In this document: one piece after another, positions 1 through 64,000 of the stretch | Layout of the letters: the number at the start of each line of letters is the position of its first letter | Position numbering within the stretch: the first letter of the stretch is position 1 | Source: Octopus vulgaris | Lineage: Eukaryota | DNA: 64,000 bases | NCBI GenBank assembly: GCA_951406725.2 | Contig: OX597826.1 | Span: 36,146,001 to 36,210,000 of the forward strand | Reading direction: 5' to 3' | The notes under the pieces: model-generated | The model's input: only the letters and a program-made list of their open reading frames with translations | Database searches by the model: none | What the model was told of the DNA's origin: nothing | Position numbers and translations under genes: made by a program

Positions 1-205
1 CTGTTCTCTGTATATCTTCAGTGTTTATTGCACCTGTGCATCTGCCACACACAAAAACTACCTTCCCAGTTAACCTTCTTTTGATATTGCTGCACCTCTT
101 ATGCGTTCATAGCTTACACCAGGTACATCTTGTGGAGTTTCTAACTATGTCTTTCCTACAGATCGAGCAGGGCCATCTACCAGAAATGATTTGTGATTTG
201 TCTGG
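1..205 (-). mobile_element. LINE (RTE-like) ORF remnant with Cys-rich PHD-like finger; runs off the window start
   Basis: Minus frame reads SGRWPCSICRKDIVRNSTRCTWCKL*THKRCSNIKRRLTGKVVFVCGRCTGAI. The in-frame TGA sits where a Trp is expected. The C4HC3-like spacing is of the kind found downstream of RT in RTE-type elements. Confidence 0.7.
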
Positions 206-301
206 ACACAGAGAGAGAAAGACAGAGAGAAGAAGAGAGAGTATTAGAGATACTGACAAACAAACATGTATATAGAGATTTACATCCATGTACATATGTA
301 T

Positions 302-495
302 ATCATTATCATCATCAGTCACCATCCACTTTCCATGCTGGAATGGGTTGACAGGTTTGGCAAGAACTGACAAAGCCAGGAACAGCATCTGACTCCATTG
401 CCTGTTCTGGCATGGTCTCTAGGATTGGGTGTCCTTCCTAAAGCCAACCACTTTACAGAGTGTGCACTGGGTGCTTTTCGCATGGCACCACCACA
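302..495 (-). mobile_element. RTE-like LINE 3' end with (GAT)n tail
   Basis: TTCCATGCTGG.ATGGGTTG...CCTTCCTAA.GCCAACCAC block next to (CAT)n. The same block recurs near 2515, 11430, 20270, 43480, 45835, 55300, 55890 and 59050. Confidence 0.7.
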
Positions 496-587
496 CATTT
501 ATGTATGTGTATGAATGTGTGTGTTTATATTTGTGCATATTTAGGTAGATATGGATATATAATAGGGAAGATAGAAAAAAAACATTG

Positions 588-657
588 TACCCTTACCTAT
601 AGGAATTGAACTCTGCCTGTTGTATAGGAAATAGCTACACTAACCACTACACCAAGG
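588..657 (-). mobile_element. Degenerate tRNA-derived SINE head
   Basis: Minus strand has an A-box-like TGGTGTAGTGG and a B-box-like GAGTTCAATTCC; no body recognised. Confidence 0.4.
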
Positions 658-769
658 TCACACAGCACCTTTGGCCATCTAAATTAGATGTCATAACCCA
701 ACCAACTGTGAACACATCTAGCAGTGGCCTGTCAATGAGGAATGTAGTTTACACAATATGTTTGTATTG

Positions 770-1574
770 TGTGTGCGTATGTGTGTGAACATTCATACAT
801 ACATACGTACATACATACATACATACATACATGTATATATATATGTATATATAGATGTATGTATGTATACATATATATATATATATATATACGTACATAG
901 ACATGTGTGTGTGAATTGTGTACATATACATACACACACACACACACACATATAAATCAGTTACACACATGTGCACACATACTACTGTACAACAGTCTTC
1001 ATCAAATATATATAAACACACACATCTACTGACACACAGATGCATACACACACATCTACTGACATGCACACACACACATGCACACACATACACGTCAACA
1101 AATATATCTACATGCAGATATAATGAAAGACAATCCCAAATGGTTTGCATTTAGGAGAAGAGCAAGTGTTGTCAGTGCGATACAGATGAGGAATCACATC
1201 CTCAATGAAGTATAGAAGAAATATAATTGATTCACAGCTGATAGATAGATGCAATAAGCATCTCTTGGAGTATGCAAGATGACTCTGCTAGTCGCTTCAG
1301 TGGACATGTTCCATGATCTCGTGGGAAGGCAAGCGTGAAAACACAGATATCTAATTTTCAGTTGGACATATGATATTTTATCGTGTAACATCTGCGAGGA
1401 AAATATAAATATGCATTTTGACAATTAATTGAAACCTGATATTGAATAAATTCTTGCATCAACTGAGACATATGTTATACGCAAACATATATAATGGCAC
1501 ACATACAGTGATGCAGAACACCATGTGTATACGTATACATACATAATATAAATATATATATATGCTTATATGTA

Positions 1575-1620
<46 letters not shown>

Positions 1621-2515
1621 TATGTTTATATGTATACATGTGTACATATATATATGTATATATGTGTATGTATATGTATATATTTCTATGTGCGTGTATG
1701 TGTGTGTATTTGTATACATATATATATGCACACACAAATACATAAATATATATACATATATATATTTATATACATATATATGTATACTTATATATGTGTG
1801 TGTGTGTGTGTGTATGTACTTACAAACACAAATGTATTTGTATATATGCACACGAAAACACGTAAGTATATATATATATATATATAGTCACACATACAAA
1901 CACATGACTACACATGCATATATGCCAGACACACAAACATGCATATATACATATATATATATATATGCAAGCAGACATATATGCACGCAACCACATAAAT
2001 GCAGATGTACATATGCAACACACAAACATGAAAATATACGTAGATGTGCAAACACATATATGCACAATGATGCATACACTGTCTCATACATATGCACACA
2101 TGCACACACAGATATACATGCACCCAGGTATATCGTGTCGCTGTGCATCTGCGTTTGTACAAAAACAAAATTGTCATGTGTGTGCTCATCTATTGATTGA
2201 GAATGTAAACAAACAGTTATACACATCTTTATCTATATCACGTATTCCCACTATATGCGTGCATACATATATATATACACACATATCCATGCATCCACGC
2301 ACACATACACATGCATATACACCCACATATATATAAATGTCTGTCTCTGTATATGCATATGTGTATGCATGTGGATTTGTGTATAATGTGTATCTGATGT
2401 GAGTGTGCATGCACATATAGACATATAGTGTGTGTGTGTGGGTATGTGTGTGTATGTGTGTGTGTGAATGTGTATGTGTGTGTGTGTGTGTATGTGTGTG
2501 TGTGTGCGTGTGCAT
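770..2515. repeat. Compound (TA)n/(CA)n/(TACA)n low-complexity region
   Basis: Directly visible; it generates the YI/HT/CV-repeat ORFs. Confidence 0.9.
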
Positions 2516-2660
2516 TATCATCATTATCATTTAACATCTGTCTTCCATGTTAGCACGGGTTGGGTGGCTTGACATGATCCAATGAACCAAAGGACAGTAT
2601 CAGGATTCAATTGTCTGCTCCCCGCCTCTCTCTTCCTTTTCTTTTGGTACACACTCGAAC

Positions 2661-2733
<73 letters not shown>

Positions 2734-2734
2734 G

Positions 2735-2998
2735 GAATGACTTGCAACGTCACTGGTGCCAAGCTGTATTGGCCCCTTTGCCTTTCCCTTGGATAACATT
2801 TGTGGTGTAGAGCGAAGAGGTTGGTATACATGGGCAACTGTTTGTCTTCCATGAAACCTTGCCCTGACTTGTACCTCGGAGCGGAACATTTTAGGTGCAA
2901 TTCCATGATCATTCATGACTGAAGTGGGGTATTTACTCTTTTTAGTGTCTCCTAGAGGAATGTGTTAACAAAGGCCTAGGGGCCCTCACTCTTAGTGG
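2735..2998 (+). mobile_element. 5'-truncated SINE (tail type Z, as in 16251-16569) plus 3' extension
   Basis: CACTGGTGCCAAGCTGTAT...TTAGGTGCAATTCCATGATCATTCATGAC matches 16378-16560. Segment 2925-2996 has an inverted copy at 3788-4200 that is split by the hAT MITE. Confidence 0.7.
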
Positions 2999-3275
2999 GC
3001 TTAATTACAACACAAGTATTTTTACATGCTATTACTCATATCCTAATTCAGCCATTGCTAAGACCCTGAGAGGTGCTACTAATTTGGGTCAGCGTAGAGG
3101 AAGGAACAACAGTGGATAAGAGGTGGTTCCATAATCCTCAGAACCTGGGAACACCTGAAGCCACAGCCCCACCACTGGAGGCAGTTTAAAATCATCTCCA
3201 GGACAGATATGTGCATGTGTGTGTGTATGTGTGTGTGTGTGTGTTTGTGCGTCTGTGCTTACGTATGTATGTATG

Positions 3276-3308
<33 letters not shown>

Positions 3309-3836
3309 ATACACATATATATACATATGTATATATATATAATACACATATATCTATATATATATATGTATATGTGTGCATATATATATATATGTATGTA
3401 TATATATATATGTATATATGTATATATATATGCACATATATATATATAAATTTGTTTTGTTCAAGAACACAACAAACAGCCCAGTCCTGGAATTTAACTC
3501 ATGATTGTGAGGCTCAGGCACTAACCACTGAGCCAACTGCCTTCACACAGGTGAACACTAAACTCATATATAAAGCTTGCTGCTCTACTGAGTCAGAAAT
3601 CTTGTCCTTTGCTTTGCTCTGGGCTTCTTGGTATTGCTGGTGAGGTTCGCTGTGGTTTATGCAAACCACAGCCAACTTTTAACCCTTGCATGGGCATCAC
3701 TGGACATTCACCCATCAGCAATGTTCATGCCAATGTATAGTGAGTAGACAGCCATAGTGTGTGTGTGTATGTGTATCTATATAAATACTCTAAGAGTGGG
3801 AGGCCCCTTGACCTTTGTTAAGGCATTCCTCTAGAA

Positions 3837-4166
3837 CATAGGTTCTCAAAGTGGGCACTACCACCTCCTTGCCCCCGGTGGGCATTGAGACAGTTCAAGT
3901 GGATTCTGGTGCCTAAGAGGTAGAGAAAAAGGTAGAGAAAAAGGCAGCATTGGGAGGAAGGCAGTGAATTGGGGATGTTATGCATTTATTATTATATTAT
4001 TATAGTATTGTATACAAATTATATAGTATATTAAATATCAAATGTTTCATAGTATATATAAATTAGTAAAATATAAAATATTTATTTATACATAAAAATA
4101 GGGGTGGGGTGCTGGGGGTATTATATGGCCATGAGGCGGGGGGGGCCAAATGTTTAAGAACTTCTA
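3837..4166. mobile_element. hAT-type MITE
   Basis: Perfect 8-bp TSD CTCTAGAA at 3829-3836 and 4167-4174. Imperfect TIRs CATAGGTTCTCAAA / TTTAAGAACTTCTA. Confidence 0.8.
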
Positions 4167-4672
4167 CTCTAGAAGAACACTAAAATGGGTAAAGACCCCC
4201 ATCCTTCTGTCTTCTTTCTCAGCCTGACCGCTGCCCATACAACATCTTATTTTCCTATCACCTGACTTCCATCTATGTTTGTGCCTCAAGGCTTTCACTC
4301 TACATGTCAGCTTACATTAACTTGTCCTTTTTAGTGGAAAGACACCTGATGTTATTCTTGTGTTGTTTATATATTTGTAATCGTGTAATATTTTCTCCAT
4401 TTTCTGATTTTTTTCTTGTCTATGTTGTCATACACATTCACTTGCTTTTTTCCAAAAATTTAAAGCTCTTTGCTTAGATTTTTGGGGCCAACCAATTTTG
4501 AACAGTTTCAAGTGTAACAGACCGAAACTGTAATGATAATTGGAAACTTGACTGTTGAATAAAAGGCCATGAATGATCTGTCCTGGTTTTTCCTGTCTGT
4601 CTTTGTATCAGCTATCTGTCTGTACATTTTTATTGTTGTCTGTTATGTTCTTGTTCTGTTTTTGTAATTTAT

Positions 4673-4703
<31 letters not shown>

Positions 4704-4831
4704 CATAAACACATGTATATATTTTAATGGGAAAGGCTGGTTATTGGGATTACCGGTCTTCCCCATTAAAATATATACTGCTCTACATCTTAGAGTGTGC
4801 TTCTTCTCCGGATTTATCTTTTCTACAAATG

Positions 4832-4869
<38 letters not shown>

Positions 4870-6009
4870 GTTGAGAGAGATAATTCAAAATAACACAGGA
4901 TGGCCAGTGGTAAGTCTTTGTACCAGAAAGAGGAATAATAATCAGGGTATATCAAATACCATACATAATAAGTTCTTGATTTATTAAAATGATCAATGCT
5001 TTATATTTCATGGTTGTTAAAGAGGCTGTGAAAGTCAAGCGGTGAGTGACAAGCAAGTTCATTCTCTAAGCAGATCAGGGTTAATCTTTTGAGCTGATTA
5101 ATTAACCTTAATACTACCAGATTATCAGGCATACATTACCAATAACTTGTATTGTGACACGTATTAAATGCAGGCACGTGCCATCAGTAATTACTCAGGG
5201 TAGGCAGTTGGGACCTTTATGTAGTAAAACACACAAAAAATAAACAAAACACAGGCATGAGACTGAGTTGAACAGCAGATTTATTTTTGCCTTTACAGCA
5301 CGTAAAGAAAGCAGTGTTGTAGGAGTGTACACAACACGTTTCCTACAGCAGTTCTGTGCATAGCCTAGATACTGAGATTGAAAAGCAGGGGCGAATTATG
5401 CCTACCTAATCTACAAAAAATACAATATTTTGCATTTTATGGATAATAATCAGAATAATCTTCATATTTTTATTGAATTTGGTGCATATTTTGCCATAAA
5501 ATGAAAATGTTGCTATTGATATATTTTATGCAAAGTAGGCATTGTCTAACTCGCCTACCTAGGAAGCACGTCCCTGATTAAATGTACAACTGAAATACAC
5601 ATGCAAATATCTGTAGAAGATTTGAACTCATGATCTGTGTTTTTGTAGGTCATTCGACCAGTCTTACTCAAAAAAACAACACTGCTGATCTGGTCACGTG
5701 CTCGGGTGTCCATGGATTGAAACCATTTGTGATGCAGACATGCATGGCATTTTTCTGCTTGGTATAAATGGTGAGGTGGGCAGCTGAACATGTGGAGCAA
5801 CCAAAAGGAAAGTGAATTCTAAATGAATGCCTGGGCTTTGTGTATATCATAGCAAGTGTTAGACTCTTGAGCAGTTGATAACACTGATGTTATTTAAAGA
5901 CGGTTTTCCATTTGCGAAGATGTAGAATCACAAACTCGAGCTCTCTCAACCCACTTTGGCCAAACACTAGCACAAATAAGAATTGCCAGCAGAACCAGTC
6001 TCAGGATGG

Positions 6010-6190
6010 ATGAAAGGCTTAGCTGCATTCCATTCATCTTTATGTTCTGTGTTCAAATTCTGCAGAGGTCAATCTAACCTCTCATCCTTTCAAGGTTGAT
6101 GAAATAAGTACCAGCTGAACACTGGGGTTCAATCTAACCGAGTTACCCCCTCCCCTCAACATTGTCAGCCCTGTGCCAAAATTTGCAAGC
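6010..6190 (+). mobile_element. Degenerate copy of SINE family M
   Basis: GTTCAAATTC...TCATCCTTTCAAGGTTGATGAAATAAGTACCAG matches 23444-23674. Confidence 0.65.
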
Positions 6191-7026
6191 AACATAATAG
6201 ATTATATTTATGTTCAAAACATATATAAGTTTGTTTTTTTTGTAAAGTAAAACTCATTAAATATAACCAAAGTTGCCGGCAGCAATTAGAGCAGTTATTG
6301 GACCTTAGTGACCCTTGTTAGACTTCATTTAACTCTGCTACCCAAGGTAGCAAGAAACAGAGCAGAGCTACGTATGAAATAATTAAGTTCGTGTTAATAT
6401 ACTTAATGTGGTGTGTATTGAAAAGTTAATTAAAATTAAATATGTGATGAACAAATGACAACATTAGGTCAATGATTGATATTATTTTTAATGATTTTAG
6501 AAAATCTATGAGACAATTCCAGTCATTTAGTTTTAATTAGTCGTTTGATGCTCACTTTTGATGTGTTTCATGCAGATGGCATCTCTGAGTAATTAACCTA
6601 ATTGGTTAATTAAAATTTAAAACAGTATGCTAATTTTTCACACCTACTTGTGTATATTATTGTAAATTTACTTGGTGATTCTCTTGTCAGTGTAGTGGCA
6701 AGTAAAATGAAGTTTTTGCTGATTCTGCTGAAGAGATCTAATGAGACCAGAACATGCCCAGAGTTGTCTTCCATACTTCCAAAACTAGTTAAAATAATAT
6801 TAATCGTTGACTTAATGTTATCTTTTTCTCACCACATAACCTTAATTAGTTTTTTTTTGTTTTAATTCTTGCCCCATTAAATATATTAAGTATGACTTTT
6901 AATACAGATGACATTTCTCAATAATTAAATTTATGAATTTATATTTCTTGTTTTTAGTTCACTTTTATGTATGTCACTCACTGGAGTGTAACCATGTTGG
7001 GTTTCAGTCAAACAAATTAGCAATGG

Positions 7027-7355
7027 TACAGTTCTATATTTAAGAGATGAGGAATTATGTACATTATTTACATTATTTACATTTGACAGATATTTGTCCT
7101 CATCTTGTTTGTTGTTAACACAACGTTTCGGCTGATATACCCTCCAGCCTTCATCAGGTGTCTTGGGGAAATTTCAAACCTGAGTTTTCATTCCTAAGGT
7201 ATTTTTCGATGTTATTATTATTATTATTATTCAGGTCACTGCCTGGAATTGAACTCAGAATCTTGGGGTTAGTAGCCCGCTCTCTTAACCACTATGCCAT
7301 ATACCCGTGGTTAAGAGCGCGGGCTACTAACCCCAAGTTCAATTCCTAGCAGTGA

Positions 7356-7399
<44 letters not shown>

Positions 7400-7555
7400 G
7401 TAATAATAATAACTTCGAAAAATACCTTAGGAATGAGAACCCAGGGTTCAAAATTTCCTCAAGACACCTGATGAAGGCTGGAGGGTATATCAGCCGAAGT
7501 GTTGTGTTAACAACAAACAAGATGAGGGCAAATATCTGTCAAATGTAAATAACGG
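7027..7555. mobile_element. Fold-back pair of tRNA-head/HHR PLE-derived elements (copy A on -, 7027-7310; copy B on +, 7307-7552)
   Basis: Long inverted repeat whose arms join at a shared GTGG (7307-7310). Diverged TSD AAATTAGCAATGGTAC (7014-7029) / AAATTAGCCAGGGTAC (7556-7571), 14 of 16 identical. Confidence 0.85.
7117..7162 (-). ncRNA. Minimal type-I hammerhead ribozyme motif (intact core)
   Basis: GACAC-CUGAUGA-A-GGCUG-GAGGGUAUAU-CAGCC-GAAA-CGUU^GUGUU. Stem I GACAC/GUGUU, stem II GGCUG/CAGCC, palindromic ACGU in place of helix III, GUU cleavage triplet. Confidence 0.85.
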
Positions 7556-8014
7556 AAATTAGCCAGGGTACTTATTCCTGGCAAATTGGCAATGGTACCA
7601 ACCCAAAGTGTGGCAGAGTAAGACCAAATCTGAAACAACATGGTGGCAAAGCAAACTTCTGGATGACACCACCAAACTAGCAGAGAGAAATGGCGGAGGG
7701 AAGAGAGAGAGAGAAGTGACTTGCAAACTGCATGCTCGTACAAGTGTTGTCAACTGAAAGCTGCGCATATTGGACACCAATAGGTTCATGAGAAGAGAAT
7801 GCACACAAGAGCTGAGAAACCCAAGCAAAATTTCTTGGAGCAGTTTACTCTTTCCAAGGTGGATGAGGGCACAAACTTCAATGGCTGTTGTATTCCTGTG
7901 AGAAGCAGTGGGACCCAGGTATTATTATCTTTGAAAGAAATAACAATAGAGGAATCACCCACAGATCCAGTAATTAATAGGATGTGGGCCTTGTTTGTTA
8001 CCCATCCCATAAAT

Positions 8015-8186
8015 AGGTGCACCTGTGTGGTAAGATGTTTACTTCTCAACCGTATGGTTCTGAGTTCAGTCTCACTACATCGCATGTTGGGCAAGTGTTT
8101 CCTACTATAGCCTCAGGTCAACCAAAGCCTTGTGGGTGGTTTTCGTTAATGAAAACTGAAAGAAATCCATTACATATATGTATATA

Positions 8187-8218
<32 letters not shown>

Positions 8219-8238
8219 TGTATATATATGTATATATG

Positions 8239-8284
<46 letters not shown>

Positions 8285-8612
8285 CGTGTGTACATGTAGT
8301 TGAGAGGGAGTGCATGTGTGTATATGTGTGTATGTGTGCACACGTGTGTGTGTATATGTGTGTATGTGTGCACACGTGTGTGTGTACCTGTGTTTGCCCA
8401 ACTGCAACCACTTGATGGCCAGTGTCGGTGTGTTTACATCCATATAACTTGGCAGTTCAGCAAAAGAGATCAACAGAATAAGTACCAAACTTCAAAAAAA
8501 TAAACACAACAAGTAGTGGGGGTCAATGTTTTTTGACATAAATTCTTCAAAGCAGAGCTCCAGCATGGTCACAGCCTAATGACTGAAACAAATACAAGAA
8601 TAAAAGAATAAA
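8015..8612 (+). mobile_element. SINE family K (tRNA-like head, internal microsatellite, 3' body)
   Basis: Colinear with the best copy at 49477-49884; internal (TA/TG)n is expanded. Confidence 0.8.
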
Positions 8613-9606
8613 AAATGCCATAAAAAATTAACAAATGAAAATATTTTATGAACCTTAAGAGAATAAATGGTATAGTTTGCACAAGCAGGATTTGAACTTA
8701 CAATGTAGGGAGGTATTTAATTTCATAATTCAGTGCTAATACTTCATGATGCAGACATTTATTCCCTGTTGTTGCATAGGAATATTTACCAACCATCATT
8801 TCCATTAAGCAACCCTCTATATTATGCAATTCATTTCTATTGAATATTTTCAAATACTGCATTTCCAAAATGGCTACCCACTTAGCCTTTACTCAATCAA
8901 GGGACCAAGCAATAATTTCCTTCTCCCTCATTCGTAATTATAAAGAGGCCATTACAATGTCATCCATCATCTGCAAAATTCTAAACCCTCTTTTCCGTCC
9001 TGTGCTTTTAATATTTGAAAATGTGTCATATATTGCTTATTCCTGGACAAATGAAATCAGGATTGTGAAAATCTCTAATACCAAATTTTGGCTGCTTGGC
9101 CAAAGTTCATGCAATACTTTGCAGCCAAACCAGTAAAATCAGTCCAAAGAATGAGAAAAGGTGGATTATTGGAGGGTGAATTAAACATATGTCAACTATA
9201 TGCATCTCATCAGGTATTTCTCTTTGATATGCCTTTGTCAAATGCTGGAATTTGGCCAATATCATAAACATGCAGCATTATAGTTATTCTCCTCTATTAG
9301 GATGAGACTGTGTTGGTGCAACAGGGCTGTGGTGTAGTGGCAGACTGAGAGCAAAGTGGTAATTACTTTACGGAAAAGTGCCAAGTTCAAGTTCTTAGCC
9401 TGAACCAAATTGTTTATGACCAGCAAAGCTAACAGAAAATCAGATTATGACACACATAAGCACTCACTTTCACACATACACACACACATTTATATATAAA
9501 TATATGTACGATGTATGCATATGTGTGTGTGTATATATATGTATATACATACATATATATATATATATATATACATATATATACATACATATACATATAT
9601 TACATA

Positions 9607-9650
<44 letters not shown>

Positions 9651-9654
<4 letters not shown>

Positions 9655-9923
9655 GCAGTAAACACATAAATGTGAAACAAGGTGGAAAAAAAGAGTACTC
9701 AAATACCAGTGGTAGAGTAATATGCTTTATTTAAAGCAGCAGAAAATTCAACAAAATCTGTTACTCTGAGTTTCTCGTTGCCGTTCATCAGACAGTTTTT
9801 GCTAGAATGGAACCGATATATCAATTGATATATCGGTTCCATTCTAGCAAAAACTGTCTGATGAACGGCAACGAGAAACTCAGAGTAACAGATTTTGTTG
9901 AATTTTCTGCTGCTTTAAATAAA

Positions 9924-9928
<5 letters not shown>
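9651..9928. mobile_element. PLE-type fold-back insertion containing a perfect 200-bp palindrome (9725-9924), set in (TA)n
   Basis: 100-bp arms with no spacer, centre 9824/9825. Each arm carries an HHR. The left arm has an extra unpaired extension (9651-9719). Confidence 0.85.
9847..9898 (+). ncRNA. Type-I hammerhead ribozyme motif (mirror copy on - at 9751-9802)
   Basis: GCAAAAACUGU-CUGAUGA-ACGGCAACGA-GAAA-CUCAGAGUA^ACAGAUUUUGU. Stem I is 10 of 11 paired, helix III is the near-palindrome ACUC-A-GAGU, the triplet is GUA. Stem II is only CG-GCAA-CG with an A.A closing mismatch. Confidence 0.8.
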
Positions 9929-9957
<29 letters not shown>

Positions 9958-10009
9958 AACATAAATTGAAAACATACATATATATATATACGTGTATAGA
10001 TATATATTA

Positions 10010-10882
10010 CTAATTGTTTCAACTACATGTACTTATTGTCTACTAATAGTTTTGTGAAGACCTGGGATCATATGATGGAATGTGAAAATATGAAGGATAT
10101 CAAATTTAAATGAATTTGTGAAAAAAAATATAAGGGAAAAAGGTAAAACATTTTATAAAGGATAAAAGGTTCACAAATGGTCGTAAATGTTAGCACAATA
10201 CAAAGCCCACACGATATACAAGCTACACAAATAGATATATACATAAAATGTATAAATAGAAAAAAATTTAAATCATTTTAAATATCATTTAAAAGTAACG
10301 ATTCTTTATATGAAAAATGTTAGGATGGAAAAAATCATAAGATATGAACTGATAAAATCATATTATAAAATGAGCGAAAAATTTTTCATTCCTTTTATAA
10401 TACGATTTTATCAGTTCATATCTTATAATTTAGTTATACCAACTTTTTCCATCTGATCATTTTTCATGTAAAGTATCTTTGCTTTTAAATGATATTTAAA
10501 ATGATTTAGATTTTTCTTCTTTATACGGTTTATGTATATATCTATTTGTATAGCTTGTAAATCATGCGGGCTTTGTATTGTGCCAACATTTACCACCACT
10601 TGTGAACTTTTTGTTCTTTATAAAATTTTTGTACCTTTTCTGTATCTACTTTCACAATTTTTAATAATTTGTACATTTGTACTGTTGACTCATTTTTGTA
10701 TTTTATTTTTATCTCTCTTTTACTCATCAAGGTGCTATCTTCCATTAGACATGCTTTATCTTTGTGCCACTTCTAAACTGTTCCTCTATTTAGACAAAAC
10801 TTTTGGGAGTATAGTGCAAATTTCACCTGATGAACGTATGTGCAGGAATTAATTAGTAGCATGATAAGTACATGTAGTTGAC
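10010..10882. repeat. Old diverged inverted repeat, probably a decayed PLE fold-back insertion
   Basis: Arms of about 10140-10380 and 10381-10640 around GAAAAATTTTTC, plus an outer pair CAACTACATGTACTTAT (~10020) / ATAAGTACATGTAGTTG (~10865). CTGATGA at 10827. Confidence 0.7.
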
Positions 10883-11095
10883 ATGTTTAATAATATTGAA
10901 CACTCATTGGATGGAGTACTCTTCGTATTTCTTGACATAATGATACCAAAAAACAACACCACAATCCAAACTGATATTTATTACAAAAGCAAAAATACAC
11001 ACCAGTGCCTAAATTTCAATTCATGCCACCCAACACACACAAGATGCTACATCCCAAATTGTGTAACCAGGAAAATTTGTACTATAGTATATGCT
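10883..11095 (+). pseudogene. Penelope-like element reverse transcriptase C-terminal fragment
   Basis: FLDIMIPKNNTTIQTDIYYKSKNTHQCLNFNSCHPTHTRCYIPNCVTRKICTIV fits the PLE pattern FLD...T.iYxKxT.t..yL.f.S.HP...k..ip....rRi..iv. Confidence 0.85.
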
Positions 11096-11429
11096 CTGAA
11101 AGGTATAAAATGGAAGAAGTCAGTCATTTTACTACAGTTGTCAAGCACACAACTCAACGGTCAGTTGAATGCATTTTGAAATCTGATGATTACTTTGAAA
11201 GCACTGATAGAATTTTATGAACATTACTAAATACTTTTTTAATGTTTAAGGCACTTCAACATTGTAAAAAAAATTATTTTAACATCCAATAATAAAAGAA
11301 GCGAAAACCAGATCATATTGTAACTTTATTTAACTGATGTATATATATACACACACACACACACTAATATCAGACAGTAAGATAAAAGCATTTTTATATC
11401 ATTTTTATGCATACATACAATCATGGATC

Positions 11430-11660
11430 CTCATCATCATTATCGTCGTTGTCGTCATCATCATCATCATAATTATCACCCTCATCATCATTTAATGTTC
11501 ATTTCCTATGCTGGCATGGGTTAGATGTTTTGACAGTAACTGTCAAATCAGAAGATTTCACTAAGTTCTTCTGTCTGTTTTGGGGCATGGTTTCAATAGG
11601 TGGATGCCCTTCCTAAAGCCAACACAGAGTGTACTGGATGGTTTTTACAAAGCAGCAGCA
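11430..11660 (-). mobile_element. RTE-like LINE 3' end with (GAT)n tail
   Basis: Same conserved 3' block as 302-495. Confidence 0.65.
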
Positions 11661-13594
11661 TACGGATTGCCTGACAAGTCCTTTATCATCTTCGGTCGTT
11701 TCTGCCTCAGAGAATTTCTGCAGCCAGGCTGCCTTCATTTCCAACTACGGTCATGGATGAAATTTGAACTCACATTGATAAACTGATAAATTATTTGTCA
11801 ATTTCTTTCAGTTAGCATGTGAACATACCACTAATAGCAGCGATATGAACAGATAAAGGATACTGATTTACCACTTAACTGAAAAGGACTGCTGCAAGTA
11901 AATTGCGTAGGTCACAGCAGGAGCATTGTAGCATTGATGGCATTGAAGCTACATCTCAGCTGTTCGGTCCAGCTCTTCAGTTGAGCCAGCTGCAATTCTG
12001 AAAGGCTTCATAGATATTCTTGAATTAAGGAAACACTATTGGACTTTATGAAGATTGGAATTAATTTCCTCTTCTCTTCCTGTTTCTTATTATATTCCAC
12101 ACATTGAATAGCCAAATTTTCAACTTCAAAAATATTTTAAAATCTTTTAACAATATTCTTCTCTGTTATATAGGTTCCTTTCAGCAGAAAAATATATATC
12201 CAAAAAATACTCCAAAATAACACCACAATGTTTTTCAGTTCAGCCTAGCTCTATTTTTATTAATTATATTTTTTGTTTATTTATTTTATTTTTTATTTTT
12301 TAATTTTTTTATTTTTTTTGCAATTCATTGCTTTTATTTTGTTTTTAAACTCATTTCCTAATAACTCAAGTTACTGAAAACATTCTTCCCATTAAGACCT
12401 TATACTAAAATAAAAAAAAAAGGACAATGAAATAAAAACGTAAACAAAACATAGTGAAAAACAACACATAACATATGTAAAAAAAACTATTACACAAGGC
12501 AAACTTTATAGCATTTCTGTATACAGATCCTAAAGGGGATGCCTTCATCTTAGAATTTAATTCCACATAAAACCCTTGAAAAGTATTTATAGACGCTATA
12601 TGACAAAGATATTAACTGAGCGAAGTGCCATTCTTCATAGGTTGATGTTATATGTTATGGCTTATGTTTCTTCTAGAAAGTTCTTTAGTGATGCATAGTG
12701 CATGTGTGTGTGTGTGTGTGTGTGTGTGTGCTCTTGCCTTTAATGTTGCCATTACACTTTTGCTTAGATCTTAGCTTTAAAAAACAACAAAACATTGCTG
12801 TGGGTGACAAGCATCAAGTTAATGTTTATTTCTATATTTCCCACCGTTTTTCTCACCTTTAATATATATACATACACACAACTTTATTATATATACATTA
12901 TACATATAATATATATACATATATATATATATATAATATGTATATATTTAATATATGCATAATATATAAGTAATAGATGATATATAATATAAATATACAT
13001 GTTTATTGTATATAAATTATATATATATATACAGACCCATCAAAAACACACAATCATACACGCATGTAAACACATGCATACACACCCAAATATAGGCATG
13101 CAAATACATGCATGCATGGATTCAAGAACACACATCCAAATGTGCATGTGAATGCAAATAAATGCACATACAAGTGCATATGCTTAACAATATGTGTGCA
13201 TACACACATACATACATACATACATACACACGAACACACACGCATGCAAACATACTTGCTTACAGGCATATACATGCAAACACATAGATGCATACACACA
13301 CATTCGCATACAAACATATAACAAACACTTAGGAACATACACACACACACATGCATATGAATGCAACCACATGCATTCAAATATACACATGGAAACACAC
13401 ATCCATAAAAACAAGAACAGGGTAACTTATACCCATAGAAACACACTCACACACATGCAAACATACACACACACATACACACAGCTCACACATATTTGTT
13501 GTTCTATAATCTTATGTGATAATATTTGTAAGTAGTGTGAATGTGTTTGTATTATATAACTGTACTTGTATATATGTGTGTATGTATATATGTA

Positions 13595-13625
<31 letters not shown>

Positions 13626-14326
13626 CATGTAATTTGTTGTTGAGTTTGTGTAGTATATTAGCATAGTATACATACATACAAATATCTACTGAGTGTATAG
13701 ACAAGTTGTATAAATGCATTGTGTGTATATATATATATATATATGTATTGTGCTTAAATATGTTTGTATCAGTATATTTGGTGCATGTGTGCAGTCATTT
13801 GCAGAGGCAATGCAGGTAAATTAGAAAAGATAAAACTAGGAGAAAGTCTGCAAACAATTCTTCTGTATTGGAAGATTTGTATTCCCACTACATTTAACAT
13901 ACAGAGTGTGTTGGAGAATGCTAAAGCATGGGTAATATAAAGAGGCAATGGCTAGTGGTTAGATAAATCCAATACTTGACCTCTGATTCCTTTGGTGAAA
14001 ACAGGTAGATCGGGTATTGGAGTTGATTATAAGAATAATTTTTGTTGAGGAAATGTGGGAGGTAAAAATGGCAGATAAACAAAAGTAGGGATAAGGAGTA
14101 TATTCATGTGGTAAGTTGGGTGTACAAATAAGCGAATGAAGCGATCAAGTCTTTACAGTTCTTTCAGATAAACGCTGTCAGGTGTCACAGCAATTTATGT
14201 CATGACATAAGTGAAGGACCAATAATGCTGTAAGTGTATGGGTTGACATGGATTCTGAGAGATCTTTGATGTGAAATTACGTCATCCTTGTCAGAAGACT
14301 CTAGCAAACAGCACACACACACGTAC

Positions 14327-14391
<65 letters not shown>

Positions 14392-14431
14392 TATGTCTAT
14401 ATACATATAGACATATATATGTACACACACA

Positions 14432-14722
14432 TATTGGGTCATCCCATAAATAATGCAGTTTTTTTATACTTCTTTTGTCTTTCAAAATTAAGATAAACAA
14501 AGTTCTTTTTTAATCTAAAATGTACTTTCCTTTATTTTCTACAATGCTTTCATCTGGTTGATTTTCAAGGCCCCACATCCAAAATTCACTTGTCTGTGAC
14601 GAAAAATACTCCTCCAGTACTCTTCTAACCTCATCTACAGAATTCATATTGTTTCCATCCAAATAATTTTGAAGACTGTGGGATAAATGATAATCAGAGG
14701 GAGCAATGTCCAGCAAATATGT
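14432..14722 (-). pseudogene. Mariner transposase C-terminus and terminal inverted repeat
   Basis: YLLDIAPSDYHLSHSLQNYLDG...IVENKGKYILD* is a decayed YSPDLAPSDY motif. Ends in TA + TTGGGTCATCCCATAAATAATGC, TIR-like, at 14432. Confidence 0.85.
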
Positions 14723-14900
14723 TGACAACAGATGCTGGTGTGTTTACGACCCCATAACTTAGCGGTTCAGCAAAAGAGACCAATAGAATAAGTAATAGGC
14801 TTACAAAGAATAAGTCCTGGGGTAAGTTTCTTTGACTAAAGGCAATGCTCCAGCACAACCACAGTCAAATGACTGAAATAAGTAAAAGAGTAAAAGAATA
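14722..14900 (+). mobile_element. SINE family K, 3' half
   Basis: TTGACAACAGATGCTGGTGTGTTTAC...GACTGAAATAAGTAAAAGAG; it truncates the mariner remnant. Confidence 0.8.
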
Positions 14901-15767
14901 TATACTGGTTGGTCATGGCTTGGGTAGCTCAGGTGATAGGTCTGGCAGATGAAGTCTAATTTAGAAGCTAAAAAACAACAAAAACATCACAAGACTAGAA
15001 ACATGGAATGGTCTTATGTTTGTTTCAAAGCTGAGGCCTTGCAAAGGAATTTCAAACCATAAACCAAGGGTGAAGGTATGAATAACTTTAAATCAAAGCA
15101 GACCTAATCCTAAGGACCACATTCTTCGACATGAGGAAATGGGAGATAACTGTGGCATATTCTTTGAGAAAGTAGATTAGTAAGTAAACAAGTATGGCAC
15201 CAGATTTATGGAGACACATAGACTATTGGTAAAGAATTCAAACAAAGTAAAATCAAGTTTATTGTTTTGGAAACTTTTAAAAATTCTTTACTTGAATACA
15301 GAAATTTGATGGAAGTATATTTCTGATAAAAAAAAATATATCTTTCACAAGAGAAGACATGCGCCATAAAAGACAACATTTCTTACAGCTTTAATTTCTT
15401 TGCAACTACATGACAGAACTTTTGGGATTTTATATTCTTTAAGACATGCAAATGCAAAAAAAAATCTCCTTCCACATCTTCCTTCTCTGTTACATAAGCC
15501 GTTATCCGCATTCCTATAAACACTTCAAGAAAATAAAACCTTCATTCATGTTCCAATTACACTGACTAATCTCCAGAAAGAAAAAATAACCAAATTCTTG
15601 CTAAATCTTACAGGCTTCAGCTTAATTTTGATGTTCTTTTGTTTTGTTTTTGGTTCTTCTTTCATGTTATTGCATAACATTAGCTTTCTTGTGTGATGAT
15701 TCACTCTGCTTAGTGGGTCTCATCTATATATATATATATATATATACACATACATACATATATATAT

Positions 15768-15867
<100 letters not shown>

Positions 15868-15914
15868 TATATAGACATATGTTCATGTATATAAGAATGT
15901 ATATGTGTATAAAA

Positions 15915-15945
<31 letters not shown>

Positions 15946-15962
15946 CACACATGTTTATACAT

Positions 15963-16204
15963 ATTCTTTTATTCTTTTACTTGTTTCAGTCATTTTGACT
16001 GCGGCCATGTTGGAGCACCACCTTTAGTCGAACAAATCACCCCAGGACTTATTCTTTGTAAGTCTAGTACTTATTCTATCAGTCTCTTTTGCCAAACCAT
16101 TAAGTTATGGAGATGTAGACACACCAACATCGGTTGTCAAACAATGGTGGAAGGAAAAACACACACACAAATATATACATACTTACATATACATATATAT
16201 ATAC

Positions 16205-16252
<48 letters not shown>

Positions 16253-16780
16253 GTCGAGCTTACGATCGTGAGGTTGTGAGCTCGAATCCCGGACCGGGCT
16301 GCGTGTTGTGTTCTTGAGCAAACCACTTTATTTCACGTTGCTCCAGTTCACTCATCTGTAGAAATGAGTTGCGACATCACTGGTGCCAAGCTGTATCGAC
16401 CTTTGTCTTTCCCTTGGATAACACTGGTGGCGTGGAGAGGGGAGGCTGGTACGCATGGGCGACTGCTGGTCTTCCATAAAACAACCTTGCCCGGACTTGT
16501 GTCTAGGAGGGTAACTTTCTAGGTGCAATCCGATGGTCATTCATGACCGAAGGGGGTCTTTACCTTTACCTTATATATATATATACATATATATATATGT
16601 ATATATATATACATATATGTATACAACAGGCTTCTTTCAGTTTCAATCTACCAAATCCACTCACAAGACTTTGGTCAACCCACGGCTAAAGCAGAAGACA
16701 CATGTCCAAGGTGCCACGCAGTGGAACTGAACCTGGAATCATGTGGTTGAAAAGCAAACTTCTTAACATACACCTACTTC
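15963..16780 (-). mobile_element. SINE family K with another SINE nested in its internal microsatellite
   Basis: 3' body at 15963-16160 and head at 16625-16780, both matching 49477-49884. Confidence 0.8.
16251..16569 (+). mobile_element. tRNA-derived SINE, head B + tail Z
   Basis: B-box-like GCTCGAATCC, then a CORE-like TTGTGTTCTTGAGCAAACCACTTTA shared with 54604-54922 and 61429-61740. Tail shared with 2735-2935. Confidence 0.8.
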
Positions 16781-16891
16781 TGTGCCTCATTATTAGACTA
16801 TTTTCCATAGTCATTGCATGGTGAGCACTATAAGCTTTAGGCTTATATAAATAGCATTATTAGTATATATATATACATATATATATACATA

Positions 16892-17045
16892 TACAGGGTG
16901 TGGTGAATATATTGTCATCTAAATTACGCAAAAAGGAAAATAACACTGACATCTCACTTTAACAGATATATTTACTGAATTTACATAAAAATATCTTGAA
17001 ATTCTAGAGTAAATTCATTCAATAAAATTGTCATTGTCTTCAACC
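16892..17045. mobile_element. Possible Tc1/mariner terminus fragment
   Basis: Starts TA-CAGGGTG next to (TA)n; no matching second end found. Confidence 0.35.
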
Positions 17046-17663
17046 CTTTGAGATTGTTAAATGAAATATCAGTTTTATATTGGTCTCTACACTCTCTCTC
17101 TCAAGACTGACAATTGTTGCAATGACGACATCTTGTAAAAACTAGAAAAGACACTCGAAAGAAATAACCATGTGATCCTTCTAACGATTTCTAATCAAAA
17201 TTTGTAATTCATTTGAAGAAATTTACAAGACAAATAATTTGCCAAAGTGATAGCACAAAGAAAGGAGGATTTATGTGCCAAAGATTTACTTAATGTCATG
17301 CCAGGGACTACAACTAATAAAAAACTATGTGATAGGTTCAGAGATGATCATCAGGTTAAGAACGTCACTTATGAATGTAATGGTTTAGGTCAAGTCACAC
17401 AGTATTGTAACTTGGGCAGATGGTTTCTACTATAGGCACAGAGACTGAAATTTGGGCTTTGAGGTTTCATGTCAGACTGTTTCAACTGCACATCAATTTT
17501 TGAAACAGCTGTAAAGAGAAAAATCTGCACACCTTTCTTCTCGTTCAGTTTTGGATTTTAGCTATCCTTATGAGTGGATTTGGGAGATGGAAACTAGAAT
17601 AAGCCATCACACACACACATGCATGTGCATGCACGTGTGTGTGTGTATACCAATGTTTGTGTG

Positions 17664-17714
<51 letters not shown>

Positions 17715-19799
17715 CTACACACATACATAAGACGACTGTTTTTATCCACTGCTCTAAAGACCCTAGTAATTCCATGTTTTATTTGACGCAGTGAACCAAA
17801 AGATTCCATTATTTAAAATTAATTCCGTAATGATTAGAACAATTATAATTTGGATTATAAATTATCAGAAAAGATGAGAAAATATCCCCACAGTTTTAAT
17901 ATTTAATTTTGATTAAATATGATATGCAGTGGGGAAATAAACTGAATCTTTGATAAGTAGATCGGCAACACTATACATATTTCAGCCTTACTTACCCTCA
18001 TCAGAGGAGCATATTCTTACCATTTTTACAGATCTAAGATTATGAAAGAAATATTTATGATTATCACAAATTAATGCAGAGAAATGATGTGGTCGCTTAA
18101 AAGAACAACCAGCAAATCTTTATTGTTCTTAAAAGGTTTCCTCTAAAAGCAGATCGCAATCCTAAATGGAAGATAAGCAGCACGAGAATTTTGTATGTTG
18201 TGCTTGCTAATAGCTGTATCTAAACTTTGATATTTTAGGAATTTATTCAAGTTATTTATAACCGATGGCTAGAATGTTGCATTAGAGAGAGGGTTACTTT
18301 AATGATGATTCCTGTAGCCTTGTAGTAGATGGCTTCTCAATGGACATTTTTTTCACCAAGGATTTATTTTAAATTCCATTAATCTGTACTATTGACTGCA
18401 TAGTTGTATAACAAAATGATAATTGCCAGATGGAAAATACTGCAAAGATAGGCAGAGTAAATATAACTATGGATGTACATACTGAACAGAATTATAACTG
18501 TAACTCTAATCTGAAACAATTATTTACAAAGAATCCAATTATTGTAATTATCTCTAATGACAAAAGCTAGTATTATATTCCATTTGATTATATGGTTGCT
18601 ATCGTTAATTGATTTTAAATGTAATATCATTGGAAAGGATTATGATAAACATGAGAGTAGCATCAACATCATCAACTACAGTGATCACAACAACATCATT
18701 GACTACAATGTTAACAACAACAACGACAACAGTTACAATACAAACAGAAGTAAAACATGGCAGTTCTTTTATAAGAGCCAAGACGAGTCATGTTTATGAA
18801 TACTAATGGACAGAGAAAGATAGAGAAAGCAATTATCCAAACATAGTTTGCAGGTTGTCACAGATATACACACACATACACACATATCGTTTCTTCTCAT
18901 TCCAGTCTTTGTTTTACATAAACGTCATCTGTTAACTGAGTCCCATTTAAACTCATTTCACTTCTTTTGATTTACACTATGTTGTACATAAATAAATATC
19001 ATTTAATTAACGATGAGCCACCAAAAGCACAAATATTCAAATTAGACTGTCCACTAAGTGCTAGCTTAATTCATGACTGCTTTACAAGCAGCTGATCAAT
19101 GCTATTGATAAGGGAAGGAAGATGGGTACACCTTCATTGAGGAGTGGTCAACAAAATATAAAACTGTCCATCAAAAAATTTATTCCAAATTTTTGGACAT
19201 CAGTAGCATAAAAGGAATCTGCTTACATTCTTATTTAGTTCACAGTAAGGTTTTATAATGCTCTTTTGATTTACACTTTATTCTGCATGAACTTAGTTTG
19301 CTTACATTAGCTATGAATTACATACATTACATTACTTATAAAGTCACATACTGAATTACCCGGAACAACCATTTTTCTTTACTACAGAAAAACCCCTGCC
19401 TTTTTAAAGTCTTTATTTCTACATCAAAACCTTCCACTCAACAGTCTTTCACTCTAAGCTGCACAGGCGTACATTGCTGTATTGGTGCAGTGCACAATAA
19501 AACGTTGCTTCTCATTTCAATTTACAGACATGTACTTCAAAGGCTCTATAAAAGGTACCCAGGCTCTGACTGTCCATTTTGGCATGGTTTCCACAGCTGC
19601 ATGTCCTTCTTAATAGCAACCACTTTACAGAGTAAAATGCCACACACTAATTTCAAATTTCAAATATTTTGCTGAAATTATCAAAAGTTTTAGCAAAATG
19701 GTGAGAACATTGCTTCCATTGTAATCTCAGGTAAGAATCTTCCAAACATCAGTTTCCTTTCAGCTTAGTTATTTTACCAAAATTGTTACAGATGTAAAA

Positions 19800-19950
19800 A
19801 ATGTGCAGTAAGAAATTTCCTTCTTAACTTCATGGTTTCAGAGTCAGTCCCACTCTGTGGCTCCTTCAACATGTGTCTTCTATTATAGCATGTGGCTGAA
19901 CAAGGCCTTGGTGGTGGATTTGGTAGACAGAAACTGGAAAAGGTCTGTTG
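19800..19950 (+). mobile_element. SINE family K, degenerate 5' half
   Basis: TCAGTCCCACT...TGTCTTCTATTATAGC...GTGGATTTGGTAGACAGAAACTG. Confidence 0.7.
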
Positions 19951-19959
19951 CATGTATGA

Positions 19960-20000
<41 letters not shown>

Positions 20001-20034
20001 TATTTCTTTTCTTGCCATTGCTAGAAAAAAGCAT

Positions 20035-20215
20035 TGAAATGAGTCACTGATGATGCAATGTGAAGCTCTTGTATGACATTTGAGCCTGGCCAAAGATTTG
20101 CACATTCTATTGCATAATGCACAGCTGTGCTGGCAGGCAGGGGGGACATGCTTTTTCAATCCTCCAACTAGAAGCACACCTTTCCACAGGCTGCACATGT
20201 TCTGCTGTGAGTAAT
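20035..20215 (-). mobile_element. LINE ORF C-terminal C2H2 remnant
   Basis: CALCNRMCKSLARLKCHTRASH, similar to 58681-58860. Confidence 0.5.
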
Positions 20216-20225
20216 AGCTGTATCA

Positions 20226-20264
<39 letters not shown>

Positions 20265-20266
<2 letters not shown>

Positions 20267-20470
20267 CACCATCGTCATCATCATCATCATTTAATGACCA
20301 TTTTCCATGCTGGCATTGATTGCCCAGTGTGACGGGAGCTGGCCAGCCAGATCACTACCCAGGCTCAGACTGTCTGTTTTGGCATGGTTTCTACAGCTGG
20401 ATGCCCTTCCAAATGCCAACCACTTTACAGAGTGTACTAGGTGCTCTTTACATGGCACTGGCATGGACAC
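20265..20470 (-). mobile_element. RTE-like LINE 3' end with (GAT)n tail
   Basis: TGGCATGGTTTCTACAGCTGGATGCCCTTCCAAATGCCAACCAC block. Confidence 0.75.
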
Positions 20471-21069
20471 TTTATGCGTGACATACGCATGTGTGCTTTA
20501 TATGTGGCATCAATAAAGGTGCTTCACATGTGGCAGGAGCAGCCAAAAGCCCACATGGCAACGTCCTCATGGCATGGTTATAACGGACAAACTTTTATGC
20601 ATGGAAGAACATGATTTTACTTAGCTTCATGTGTCTGCAGTAGCATATACATTAGTAAATATATATGGAAAACAACCTTGTTGTGTGCTTTCAAAGATCT
20701 TCTAAAGGAATCAGCAATGGAATGCTATTATAATGGAGAACTTCTTCTGACACTGGATATACATGTGGCAATCTGTAAATATCAACATCAATATATATAT
20801 ATATATATACATACCGTATTCTGTATTACATATATACATATAAGTACATGATATGCATATACAAATGCTTATGTACATATATACATGTGTATGCATGTGT
20901 GTGTGTGTGTGTGTGTGCAAACATGCATATATATGTTTGAATGCTACAGGAATGAATTTCTTAGTAAAATTCATAAAAGAGCTGTGCTGTGAGAAATATT
21001 TGGATGTGATATAATTTGTTTTATAGACTAACTGGACCAAAAAATACAAAGTATACCCATTAAGATTGA

Positions 21070-21390
<321 letters not shown>

Positions 21391-22004
21391 TGATGTGAAT
21401 GTATGTGTTTGTATACATATTGGTATTAATCTCTTCTACAGTTTTAGGCAAAACAAATTACTCAGTTAAATACATTTTGCAAGACTGAAGCTGGAACGGT
21501 TGTCAAGTTAAACCAATGCCAAAAAGAAAAGGAAACAAAAGATGAAAATAGCTTTTCCCCAGTCCTAAATCCAATCTTTATTAAAAAAAAATTACATTTC
21601 TTCAATATATTATTATATAAAAAATCTAGCAAAAAAAAAAAAAAAAAAGAAATCAAGAAATTTGTGGATATTGCCAAAATAAATTCTACCTCACCAAGAA
21701 TATCTGTATAGAAAACAAATGATTGTCTCTTCATCATAATAAGGAAACAGGGAATCACAATATAAGGATCAACTTTGACAGATGAATTACAACATGGTTT
21801 TGGCAGAGTTCTATGTATTGTGCATTGTTAATATTGTTGTTTGACTTCGTTAAGATGGTAATATTTATCAGATCAGCTATAATTTATAGTTCTGATAACA
21901 AATAATGTACAATTTGCTGACCCTATATTATTGGTAGCAGATTTATTTAAGGGTTGCTCAGTTTTCCTATAAATATTTTCCCTAACTACCTAAAGGATGT
22001 TCTG

Positions 22005-22480
<476 letters not shown>

Positions 22481-22646
22481 TTATATATGAATACTTGACT
22501 ATGAAGGTTATGTACACAAAGACACATGTTGGTATATTTCAATATACACTTATGTCTCTTTTTATATATTCAATTTTATGCATGTGTATGTATCTATATA
22601 GATGTGTGTGTGCATACACCCCCCCACACACACACACTCACACACA

Positions 22647-22686
<40 letters not shown>

Positions 22687-23443
22687 CATATACATAAATA
22701 TGCCTGTATTTATGCAGATATGTAAATAGGAACAAAGTCCAGCAATCAATTTAGCTTTTAACCCAGATTCTTGTTGTTCTTAAGTTAATGGAACTACTAA
22801 GAATGAGACTTGATTTTTTTTGCAATGGAAATCTCTCGTTCATGAAATTTATGGAAAAATGCAAGAATATTTGGCTAAAATATTATTTTCTAAAATCAAC
22901 CAGAATAACTAATGGAAAAATATTGAACTGTAAAAGTACAACAGAGATACGTTTGCAGATGTTTATGCTAAAATGTACTTTAATCTAGGTCAGCAGTAAT
23001 TTTTGTTGAGTCTCAACGGAATGAATTTTCCTGTGCAACAACCATATGTTTGTGCTTGTTGAAACCCCTAGCAGAATCTTTGGTCATATGGGAACATGTT
23101 GGTGATATTTGTGATCAATTGTTTGGATAAATAAATTGGAAATATATAAAAATACAATAACATATAAAAGGAACATTATTTACATCATTTACATTTGATG
23201 GATATTTGTCCTCATCTTGTTTGTTGTTAATACAACATTTCGGCTGATTTACCCTCCAGCCTTAATCAGGTGTCTTGGGGAAATTTCGAACCTCCGTTCT
23301 CAATCTTAAGGTATTTTTTAATGTTATTATTATTATTATTATTCCGGTCACTGCCTGGAATTGAACTCAGAATCTTGGGTTTAGTAGCCCATGCTCTTAA
23401 CCACTATGCCATATGCCCATGGGCATAATAATATTAATAATAA

Positions 23444-23674
23444 GGGGGGCAAATTGGCAGAAATGCTAGCATGCCAGGTGAAATGCTTAGTGGTATTTCG
23501 TTTGTCTTTATGTTCTGAGTTCAAATTCCGCAGAGGTCGACTTTGCCTTTCATCCTTGCAGACTCGATAAATTAAGTACCAGTTATGCACTGGGATCGAT
23601 GTAATCGACTTAATTCCTTTGTCTGTCCTTGTTTGTCCCCTCTATGTTTAGCCCCTTGTAGGCAATAAAGAAAT
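23444..23674 (+). mobile_element. SINE family M
   Basis: TGGCAGAAAT...GAGTTCAAATTCC head and central GACTTTGCCTTTCATCCTT...GATAAATTAAGTACCAG; inserted in (AAT)n. Confidence 0.85.
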
Positions 23675-24565
23675 AATAATAATAATAATAATAACATCAA
23701 AAAATACCTTAGGAATGAGAATTGAGGTTTGAAATTTCCCCAAGACACCTGATGAAGGCTGGAGGGTAGATCAGCCGAAACAAGAAACAAGTTGAAGACA
23801 AATATCCGTTAAATGTAAATAATATAAATAACTAGCATTAAAGACCCCGTCGTTGCCGGGTCATAGTGCTAGTGCATGTATATATGTGTATATATATGTG
23901 TACATCTATATATATACATCTACACATAAAATACAAAATACAAAGTTATATCTTGATATCGCTAGTGATAACAATACTCAAAATATATAACAGAGTGGAA
24001 TTGTTAGCCCGTCTCTTCTAATTTCAATCAATTGTATCTTGTCCTCCCTCTTGTATAGAAGTGTGGCTACAATCCAGCCTACCTCTACTTCTGGCGGGGG
24101 AGGGCATTTTAAATTTTTTTCTGGGACATCCTACGTCCAAGATATAAAGGTAAGAATAAAATATTTCCACTTTGCAAGTTCGAGTCGAGTACTCCCTTGC
24201 ACGCTCCGTTGACTCGAACCTTGCTTCTATTGTGGCGAATTTACTGCCTCTGATTAGATATCTTTCATAGTCGCACCAAGACACTTTTCGAAAGTGCTTT
24301 CCTCCATGTGTTTAAATCTTCTTTCTTCTCAACATTGTATACTTTATAGACAGTAGTCTTTTCTTTAATTTAATTTTTTATTATCCATCTTGACTATTCC
24401 ATTTCTGCACGCTAATTTTATTTTTAATTTATTCCCATTCATGTGAAACCTCTTATTGAAGTTCAAGTCATTGATGCAATTTTATACAAATTGCTATTTT
24501 TACTTTTGTTATGTTACGATGATATTATACTTTAGTTTGATTTTAATTATTACTTACTACATATA

Positions 24566-24909
24566 TTACGGAGATGTACTCGCATAGCAAGTAATTTGAT
24601 CTGAGATCGTGTGCTGAAATGAAAACAATTGCAGCGTGGAAGGTGTTTGTAAGCCATTTAAGAAACACACAAAAGCCGTTCGATTCACTTCAACATTTAA
24701 GTTTAATTTGTCAAAATACTTTCGTCGCTAAAATCCGTGACCTGTTCACTGACAAAAATCCGAGATGCAGCACGGATTTTTGTCAGTAAACAGGTCGCGG
24801 ATCTTAGCGACGAAAATATTTTGACAAATTAAACTTAAATGTTGAAGTGAATCGAACGGCTTTGTGTGTTTCTTAAATGGCTTACAAACACCTTCCATGC
24901 TGCAATTGT
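24566..24909. mobile_element. PLE-type fold-back insertion with variant HHR motifs, nested in the Helitron
   Basis: Arms 24623-24762 and 24773-24911 with a 10-nt spacer. 12-bp TSD TTACTACATATA at 24554-24565 and 24910-24921. Left arm has an extra ~57-nt extension. Confidence 0.85.
24779..24828 (+). ncRNA. Candidate G3-C8 variant hammerhead ribozyme (mirror copy on - at 24707-24756)
   Basis: Two-arm consensus UUUGUCA-GUGAACA-G-GUCGC-GGAUYUUA-GCGAC-GAA-AAUAUU-U^UGACAAA. Confidence 0.65.
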
Positions 24910-25599
24910 TTACTACATATAATTCAATTGTTATTATTATTTTTATTGTTAAAGTGAAAGTATCTGACATAAAATAGAGAAACGTTTTTGTTTCACTTTT
25001 AACACGTAATACTGAAATAGTGGAGAAGATATGATATTGCTATGGGCTCGCTCTAGGCAAGAAGTTGAACATTTTTTTTGCCCATGAAACTACATGGACC
25101 CTAAGTAAGGCATGTGTAAAATTTGAATGAAATTGGTTGTGTAGTTCTCAAGTTTTAGGGAAACACACACACAGACAGACAGACACACACACACACATTC
25201 TCAGTTTTATATATATAAAGATGTACATAATTCCTCATCTCTTAAATACAGAACTGTAGAATATAAAAGGAAATTGGATAAATTCCTAATTAGTCAATCA
25301 AATTAATCAACCATTACAAAGGAAGGTTAGTTGCTACAGACTCAATTATTGATCAACAGAGACTGAATGTAAATCCATTAAGATTGAATGTAAACCTGAA
25401 GACATTGTCTTGGTACACAGCACAAGTTTCAGAATGAAGGAATAGGAGAAAAATGGAAATCAAAAGCTGTAAAGAAACAAGTGGTGGTTTATGCCACTGT
25501 AAAATGTATAGCACAGTTCATAGGCATAGTTATGGCTTCCTAACCAATTGGTTTTGGTTCACCAGTTCTGGAGGATCTGGAAAATCCATGAATACAACA

Positions 25600-26036
25600 C
25601 CTTAGCCAAATAACTTGACAAGCTCAGAAATTATAAAGATTTGCTCATTGAAATCAGAAAAAAATGTGATATCTCAAAGTGGTTACTATCATGGTGATTG
25701 TAGAAGCACTGAAAATGATCAAAAAAAAAAAAAAATGGAGCTGAAAAATTATTTGAGAATCATCCTTGGTTTACCATCCTTGCAAGAACTGTATATAAAT
25801 TGTTTTAACTTGTACGTCACATTTTTGAGAAGACTGTTACATTGGGAATGATGACCTTTCTTGTAAATGTCTTTTTTTTTACTAACTTCATTTGATTTCG
25901 TAAATGAACAATCTGGTGTTTATTTTAATTGCCTATCAATGTATAACAGTGAGTTTCTTTGCCCTAGGTATCGGGAAGATACTTGGCAAGAAACAGAAAT
26001 TACAGTGAAGGAAGAAAATCTCATAATAACAACAAC

Positions 26037-26076
<40 letters not shown>
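25600..26076 (+). mobile_element. 3' end of an RLE-type LINE (R4/Dong-like) with (TAA)n tail
   Basis: Frameshifted YLKVVTIMVIVEALKMIKK...NYLRIILGLPSLQEL...IVLTCTSHFLRRLL resembles the VIVGALG...QK..L.GT.HILR C-terminus of restriction-like-endonuclease LINEs. Confidence 0.65.
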
Positions 26077-26078
<2 letters not shown>

Positions 26079-26293
26079 CCTTTCTATTATAGGCACAAGG
26101 ACTGAAATTTTGGGAGGAGGAGGCCAGTCGATTGGATTAACCCCAGTGTGCAAGTAGTACTTAATTTATCGACCCTGAAATGATGAAAGGCAAAGTCGAC
26201 CTCGACGGAATTTGAATTCAGAACATAGTGGCAAACGAAATACCGCTTAGCATTTCACCTGGCATGCTAACGATTCTGCCAGCCCACAGCCTT
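26077..26293 (-). mobile_element. SINE family M, alternative tail
   Basis: Same head and centre as 28201-28432 but tail CCCAAAATTTCAG.CCTTGTGCCTATAATAGAAAGGA. Confidence 0.85.
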
Positions 26294-26300
26294 TAATAAA

Positions 26301-26332
<32 letters not shown>

Positions 26333-26351
26333 TAATAATAATAATAATAAA

Positions 26352-26906
26352 TGCCCTGATGCAGTACCAGGCAGTGGCTCTCATGGCTTCTGATCTTAAC
26401 TGATTGGAAGTGTTATCATGTACATTGTTTTGTCTTGGTATAAAAGATGGGCTACAGCAAATATTCTGCTCAATACCACAGAGTTGCTTGTCAGTTGTTT
26501 GACCGTAACCAGTTGAGCATGTCCCTTAGTGGCTGATGATATGTGCATCTCTGATCACGAGCAGAAGTAGTGGGGGAGCATCATAGCCATGTGTTGAGAG
26601 GGATTCTTTGGGGTTTGAATAATTCACCTCTGAAAACATGGGTGTTTCGTTCAACATCCTTAAACAACCCTTATTCAGGGACCATTTGAGTGGGATGGGT
26701 TACTCGACCTGAAGAAAATTCTAATTGGGCCCCACCTGCAAGGCCATGTGTTGTTTATCTAGATATGAGATCACCATGTCACGCACATATGGTTGTGATG
26801 CATGTGCCTAGTGTACCCTTATCAGACGGGTAGTCATGATGGGTATACTGGGTTTTGTATATTTTACCCCAGTGTCACTTTGATGGCATGCACTGCTCTC
26901 TCACTC
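26352..26906 (+). mobile_element. Complex ~555-bp segment embedded in (TAA)n, probable LINE 3' UTR
   Basis: Sharp boundaries with (TAA)n on both sides; no ORF. The assignment is an inference from the known (TAA)n targeting of Dong-type LINEs. Confidence 0.45.
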
Positions 26907-26922
26907 AATAATAATAATAATG

Positions 26923-26982
<60 letters not shown>

Positions 26983-26985
26983 GTA

Positions 26986-27034
<49 letters not shown>

Positions 27035-27042
27035 TAATAATT

Positions 27043-27250
27043 TTCTAGAATAGGTACAATGCCTGAAATTTGGGGTGAGTGGGCTAGTTCATTACATCAA
27101 CCCCACTGTGCATTTGGTACCTACTTTCTCGACCTGAAAAGATGAATGGCAGCACTGACCTCTGCAGGATTTGAACTCAAAATATAAGAAGTTGAACGAA
27201 ATACTGCAAAGCATTTTCCCCAATATTCTAATGAGTCTGCCTCCTTGCTA
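27043..27250 (-). mobile_element. SINE family M, degenerate
   Basis: Aligns to 26077-26293. Confidence 0.7.
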
Positions 27251-27255
27251 CTTTC

Positions 27256-27297
<42 letters not shown>

Positions 27298-28200
27298 GTA
27301 ATAATAATAATAATAATGATGATAATGATGATGATTATGATGATGTTGATGACGATGTCAATGAAGTCGACAACAACAACAACGACAAAGATGCTGAAAC
27401 AAAAACCCAAGTCAAAATGAAGAACTTGTACATTACAAAGCAGACTGCATATTAAATGCAAGCATAGAATTTTTGCTTCTGTGGCAGCAACTCTGTCTCT
27501 GGAATGGTGTAAATTATCAAGATTTTTCATAGCTGTTCCAAGTATTATGACAACCACAACTAATGTTAATGGAAAATGAATGATTTGCAATATGTTTCAG
27601 CAAGTTTAATGTGTTGTTTGCATGGAAGCCAGTTTAATACAATTGTATATGTTAAAGCATTATAGCTACCTCTTAGCTTCCGATTTAAATATTTTTTTCT
27701 ATATGTAGCATCTCTTGCAGAGTGCCAAATTTACCAGTATCTAATCCTTTCTCCACCTCCAAGTGATAAATTTTCCGAGTTCATGGTAAAAGAGTGGGGT
27801 TTTGGGTGGGGGGAAAAATTCTAGAATTTAGAAAAAAAGAAATCTGGGTTAAAAGCTAAAATCCTGAAGCAATCATGGCTCTGAATGTTGAACTGTTTAA
27901 AAATAATACAAGGCACAAGAGAAATGGGAAAAAGAACAGGCATTATGGTAACAATCAAAGTTTAGAGGAAAGATGACATGATGGGCATTTTTGGCAAATG
28001 AGGAAGAGGCAGCAGGTGAAGAATGCTTTGTGTCGTCAATAATGGCAACATGAGAGGGAAGGTTGTGAATAAGGTGATGTAGTCGTTGGTGGTGTTGTCT
28101 TGCACCCAGGTCAGTCCTTATAGAGTAGGCCAATAACAAACAGTGGGTTGAGGCCTGATCCACAAAGTCTTCTTCCTACTTACATTATGTTTGCATCTCT

Positions 28201-28432
28201 ATTTCTTTATTGCCCACGAGGGGCTGAACACAGAGGGGACAAACAAGGACAGACAAAGGGATTAAGTCGATTATATCGACCCCAGTGCGTAACTGGTACT
28301 TAATTTATCGATCCAGAAAGGATGAAAGGCAAAGTCGACCTCGGCGGAATTTGAACTCAGAACGTAGCGGCAGATGAAATACCACTAAGCATTTCACCTG
28401 GCGTGCAAACGATTCTGCCAGCTCGCCGCCTT
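28201..28432 (-). mobile_element. SINE family M, well-preserved copy
   Basis: Minus strand GGCGGCGAGCTGGCAGAATCG...GAGTTCAAATTCCGCCGAGGTCGACTTTGCCTTTCATCCTTTC...GGGCAATAAAGAAAT. Confidence 0.9.
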
Positions 28433-29194
28433 CTGACCCCTTATTTCTTTATTGCCCACATAGTCGAGGGACCACCCTCATCACACCTGTATGAAACTGG
28501 GCTTACAGAGCCCTCTCCACAGTTTGATTTATTCCTGGGTATTGCCAGATTCCATGGGTGGGGGAGGAGAGCATAGCAGAGACAGACAAAGGGGTCACAT
28601 AGTCTGAGCATGACAGTTGTTAGTCATCACTTCTTCAGTGATACACAACCATGTACAATGTTTGAGGTTAACAAAGTTATTAATGAAGCCACTATTTCTG
28701 TGTCTACTGGTGGATGTGGTGATGCTGATGGTGGTGGTGGTGGTGATACCATGTCATGTATCCTTAATGATGAGAGAGATTATTTTAAGGATTTTGTCAT
28801 AGTATTACACATATGTATCATGGTTGCTGGGTTGGAGTTTGCATGGAGTAAACAGGAATTGCAGAAGCCCCTAATTGACCCCTTAATTTGCAAGTAATTA
28901 CAGCCAGATCTTCCTCAAAAACCATCTTACCATTTTCAACATTGTTAAATATTCCAGATAAAATTATACCAAATGTACTCTACCAGGAAAGAAGATACGA
29001 TGGTCCCACCTAAAATGTCAGTGGAAGGGGAAGAAGGAACAGTAAGGTTGGGTGATGCAGATTGATGTTGGGCCTTCCTCATGTGGTGATATAGCACCTC
29101 AGTAAATGGCAATACTCTAATGTGCTGCAGCATGGCATATGTAGTGGTTTCCCACTGCATATTTGGTCCATAAACAAAGCACACACACTATAGG

Positions 29195-29372
29195 TAGGTA
29201 GAGTAATATGCTTTATTATATAAGCTGCAAAAACATCACAAAAATCTGCTACTCAGAGTTTCACATTCGCGTTCGTTGGTCAGTTGTGATCCTACCAGAT
29301 GAAAAAGAACGTGAATTTCTGAGTAGCAGCTTTTTGTGATATTTTTGTGATGTTTTTGCAGATTTAATAATA

Positions 29373-29376
<4 letters not shown>
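29195..29376. mobile_element. Decayed fold-back relative of the 9651-9928 family
   Basis: Shares GGTAGAGTAATATGCTTTATT and AAAATCTG.TACTC.GAGTTTC with 9711-9774; the inverted arm carries TCTGAGTAGCAG. HHR cores are mutated. Confidence 0.7.
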
Positions 29377-29420
<44 letters not shown>

Positions 29421-29640
29421 GAATACGCATGATAGCACAGGTAGTATCTATGATTTTGAAGATGCATGCTATAAAAGTCCATGTATGATAAACAGGAAAG
29501 GGTTTGTTACACGAAGGGCATCCAGCTATAAAACAATGCCTGGGAAATATCTCCTTATGTAATTCATGCTAACATGAAGCAAAAAAAAACAGGCATAAAA
29601 ACAAAGGAATAAGAATAGTATTTTTGGGTCTACTATATTT

Positions 29641-30000
29641 AAGGCTGTGTGGTATGAAGATTGTTTCTTTACAAGATGGTTCCAGGTTCAGTCCCACTGT
29701 GTGACACCTTGGGCAAGTGTCTTTTATTATAGCTTCAGATAGACCAAAGACTTCTGAGTGGATTTCGTGGATAGAAACTGAAAGAAGCCTTTGCCCTTCA
29801 CCACCACTTGGTAGCCGGTGTTGGTATGTTTTTGTCCCTGTAACTTAGTGGTTTGGCAATAGAAACCAAGAGAGTATGTAGCATGTTTAAAAAAGAAAAT
29901 AAGCCCTGGGGTTGATTCATTTGGCTAAAAATTCTTCAAGATGCTGCCCCAGCTTGGCCACAGTCTAATCACTGAAACATGTAAAAGATAAACAATAAAA
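29641..30000 (+). mobile_element. SINE family K lacking the internal microsatellite
   Basis: GGCTGTGTGGTA...GGTTCAGTCCCACTG...ACTGAAACATGTAAAAGA. Confidence 0.8.
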
Positions 30001-31189
30001 GATCTAATGCAGTCTTCTTTTTTTTAAACCAGACGGATGTGATAAACTGCAAACATAGCTGTTGTTTCTAGCAGGTTCAGTGATTGCCTGGACCCTTCCC
30101 TACTGATTCATATTAGCTGTTAATGAATTTGCTGAGAGGTGGGGGTTGGCAGGAATGGATTTTTTATTTATTTATTTAATATTCAAGTTGATATAATGGA
30201 TCTGCTTTGTGTTGTCGACATATCTGATATTGATCTGTTTAAGTTGCTGAAAAAATATTGATCTCTGGGTTTAATTTTTAACTTATGATGATGTTAGGCA
30301 TGTGTGTGTGTCTGTGTGTGTGTGTGTGTGTGCGTATATACAAGCATGTATAAATACACATCCTCATCCCCTTCGTCATCAGCATTGTCATATATATATG
30401 TGTGTATACATATATATATGTGTATATGTAAATATATATATATATGCATGTATGTATAAATATATATGTATATATATATACATAAACATATACGTATATA
30501 TATATATATATGTATATGTAAATACATATATATATTTTATATATATATATATATATATGTATATGTATATTTAAATATATATATATATATATGTAAATAT
30601 ATATATATATATACATTGTACATATACACACACACATATACATATTCGTATATACACACATGCTCAAACACACATATATATATATATGCTAGCGCATGTA
30701 TTTAGAAATGTCTGTATGTGTATATGTATATAGGAATACACTCCTAAATGTATAAAGGGGGGGAAGCAGAAAGAAGGGAAGAAATTAATGGAGAAAGAAG
30801 AAAAGAAAGAGAAGAAAAAAGGGAGGGGGGCTTTTAATGGATAAAATTTAAAATTATTCCATATATTTTCTGAAACTAACAGAATTTTTTAAGAAAGGAG
30901 ATTCTATGGTAACTACTACTACTACTAATACTGCTACTAGTACACCATAAGTATCACTTCATTTTCCATCATCATAAAGATCACCATCAGCACCACTATC
31001 TAAGTTTCTTAATCATTCTCCGCCAGTGCCACCACCACAATCATCATTATCATCATCATAATCGCTGTCATCATGTTCAGCATCATCGTCAGCATCTTCA
31101 TCATCATCACCATCAACATCATCTTAATTGGCATTATTTACCCACCACCACAACCTTCACCTGTATCATCAGGTGTATTAATGGTAACT

Positions 31190-31573
31190 GTGGAGGCGCA
31201 ATGGCCCAGTGGTTAGGGCAGCGGACTCGCGGTCATAGGATCGCGGTTTCGATTCCCAGACCGGGCGTTGTGAGTGTTTACTGAGCGAAAACACCTAAAG
31301 CTCCACGAGGCTCTGGCAGGGGATGGTGGTGATCCCTGCTGTACTCTTTCACCACAACTTTCTCTCACTCTTACTTCCTGTTTCTGTTGTACCTGTATTT
31401 CAAAGGGCCGGCCTTGTCACTCTCTGTGTCACGCTGAATGTCCCCGAGAACTACGTTAAGGGTACACGTGTCTGTGGAGTGCTCAGCCACTTACACGTTA
31501 ATTTCACGAGCAGGCTGTTCCGTTGATTCGGATCAACCAGAACCCTCATCGTCGTAACCAATGGAGTGCTTCC
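31190..31573 (+). mobile_element. tRNA(Arg)-like SINE, head A + tail X, full length
   Basis: A box TGGCCCAGTGG, B box GGTTTCGATTCC. 13-bp TSD ATTAATGGTAACT at 31177-31189 and 31574-31586. Confidence 0.9.
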
Positions 31574-31734
31574 ATTAATGGTAACTAAATATCCTTCACA
31601 TCCTACCATGTTACAGTACTGAACAGGACATGAGATAATATCTCATATAATAAGTTAAAATATATAAGTTAAAATATGTAATAAGTTAAAATAAGCTAAA
31701 ACTAGTTTGGTCCTAGACCCTCACTGTACCAAGA

Positions 31735-31925
31735 CACTAGATTTGCTGAAAATAGCAGCCAAAACCTCCTTTAAATCAGATCCTACATAAATTCTTAAAA
31801 ACAGGACAGATTGGACAATGTTTGCCTAAATATACAAGGAGACAGTTTGCATGGAGCTAGCGACATTTTGATCATTGGTCTGCTCGATCAGGGCTGACCG
31901 AGGGTTAAACAACAACAACACCAGT
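31735..31925 (+). mobile_element. Unclassified retroelement 3' end with (CAA)n tail
   Basis: TTTGATCATTGGTCTGCTCGATCAGGGCTGACC..GGGTTAAACAACAAC; a weakly similar fragment lies near 36850-37020. Confidence 0.35.
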
Positions 31926-32257
31926 ACCAGCAGCCACAAGAACAACAACAGCTTGATCATTGACTTGGAGTGATTTGGAATGCATCAACAACAATAACAC
32001 CAGCAGCAGCAGCAGCATTGGCAACACTAATTCCAACAAGAACATCAGCATCAACATGAACTACTTTGGAATCCTGTGTGAAGTTGCTCAACCCACACAA
32101 AAGTATAGCTAAATCTTCCTCAAATACTACTTTAATGCAATAATAAGAGTAAATATAATAATACCAATTAAAGCAATATATAGATACAGGATAGACTAAT
32201 AGTGCCACCACCACAATCATCATCATCATCATCTCATCATCATTATCATAACCATTG

Positions 32258-32307
<50 letters not shown>

Positions 32308-32309
<2 letters not shown>

Positions 32310-32535
32310 GTGTTAGTATGCTGGCCAAAATGCTTAGCTGCATTTCATCCATCTTTACATTTTGGGTTCAATTTCCATCAAGGAAGACATGATGGTCATG
32401 GATGGAAAGTTAGTTAAGTTTGTCATTCATCCTTTTGGGATTGATAAAATAAGTAGTGGCTGATTACTGGAGTCGATGTAATCAACTTATTCCCACCCCT
32501 GAAATTGCTGGCCTTGTGCCAAAATTGGAGACCAA
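32308..32535 (+). mobile_element. SINE family M, degenerate, with a 36-bp foreign insert
   Basis: Matches family M on both sides of 32383-32418. Confidence 0.7.
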
Positions 32536-33057
32536 TATAATTATGTATCTCTTTATATTTAACACACTCCTGTATGCAAAAACCCTGAAGACGCTCGCTG
32601 CAGACATAGTTTCTCCAAGACAAGAGTCTACAGGGGACATTGTTTTTATACACAAAATCTGTAAGTAGATATTATCGTCTGAGACAAGAATACCAGGGTG
32701 AATGCTCTCCATACTCTAGAGTATAGGAATGTTAAATATCAATAATGCGTACATCGATATTTTCATTGTCACTGGTTCATGCAACTGTTATGGATAAAAT
32801 CAATGTGACATACAAGAAGACATGATGGTCATGGATGGAAAGTTAGTTAAGCAGTAAATACTCAACACATGAGGATACATCTCTCAGCATGTTTTAATAG
32901 CATCAGAAAATGGCAGAAGCTGTGCCTCTACATGTATCAGACGCTGAAACCCTTACAAGACTGCCTCAACAAAGTCTACAAAATGACTGACAAACAACAG
33001 GATTTGCAAATAGTTCAGAAAAACTACAATGCCCTCAATTATAACAACAAGAGAAAT

Positions 33058-33273
33058 AATCCTTTCTAATGCAGGCACAAGGCCTGAAATTTGGGGGGAG
33101 GGAGCTATTCGATCACATCGACCCCAGTGTTTTACTGGTATTTAATTTATCGACCCTGAAAGGATGAAAGGTAAAATCAACCTTGGCAGAATTTGAACTC
33201 AGAACATAGCGACTGGTGAAATACTACTAAGCATGTCATCCAGTGCACTAGCGATTCTGCCAGCTTGCTGCGT
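33058..33273 (-). mobile_element. SINE family M, alternative tail
   Basis: Aligns to 26077-26293. Confidence 0.8.
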
Positions 33274-35459
33274 TAACAACAACAGAAATAATACAAACAG
33301 GAAGTGGTATTGTTATCTTTATTACTCAATGTCACAGATTAGCAGAGAATATATTTCGAAATGAATGCTTCCCGTGGAATAAATGAAAAATGAAATGTTT
33401 GAAAGAATAATGCAAACATCTCTGAAGTACCGCAGTAATGGTGTTAAAGACACCATTATATAACTAAATGATTTTATATTCATACAACATTCACATAGCA
33501 ATAAAGCAGAAAACATTCTTTCAGTTTGAACATAAGACTTTGATAATTTCAAATTATCCTCAATTTATTCACAAGGGAGTTAGTCTGGTTCATATATATA
33601 AAAGCTTACTTCCAATAAACAGATATCACAAATAACATTCATAAATCAATGGGAGATATTACTAAACTAGAACTGTAAGATTTCTTAATAAAAACCACCA
33701 ATACAAAGCATATTTATTTAATAACTGATGTCACCAACCATTTCATTGGATCACACAGCCCAAAAGAGATTTGAATGCACTGAACACATCTTGGTTTTCA
33801 AATAATACATATAATATAACAGGTGATACAATAACATCACAACTAAACTCTCTTTACATCCTAAACAATCCACATCTGCAAAACTAACTTTTTACATCTC
33901 TTTCACACATTGCATTCTATTCCACACACACAACTAACACAGACCTGCTGGTAAGCAATTCCTTAACTTTTCTTGCATCACCTCACCTAGTTAATACATT
34001 GGCACTGGAGAAAAGCAAACACACTTTTATCGACTTCGTAAAAGCACAAGGAAACGAATACCTTGAAGACACAGAATCAATGTTTTTTAAATTTTTTTAA
34101 AGATTCAATCAATGCAATCACCAACATAGATATTGCAATACAAACAAAGCACCAAAAGGAAACAAACAACCTGCTGAAGATGTCGAGAGTGATCGTTTGT
34201 TGCCACAACAAACTCTAATTCTCATAGTTGTCCTCGTTACACGATGCACACACAGCATTCCAGAGCACTTATACAACAACAAACTCAAAATACTATTATT
34301 TTATTTTATTTTAAATTCATAACGATATGGGTTTCCATTTTGAAAAGAAATACGTTCTTCTGATGTAAACCTGAATTCATTTTTATGTTTTGATTTCACC
34401 CAATTTTATCCATCAACATTATCCCAGTTGCTAGGAATGGGTTTTAAGTGTTACATTAAATAAAAATTAGAAATCAATTTAGCTATTTCACTCCATATTT
34501 TAGCCATTTTATAGGGTTTTGTTTTAGAATTTCTTGTTACATTTTAAAATTTTCAACAAAAATATAAATCTAATCCTTTATTTATTCCAGCTGATTGACC
34601 AAATATTTTGCAATTATGCTATCATTTCTCCAACCCATCTCTTGGGTGCAAATGGAAAGCTTTATCAACATTGCCTCCATTTGTAAAAATACAGCCATAG
34701 TTTTCTTGTCCTCCCTCCCACCAAAATTTCATTGATCTTACCCCATACTTTTACAGTTTGTTGATATTAAGAATATTGGTAGTGAGATAATTACTGCATT
34801 TATACATTAACTTTCCAATTATAATTTACAATTTCCATTTGCAAAGAATTCTGGGAAGTAATAATCATCAACAAATATTTCAGATTAAAATTTATAATTC
34901 ACGTTTTACTGGTTTTTCTTGTTCTTTTTTTTTGTTTGTTTTTGTATTATTTGTTATCACATTTTTATAAATAAAATAATAACAGAAAGAAAAAGATAAA
35001 ACATTTTAACACAAATGATTGGAAGATTAGAGAGAGGAGGAGAGAAAGAGAGAGAGAGAGAATGAGGGAGAGGCATATAAGGTGTACGAGTGTGTATGTA
35101 TATATGTGAATGTTTAAAATCAGAGGAGAAAATATGGAAGATTATGGAAATACATCAATAAATACTATAAGTTCTCGTCTTCGATATATTTTTTTTCTCT
35201 TTCTAACCCTGTTTCCAATATTTATACAATTGCATCATTTGTTTTTCAGTCTGGTGCCGATATTCATGCATTAGTGACATAATGATAACCTGTTAAATTA
35301 AAATTGCTATGCCACACAAAAGTTTGACATTTCTGCTAAAATGCATTTCGATTATTTCTTTGAAATAAAAAAAAAAACACAGAAACATATAGTTCTTCCC
35401 CCAACTTGCATATCATATATACTTAGCTAAATATGCACACATCCACACACATATATATA

Positions 35460-35462
35460 TAT

Positions 35463-35505
<43 letters not shown>

Positions 35506-35512
35506 CACAAAG

Positions 35513-35551
<39 letters not shown>

Positions 35552-35558
35552 CACAAAG

Positions 35559-35596
<38 letters not shown>

Positions 35597-35603
35597 CACA
35601 AAG

Positions 35604-35650
<47 letters not shown>

Positions 35651-35665
35651 AAGATATAAATATAT
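35460..35665. repeat. Minisatellite: (TA)n + CATACACAAAGATATAA unit, about 4 copies
   Basis: ACACAAAGATATAA recurs four times, separated by (TA)n of variable length. Confidence 0.9.
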
Positions 35666-36432
35666 ATATATGTATGTATATATATATATACACACACACA
35701 TAAATATATGCTTGTGTGTGTGTATATATATGGTATATTTTTTAACTGTATCTTTTGATTCGATGAAATATTTATAGAATTTCTAGGGGAAAAAAAATGT
35801 AACAATTCTCTCTCTTCCTCCATATAATGAAAGGTTAATTCCTACCCAGATACAATTTATGAGTTGTGTACTTGTTGTTTATAACTATCATTTATTCATT
35901 CAATGTGATAACAGAAACAGAAGCACATCAATGCTCAAGGACTTTTAGAGGCATAGATTGGTATCTTTTTTTCTTTTTGTCTTACTTTTTATTTATTTTT
36001 TTGCTTGTTGTCAAGAACAATAAGGGAGGATGATTATAGTGTAAACTTTTGCAAGGATTCTATTTCATTCCTGAAGTAACACTATCATGGTAGTTCTTGA
36101 AAAAATAAGCACCATTGATATAAATATGGCACAATGCAGAAATGATTAAGAATTATTTTATTTCTATGAAATATATTCTCAAAGCAAGCTCTTCCATGTC
36201 ATACTGGAACCATATGTAATGCTTATTCAGTTAAACAGTTTCGTTTTTTACAATATATTGATGTTTATAGGCTTTAAAATAAATGCCATAAATTATTGTT
36301 GTAACTATTCATTTTACTTTTGGCCTCAGCTTGATGGACATATAAGGGTTTAAAATATGTTCTAAAGGGTCAGTGTTTGTACCCCCTTTATTACTGGTTT
36401 ATTCATGCAGAATGTGCTCTCATAATTATAGA

Positions 36433-36508
36433 CAATGTAATCCTGAAAAACATCATATGCAATGTAATCCTGAAAAATATTATATTCAATGTAATCGTGA
36501 AATAATAT
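36433..36508. repeat. 27-bp tandem repeat, about 3 copies
   Basis: CAATGTAATC(C/G)TGAAA starts at 36433, 36460 and 36487. Confidence 0.85.
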
Positions 36509-37168
36509 CTTTTGCATAATATGCACTCACTTTTCTTTATTTCACAATGTATGGAAGAAGACATGCTTAGTCATATTATAAATGCTGTGTAAAAAGCATT
36601 GTAAAACTTCATATATCATAAATGAAACAAAAAGAGAAAGGAATTCGAAATTTAAGTTTGAACTTTCCTTGTATAAGCTGTAAAAATGCATCTGCTATAA
36701 AATGAGAATTATAGACATTATACAATGTTATTTCATAAAAACAAGGGGACATTAGACATGAATAAATAAGGTATGTAGGTACTGTACAAAATCAAAATAA
36801 TGAACGTTCATTTAAAAATCTGAAGTCAATGGGAAGAGACTCAGTGTGGTCACTCAGCCTGAAATAGCTACTGAATCTCTATTGTAATAAATCCTGTTGT
36901 CTTGTGAAAGGGAAAGACACATTTCACAGTGTGGTTCTAGATAATACTAAAACAAAACAGAATGGGTCATGGATCTCATTGATCATACGTACAGCCAGAT
37001 AGACTGAGCATACTTGGGAATTAGGAATATAGATTATGGACTTTGTATAGAGGAATATTGTTTCCAAATTTTATTCATATTTATTCTTAAACAAGAATGT
37101 TGTTGACAGTGGCTTCAAAGTCTCAGCCAGTGAAGCATTGTTTTACATCTGGCAGAAATATTGAAGTC

Positions 37169-37202
<34 letters not shown>

Positions 37203-38036
37203 GTACATACATACACACACACACACACAGTGTGTGTGTGTGTAATTCTTGTTTAAGAATAATATGTGTATATATATAGAGATAGAGATAGAGAGATAGA
37301 TTGTTAGATAGACATAAAGTAGTATTAGTACACACATTATCTCATATTAATGAAGTGAGTTTGATTATTATATTTTTATTTTTTATTTTGGAATTAAGTT
37401 TTGGTGACAAGGAGAGTGGTAAGGGAGAACAGATTTTGTATTTAATTAAAATAAATTGGTAAAATTCCTCCAGAGAGCAGCAATGAAAGCAACACAAAAT
37501 AGTAACTAGGGCTGAAATACTGGACAGAATAATTGATAATTTTTACCTTAAAAGATTATATATAGTAGTTGAAGAGATTTTTTATTATTTATAGGGTTTA
37601 GAAGTTCTAAATTCTTAATTATTTTTCAACATCTTTGATAAGATGTCAAGATTAGGCTTCTTAATTTAGAATTAACAAGACTGTTGATAGTTGGAAAACA
37701 TAGTTGGAAAACATTTTACATTTACAGGGAAGAAAGATTGCTTGATATAACCTTGGCTGGAATGATGCTATTAGATGGCAACATCCTGCTGTGCTCAGAG
37801 ATACACATGATGGTAGTTATTTCTGATAAGAAAAACCAAAAACCAAAAATCAAAAATGGTTCTACCTTCAATAACAGAATCTAGTTTTTGAAATTCTTTT
37901 GATTTTGAAGTTGATATTTAATGGTAGACTAAATAAAGGAAATTCAAAGGAGCCTGAAATTGAAGATGTTAAATGAAGTCTGGATGAAAGATGAAGAGAA
38001 TCATATCTGTAAATTCTCAGACAAAAGTCTACTGAG

Positions 38037-38124
<88 letters not shown>

Positions 38125-38272
38125 GGTATTGATTAATTGGGTTGGTAGAAGGTCATAGATTATTCTAAGAATAATAAGTAACTGATGGTAAGATCGCCGC
38201 TTATTTTAAGTGACCACATGGGGGAAAATGAAGGGCAATGTTATTTCCAGTTGTATTGCAACTCAAGACAGG

Positions 38273-38274
<2 letters not shown>

Positions 38275-38324
<50 letters not shown>

Positions 38325-38605
38325 CAGCAGCAGCAGCAGCAACAGTTGCAGCAGTAGTAGTAGTAATACCAACTGCAGTAGCAGCAGTTGCAGCAGTAGT
38401 AGTAGTAGTAACAGCTCCAGCAGCAGCTGTAGTAGTAGTAGTAGTAGTAGTAGTAGTTCTAGTAACAGCATCAGCAGCAGTAGTAGTAGTAGTAACAGCT
38501 CCAGCAGCAGCAGCAGTAGTAGTAGTAGTAGTAACAGCTCCAGTATTAGCAGTAGCAGCAGCAGTATTAGTAGTAGCAGCAGCATTATTAGTAGTAGTAG
38601 TAGTA
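38275..38605. repeat. (AGT)n/(AGC)n compound trinucleotide repeat
   Basis: Directly visible. Confidence 0.95.
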
Positions 38606-38849
38606 TGGTTGTGACTGTGCATTGCTACATCTGCCATTTGTTTGGGATTTCCTACTCCTGACAAACCACACTTTATACCCAACCCCTGCACTTAGGTGAC
38701 AATCCTCCAACCCATGGGTCTGTTTGAGTAACTGTTGCTGGTGAGCGTCCTACAAGGTCAGGGTTCAAATCCTACTTCAACCACTTTTTGATGCCTTTTT
38801 TGCAACACAAAAAAAACATTGGTTCTATTCTATGACACAGCAGCACTAG

Positions 38850-38965
38850 AACAACATGGAATAAAGTATTTTGTTCAGGAACACAACACACCACCCAGTC
38901 GAGGAACTGAACCCATGATCTGGCAATCAGGAATGCAACACCCTGACCACTATACCGTATACCTT
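38850..38965 (-). mobile_element. SINE head B fragment
   Basis: Minus strand TAGTGGTCAGGG...GGTTCAGTTCC...TTGTGTTCCTGAACAAAATACTTTATT; a similar fragment lies at 3450-3545. Confidence 0.6.
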
Positions 38966-39119
38966 CACTAAGCAATGAATCTAAATGTGTGTGGTATTGG
39001 TATATATTTAGTTCCTGGACTGAATGGTGATTTGTGTTTTTCAACAGTGCCACATCATTTTCCACTTGCCGGGTATACTCAGCCAAAATGAGTACAGCCT
39101 AGTTCTAGTGCAGCCCCCT

Positions 39120-39601
39120 ACCTCTCTCTCTCCCTCCCTCTCTCTCTTTTTCTTTCTCTCTACTTCTCTCTCCCTCTCTCTTTCTCTCTCACCCTCTCTC
39201 TTTCTCTCTCTCCCTCTCTCTTTCTCTCTCTCCCTCTCTCTTTCTCTCTCTTCCTCTCTATTTGTCTCTCTCCCTCTCTCTCTTTGTTTCCCACCCTCTT
39301 TCTTTCTTTCCCTTTACTTCTCTCTCTCCCTCTTTTTCTTTCTCTCTCCCTCTCTTTCTTTCTCTATCCCTCTCTTTCTTTCTCTCTCCCTCTCTCTTTC
39401 TCTTTCTCCCCCTCCCTCTCTCTCTTTGTCTCTCCCTCTCTCCCTCTCTCTCTCTTTGTTTCTCCCTCTCTCTTTGTCTCTCTCCCACTCTCTATTTGTC
39501 TCTCCTTCTCTTTCTCTCTCCCTCCCTCTCTCTCTTTGTCTCTCTCCCTCTCTCTCTCTTTCTCTCCCTCTCTCTCTCTTTCTCTCCTTCTCTCTCCCTT
39601 T
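39120..39601. repeat. ~480-bp polypyrimidine (CT-rich) tract
   Basis: Almost purely C/T on the + strand. Confidence 0.95.
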
Positions 39602-39982
39602 AGCTGACACATACTCAACGTTCAACTGGGTGAAAGGACCAAGATGGCATTTACATTGCTCTCAAGAACATAGGCATCCAAATCAATTAGCAAACACTCA
39701 CTACAAGCTACAAGGCCATACTCGCTTGCAAGTGATGGCTAAGCTATTTTGTTTCATAAAATTTGTGGCTGGAGTCTTTATGATGGAACCTGGAGAAAAC
39801 ATTAAACTATGGAAATATATGTTCACAATGGACCATTGTAGAAAGAAGGTGTCTCTCTCCATTGCTAAAACTATCACCTACTCCGCCAACCAAATAATTC
39901 AGTGAATTTACTAGAATTTATGAGTGTATAATCAATACTGGTATTCAGGAACTAGCAGACAATGAGTGTGTAGGAGTGTGTA

Positions 39983-40027
<45 letters not shown>

Positions 40028-40152
40028 TTGTGTGTTTGTGTGTGTGTGCATGTGTGTGTGTGTGTCTACATGTTTCACAATATGATTTTCACTTTCACTT
40101 TTACATGTAAAGTGCATGTATGTGTGTGTGTGTATATATATATATATACATG

Positions 40153-40194
<42 letters not shown>

Positions 40195-40261
40195 GATATA
40201 TATATGTTTGTATTTGCATATAAACCATACATGTATGTATGAATGTATTTATGTGTGTGTG

Positions 40262-40305
<44 letters not shown>

Positions 40306-40833
40306 CGTATTTATGTATGCATGCAAATATATATATATATAATATACATATATGCGTATGCAGATAAATATACACATATACATATGCGTGTATCTGTATA
40401 TGTATGTGTGTGTATATGTGTATATATATAAATGTGTTTGTGTGCTGTTTGTGTGTGTGTGTGTGTGCACACACACAGATATGTGTGTGTGAAATATGTA
40501 TTGTTCGTTATTGTTGAAGCTGTTAATTAGCGAGGTAAATATTGTCCCATAGCCAACCCACAACAATACAAACAGCAAAGCCTGAGAATAGAATAAGACT
40601 ATCTAATGGTGTAATGTATGTAGAAGAATGCTTTATCGACACACACAGCTATATATACACACCACTATATAGAGCACCCTAGAGATATAAATCACCGCAA
40701 AATGGACATTAATTCTACACACATTGTATACACAGTCTTATTGTTAATCTCTTTATTGGTTTCGGCATGCAAGGAAAATTTCTTTATCTTATCATCTTGC
40801 AGGTTACTTACTGAATCAGACACACACTCACGT

Positions 40834-40969
<136 letters not shown>

Positions 40970-41224
40970 GTATATATATATATATATATATACACACATT
41001 TGAATATGTATAGATAGGTATGTGTTCTGTGTGTGGGTGGGTGTGTGTATATGTGTGAGTGTGTGTAATGTGTATGAGAAAGGGAGGTGGGGGAGTGAGA
41101 GAGAGAGACAATTGTGTGTGTTAACATGTGTAACATTGTACATCTTTGCAGATGCGTATGTATGCAGGTAGACTTAGGTATGTATATGCACGTGTACATA
41201 GGTATTGCCTTTGGGTGTCTGTAC

Positions 41225-41590
41225 GTTTGTAGCTTTTCTAGCTCTTCAGTTGTTTCAGTAATTGGACTGTGGTCATGCTGGAGCACTGTCATGAACAGTT
41301 TAATCAAGCAAACCAACCTTTAGCTTAGTACATCTTTTATCAGTTTTTTTTGTTGAACTGCTAAGTTATGGTAGCATAAAGAAACCAACACCAGCTGTCA
41401 AGCAGTGGCAGGGGGACAAGGACAAACACAGACACTCAAACACATACACACACATATATATGACAGGCTTCATTCAGTTTCCATCTACCAAATCCATTCA
41501 CAAAGCTTTGGTTGGCTTGGGGCAACCAAGGTGCCACACAGAGGAACTAGACCCATAGTTTGCTTCCCAACCCATGTGATATATGCTTCC
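41225..41590 (-). mobile_element. SINE family K, degenerate
   Basis: Aligns to 49477-49884. Confidence 0.7.
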
Positions 41591-41754
41591 TTATCACAGC
41601 CATACCTGTATCTCTGTATATAATAACAACAATAGTAATTATTATCCTCATCCTCCTCCACCTCATCCTCATCATATAAAGCGCTATGAATACTACTTTC
41701 GTCCTTCACTAAGCACTAAAGTTAACTTCAAAATTACCAAATTCTTCAAAGCTG

Positions 41755-42137
41755 ATCTTTTATTTGTTTTGGTCATTAGACTGCAACCATGCTGGATCAC
41801 TGCTTTGAAGAATTCTTAGATGATCGAATCTGTCCCAGGATTTATTTTCCTTATGCCTGATACTTATTCTATTGGTTTCATTTGCTGATCTACTAAGTTA
41901 TGGAAGTAGAAACACACCAATACCATTTGTCAAGTGGCAGTGGGGGACAAAAACAAATACAAAGACACATCTACTTAGAGATATGTGCAACAGGCTTCTT
42001 TGAGTTTCCTTTTACCAAATCCACACCCAAGGCTTTAAATGACCCAAAGCTATAGAAGACACTTGCCCAAAGTGCCACGTGGTGGGACTGAACCCAGAAC
42101 TATGTAGCTAGAAGCAAACTTCTTACCATACAGCCAG
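41755..42137 (-). mobile_element. SINE family K
   Basis: Aligns to 49477-49884. Confidence 0.75.
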
Positions 42138-42234
42138 AAAAGAATTCAAGAATGGTAAAAAAAATTACAAAGCAATGAATGAGAGAACACAATAAATGGA
42201 TTTTAGTTTTGCACTTTAAGGAAGAAATAGAGAG

Positions 42235-42304
42235 AGCATAGGGCATAGTGGTTAAGAGTGTAGGCTACTGACCCCAAGATTCCGAGTTTGATTCCAGGCA
42301 GTGA

Positions 42305-42370
<66 letters not shown>

Positions 42371-42553
42371 CAACATCGAAAAATAGCTTAGGAATGAGAA
42401 CCCAGGTCTGAAATTTCCTCCAAACACCTGATGAAGGCTGGAAGGTCTATCAGCTGAAACATTGTGTTAACAACAAACAAGATGAGGACAAATATCTGTC
42501 AAATGTAAATAATGTAAATAATGTACATAATAACTCATCTCTGAAATATAGAG
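42235..42553 (+). mobile_element. Solo tRNA-head/(AAT)n/HHR element (copy E), SINE-like insertion
   Basis: Perfect 39-bp direct repeat at 42196-42234 and 42554-42592. The element begins at the tRNA-like 5' end. Confidence 0.9.
42423..42468 (+). ncRNA. Minimal type-I hammerhead motif (near intact)
   Basis: AACAC-CUGAUGA-A-GGCUG...CAGCU-GAAA-CAUU^GUGUU; the helix III palindrome is broken (ACAU instead of ACGU). Confidence 0.75.
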
Positions 42554-43469
42554 ATGGATTTTAGTTTTGCACTTTAAGGAAGAAATAGAGAGTGAGGGAG
42601 AGGGGGGGTGGAAGAGAGAGCAGGAGAGGGAGCTTGCGAGTTTGGTCTTTTGGAGAGTGATTCTGCAATGGGAATGGTAGGAGGGAAAAAGAGAAAAGCG
42701 TGTATTTATTTATTTATTTACAAGGAGAAGAGAAAATTGCAATGTTTTCTGTAAATCTTTGATTGGTGAAATAAACATCAGAGATGCTTTGACCCCAGCA
42801 GAATCTGCAGGAGATATGCAAAGGTTTTTCAAGCCCTCTTTCTTAATCCATTGCAATGCTGGAAACCCTTCTGTCATGTCAGCAGGAATCTTTAGAAATT
42901 CATCTATGAAATAATTGTTGCAAACACAGACAAGTACTATTTTCTTTGAATTCTTGCTTTTAGTTTATAGTTGAAAGGTTTGATCCAAGAATATTCCTGG
43001 GGCTTAGTTTCTTGACCATGGAGGGATTTCAAAAGCTAAGACAAACTCAACTGACTTTGAACTGTGTCAAAGAGAGATGAACTTCAAATACTATACAAAT
43101 ATTTAATCTAGAGTTCAGTGAATTTGCAGTGTTGTTCATGTGTTGGATTGAATGTTTTATGGTATCTGTTATGACTCAGAACACTCTGAGTTCAAATCCC
43201 ACCAAGGTCAACTTTGCCTTCGATTTTCTTTGAAATTCATAAATATAATACCAATTCCAGATGATGCATTGGCAGAATTGCTAGAGTGCCATATGAGATG
43301 CTTTGTGGTAACTCTTCTGACTTTTGATCAAAAGATCACAAATTCCATCAAGACTCCAATAGCTAGAACTAATTGCTTGAGTGTCAGACCAACCTGTTCA
43401 AGCCATATTTGGCCAGAATAGATAGCCAGGTCTATAATCAGCATAGAAAAAGCCAGGACAGAAAAAGAA

Positions 43470-43676
43470 TCACCACCACCACCACCACTACCACCATCAT
43501 CATAATTTAACATCTATTGTCCATGCTGGCATGGGTTGGACAGTTTGACAGGAGCTGGCAAGCCAGAGGGCTGCACCAGGGCCCAGTTTGTTTTGACATG
43601 GTTTCTACAACTGCATGCCCTCCGTAATACCAACCACTTTATAGAGCGTTCAGGGCGCTTTTTTACATGGCACCAG
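43470..43676 (-). mobile_element. RTE-like LINE 3' end
   Basis: CCATGCTGGCATGGGTTGGACAGTTTGAC block next to (CAT/CAC)n. Confidence 0.75.
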
Positions 43677-44334
43677 GAATTAAATCATTTCTTCCAATAC
43701 CAAATTCTTGCTCATGTTTTTTTTTCTTTCCCCCCCATTATGTGAGTTTCTATGCCCTGATATTAGAGTCTTTCCTATATTCAATTATATGATGAAAGCT
43801 TATAATTCTATTTACAAAATATTGATCTGACCTTTACCCTAGTTAATCACAGTTGTTAAATAACCAATCACTTAACAGTAACAAATTAAAAGCACCCTGA
43901 ATCGTTGCCTTTTTAGCAGTAGCATTTGTTCCCCTCTGCTCCTGTAAAACAGTCATACATCAACTGGCATCCTTAAAGTGGTAATTTCACATACTTCCTA
44001 TTCACGAAACTCGGTTCTAGATCTATTACACAGCATTGTCAAAGTAAATTATGTAAATTTCCCTCTAGCCCGAGATAAATTTTATTGACTAAATTGACAT
44101 CTGTTTTCTATTTATTATTGATTATATATTAGTTTTTATGTTGAGTGGGTCGGTGAGGGTTGGTATTAGGGTGTGGGTAAGGGGAGATAGAGTTTTTGTT
44201 TTTGTTTATTCATTTTTGCTGTTTCGTTTTAATTTTGTTTTTTTAATTCTTTTTTGAATACATAAAATTTATGGCTGTGTAACCAGATGTATTCAGTCAG
44301 TTTGACTTTGTTGCTTATCATTTTTACCAAATTC

Positions 44335-44372
<38 letters not shown>

Positions 44373-44384
44373 TGCACATTCACT

Positions 44385-44421
<37 letters not shown>

Positions 44422-44819
44422 GCACTTATACACACACTCTTGCTGTCTCTCTGACATACACATATAGAGCTCTTCTCTCTCTCTCTCATACTCAGAGATA
44501 CCCTCTATATCTTTTTATCTCTCTCCTTCACTCTCTTTCTATAACATCTGCCTCTCTTTTTCTCCAATAATATGATTAAATTATCGATTTTTCTCCTATA
44601 TTTGTTTTAAAACTAGCTATCGAATAAACAAGCAATGAAAGTGGTAAAAAGTATTCACAGATCATCTTTTATTCATATTTCACTTCATCATTAACTAATA
44701 TCCACTGTTTCTAAACTGTATGTATCTATGTCATATAAGAAATATATGTATGCATAAATATATACACACATACATACGTATATGTATATATATATGTGTA
44801 TGTACGTACCTGTGCGTAT

Positions 44820-44879
<60 letters not shown>

Positions 44880-45074
44880 CTGTGTGTGCATTCATACATA
44901 ATGTATGTAAGCATAGATTCTGCTTCTAAAAATCTTGATACTCTGATTTGTCTGTTAGTAATTCCTGTACTTATGATAAAAGGATATTGGATGGGAAAAT
45001 AATAATATATTATTTAATCTAAATCTCAACCTTGAACTGCAGTTCACTCAAACCAATCCTCTTTTATCCCCACA

Positions 45075-45474
45075 ACTCTTCCTCTTCCTCCTCCTCCACC
45101 CCATCTGCCTCTCCTTTTTCTTCTTCTTCCTCCTCTCCTTCCTCCTCCTCTTTTTCGTCATCCTTATCGTCATCATCATCGTCATCACCATCACCACAAC
45201 CACCACCACCATCATCATCATCATTTTCATGGCCATTATAAACATCATTATCGTTTGTCATTTTGATTAACATTTTTACCGAACTAGTTGTCTTGGACAC
45301 ATCTGGAATTCATCATCAATTCTCTGTTCTTCTAAATTCTATAAAATTGTCATCTGGAGTTTCACTATTCCCATATCTAACAAAAGCATTTTCACACAAA
45401 ATGACTTATTCTTGTTTTTCTCCCTGCACTCATTTTCTGCTAATTATACCTTTTGTTCATGCAGGTGCCACTGG

Positions 45475-45506
<32 letters not shown>

Positions 45507-46310
45507 TCATCCTCATCATCACTCTTAGCATCTTTGATGCCAGCATAACCATTATCCTCCTCCTCATCATTATCATAACCATCATCATTATTATCCTCAT
45601 CATTTTTGTTATCATCATTTTTGTCATCATGGAGATCATCATCGTTGTCATCGTCGTCATTGTCATCACCATTGCCATTGTTATTGTTGTCATCATCATC
45701 ATCATCATAACTATCATCATAAACCAACATTATCACTGGTCCCATCATCATTGTCATTTTCAACGTCCTTATCTTCCTCCTCCTTCTCACCATCATCATC
45801 ATCATCATCAATGGCAGTGGTGTTGCTCTTTTAATCATCATTTCTTGTCCACTTTCCATGCTGGCATGGGTTGGACAGGATTGATAGCCTCCTACATAGT
45901 TTGGAGGAGCACATCTCCTGTGGCCATGCTCTGATGCTCTTCCTAACAATAATCACTCTACAGATTGTACTGGATGCCTTTCACCATGGCGCCAGACACG
46001 GGAGAAGTTTTCTTCTCAGCAAAATCAAAAGTTTTTCTTGACTCTATTATTGTCTCTGCTTTTGACTTCTTCATTACAAACTGTCTCATACGTATTGTAT
46101 TGTGTGTGTGGGGGGTGTTGAAAATAATGATGATAAATGATGATGATGATGATGAGGACGATGATGATGACGACGACGACGGCGACGATGATGATGATGA
46201 TGATCATTATGATGACGATGATGATGATTAAAATGATGACAATGATGATGATGACGATGATGACGACGACGACGACGATGATGATGATGATGTTGATGAC
46301 AACGACGACA

Positions 46311-46350
<40 letters not shown>

Positions 46351-46351
46351 C

Positions 46352-46383
<32 letters not shown>

Positions 46384-46435
46384 CGATGATGATGATGATG
46401 ACGATGATGACAACGAATATGATGATGATGCCACT
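45075..46435. repeat. Degenerate (TCC)/(CAT)n and (GAT/GAC)n trinucleotide region, with an RTE-like 3' end at ~45835-45995 (-)
   Basis: Directly visible. Confidence 0.85.
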
Positions 46436-47583
46436 GCCACCGACAACAAGGAGGAGGAGGGGGACAAAGAATGGAGCTGATTGATGAGGATTGTTTAACT
46501 TAATTGCCGTTTGAGGTTGAGATTTTGGATTGCAATCTTGAAATGCATTATTATTTTCACAGTGCTGTACCCTGCAATACCATAACTCCTCACTGCTTCA
46601 TGCCATCTCCTTTTGCTCTAAAACAAGATGTAAGGGTCATTAGGAGAGAGAGAGTACATAGCTTTTAATTTTACACTGAAAGGGCAAAAAAGCAGCCACC
46701 ATGCAGATCTATAATCAAGAATAATTTTCTGTATTTTTCTTTACTTTTCCAGATGTGATATATCCAAGAATTCCTTATTCAATAATGTGTTTTATAATTA
46801 AGATTGTAGATTGGGATTTCTGAGAGCCCCAGAAGCTATTTCTATCAACTTGAGACACCACATTGAACAGTTGCTTCTACCTACTGCATCATGGTACATT
46901 TATATGCTACATATGATCCATGTGGATACTGTAGATTTTTGAGTTTACTCAGAATATGATAGGTTATTTAGAATATTCCCTGGTTTCAATGTAACACGAC
47001 ACTGCATGTACAATCCTTTACTGCAAAGTGCATTGTTTGTACCATTCTTGCATTTAAAATGGAATTTTTTTTTATCATACAATAAAATATTTAAAATTCT
47101 GATGCTGTAGCATTTGGTATTTGGCATCTCATTATATACTGTGTATTGAGAAAGGTTGAAAATTGCAAGCAACAAGGCTTGCTAATATTCCATAGAGATG
47201 GTCAGACACTCCAGATAATATATTTTCACTCTCTTATAGAAATCAGTCTAAAGAAGTTAACTTTTACAGGTTCAGGCTTGGTTGTGTGGCTAAGAGGTTT
47301 GTTTTTTAACTATGTGGTTTTAGGTTTAATATCTCTGCACAACACTTTGAGCAAATGTTTTCTAATTTAAACCTTGGCTAACCAAAAACTTGTGAATATA
47401 TTTAGTTAATGAAAAATAAGAGCCCACCCACAAACACACACACATGCATGTGTATATGGCAAATATCCCATACCATTCTTTTTGACCTTTTCTGATGATT
47501 GCTGGAGTTTTCTCAACACCCAGTAGGAAACCAAATGGTAATATTGTTTTATTAATAATAATATACATCTCTCTCTTTCTCTT

Positions 47584-47620
<37 letters not shown>

Positions 47621-47622
47621 TT

Positions 47623-47890
47623 GCATTTTTGCTCCCTTACACAAAGTCACAATGTTGCTGTTGCCCCTTCTCCTGTCAATATGTCATTCACTCACTTTGT
47701 GTCTTTGAAGAAATCCCCTACTTGAAAAACATCCAAAGGTTACCACCAAGAAAGGCATTTTTGCTCCCTTACACAAAGTCACAATGTTGCTGTTGCCCCT
47801 TCTCCTGTCAATATGTCATTCACTCACTTTGTGTCTTTGAAGAAATCCCCTACTTGAAAAACATCCAAAGGTTACCACCAAGAAAGGCAT
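47623..47890. repeat. Perfect 132-bp tandem duplication
   Basis: 47623-47754 equals 47755-47886, with GCAT at all three boundaries. Confidence 0.95.
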
Positions 47891-48038
47891 CAAACAGTCC
47901 AACAGTGCCTCAATATCCTATTCAAGTAACCTACGCCAGCATGCAAAAGCAGATATATATATAAAAACAAACGAACAGGTGAAAGTGATATTCCATCATT
48001 TTGGTGATCCTTTTGGTAATATTTCCTGCAAACATACC

Positions 48039-48107
<69 letters not shown>

Positions 48108-48765
48108 ATCCATTCAAGTAATTTCTTCTTCTTACCTTACCATTATACCATTTCACGTCATCATTTTATTTTCCCATTCACTCTGCCTAGTTACAACTAT
48201 GGGACTCACATTTGCAGGACAGTGTAAACAAAAGAGTCTGTCAAGTGAGTTGATTTCTTACATTGTTCTAAATTCTGAAATTCTTCATAACACCTGCTTC
48301 TTGTTCAATATTACAAACGAAATTTTAAAACAAGTAGAGATATCTATACACCTGTAATAGAAGAACTTTACAAGGACCTTTATAAGATGACACTGAAGAA
48401 ATTACTCTTTTAGAAGAAGCAAATAGTTTCTCCCACAAACGTCCTCTCATTAACCAATATTCTTTCCACACAAAAGGATCTCCATCTTAGTCTTAACAAA
48501 CCATTTCCAATATTGTTTGTTCCACATTCTGCGGAATTAGGAGAGAGAAGTAGCAGAAATGATGGTGTTAAAAACATTAAGGGTTTTAGATACATACCTT
48601 TGAGTTAAGAATTCAATTCACATAGAATGTCATTTTATTTCTGAATCCTTTATGTTTGATAAAAACAAGTACCAGTAATATTCACGGGCTGATCAGGTGG
48701 TTATAATTTCCTAATACTAATTTCTGGTCTTGTGATTAAATAAGAAATTATGGTGCCATGAAGTA

Positions 48766-48975
48766 CGAGGTGGGTGCTGAAAAGTTCCTGGTTTCAGGGG
48801 TAGTGTGAAAGGCCTGGTTGGGGGCCCAACATTCCGAGTTCAATTACAAGATTTAGAAGCACTGTCGCAATAAGTGTGTGACTCTGAGAGTGGAATATGT
48901 TGAATAAAATCGTAATTAACTGACCCTGCTCTATCTTCTTTTACCCAAAGCCAGGAACTTTTCAGCATCCCCTCG
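48766..48975 (+). mobile_element. Mariner-derived MITE (internal deletion derivative)
   Basis: TA flanks at 48764 and 48976. TIRs CGAGG..G.TGCTGAAAAGTTCCTGG. The interior retains a transposase C-terminus (NKCVTLRVEYVE*). Confidence 0.9.
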
Positions 48976-49353
48976 TAGTTACAAAATTCCTTGGTTAGCA
49001 AGGCAGCTGTTATATACAAGGACATTAATATACTGTAGCTGAATATGAGATCATTACATATTGTGTAGAATTGTTATATATGATACATAATTTACATTAT
49101 TTACATTTGACGGATATTTGTCCTCATCTTGTTTGTTGTTAACACGTTTCAGCTGATATACCCTTCAGCCTTCATCAGGTGTCTTAGGGAAATTTCTCAT
49201 TACTAAGGTATGCTTTGATGCTTTTACTATTAAGGTCACTGCCTGAAATTGAACTCAGAATCTTGGGGTTAGTAGCCTGCACTCTTAAACACTACACCAT
49301 ATGCCTGTGGGCAATTATGGAGTGAATTTTAGGGCTTATAAATCTAATATTTT

Positions 49354-50052
49354 TCAATCTTTCCTTAATACCAGTTCCCATATGCTGCTCGTATCTGTAC
49401 TCGGTCTGCTTAGAAGGTTGTTATGTCCTAGCATATGTGCTGCTTCTTTAAGTTTTCGTATTTTCCAGTGGTGTTCTTTACTCTTTACTCTCTTACTCTT
49501 TTACTTGTTTCAGTCATTTGACTGCGGCCATGCTGGAGCACCACCTTTAATCGAGCAACTCGACACCGGGACTTATTCTTTTGTAAGCCCAGTACTTATT
49601 CTATCGGTCTCTTTTGCTGAACCGCTAAGTAACGGGGACATAAACACACCAGCATCGGTTGTCAAGCAATGCTAGGGGGACAAACACAGACACACAAACA
49701 CACACACGCATATATATACATATATACGACGGGCTTCTTTCAGTTTCCGTCTACCAAATCCACTCACAAGGCTTTGGTCGGCCCGAGGCTATAGTAGAAG
49801 ACACTTGCCCAAGGTGCCACGCAGTGGGAATGAACCCGGAACCATGTGGTTGGTAAACAAGCTACTTACCACACAGCCACTCCTTATTTTAACTTCATCC
49901 CACGGGAGTGGTCTCCATTTTTCCATACATGATCAGCTAAACCCAATTTATCAATATCTCCTTGTGTCACAGATTTGCAATGTTCCTCTACCCTTATTTT
50001 TAGGGGGGGGGGGGGCGGCGGAAATTTTTCGCCTTTGTATAACCTACCACAG
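49354..50052 (-). pseudogene. PLE GIY-YIG endonuclease C-terminus, frameshifted and split by a SINE
   Basis: SCGRLYKGE..PLKIRVEEHCKSVTQGDIDKLGLADHVWKNGDH / PWDEVKI / [SINE 49477-49884] / KEHHWKIRKLKEAAHMLGHNNLLSRPSTDTSSIWELVLRKD* fits the Penelope EN pattern CG..YiGeT.r.Lk.R..EH...S.lA.H...H...W.......E..w..Rk.kEa. Confidence 0.85.
49477..49884 (-). mobile_element. SINE family K, best-preserved copy
   Basis: Minus strand AGGAGTGGCTGTGTGGTAAG...CCGGGTTCATTCCCAC...GACTGAAACAAGTAAAAGAG with a (TAAAGAG)-like tail; CpGs largely retained. Confidence 0.9.
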
Positions 50053-50202
50053 CTGATGAAGGCTGGAGGGTATATCAGCTGAAACATGTTAACAACAAAC
50101 AAGATGAGGACAAATATCCATCGAATGTAAATAATGTAAATAATGTAAATAATGTGCATGATTCCTCATCTCTTAAATATAGAACTATGTTATATATGAT
50201 AT

Positions 50203-50570
50203 TCTATCTTTTATCCTTTACTTGTTACAGTCATTAGATTGGGGCCATGCTGGGGCATCTTGTAGAACTTTAGTCAAATGAATCAACCCTAGTGCTTGTT
50301 TATTTTAAGCCTGATACTTATTCTATCAGTCTCTTTTGCAGAACCGGGGATGTAAAAATACCAACACCGGTTGTCAAGCAGTGGCGGGGCCCAAATATAG
50401 ACACAAAATCACACACGCATACATAGATATACAAAAATATATGATGGACATCTTTCAGTTTCTGTCTTCCAAATCCACTCAGAAGGCTTTGGTTGCCCCA
50501 AAACTGTAGCATAAGACACTTGCCCAAGGTGCTACACAGTGGGACTGAACCTGGAACCATGTGGTTGAGA
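50203..50570 (-). mobile_element. SINE family K
   Basis: Aligns to 49477-49884. Confidence 0.8.
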
Positions 50571-50793
50571 ATTGCTATCTCGGCACAATAGGAACTTAAC
50601 GTGTAGGGAGTTAAAACAAACATGATAAGGCACCCTGTTTGAATGGTAACCTTTCTACCATATGGATGTCCTTCTTTGCTAAAATGCAATTTTAGTGTAA
50701 TTTATTTGCTATTTCTAGCAAGTCAAGTAACAATAATGATCTTGTGGTTATGATGTTGCTATTATAATTACAATTGTTGTTGCCATGGAAATA

Positions 50794-51186
50794 TTACGAA
50801 ACTGATACATTCAGAGACTTTAGACTTTGTGTCGAGGTAGGATTAGCTTCTCTTGTTGTAGCTGTTGATGTTGTTGCTGTTGTTGTTGATGCCTCTTTTG
50901 TTGCTGTTATCGTGGGCATAACATTATTTTGTTGTTGTTTTGTTGTTGCAGCTATTGTTGTTGTTGTTGATTTTGTTATTATTATTGTTGTTGTTGTTGT
51001 TTTTGTTGTCGCTGTTGTTGTTGGTGGTGTTGTTGTTGTTGTTGTTGCTGTGGCTACTGTTGCAGTTGTTACTTCTAATGTTATGATATCACCATTTTGC
51101 TTGCTGTTCCTATGTTTTGTTGTTCTGCTCTTTGGAATGTTCGGTGCTGGTGGTGTGACTCTTCCTCCGACTCCTAATGGCACCAT
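50794..51186 (-). other. Possible Thr-rich (mucin-like) coding exon, or a decayed (ACA)n repeat
   Basis: Open frame MVPLGVGGRVTPPAPNIPKSRTTKHRNSKQNGDIITLEVTT...REANPTSTQSLKSLNVSVS with non-repetitive flanks; no convincing splice pair and no recognisable homology. Confidence 0.25.
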
Positions 51187-51489
51187 GATGGTTTCCAAGA
51201 ATTAATAATAGACTAAATTGAAATGTTAACATTTCAAAACCTGCACCATTTTTCATGGCATGGAATTTATTAAACTGAAGCCAAATGTATGAAAAATTCA
51301 TTTTTTTCCTCTTCATTTAACCGATTCCTGTGTACACAATGATATTGTCTGATGGAGGTGTGTGCAATTACAGCAGACACATTTGTGGGTGTATATGAAG
51401 GAGTGGGTGTACATAAATGTGTGCATGCTTACAGTGGACATGTGTGTGTGCGTGTGCGTGCATGCTTGTGTGTGTGTCTATATAAATAA

Positions 51490-51698
<209 letters not shown>

Positions 51699-51911
51699 CA
51701 TATATGTAAAAGGGATAAGTTATGCTGACAGATATATGAATATATATATTTATATATATATATAAATGTGTGTGTGTGTGTGTTATTGCAGGAAACAGAA
51801 CTTGTACAGGTATAATCATATTTGTCTCTGCACATCACATTGTAAATTTCAGCTCTCTGCTAGTATTCGTTTGTCTTTTACTGATGCTGAAGTGAACTAA
51901 AGTGTTATATA

Positions 51912-52645
51912 ATGAAGGAAGTTGAATGCAGATCAGTGATCAGGTTCTTATACCTGAAAGGCCATACACCAATAGAGACTTTCGATGAAATGAAAGAAGT
52001 TTATGGTGATGATGCACCATCATACGACGTAGTCAAGCACTGGCACCACCAGTTGAAATATGGTCAGACATCGGTGGAAACTGCACCTATTCCCGGATGG
52101 CCACATTCTGCCATTGATGATGGCACCATCCATAAAGTGGAAACTGTTTTTTTTTTGGAGGATTACCACATAGCTATTTGGCAACTAGCCCAAGAAGTGA
52201 AGATACATATAGGGTCCATGGAAAAAAGTCATTCACAACCATTTACATACGTGGAAGTTGTCTGTATGATGGATTCCCCAGATGCTCACACCTTTTCAGA
52301 AGCAGGAATGAGTCAGTTGCTCCTAGACTCTTTTAGCAATGTGCCAAGAAAACGAGGAGGACTTTTTCAGCAGAATTATCACAGGGTGAAACATGGGTCC
52401 ATCACTTTGATCCTGAGACTAAAGTCCATTTGAAGCAATGGAAGCATGATTACTCACCACATCCAAAGAAGGCTTGTGTCCAACCCTCAGCAGGCAAGGT
52501 GATGCTCACAGTCAATGTGGAGTAGTGGTGATGGATTTTCTGGCAAAGGGCACCACAATTAACAGGGCATATTATGCTTCTCTGCTGCAGAAATTGCAAG
52601 ATGCCAACAAAGCAGAGAGGTGTGGCATGCTGACCAAAAGCATTT
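51912..52645 (+). pseudogene. Mariner transposase, N-terminal two thirds, frameshifted and 3'-truncated
   Basis: MKEVECRSVIRFLYLKG...EVYGDDAPSYDVVKHW HTH, WIPQML (WVPHEL-like), ETWVHHFDPETK, PSAGKVML, DFLAKGTTINRAYYASLL. Confidence 0.92.
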
Positions 52646-52780
52646 ATAATATGCTCTCCAATCATCAGTATGACATAACCAGAAAATATAAATATAAACA
52701 TCTCTCCATACCAAGCAAACAACAACGCATCCAGCAGAGCATATACAAATGTTCATATACATACATATATATGCATATGT

Positions 52781-53093
52781 GTGGAGGCGCAATGGCCTAG
52801 TGGTTAGGGCAGCAGACTCGCGGTCGTAGGATCGCGGTTTCGATTCCTAGACCGGGCGTTCTGAGTGTTTATTGAGCGAAAACACCTAAAAGCTCCACGA
52901 GGCTCCGACAGGGGGTGGTGATCCCTGCTGTACTCTTTCACCACTCTTTCTCTCACTCTTTCTTCTGTTGGCCTGCTCGCTTAGCCAGCTGGGTGGCGTC
53001 ATTCGAAGGCTAAAATAAAACAATGAGAACGCATTGTGACCAGTGATGTGTAGCAACATCTGATGGTCTGGTCGGTCACATGATCACGTGATA
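52781..53093 (+). mobile_element. tRNA(Arg)-like SINE, head A + tail Y
   Basis: Head nearly identical to 31190; diverges after TTCTCTCACTCTT; ends TGATCACGTGATA. Confidence 0.9.
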
Positions 53094-53571
53094 TTCATAT
53101 GTAGTGAAGCAGATGTCCAGTCATAGAGCGACCAATAGTTTTACATCCACAAAGTGCCATCCATAAAGCCAGGTGCTTTATGGACAGCTCGGCAAACTCT
53201 AAATGGTAAAGGCCATATACTTCTTTAAACTGTGGAAGTAAAATTCCATTATGGTCAGTTAGTAAATAAAGAATAAACCGTCCAGGTCAGCAAGGACTGA
53301 TTATTTTCCTTAAACCAGTTCAGTTGGCAGTTTATAAGGGCTAAAATGGCAAATGGGGAACACTGCTTTTAGGTTGCTTCTAGCCTGTAAAACCTTTTTC
53401 AGATCTAATTGTTAACTGAGGAATTCTTCTATGTGGTGCCCCAGCATGGCCGCAGTCTAGTGATTGAAACAAGTAAAAGACATAGATTTGTGTATATGTA
53501 CAGAGATTTTGTGTGTCCATGTGTGTGTATATTTGTGTGCATATATCTGTCTGTGATGTAATATCAATGTT

Positions 53572-53799
53572 TTAAATCTTTTGTTAGATATTTCTGCTAA
53601 AATATACTGACTCTGTTTCAATTAAATTTGAAAATAACAAACAATTTAATAAAATAACTTTGCCATTATTAAAATGGTATTTGAAACATAAATTAACATG
53701 AAATTTCTATGGAAAGTTTTAATTCATATCATTTTAAACAGGAAGTTTGTATCAAATAATTAAGAATGGTCTCAGGTGGTTTGGTATCAAAAAGCTTAA
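53572..53799. mobile_element. Possible TTAA-flanked MITE, degenerate
   Basis: TTAA at both ends with weak TIRs (ATCTTTTGTTAG / GGTATCAAAAAGC). Confidence 0.3.
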
Positions 53800-54243
53800 A
53801 AGAATTATGGAATATTTTGAAAATTCTTGCAAACCAAAAAGAAGCAATCTATCATTTCAGCCAATAGAATTCTTGGAACTTAAGAAAAAAGTTTAATTTC
53901 AAAATGGCTTTTATTAATCTCTGGCTTCATTGGGTTAGCCATTCTACTTTTGTTGGTTTGTGAGTCTCAGTGTTTAGAAATTTCATTAGTTTTCATGGAA
54001 CAACAGACTTCTAAATAAAGAAGATATTTATTGTTATTTATTAACATAGCCAGTAAGTAAAATGGCGATGATGTTTGCAGATATTTCTTGGATATTGGAA
54101 TATATTTCAGAGTCACGAGAAATTTAAGTGTTGGTAACAGAATAAGCGTGCTAAAGGCACTCAAAACTTAGAAGATAAAAGGAGCGTCAAACAATGTAAA
54201 TTAGGATTTATAATGTTCCTGACAAAAACATAAACATGTAAGC

Positions 54244-54270
<27 letters not shown>

Positions 54271-54274
<4 letters not shown>

Positions 54275-54578
54275 GAGGCACAATGGCCCACTGGTTAGGG
54301 CAGAGGACTTGCGGTTGTGGGATCGCAGTTTCAATTCCCAGACCAGGCGTTGTGAGTGTCTATTGAGCAAAATCACCTATAGCTCCACGAGGCTCTGGCA
54401 GGGGGTGGTGGCGATCCCTGCTGTACTCTTTCGACGCAACTTTCTCTCTTTCTTCTGTTGGCCTGCTTGCTTAGCCAGTGGAGTGGCATCCTTTGAAGGC
54501 TAAAACATTGCAAAGCGCATTGTGACCAGTGATGTGTAGCAACATCTGATAGCCTGATCAGACCCGTGATCACGTGAT
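54271..54578 (+). mobile_element. tRNA(Arg)-like SINE, head A + tail Y
   Basis: Colinear with 52781-53093. Confidence 0.9.
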
Positions 54579-54603
54579 ATATATATATATATATACATAT
54601 ATA

Positions 54604-54922
54604 TGGAGCACTCCGTCGGTTGTGACGAAGAGGGTCCCAGCTGATACAATCAAAGGAACAGCTTGCTTATGAAATTAGCGTGCATGTGGCTGAGCACTCC
54701 ACAGACATGCACACCCTTAAACGTAGTTCAGTGTGAGATTCAGTTTGACACAGAATGTGACAAGGCTGGCCCCTTTGAAAAACAGGTACTACTCATTTTT
54801 GCCAGCTGAGTGGAATGGAGTTATGTGAAATAAAGTGTCTTGCTCAAGGTCACAAGACGCTGCCGGGAATTGAACTCATGACCTTATAATCACGAGCCGA
54901 ATGCCCTAACCACTAAGCCATA
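54604..54922 (-). mobile_element. tRNA-derived SINE, head B + tail X
   Basis: Minus strand A box TGGCTTAGTGG and B box GAGTTCAATTCC; tail matches 31390-31573. Confidence 0.85.
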
Positions 54923-55073
54923 TGTGCGTGTGTGTAATTTCCCAGAATGCATCAAGAAATGCATTGAAAACAAGAGTCACAGAGATTGTCTGATGAACTA
55001 ATGTTTTTATTCTTACCTTATTTAGAGACTAATGGAATAAAATAAAACAACCTGAGGCAATTACATTAGTGTG

Positions 55074-55105
<32 letters not shown>

Positions 55106-55177
55106 CGTATATATATACACGTGCACATATACATACATTTATCATACATAAATATATATATGTGTGTGAGTGTGTGT

Positions 55178-55490
55178 GTGCCAATCTCTAATTGTGGAAG
55201 GAAGTGTGGAAGAGTTGTTAGACACCAGGAAGACATGCAATGAAGTGGTGAGGAAGGATCTTCAGATGTTGGGCCTCACAGAGGAGATAACAAGGGACAG
55301 TGGTTGGCATTAGGAAAGGCATCCAGCAGTAGAAACTATGCCAAAACGGACAGGGAGTCCGGGTAGCTCTTCAGCTGGTCACTACCTTTTGTCAAACCAT
55401 GCAACCCATGCCAGCACAGAAAACGGACATTAAATGATGGTGATGATAATGATAAGGTTGAAGATGATGGTGATGATGATGATGATGATA
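55178..55490 (+). mobile_element. RTE-like LINE ORF end plus 3' UTR with an internal deletion
   Basis: TRKTCNEVVRKDLQMLGLTEEITRD (RGRP.KTW-type terminus), then the conserved 3' block and (GAT)n. Confidence 0.8.
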
Positions 55491-55838
55491 CGTCTATATG
55501 TATATATATGCTTCTGGTGTGAAGAGAGATAGATAGAAATATATATATATGCATGTATATATATGTTTGTGTGTATGTGTGTGTGTGTGTGTGTGTAGTA
55601 TAATTTGATTAAAATCCTTGCCATGTGCATTTAAGTGCTCCCATTCTATTAATTGGCTATTACATGCTATTCTACTGTAGGATATCTTCCAGGGTTGGAA
55701 ATCAGGATGGAAGATGGAAGATACCAAGTTTTAATAGCAGCTCACAACAAAGTACATAAATTAAAGGGCACATGACAATGAATACTGATAACATATTTTG
55801 AAAATATTTATGTATGTATATATATATATATATATGTG

Positions 55839-55888
<50 letters not shown>

Positions 55889-55889
55889 T

Positions 55890-56087
55890 ATCATCATCAT
55901 CATCATCGTTTAACGTCCGTTTTCCATGCTAGCATGGGTTGGACAGTTCAACTGGGGTCTGGGAAGCCAGAAGGCTGCGCCAGGCCCAGTCTGATCTGGC
56001 AGTGTTTCTACAGCTGGATGCCCTTCCTAATGCCAACCACTCCATGAGTGTAGCGGGTGCTTTTTACGTGCCACCTGCACAGGGGCC

Positions 56088-56088
<1 letters not shown>
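55890..56088 (-). mobile_element. RTE-like LINE 3' end, well preserved
   Basis: (CAT)n CGTTTAACGTCCGTTTTCCATGCTAGCATGGGTTGGAC...CCTTCCTAATGCCAACCAC. Confidence 0.85.
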
Positions 56089-56133
<45 letters not shown>

Positions 56134-56496
56134 TAGTGGTACAACAATGCACCAATATTTACTCGAAATAGCAGATGATTATATACTATAATAATGCTTC
56201 ACTGTGTAAATATACTGGTGAAGATGTTTGCAGGTGGCAAACATAAAAGTTTTCATCTTACCTGTAGGAAGAACATTAAATAAATGTGCAACCCAGATGT
56301 GGATAATCTAGGACCAAGGTTTCAAACTTTCTAAATTACGTTTGTCAACATAAATTTGATTAGTCCTCTTCAGCTTTCTAATTTCAAATGTCACTACATT
56401 AAAGCAACCAGTATTACTTGTCTGAACGCCTGGCCGTTAACAGACCAAGAACAGTGAAAAAGTTTTCAAGAAAAAATTATTGAATAGTGCAATACA

Positions 56497-56521
56497 ATGA
56501 TGATGATGATGATGATGATTG

Positions 56522-56606
<85 letters not shown>

Positions 56607-56791
56607 GGTGGTGATGATGATGATGATGATGGACTAACTAATGTGAAGTTGAGTCTGTTGCAAGCATTCAAGTAAGGTGCTCAGTTTGTGTTTACCTTCT
56701 TCATTTTCTTTCACAAATCTCAGACACTGGATAGAGATATAAAGGGCTCTGTATCCTACCCTTCCAACACTGCCCAATGGTTTTTAAAAAA

Positions 56792-56841
<50 letters not shown>

Positions 56842-56915
56842 GTTATTATTATTATTATCATTATTATAATTATTGTTGTTGTTGTCGTTGTTGTTATTAT
56901 TACCATTATTACTAC
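56497..56915. repeat. (GAT)n/(GGT)n and (TAT)n tracts
   Basis: Directly visible. Confidence 0.9.
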
Positions 56916-58376
56916 TATGTCTAATAAAGAAGTTATCATGGCCATTAGCAACAACATTTTGACCTTGGTCACTAGCAGATGTTGACTAAGTGAGAAGAAA
57001 ATATGTAATCATAATAAAATTTTATGAATATTAAATTTGGATGCCTTTAAGGTTTCTTGGTTGATGACCAGCTATTTCAAATCCATTTATTTTAAAATCA
57101 ATTGTGTTGGTCTTTGTAAAAGCTCACAAAGTATTCCTCACCTCACCAAAGCATTCATTATTAATTCTACGAATCCCCAGAGGTTTGCTATCATTTGCTC
57201 ACACTTGAAGTGCCTCCCTGTTTTTCAATGTTTTTCTCTTCCAGCAAACAGTCCTTATCCATTCAGATGTACAGAATTTCATTGTTCTCATCATTGTTAA
57301 CAGGATGTGACTGATGCTTCTATCCATTCCTAAATTATTGGCAATCTTCATATTTAGGAACCTGTTAACAATAACTTCATCTCTAAGAAGCTCTGATAAT
57401 CTCCTCTCCTGCCCACCACCGACTCCAACAGCATCTCTGCAGTTTGGTGTTCGTTTTGTTTAACCAATCAGATATTAGTCTTTATTTAATATCAAACCAG
57501 GCCAAAATAGCCAGCAGTAGGAATATTGATAAATAATTAGACTTATCAGTCTTCAGGTTCCGAAAATCCTGAATTCTATGGAAACAGGGATATGCAAAAG
57601 CAAAATATTTCTGATAATCAACAAACACTTTCTTATCTTTGTACTTTATATTTATAACAAGTTTATTTCATTATGTTATTTAATGCCAAATCTAACAGGA
57701 ATGATGAGGGTTGCTCCAGCATGGCCATGTACTGTTTGGAACTAGCAAGGGAATGAATAAAGAAGTATTTGTTTTTAATTACATTTCTGTTTGTCACAAA
57801 TTGTCACATAATTTACGTGACAGGTAACTGACCAAATAGATAATGTAGTGGATTGCTTGCAGTTGCTTGGATCCAGAGTTCAATTCTACCTTATGTCAAC
57901 TATTAGTGTTGTCATTGCTACTGCCGTTGCTGCTATTGCTGATGGTGTTGCTGCTTAGCACAAGTTCAACCCTGATATATCAAACCAGTTATTATATCAA
58001 GGGCCTTCCAGAGCTGACCATCTTGTCTTAGTTCCACAAATAACTTATCTAAAATTATAGTAGAATGGCAAATTGTCAAAATTGTTATTGTTGGGATGAA
58101 TGAAGTTTAATCTTCACTCTAGTCTACCACCATCTGAGTTCAAATCTTGGGAGGGTCATTTTGTTTTTCATTTTTTTCAAAGCCACTAAACAAAGTAGTT
58201 GAGTACAAGGTTCAGTTCTTACACCACTCTCTCTCTCTCTATCTCTGCCTATCATCTTATCTGTCAGTCTATCTATCTTTAAGTTTGTGCATGTGTATAT
58301 ATATTACATATATATACCTCTATATGTGCATGCACTTGCAAACACACATATATGCATATATACATACATACATACA

Positions 58377-58410
<34 letters not shown>

Positions 58411-58680
58411 CGTATATACATATCTATATAAATATATATGTTGGTTTTCTACTCCTTATGCAGAGTTTGACCACCTCCTGTACCTACACCTTAGAACCAT
58501 CATAGCTTCTGATGTGGCTTTTTAAACCAGACAATGTTCTGAAAAGACACCCACATAGATTGCATATCCGATTTGGACAACAAAGAGCTGCAGTTAAGTT
58601 CCGACCTTTGTGGATGTTAAAATGTCATACATTGCACTGAAAGGTGTGCACAGACATATAGGCAGATTAATTGGTAGGAA

Positions 58681-58860
58681 TCATTTTCCATAGGTCAACA
58701 AATGAGATTTGAGCCCAGCAAAAGAAAGGCATGGTCTTTCACAAGCTGTGCACACAAAAAGGTCATTGTGATTCACCTTGCTGATTGTAACATTCTTCTT
58801 TAAATCTCTCTTGAGCCTTGTATGCATTATCCTGGCCTCTTCAAACACTTTCTCTCCACC
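58681..58860 (-). mobile_element. LINE ORF C-terminus with C2H2-like finger (RTE-type)
   Basis: FEEARIMHTRLKRDLKK...FVCTACERPCLSFAGLKSHLLTYGK*. Confidence 0.65.
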
Positions 58861-58884
58861 CCACATATATAAAAAGCACCATTC

Positions 58885-59230
58885 AAGCATTGGGCCTCAC
58901 AGAGGCAGTGATGAGGGACCAAGACCTTCAATGTTATACTGCATTTGAGAAGACCTGCCAATCCAAGTGAGATCATAGTTGTGCCTGATGCTGGTGGCAT
59001 GTCAATGGTACCCATGCCAGTGGCACGTAAAAGGCACCCACTACACTCTTGGAGTGGTTGGTATTAGGAAGGGCATCCAGTCGTAGAAACTTTGCCTGGT
59101 CAGATTGGAACCTGGTGCAGCTCCTCAGCTTGCCTGTTTTCAGTCAAACCATCCAGACCATACCAGCATCAAAAGCAAATGCTAAATGATGATGATGATG
59201 ATGGTGATGACGACGACGACGATGATGATA
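58885..59230 (+). mobile_element. RTE-like LINE 3' end with (GAT)n tail
   Basis: TTGGGCCTCACAGAGG shared with 55270, plus the conserved 3' block; a fragment also occurs at 63430-63545. Confidence 0.75.
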
Positions 59231-60253
59231 TAGATAGGCAGACAAACAGCTAGATACATAAATATATTTTTGTTGGGCAAGGAAGTTAGAGAGAGACAGA
59301 GAATAATGAAGTAATAGAGGTGGCGTTAGCCATGGTGGTATTGGCCAAGATGGGGAAGAGGGTGCTGGTAAAAGTGGCGAGGATGGGGATGTTGGGAGTG
59401 GTGGTATACATACTTAACTTTCCTGACTATAATTCAGAAAAGAAGAACAAAAAAAGAAAAAAAGAGACAAAGGAGAGAGGAAGAAGGAGAAGAAGAAATC
59501 CATTATTCATAAAACAGACAGGAAAATAAAATTGATGTTGAGACATAAATTCATGTCTTATTTATTTTCATGATTTAATTTTAGAATTTTCAGCAGAACT
59601 AACTTCCTAAACTTAAATGCAATATTTATGGAAATGGGGAAATAAATTGCAGATTCCAACTACTAATACTACTACTAATAATAATAGTGATGATGACGAT
59701 GATGATGACGATAATGACGACGACGACGACGATGGTGATGATGACGATGATGATGAAGATGATGACGATGATGATGCTGATGATGATAATGATGGTGGGG
59801 GCCATGGTGGTGGTAACAACAGTGTCAGTGGTGATAGTGGTGGTGGTGCTTCATGTCTTCGTAATAAAGGTAATGCAATGTATACAAAGATAGCAGTGTT
59901 CTGGAGTGGTGGTCACTGTAATGACCACCACAAAAACCACCCGGTTATAAAATTATGGCAAATCAATCCATTTTGATTTAGTCCTTTAAATATTATTTCA
60001 TTCCTCTATATTTTTCAATATATTCCATTCATGACAAGTTTCCTTAAACTTTTTACACATCTTCATACAAACTTCGTTAACTGGATATTCCAATTAATTT
60101 CATGCAACACTTAACGAAAGAATTAATTTCTTCAATAAATTATTTTGAAAAGCTATTCATATTTATAAATGAGACCACACATACACACACACATACATAC
60201 ACACACATGTACATGCACACACAGACATACATGTATACATGTATACATGTATA

Positions 60254-60284
<31 letters not shown>

Positions 60285-60307
60285 GTTTGTATATATCTAT
60301 ATATGTG

Positions 60308-60380
<73 letters not shown>

Positions 60381-60411
60381 ATATGTATATATGTATGTAC
60401 ATACTTTTATT

Positions 60412-60745
60412 CCTGTATTCTTTTATTTATTTCAGGTCATGCTGGACCACTGCCTTTAGTCAAACAAATTGACCCCAGGTCTTATTCTTTTTTATCTTAG
60501 TACTTATTCTGTTGTTTGTCAAGCAATGGTGGGGGAACAAACAACAAACATTTACACATACACACACACATACATGCATATGTATGATAGGCTTCTTTCA
60601 GTTTCCCTCTACCAAATCCACTCACATGGCTTTGGTCAGCCCAAGGCTATAATAGAAGACACTTGCCCACAGAACCATGCAGTGGGACTGAACTTGGAAG
60701 CATGTGGCTGGGAAGCTTGCTACTTACCACACAGCCACTCCTGCA
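60412..60745 (-). mobile_element. SINE family K with an internal deletion
   Basis: Aligns to 49477-49884. Confidence 0.8.
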
Positions 60746-60749
60746 TCTC

Positions 60750-60871
<122 letters not shown>

Positions 60872-61428
60872 TGTAGTGGATATTTTAAAATTTGGTCATC
60901 CAGGATAGACGCAACAGAAGATAACCAATCAGATTCACATTCACGCATGTGATCTGAAGAATTTGAAACTGCAGCATTGGGTTATCCTTTATTACTCTAA
61001 CAGTCTTCATAGAGGTAAGACAGAATTTTCCTATATTCACCACCTGCACACATTTCTGCCTGTAAATATTCAGTGAAGCTCTACATAGCACCGTAAACTT
61101 ACTGGCTGCTATTTCTAGCAAGGATCGTACTTTGTGTACACCTACTTTATATATTTATAATTCTACCTATATGGGGCTTTATTCTTGCTGGATATTAATG
61201 TTATTTTAATAATATTTATATTTTCATGTATATAGTTCCAGGAAACATCACTTGGATGTTCTGTGATGCTCTGTGAGATATATTGGGTCCTTCAAATCCA
61301 AACTCCCTCATCCTGTTGATTCAGCTCAGATTGATTAAGTCCCAGCTTGCATCCCATTAGAAGTTCCCCACTGGTCCAACCCACTTTCTCAAAAATCCTC
61401 ATCTGCAGCTTCAGTAATGGCATTTCTG

Positions 61429-61740
61429 AAGGCCTGTGGCTTAATGGTTAGGGAATTCAGCTCATGATCATAAGGACATGAGTTCAATCGTTGGTGGCAC
61501 ATCGTGTCCTTGAGCGAGGCACTTGACTTCATGTTGCTCCAGTTCACTCAGCTGGTAAAACATGAGTAAATTCAAAAAGCCTTGTCAGATTTTGTGTCAT
61601 GCTGAATCTCCCTGACAACGATGTTAAGGGTACACTTGTCTGTGGAATACTCAGCCTGTTGCAAGTTAATTTCATAGGCTGGTTGTTCTATTTATTGGAT
61701 CAACTGGAACACTCACCATCACAACTGCTGGAATACCAGT
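61429..61740 (+). mobile_element. tRNA-derived SINE, head B + tail X, diverged
   Basis: A box TGGCTTAATGG and B box GAGTTCAATC. Diverged TSD TAATGGCATTTCTG (61415) / TAATGGCACTTATG (61741). Confidence 0.8.
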
Positions 61741-62711
61741 TAATGGCACTTATGTCCCCCATGCTTAATTAGGGGACAAGAAATACTCCTCAGTAATTAA
61801 GTGGATCGATTTTGGATGTTGATTGGGGTATAAGTATTGCAGAAGACATATTGTACCTGGAATGGAAGGCAATAGCAATGGATGAGGATTGAACCTGAGA
61901 TGGTAGAACAGTTTGGCAGCAGACGTCAGGTATCACCACATATGTTACGGGGCTCACACAGATCTTCTTTCAAAAGCAGCTGGCATTTTTTAATTAACAT
62001 AAATCATTAAGACATCTTTTGGCAACTGATTTTAATGAAATTTTTAAAAGTTTGATGAAACTCCATTACTCCAGAAATGGAATTATAGACACACACACAC
62101 ACAAATGCATACATGTACATACACACACACACGCACACACATACATTTATTTTATATATGTGTGTGTGTGTGCATTTATATGCATGTATATATATATATA
62201 TATATATATGCAATTATTTACATGTATGTATATATACATGTATATATATTTATTTACATGTATATATATATATATATATATACACGTATATATATATACA
62301 CATGTATGCATATATACGTATATTTGTATATGCATATGTGTGTGTGTGTGTGTCTGTATGTGTGTTTGTGTGTCTGTATGTGTGTTTGTGTGTCTGTAAG
62401 TGTGTGTTTTCACATGTGCATCCATGTAAGTAGAGAGAGAATGTGCAGAGAAGAATGCAAAGATTTATACAGGAAGAAGAACAGAGTACAATAACTGTTA
62501 ATTATTTATATTAATATTATTTCATTATTTATATTAATATTATTTCATTATCTCATTAATATATATTCAAGTCATTTATTATTCATATTAGCAATTTAGC
62601 TTAGTTTAATGAAAATAAGCAATGCTATAGACTATCAGGAGGATTCAAAAGTACATTGGCAATAGATATAAACTTGTATATACATGTAGGTGCGTATGTG
62701 TGTGTATTTGA

Positions 62712-62743
<32 letters not shown>

Positions 62744-62820
62744 GTAAATACATATATGCATGTATGTATAAATACATATATGTATGTATGTATATATGTG
62801 CATGTCTATCTATCTATCTA

Positions 62821-62889
<69 letters not shown>

Positions 62890-64000
62890 ATATATATGTA
62901 TATATATATACATATATATATGTGTGTGTGTGTGTGTATAATGACATTAAAAGGGATATTAAAAGATTATGATGATGATATATATATGTATATCTATTTG
63001 TGTATGTATATATGTGTGTGTGTATATATATATAAAATCACATATATGTTTATAATATTTCTTTCAATATTTTCTTAATTAATCTGGAGAAAATATTAAT
63101 GTACCATTTATGGAATCCCTCTTAAATTAGGGGTTTGGTGATTATCTCAGAGAATTTAATTAACACAAAGCTAATTATCCATAGCAAAATTGCAGAGCTA
63201 TTTCAACCAAGTTCCATGTATCTCATACACTTCACATCAAACTGAACGTGCTCTCATTTCAGGAGGTATCCAGGGATGGTTATAAAGCTATCACCTGTAG
63301 TGTTATATTCCTCAAATTGTCAGTTCATTTTGAAATGGAAATATAAGTAAAATATTGTCAATAAATAATAACAATCTGTCTATAAACTTTTTATTTCTAT
63401 TTTGAGGCAATTATTAGTGCCTGAGATCTTTGGTGATCTGCTGTGCCTGAGAAGTCTTGTCAAGTGAAATTGTAGTCATGGCTGATGCTGGTATCATGTA
63501 ATTGGCATGTAAAAAAAGCACCTTCTGAGCATTGGGCCTCAGAAGCAACTCTGCAATGAAAATATAGTTGATTATGCTTTCATTATAAAGTTACTTCATA
63601 ATTTATGTGTTTCCTTTAAATGCCAGAATCTGTGTGTTTTGAACCAGGTAAAATCCCATCAAAGAAGTACAGTGTTGAAATCCACAATATTTTTTAAAAA
63701 GTTAGGTGAAGACTACAATCGTGACGGATACTGCATTTCCCCATGGTTGTAGCTTAGCAATTTTGGACAGTCATGTCACTTCTGAAACAAAACCAAAATC
63801 GCTAGACTGGAATATATACAGACAGTGTATAAACTCCCTGCTGATGTGCAATGGTCCCTCATAAGCAGAATAAATTTGAACGGTGCAATAGATGCAATTC
63901 TGTAATGAAATCACTATGTGACTATAAGCCATACTTGTGGCTATAAATACACACATATTTGCACAGAATTATGTATTTTAAAAAAATGTATGATAAAATG

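Follow-up and report, generated by a model that had tools for sequence, protein, structure and literature searches.

A tRNA-like promoter module in the terminal repeat of an octopus Penelope element and its likely part in the spread of SINE-like short copies

The window, by which we mean the whole 64,000-nt stretch of Octopus vulgaris DNA that was analysed (contig OX597826.1, positions 36,146,001 to 36,210,000), carries three head-to-head pairs of one repeat cassette (copies A/B, C/D and F/G) plus copy E, which stands by itself inside a long direct repeat. The features are as follows, in window coordinates.

42196..42234, + strand: left 39-bp direct repeat, whose terminal G is also tRNA +1
42234..42310, + strand: tRNA-derived head of copy E (A box 42241-42251, B box 42286-42294)
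42311..42372, + strand: (AAT)n/(AAC)n tract within the copy E pLTR
42373..42553, + strand: body of copy E, 181 nt, with the tail at about 42522-42552
42423..42468, + strand: minimal type I hammerhead of copy E (predicted fold)
42554..42592, + strand: right 39-bp direct repeat, which also adjoins the element 3′ end in a contig of organism F
7027..7310, - strand: copy A, the arm with the tail in inverted pair A/B, its 5′ end being at -4
7307..7559, + strand: copy B, the other arm of that pair, tailless (core of the duplication 7020-7029 / 7589-7598)
23173..23425, - strand: copy C, the arm without a tail in pair C/D, its 5′ end being at -7
23672..25258, + strand: copy D, tail-bearing arm of pair C/D (body to 23831, tail 25221-25258)
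49079..50068, - strand: copy F, tailless arm of pair F/G
50049..50186, + strand: copy G, tail-bearing arm of pair F/G

Each pair lies within a short duplication, which for A/B has an exact core of 10 bp (about 16 bp with one mismatch), for C/D is 12 bp long (23162-23173 / 25261-25272) and for F/G 14 bp (49072-49085 / 50188-50201), and the 39 bp at E is indeed far above these, as originally remarked. Copies A and C had been reported to terminate near the tRNA +1, which they do (at -4 and -7), but as arms of their pairs and not as lone copies. Copy D is split by about 1.4 kb of other sequence, while copy F extends upstream of its tRNA head into the C-terminus of a Penelope ORF (49339-49479), is broken by another repeat and picks up again at 49884-50068. 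The family that interrupts copy F at 49486-49884, an abundant short repeat distinct from the cassette, also has a copy just upstream of E (41755-42136).

The original prediction described E as a tRNA/hammerhead cassette inside a perfect direct repeat, and the outline stands: the repeat matches at 39/39 bases (42196-42234 = 42554-42592), cannot be lengthened as an exact match and abuts both ends of E within 1 nt, E begins at its tRNA-like 5′ end (+1 = 42234), and it reaches almost to the family 3′ end (body position 180 of 186). Two details need correcting. E was said to be free of ORF sequence, but an ATG at 42394 (body position 22) opens 55 codons in the frame of the Penelope ORF, which in E are cut short by a stop at codon 6. 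The ribozyme was called near-intact; its fold is present at 42423-42468, with stem I AACAC/GTGTT, the core CTGATGA at 42428-42434, an extra A, stem II, GAAA at 42456-42459 and a predicted cut after 42463, but the ACGT palindrome of stem III (GAAACATT) is lost. Both promoter boxes carry one damaging change each (T8 to G in the A box; a B box reading GTTTGA). Because ribozyme palindrome and promoter boxes are all affected, E itself is likely dead.

In the majority sequence of the family, A and B boxes match their consensus perfectly, and the best match to the head among the 20 genomic tRNAs compared is tRNA-Arg (49/75, alignment z 8.8). The octopus SINEs OR1 and OR2 are reportedly of tRNA-Arg origin as well. 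ARAGORN found no tRNA gene at the head, we obtained no cloverleaf fold for it, and neither a tRNA nor a hammerhead family was among the Rfam matches listed for the window, E and one further locus (L284). A quasi-palindrome spans the edge of the head at -7..+5.

What lies beyond the head became legible in copy F, whose upstream DNA holds the reading frame KEHHWKIRKLKEAAHML...; a search with this DNA returned the order ORF end, 30-nt spacer, head in 28 of 30 loci. The ORF translations contain the RT motif YVDD, EEH and ADH, as well as a GIY-YIG-type motif at the C-terminus (VYSIPCSCG..Y.GET). Four database proteins match the ORF at 55-67% identity, with RVT_1 in both of the two scanned; a Pfam scan of three decayed ORF fragments gave nothing above cut-off. 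The translations thus present an RT followed by a C-terminal GIY-YIG with CCHH and without an extra Cys linker, the arrangement that sets the Penelope/Poseidon clade apart in the available part of PMC8557442. At its other end the cassette runs on in frame from its last bases into the ORF N-terminus at three loci (L303, L200 and L125), and the tRNA module lies about 100-150 nt ahead of the Penelope start codon. Since the cassette stands behind the ORF stop at one end and leads in frame into the ORF start at the other, it is a complete Penelope/Poseidon-type pLTR plus tail and not a stand-alone SINE with a borrowed tail. The tRNA head belongs to the pLTR of the autonomous element itself, which makes the short copies solo pLTRs.

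Among the loci recovered, none is a full-length copy with an intact upstream pLTR; locus L321, considered as a tandem full-length copy, turned out to be two separate insertions. Three near-identical ORF-bearing copies (L293, L294, L295 / L304, L313, L319) lie within about 1.1 Mb on one contig, probably through segmental duplication. Other Penelope families returned by a GIY-YIG family search were rejected as partners of the cassette, to which they have no similarity. We also observed a young Penelope family (L061:1245-4600 and L062) whose RT/GIY-YIG frame is open over 781 aa. It has a cysteine linker and a further frame upstream, and the hammerhead-like motif close to its 3′ end contains the core TTGATAA, in which the 3-8 pair is swapped.

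To describe how the family inserts, we collected 211 distinct clusters, 201 of them with enough flank, which divide into 116 inverted pairs and 85 single-strand copies (many of them fragments). An adjacent direct repeat is found at 42 of the 201 insertions, compared with 0-2 in 20 shuffles, and 40 of these 42 are inverted pairs. Duplication lengths, compiled as had been proposed, are 9-16 bp in 40 of the 42 with a mode of 12-13, the others being 21 bp and the 39 bp of E, the longest of all. Exactly one arm bears the tail (~35 nt) in 71 of 74 two-armed insertions, and head-to-tail tandem cases are rare (e.g. L125, L200). The usual insertion is therefore a head-to-head pair in which one arm lacks the ~35-nt tail, inside a 9-16-bp duplication. 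That single insertions with a long duplication are the mode of the family was not upheld, and a long duplication as a family trait was rejected on these lengths and because only one of six complete single-arm copies, namely E, has a target duplication at all. The proposed Penelope origin and mobilisation of the cassette, by contrast, is supported by the order of ORF, spacer and head, by the pair structure and by the short duplications. One tail-bearing arm per insertion fits a scheme in which both target strands act as primers, at two RNA sites that delimit the tail; for the anole Poseidon such priming has been shown in vitro (PMC11167929, available part). At locus L012:1-1090 a 9-nt TGTAAATAA unit of the tailless priming region has grown into a satellite of more than 1 kb at the end of one arm.

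The 39-bp duplication at E is real, but an outlier for its family. Even when up to 2 mismatches are allowed, the 28-nt core of the 39-mer has only two sites in the 2.8-Gb genome, both of them at E. Contigs from four sequencing runs end at the 39-mer; among the joints listed for them none crosses the element and none shows an empty site, which contigs that stop at a 39-bp repeat would hardly reveal, and no RNA data set was listed as containing the locus. In the contig of organism F the tail is closer to the consensus, and the 41 bases that come after it match the left repeat together with the two bases upstream of it; the right flank has diverged from that of the window. Because this contig with its diverged flank already has the 3′ end and the right repeat, the filled site of E is old. 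Two bases of the 41-bp junction are common to the end of the element, and such sharing is to be expected where priming took place; the duplication probably measured 41 bp at first, these two bases being shared. Contigs of runs X4, X5 and X15 contain a second, diverged look-alike of the 39-mer that adjoins a reverse-strand GAAACGTC motif; the look-alike is absent from the genome assembly at up to 2 mismatches.

One could suppose that the repeat is instead a later product, for example of a repair event that deleted one arm of an ordinary inverted pair. Its singularity among the six complete single-arm copies and its length beside the usual 9-16 bp speak for this, as does the improbability of finding the two copies identical in an element that differs from the majority sequence at 12 of 233 non-CpG sites: the chance of an exact 39-mer pair at the family's mean divergence is about 0.02, rising to 0.10 for a 41-bp duplication that carries one change, and such values leave room for a later origin. 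However, the organism F contig, having the 3′ end and the right copy, makes the structure old, its junction looks like a priming site, and the repeat comes within 1 nt of each element end. We consider a later origin rather unlikely. E is likely an aberrant one-armed Penelope insertion, in which the tail-primed arm alone would have been kept and the second strand resolved 39-41 bp away.

If the short copies derive from RNAs that began at the tRNA-like promoter, their 5′ ends should gather at +1. This genome-wide check had been set beforehand, and a sharp peak is what we found, the exact motif counts dropping from 4007 at +1..+18 to 1051 at -28..-12. Further inside, the count is 6195 (+31..+47), further out 969 (-141..-125), and reversed-motif controls gave 0; the loss is thus 74% over 29 nt across +1 (about fourfold), compared with 8% over the next 113 nt. 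These counts compare different 17-18-mers of unlike mutability, from which a fourfold effect is implausible. Among the first 30 loci on one contig that were anchored on +1..+18 (including two pairs of arms and three near-identical copies), 25 end at -7..0, five enter the ORF (at least 57 nt upstream) and none ends between. In sets not picked by their 5′ end, 80 of 149 arms contain head sequence; +9 is reached by 59 arms, and 44 of these stop at -8..+9. Per nucleotide, the rate of 5′ ends is 4.1% at -8..+9, 0.8% at +10..+39 and 0.25% at -138..-39. Simple truncation as the source of the 5′ ends is ruled out by this pile-up. The fourfold fall across +1, together with the 25 of 30 loci ending at -7..0, suggests that a large class of RNAs likely began at the tRNA promoter, with transcription presumably by Pol III. 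An extra 5′ G was considered as a cap signature and rejected, the cases being mostly explained by microhomology with the partner arm.

The step at +1 might also reflect a Pol II start, or fold-back of a palindrome at the pLTR edge, the tRNA module then being a passenger that the UTR had taken up as an old SINE or a tRNA fragment. Penelope is described as starting within its pLTR in Pol II fashion and palindromes are known at pLTR 5′ ends of other Penelopes, TATA/Inr-like motifs being described for those of Adineta (PMC8557442 and PMC3846280 for the first two points, PMC3846280 for the last, each in its available part). In our material, 29 of the 91 arms that end near +1 have inverted head sequence at the junction (20 with a 7-13-nt stub, 9 with a longer one), so fold-back does occur. 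The remaining 62 arms lack any such stub, however, and for this reason the palindrome alone does not explain the peak. Moreover, the ends fall where a tRNA-type promoter would start transcription, the majority sequence has perfect A and B boxes and, on its sense strand, no run of four T, all of which makes a Pol II or fold-back origin of the step improbable.

That the cassette was retroposed alone as a separate SINE lineage, as first proposed, is not borne out, the tRNA head belonging to the autonomous pLTR and no private variant having been found. SINEs are defined as Pol III passengers of LINEs. The family shares with tRNA-derived SINEs a tRNA-derived 5′ head with A and B boxes and copies that start at it; a SINE-type 3′ end (from a LINE, or of poly(A) or a simple repeat) and monomer insertion with duplication are lacking, as the 3′ end is the Penelope ORF start and 116 of 201 insertions are inverted pairs. 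In its working the family is SINE-like, since most templates that reached the head evidently began at the tRNA-type promoter and were without a complete ORF; on 3′ end and insertion form it fails SINE membership.

A true SINE lineage, in which solo tRNA-headed copies act as independent masters and use Penelope protein in trans, is nonetheless conceivable. Short copies stand to ORF-bearing ones at about 3 to 1 at +1 and contain all cis elements thought necessary, and the two arms of a pair, if both extend into the head, tend to share one class. The family has two subfamilies, each found both with and without the ORF. When all loci are pooled, one is enriched among short arms (53/57 against 31/53, in pools biased by their queries), but the difference is gone in sets not picked by sequence similarity (p=0.58), and we found no variant that only short copies carry. 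We are inclined to doubt such a lineage while granting it some weight. The reading that we prefer is that a Penelope pLTR with a tRNA-like promoter likely let tens of thousands of SINE-like short copies spread.

In such a model RNAs would start at about -6..+1, on a template that may be supplied either by a solo pLTR or by a full-length element through its 5′ pLTR, and the Penelope protein would bind the ORF-start region of the RNA. Reverse transcription would then be primed from both nicked target strands at two RNA sites ~35 nt apart, copying back to the RNA 5′ end would yield SINE-like arms, and the arms would be joined head to head inside a 9-16-bp duplication.

The hammerhead may leave its own trace. 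Minimal type I hammerheads of metazoan PLEs have a short stem I, a long stem II, an extra base before stem II and an ACGT palindrome in place of stem III (PMC4209133, available part), and core plus palindrome are intact in 68 of 227 arms of the octopus family, with cleavage as a prediction. The 67 internal 5′ ends include 8 at body positions 91-94, beside the predicted cut before position 92 (p 0.005, post hoc and without correction). Since a palindrome at 93-100 and head microhomology confound this count, it is a weak hint that some templates may have been cleaved at the hammerhead. In L210, L249 and L198 arms start at the predicted cut or within 2 bases of it, both arms doing so in L210 and L249.

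A bolder proposal is that the whole coding element is transcribed by Pol III from the tRNA promoter of its pLTR, as an autonomous element with a Pol III mRNA that sheds SINE-like copies when RT starts in the 5′ pLTR. On the sense strand, runs of four T number 0 in the majority reference and 0 in 2511 nt of L303, whereas another Penelope family has 9 in 2343 nt; counted over many copies that are not independent of one another, the density is 0.31 per kb and in the other family 3.17. Shuffling synonymous codons over 677 codons gave a mean of 3.1 expected runs for the 0 found (P about 0.03), and with codons controlled for, runs of three T show no significant depletion (P 0.15-0.20). The scarcity of T runs is partly explained by amino-acid make-up and is suggestive only as support for Pol III, and we hold transcription of the entire element in this way to be doubtful.

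Among known systems, the octopus family is close to Poseidon of Anolis (PMC11167929) and Pen2 and Pen2a of Adineta (PMC3846280), with which, as far as the available parts of these papers go, it shares an RT with a C-terminal GIY-YIG, a pLTR containing the hammerhead and the first codons, one arm with a tail of 30-40 nt, pLTRs that lie inverted within short duplications, and two RT start sites on both strands; in the anole Poseidon the ORF begins within the hammerhead region. The octopus family has accordingly the pLTR behind the ORF with its first codons, the minimal type I hammerhead, the inverted insertions and the one-arm tail, E being an exception in insertion form. A spliceosomal intron close to the pLTR is a further feature by which Penelope/Poseidon elements are recognised. 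It differs in that the pLTR opens with a tRNA-derived A/B-box module and in the dominance of ORF-less pLTR pairs. Metazoan PLE hammerheads are of the same fold type, and in Schistosoma they occur as opposite-strand pairs 100-700 bp apart, but the tRNA head is absent from the available part of that account (PMC4209133).

Sm-alpha and Sj-alpha of schistosomes are likewise tRNA-related, SINE-like hammerhead repeats of tens of thousands of copies, but their description, in the part available, gives them no link to an autonomous Penelope (PMC2770079), whereas in octopus the unit serves a coding element as its terminal repeat. TRIMp3 elements (Cassandra, Helenus, Ajax; PMC10886601, available part) share a small-RNA-derived Pol III promoter in the terminal repeat of a retroelement; they are non-autonomous LTR elements whose autonomous partners are expected to use Pol II, while in octopus the autonomous element itself has the tRNA module. 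Animal retrozymes (bioRxiv 10.64898/2026.07.22.740005), MRC1 (PMC8557442) and short Penelopes of Heliconius (PMC6685494) are, in the available descriptions, also short, non-coding and PLE-moved, and either descend from pLTRs or have ends in common with them. Retrozymes and MRC1 form tandem arrays, however, whereas the octopus copies are head-to-head pairs and do not show the head-to-tail arrays with one hammerhead per unit by which non-LTR retrozymes are recognised; tRNA is nowhere named in the retrozyme preprint. The octopus SINEs OK, OR1 and OR2, for which Ohshima and Okada 1994 is cited, are by their description tRNA-derived repeats too, and OR1 or OR2 is cited as a CORE-SINE, unlike the cassette (PMC4824008, PMC4758252, available parts). 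Each Penelope feature seen here is already published, and tRNA-related hammerhead SINEs, Pol III promoters in terminal repeats and non-autonomous PLE derivatives are also known. The literature searches listed no account of a tRNA promoter in a pLTR or of a Penelope-mobilised tRNA SINE, and Repbase, Dfam, SINEBase or the repeat library of PMC13282606 may already include the family.

Extrapolation from a blind sample (19 in 1.18 Mb) gives about 45,000 clusters genome-wide. If our reading is correct, the terminal repeat of an autonomous Penelope contains a Pol III-type promoter and the SINE-like copies bear Penelope's own insertion signature, so that a SINE-like family would have arisen straight from an autonomous element. 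The copies would also be a large natural record for the model of two-start, two-strand priming, so far known in vitro. Should the ORF be part of a Pol III transcript, this would bear on the translation of uncapped retroelement RNAs. The 39-bp duplication of E, being one outlier, adds little.

Elsewhere in the window lie a near-perfect 205-bp palindrome (9720-9929) and a shorter hairpin (24716-24819), both probably MITE-like insertions, as well as an exact 136-bp tandem duplication at 47623-47890. A 180-aa frame at 51891-52433 resembles what we take to be the N-terminus of a mariner-type transposase.

Follow-up and report, generated by a model that had tools for sequence, protein, structure and literature searches.

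A Penelope-like retroelement of Octopus vulgaris with a tRNA-derived A/B-box module, a putative internal Pol III promoter, in its terminal repeat

The window analysed here, a stretch of 64,000 nucleotides of Octopus vulgaris DNA, contains on its minus strand a dead copy of a Penelope-like element (PLE) whose pseudo-LTR (pLTR) opens with a tRNA-derived module carrying A and B boxes, and this module is probably an internal Pol III promoter, from which the RNA would start six bases before the tRNA-like sequence. The copy belongs to a real, family-wide variant within a known class of elements, in which, as the preliminary description had proposed, the module is fixed in the pLTR ahead of a minimal type I hammerhead. 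A farther-reaching and more tentative reading is that Pol III might transcribe the whole 2.65-kb unit for the reverse transcriptase (RT) and the endonuclease (EN), a captured tRNA-SINE promoter having replaced that of Pol II, TTTT having been purged, and the terminal repeat multiplying, tens of thousands of times over, as a SINE of the element's own making.

Anatomy of the insertion in the window

Positions marked + or - refer to the start of the tRNA-like head, whose +1 is window 49306, where the preliminary description had put it. The segment 49086-50187 is one 5'-truncated insertion of Penelope/Poseidon type, interrupted by a SINE and provided with an inverted arm and a 14-bp target-site duplication (TSD). 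The two copies of the TSD (50188-50201 and 49072-49085) had already been recognized as such, and their 14-mer recurs nowhere else on the strand concerned in the 64-kb window. Read from 50187 to 49086, it consists of an inverted partial repeat, an EN fragment split by the SINE, the head, a decayed (AAT)n tract, the hammerhead and the tail. The inverted arm (50053-50187, plus strand), extending from the hammerhead core to the long tail end (about +150 to +267), is 92% identical to the direct arm over 105 nt, in agreement with the terminal inversion noticed earlier, and lacks the same 3 nt. The 5' part of the GIY-YIG EN (49885-50052, minus strand) and its C-terminus (49336-49476, minus strand) are separated by an abundant host tRNA-SINE (49477-49884, minus strand; 128 head matches in 1 Mb), foreign to the PLE and correctly read before as a later insertion, which has no TSD and has replaced about 7 target bases. 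The peptide pieces first quoted from this fragment are encoded there, with 50% identity over 50 aa to the PLE protein P0001 (E 2e-14), which disposes of the objection that they might not stem from a PLE; in the profile comparison that had been suggested, the Pfam GIY-YIG model missed these and the family's other EN pieces, and the assignment as EN comes from motifs and from the relatives P0001-P0004.

The minus strand does carry a TGA at 49356-49354, but this is a mutation of the copy and not, as had been thought, the end of the coding region: the family ORF ends at a TAA (49338-49336), and the distance from stop to head is 29 nt in the family instead of 47 nt. The family stop codon is overlapped by a TATA-like motif (49335-49342, minus strand), about 28 nt before G-6 (49312, minus strand), the base that copy junctions suggest to be the 5' end of the family RNA and that lies within a short palindrome (-7..+5). 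The head (49232-49306, minus strand; +1..+75) has a decayed cloverleaf, and its A box (49289-49299) and B box (49245-49256), on the same strand, are decayed too; the box sequences initially given as the family form are CpG-decayed variants and not the majority form, and those of the window copy have decayed further. There follow on the minus strand a remnant of the (AAT)n tract (49217-49231), which is clear in the family and nearly gone here, the site of the family's first in-frame ATG (49198-49200), 5' of the hammerhead, the minimal type I hammerhead (49142-49182) and the 3' part of the pLTR up to its short end (49086-49141, about +236). The position of the hammerhead was right, but in both hammerheads of this copy the 3 nt that include the cleavage triplet are missing. 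The window copy, whose 3' part has 88.6% identity to the family, is dead: it is frameshifted, prematurely stopped at 49354 and devoid of a cleavage triplet in either hammerhead.

Other copies of the family lie in the same window: a clean solo repeat from the head on, with an unusually long target duplication of 39 bp (42236-42550), and two head-to-head insertions (7030-7561 and 23173-23831), the second of them broken by another SINE that has a second copy at 28200-28430. A second hammerhead-like layout could also be made out by eye 5' of the intact one, at about +98..+136 of the pLTR (window 49206-49185, partly deleted); it comprises a stem, a short hairpin, GAAA and a closing stem, its broken core contains the ATG of the ORF, and it is possibly the relic of a tandem ribozyme.

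The family, its coding unit and its terminal repeat

The majority sequence of the family, built from 90 loci, spans 2883 nt. Walking upstream, long copies were found to open with the same repeat (the unit measures 2650 nt), and the proposed 5' extension of the consensus did yield a full RT-EN reading frame, a single ORF of 834 codons from the first ATG. The 834-aa product has a PLE N-terminus, the DKG motif, an RT (RVT_1 match with E 5e-8 on a natural piece of the ORF) and a GIY-YIG-type EN with CCHH, two Cys of which lie inside the GIY-YIG core, and it lacks a CX2-5CxxC linker finger, which are the features given for Penelope/Poseidon in the accessible text of PMC8557442. The repeat shows what is expected of the pLTRs of EN-bearing (EN+) PLEs, namely a minimal type I hammerhead, the ORF start, an optional tail of 30-40 bp, inverted arms and a TSD. 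Structural comparison added little, with a pLDDT of 40 for the AlphaFold model of the EN region and weak RT matches only in a PDB sequence search; membership in the Penelope/Poseidon clade is well supported.

Since the ORF starts inside the repeat, with its ATG after (AAT)n and before the hammerhead, the head occupies the position of the element's own promoter, and the module also heads the 5' repeat of long copies, preceding the ORF start (L068, L082). According to the sections available of PMC8557442 and PMC6765202, the pLTR is the place where PLEs keep their promoter.

Is the order seen in the window a chance adjacency? A 381-nt query running from EN to tail gave 5817 candidates, and all 40 that were scored match across the EN-head junction (83-87% identity). 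A search with RT DNA only, used to avoid selecting for the head, gave 30 loci, of which 24 (the query's own locus included) have the head directly behind the EN; of the other six, one shows the junction in an inverted arm, one stops after the first five bases of the head and four are broken before the EN end, and no headless version of the family was found among these 30. The order endonuclease, tRNA head, (AAT)n, hammerhead is family-wide. The family was present in 15 of 100 evenly spaced 10-kb stretches. Coverage per Mb amounted to 11.7 for heads, 17.2 for hammerhead segments, 2.0 for EN and 0 for RT segments (inverted arms being counted twice), from which the whole genome would hold repeats in the tens of thousands. 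Among selected long segments, identity to the majority sequence has a median of 92% and a maximum of 96%. No diagnostic substitution separates 38 short from 70 EN-linked repeats, and they are therefore taken as one family; a SINE lineage of its own, without ORF, was not found among them, the SINE-like unit being the pLTR itself. Relatives at 57-75% identity exist in other assemblies, a first metagenome scan gave no match, and sequence words of the family occur in runs of six organisms, from which no range is claimed.

In the majority sequence, the head has perfect A and B boxes, 33 nt apart, the tRNA-like spacing of a Pol III type 2 unit, within a broken cloverleaf. Among 30 host tRNA genes (representing six isotypes only) it is closest to tRNA-Arg, with an alignment score of 55 against a mean of 20.5 and a maximum of 32 for 200 shuffles. 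Neither a tRNA nor a hammerhead was called in the element by ARAGORN and Rfam, whose models do not match the family hammerhead either, and the tRNA origin rests on the boxes and the tRNA-Arg alignment. The head is 64-73% alike to the heads of other host tRNA-SINEs, and we infer that it was captured from an older SINE. The more specific idea of a free minimal tRNA-(AAT)n SINE as the source did not hold, because no such SINE was seen in 1 Mb of random DNA, where all 14 head matches at 83% or more lie by hammerhead-region sequence. An A and B pair within 800 nt behind the match occurs in none of 80 metagenome PLE loci, 76 of which come from two related assemblies and which represent few families, and the second PLE family of this genome, of Neptune type, has CCAAT and TATA-like motifs instead. 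That family (L139, L251-L280) is younger, with 96-98% identity among the top matches and a 753-aa part of a majority ORF, and the CCAAT boxes and the TATA-like motif of its 3' region adjoin TA repeats. Elsewhere in the genome (L361-L390), several host tRNA-Lys copies are followed by a T run and then by a shared sequence resembling the 3' part of the abundant SINE, which suggests tRNA-SINE chimeras.

As for the ribozyme, the cleavage triplet has its exact majority form in 44 of 106 anchored family matches. Retrozyme-like tandem arrays with hammerhead cut sites at the unit borders were not observed, copies being dispersed or inverted. Their 3' ends fall at about +230-236 or +259-269, that is, 55-90 nt beyond the cut site, which lends no support to ribozyme cleavage as a step in making the short RNAs; the hammerhead cut is likely needless for insertion. 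For PAc of the anole, the accessible text of PMC11167929 traces a two-site tail to internal RT priming and reports that hammerhead mutants still insert. Further recurrent 3' ends lie in the ORF N-terminus (about +388, +427 and +501; L392-L420) and may be extra internal priming sites.

Start of the RNA and the polymerase involved

Where copies begin bears directly on where their RNA would begin. Among head segments reaching +10 from random, window and hammerhead-picked loci, 36 of 48 stop in -7..+10. The proportion is 3 of 12 for the next 18 nt (Fisher P 0.002) and 13 of 61 for the previous 18 nt; two fold-backs were re-scored from -17 to -7 in these counts, and the arms of one insertion are not independent. 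At loci picked by the ORF N-terminus the pile-up (7 of 18) is not significant (P 0.41). In a separate sample, the first 50 of the 243 occurrences of an exact head 45-mer, 45 copies begin at -8..+9 with a sharp left edge and five run upstream, one with an internal deletion (L463) being counted among the latter. Copy 5' ends are thus spread over 17 nt. The junctions are sharper: five head-to-tail junctions with different ORF breakpoints (L064, L073, L396, L417, L439) join precisely at G-6; in four of these, one to nine additional A precede the join, an additional G is seen in none, and two or three further junctions resume at -5/-4. Nine copies fold back on the palindrome -7..+5, from which it follows that the cDNA had ended in its outer arm. 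Taken from these junctions, G-6, which lies 13 nt before the A box, is likely the first base of the RNA, and such a spacing between start and A box is usual in tRNA-type promoters. A further pile-up of ends at +102..+105 proved to be an artefact of the 5' majority sequence at the (AAT)n edge. At three loci (L064, L078, L439), ORF-internal segments end in 6-9 A and the next repeat then starts from G-6, as if RT had jumped onto oligoadenylated, prematurely ended family RNAs.

The search for TTTT terminators was set as a test before the majority sequence existed. The sense strand of 2883 nt contains no run of T4 where about 5 would be expected (P 0.008 on shuffling bases, 0.02 on permuting synonymous codons and 0.0025 on drawing codons by third-position frequency; P 0.019 in a repeat test keeping protein and codon usage). 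The absence of G4, considered as a counter-argument, is unremarkable (P 0.29) and expected from codon usage. Control PLE ORFs have 7 T4 runs in 2259 nt, 3 in 1371, 8 in 2136 and 4 in 1251, single LINE copies of the same genome are near expectation, and one Tc1 ORF of 894 nt has none. In the random sample, open frames of considerable length from other retroelements (LTR-type, RTE-like, other LINEs, L1/Tx1-like) were met at L094, L100, L122 and L177; the last three served as T-run controls and L094 was left out. The deficit is partly general, since other PLE loci, pooled, show 154 T4 runs against 238 expected. T4-creating variants are not depleted among copies, as expected under neutral decay. 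Downstream of the host tRNA genes, a run of at least four T occurs within 45 nt in 25 of 30 cases, and in 10 cases the first such run has just four T. The absence of T4 is a suggestive, not a decisive, sign of Pol III transcription. Three raw RNA runs of a related organism were mapped on L082, where the repeat is covered about 300-1700 times in each direction and the ORF mostly fewer than 10 times. The reads are equal on both strands (the library is possibly unstranded), 90-92% extend into unrelated flanks, and no RNA start or end site was called in the three runs on this locus; they fit passive transcription of embedded copies, and neither show nor exclude a Pol III RNA.

A fixed start of the RNA at a tRNA-type promoter appears to us reasonably probable. 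RT would prime inside such an RNA at two tail sites, as it does in vitro for anole PAc, and would copy back to the first base, G-6, whereupon the cDNA would join the target, fold back on the palindrome or jump to a different RNA of the family. The SINE-like solo repeats of about 250 nt that make up the bulk of copies would arise when priming takes place in the first repeat, and EN-bearing copies, that of the window included, when it takes place in the second; with its promoter inside, every solo copy would remain open to transcription. The least certain step is a single Pol III transcript spanning the entire 2.65-kb unit. The translation of an uncapped RNA is a difficulty, and the protein may instead come from Pol II read-through; in the portion of PMC10886601 at hand, Kojima holds Pol III to be too weakly processive for autonomous elements.

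Initiation near -6 could also be due to a Pol II promoter on the TATA-like motif, the tRNA head being a captured passenger, which we regard as rather unlikely. The motif, which overlaps the stop of the unit upstream, lies 28 nt before G-6, a Pol II transcript would solve translation, and the CCAAT and TATA-like motifs of the second PLE family offer a parallel in the same genome, as do, in the parts of their descriptions available, the intron-bearing or TATA/Inr-type pLTR promoters of Penelope, Chlamys-3 and Pen2a. However, the 45 heads of the 45-mer sample that begin downstream of the motif are for that reason without it, jumps at G-6 bring no extra G (a weak point, which depends on how PLE RT behaves at caps), and no account would be given of the missing TTTT or of boxes that stay intact while the cloverleaf is broken. 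If, on the other hand, the RNA had no fixed start, the palindrome -7..+5 might stop or self-prime RT on read-through RNAs and the head would be inert. The strongest local hairpin (-17..+13, the strongest of 1000 nt) does share the edge of the copies, nine fold-backs occur at the palindrome and the RNA reads resemble read-through; palindromes at pLTR 5' ends, those of rotifers among them, and at inversion junctions are known in other PLEs from the available text of PMC3846280. Against this, the hairpin is no more stable than shuffles (z -0.66), direct jumps to G-6 involve no fold-back, and the second-ranked hairpins of the EN region are not marked by any similar edge, truncations there being scattered over 0-640 nt. 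Moreover, RT meeting a hairpin in its template would be expected to halt at the 3' foot (+5..+10) and not past the 5' arm, and we hold this explanation to be improbable.

Two entities might also be at work, a Pol III SINE made of the tRNA head and a PLE tail that parasitises the PLE, and a Pol II PLE that merely acquired one of these SINEs. There are about six heads to each EN segment, the excess over RT segments is larger still, clean solo copies with TSDs exist (such as that at 42236-42550), and short copies are slightly less diverged (4.4% vs 6.4%, in samples picked differently); nevertheless, the uniformity of short and EN-linked repeats, the identity of the SINE-like unit with the pLTR, ORF start included, and the lack of headless loci among the 30 picked by RT make it very improbable.

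Relation to known elements and significance

The octopus family resembles the EN+ PLEs PAc of the anole (PMC11167929), Pen2a of rotifers (PMC3846280) and Penelope of D. virilis, as far as the accessible descriptions go, in its single ORF with RT and C-terminal GIY-YIG/CCHH, in having the ORF start and a hammerhead in the pLTR, in its two 3' ends about 30 nt apart and in its inverted 5' arms and variable TSDs. Unlike in them, the pLTR begins with an A/B-box module of tRNA origin and (AAT)n, whereas the promoters described for those elements are TATA/Inr or intron-overlapping; the ATG precedes the whole hammerhead, and the sense strand lacks TTTT.

The head could be covered by work on octopus tRNA retroposons that Ohshima and Okada reportedly published in 1994. 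With tRNA-derived SINEs the family shares an A/B-box tRNA head, copies starting at the head and a very high copy number, whereas its 3' part is the partner's own repeat and not a LINE tail, its insertions are inverted in the PLE manner and no separate lineage was found. A Pol III promoter derived from a small RNA also sits in the terminal repeat of TRIMp3 (Cassandra, Helenus, Ajax), where, in the sections seen of PMC10886601, it is proposed to come from a SINE insertion. TRIMp3 are, however, short non-autonomous LTR elements with PBS/PPT and TSDs of 4-5 bp, features that the octopus family, a coding PLE with variable TSDs and inverted arms, does not show. Sm-alpha of Schistosoma likewise has a Pol III-type promoter followed by a type I hammerhead (accessible portions of PMC6765202 and PMC8490949), but it has no ORF and forms tandem units cut by the ribozyme, whereas octopus copies are dispersed and end past the cut site, and the octopus unit is the pLTR of a coding element. 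The non-LTR retrozymes of animals are short hammerhead-bearing derivatives of PLE pLTRs as well, although they are defined as tandem repeats and no tRNA head or Pol III promoter is described for them in the available text of bioRxiv 2026.07.22.740005 and PMC7761336.

The literature search, with most subscription papers and preprint supplements out of reach, found no description of a PLE with a tRNA promoter; PMC4209133 makes no mention of tRNA or Pol III, and the accessible part of PMC13282606, which lists 190 Penelope-like families, does not describe the octopus structure. Pol III promoters in retroelements are described in the consulted sections of PMC10886601 for short non-autonomous passengers, the autonomous partners of TRIMp3 having to use Pol II. 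If the reading given here is true, a coding PLE with a tRNA promoter would break the rule that autonomous elements use Pol II, would show how an element can come to produce a SINE of its own, and would pose the testable question of how an uncapped 2.6-kb RNA is translated. The fixed junctions at G-6 provide an in vivo record of the points at which reverse transcription in PLEs comes to its end, folds back or jumps.
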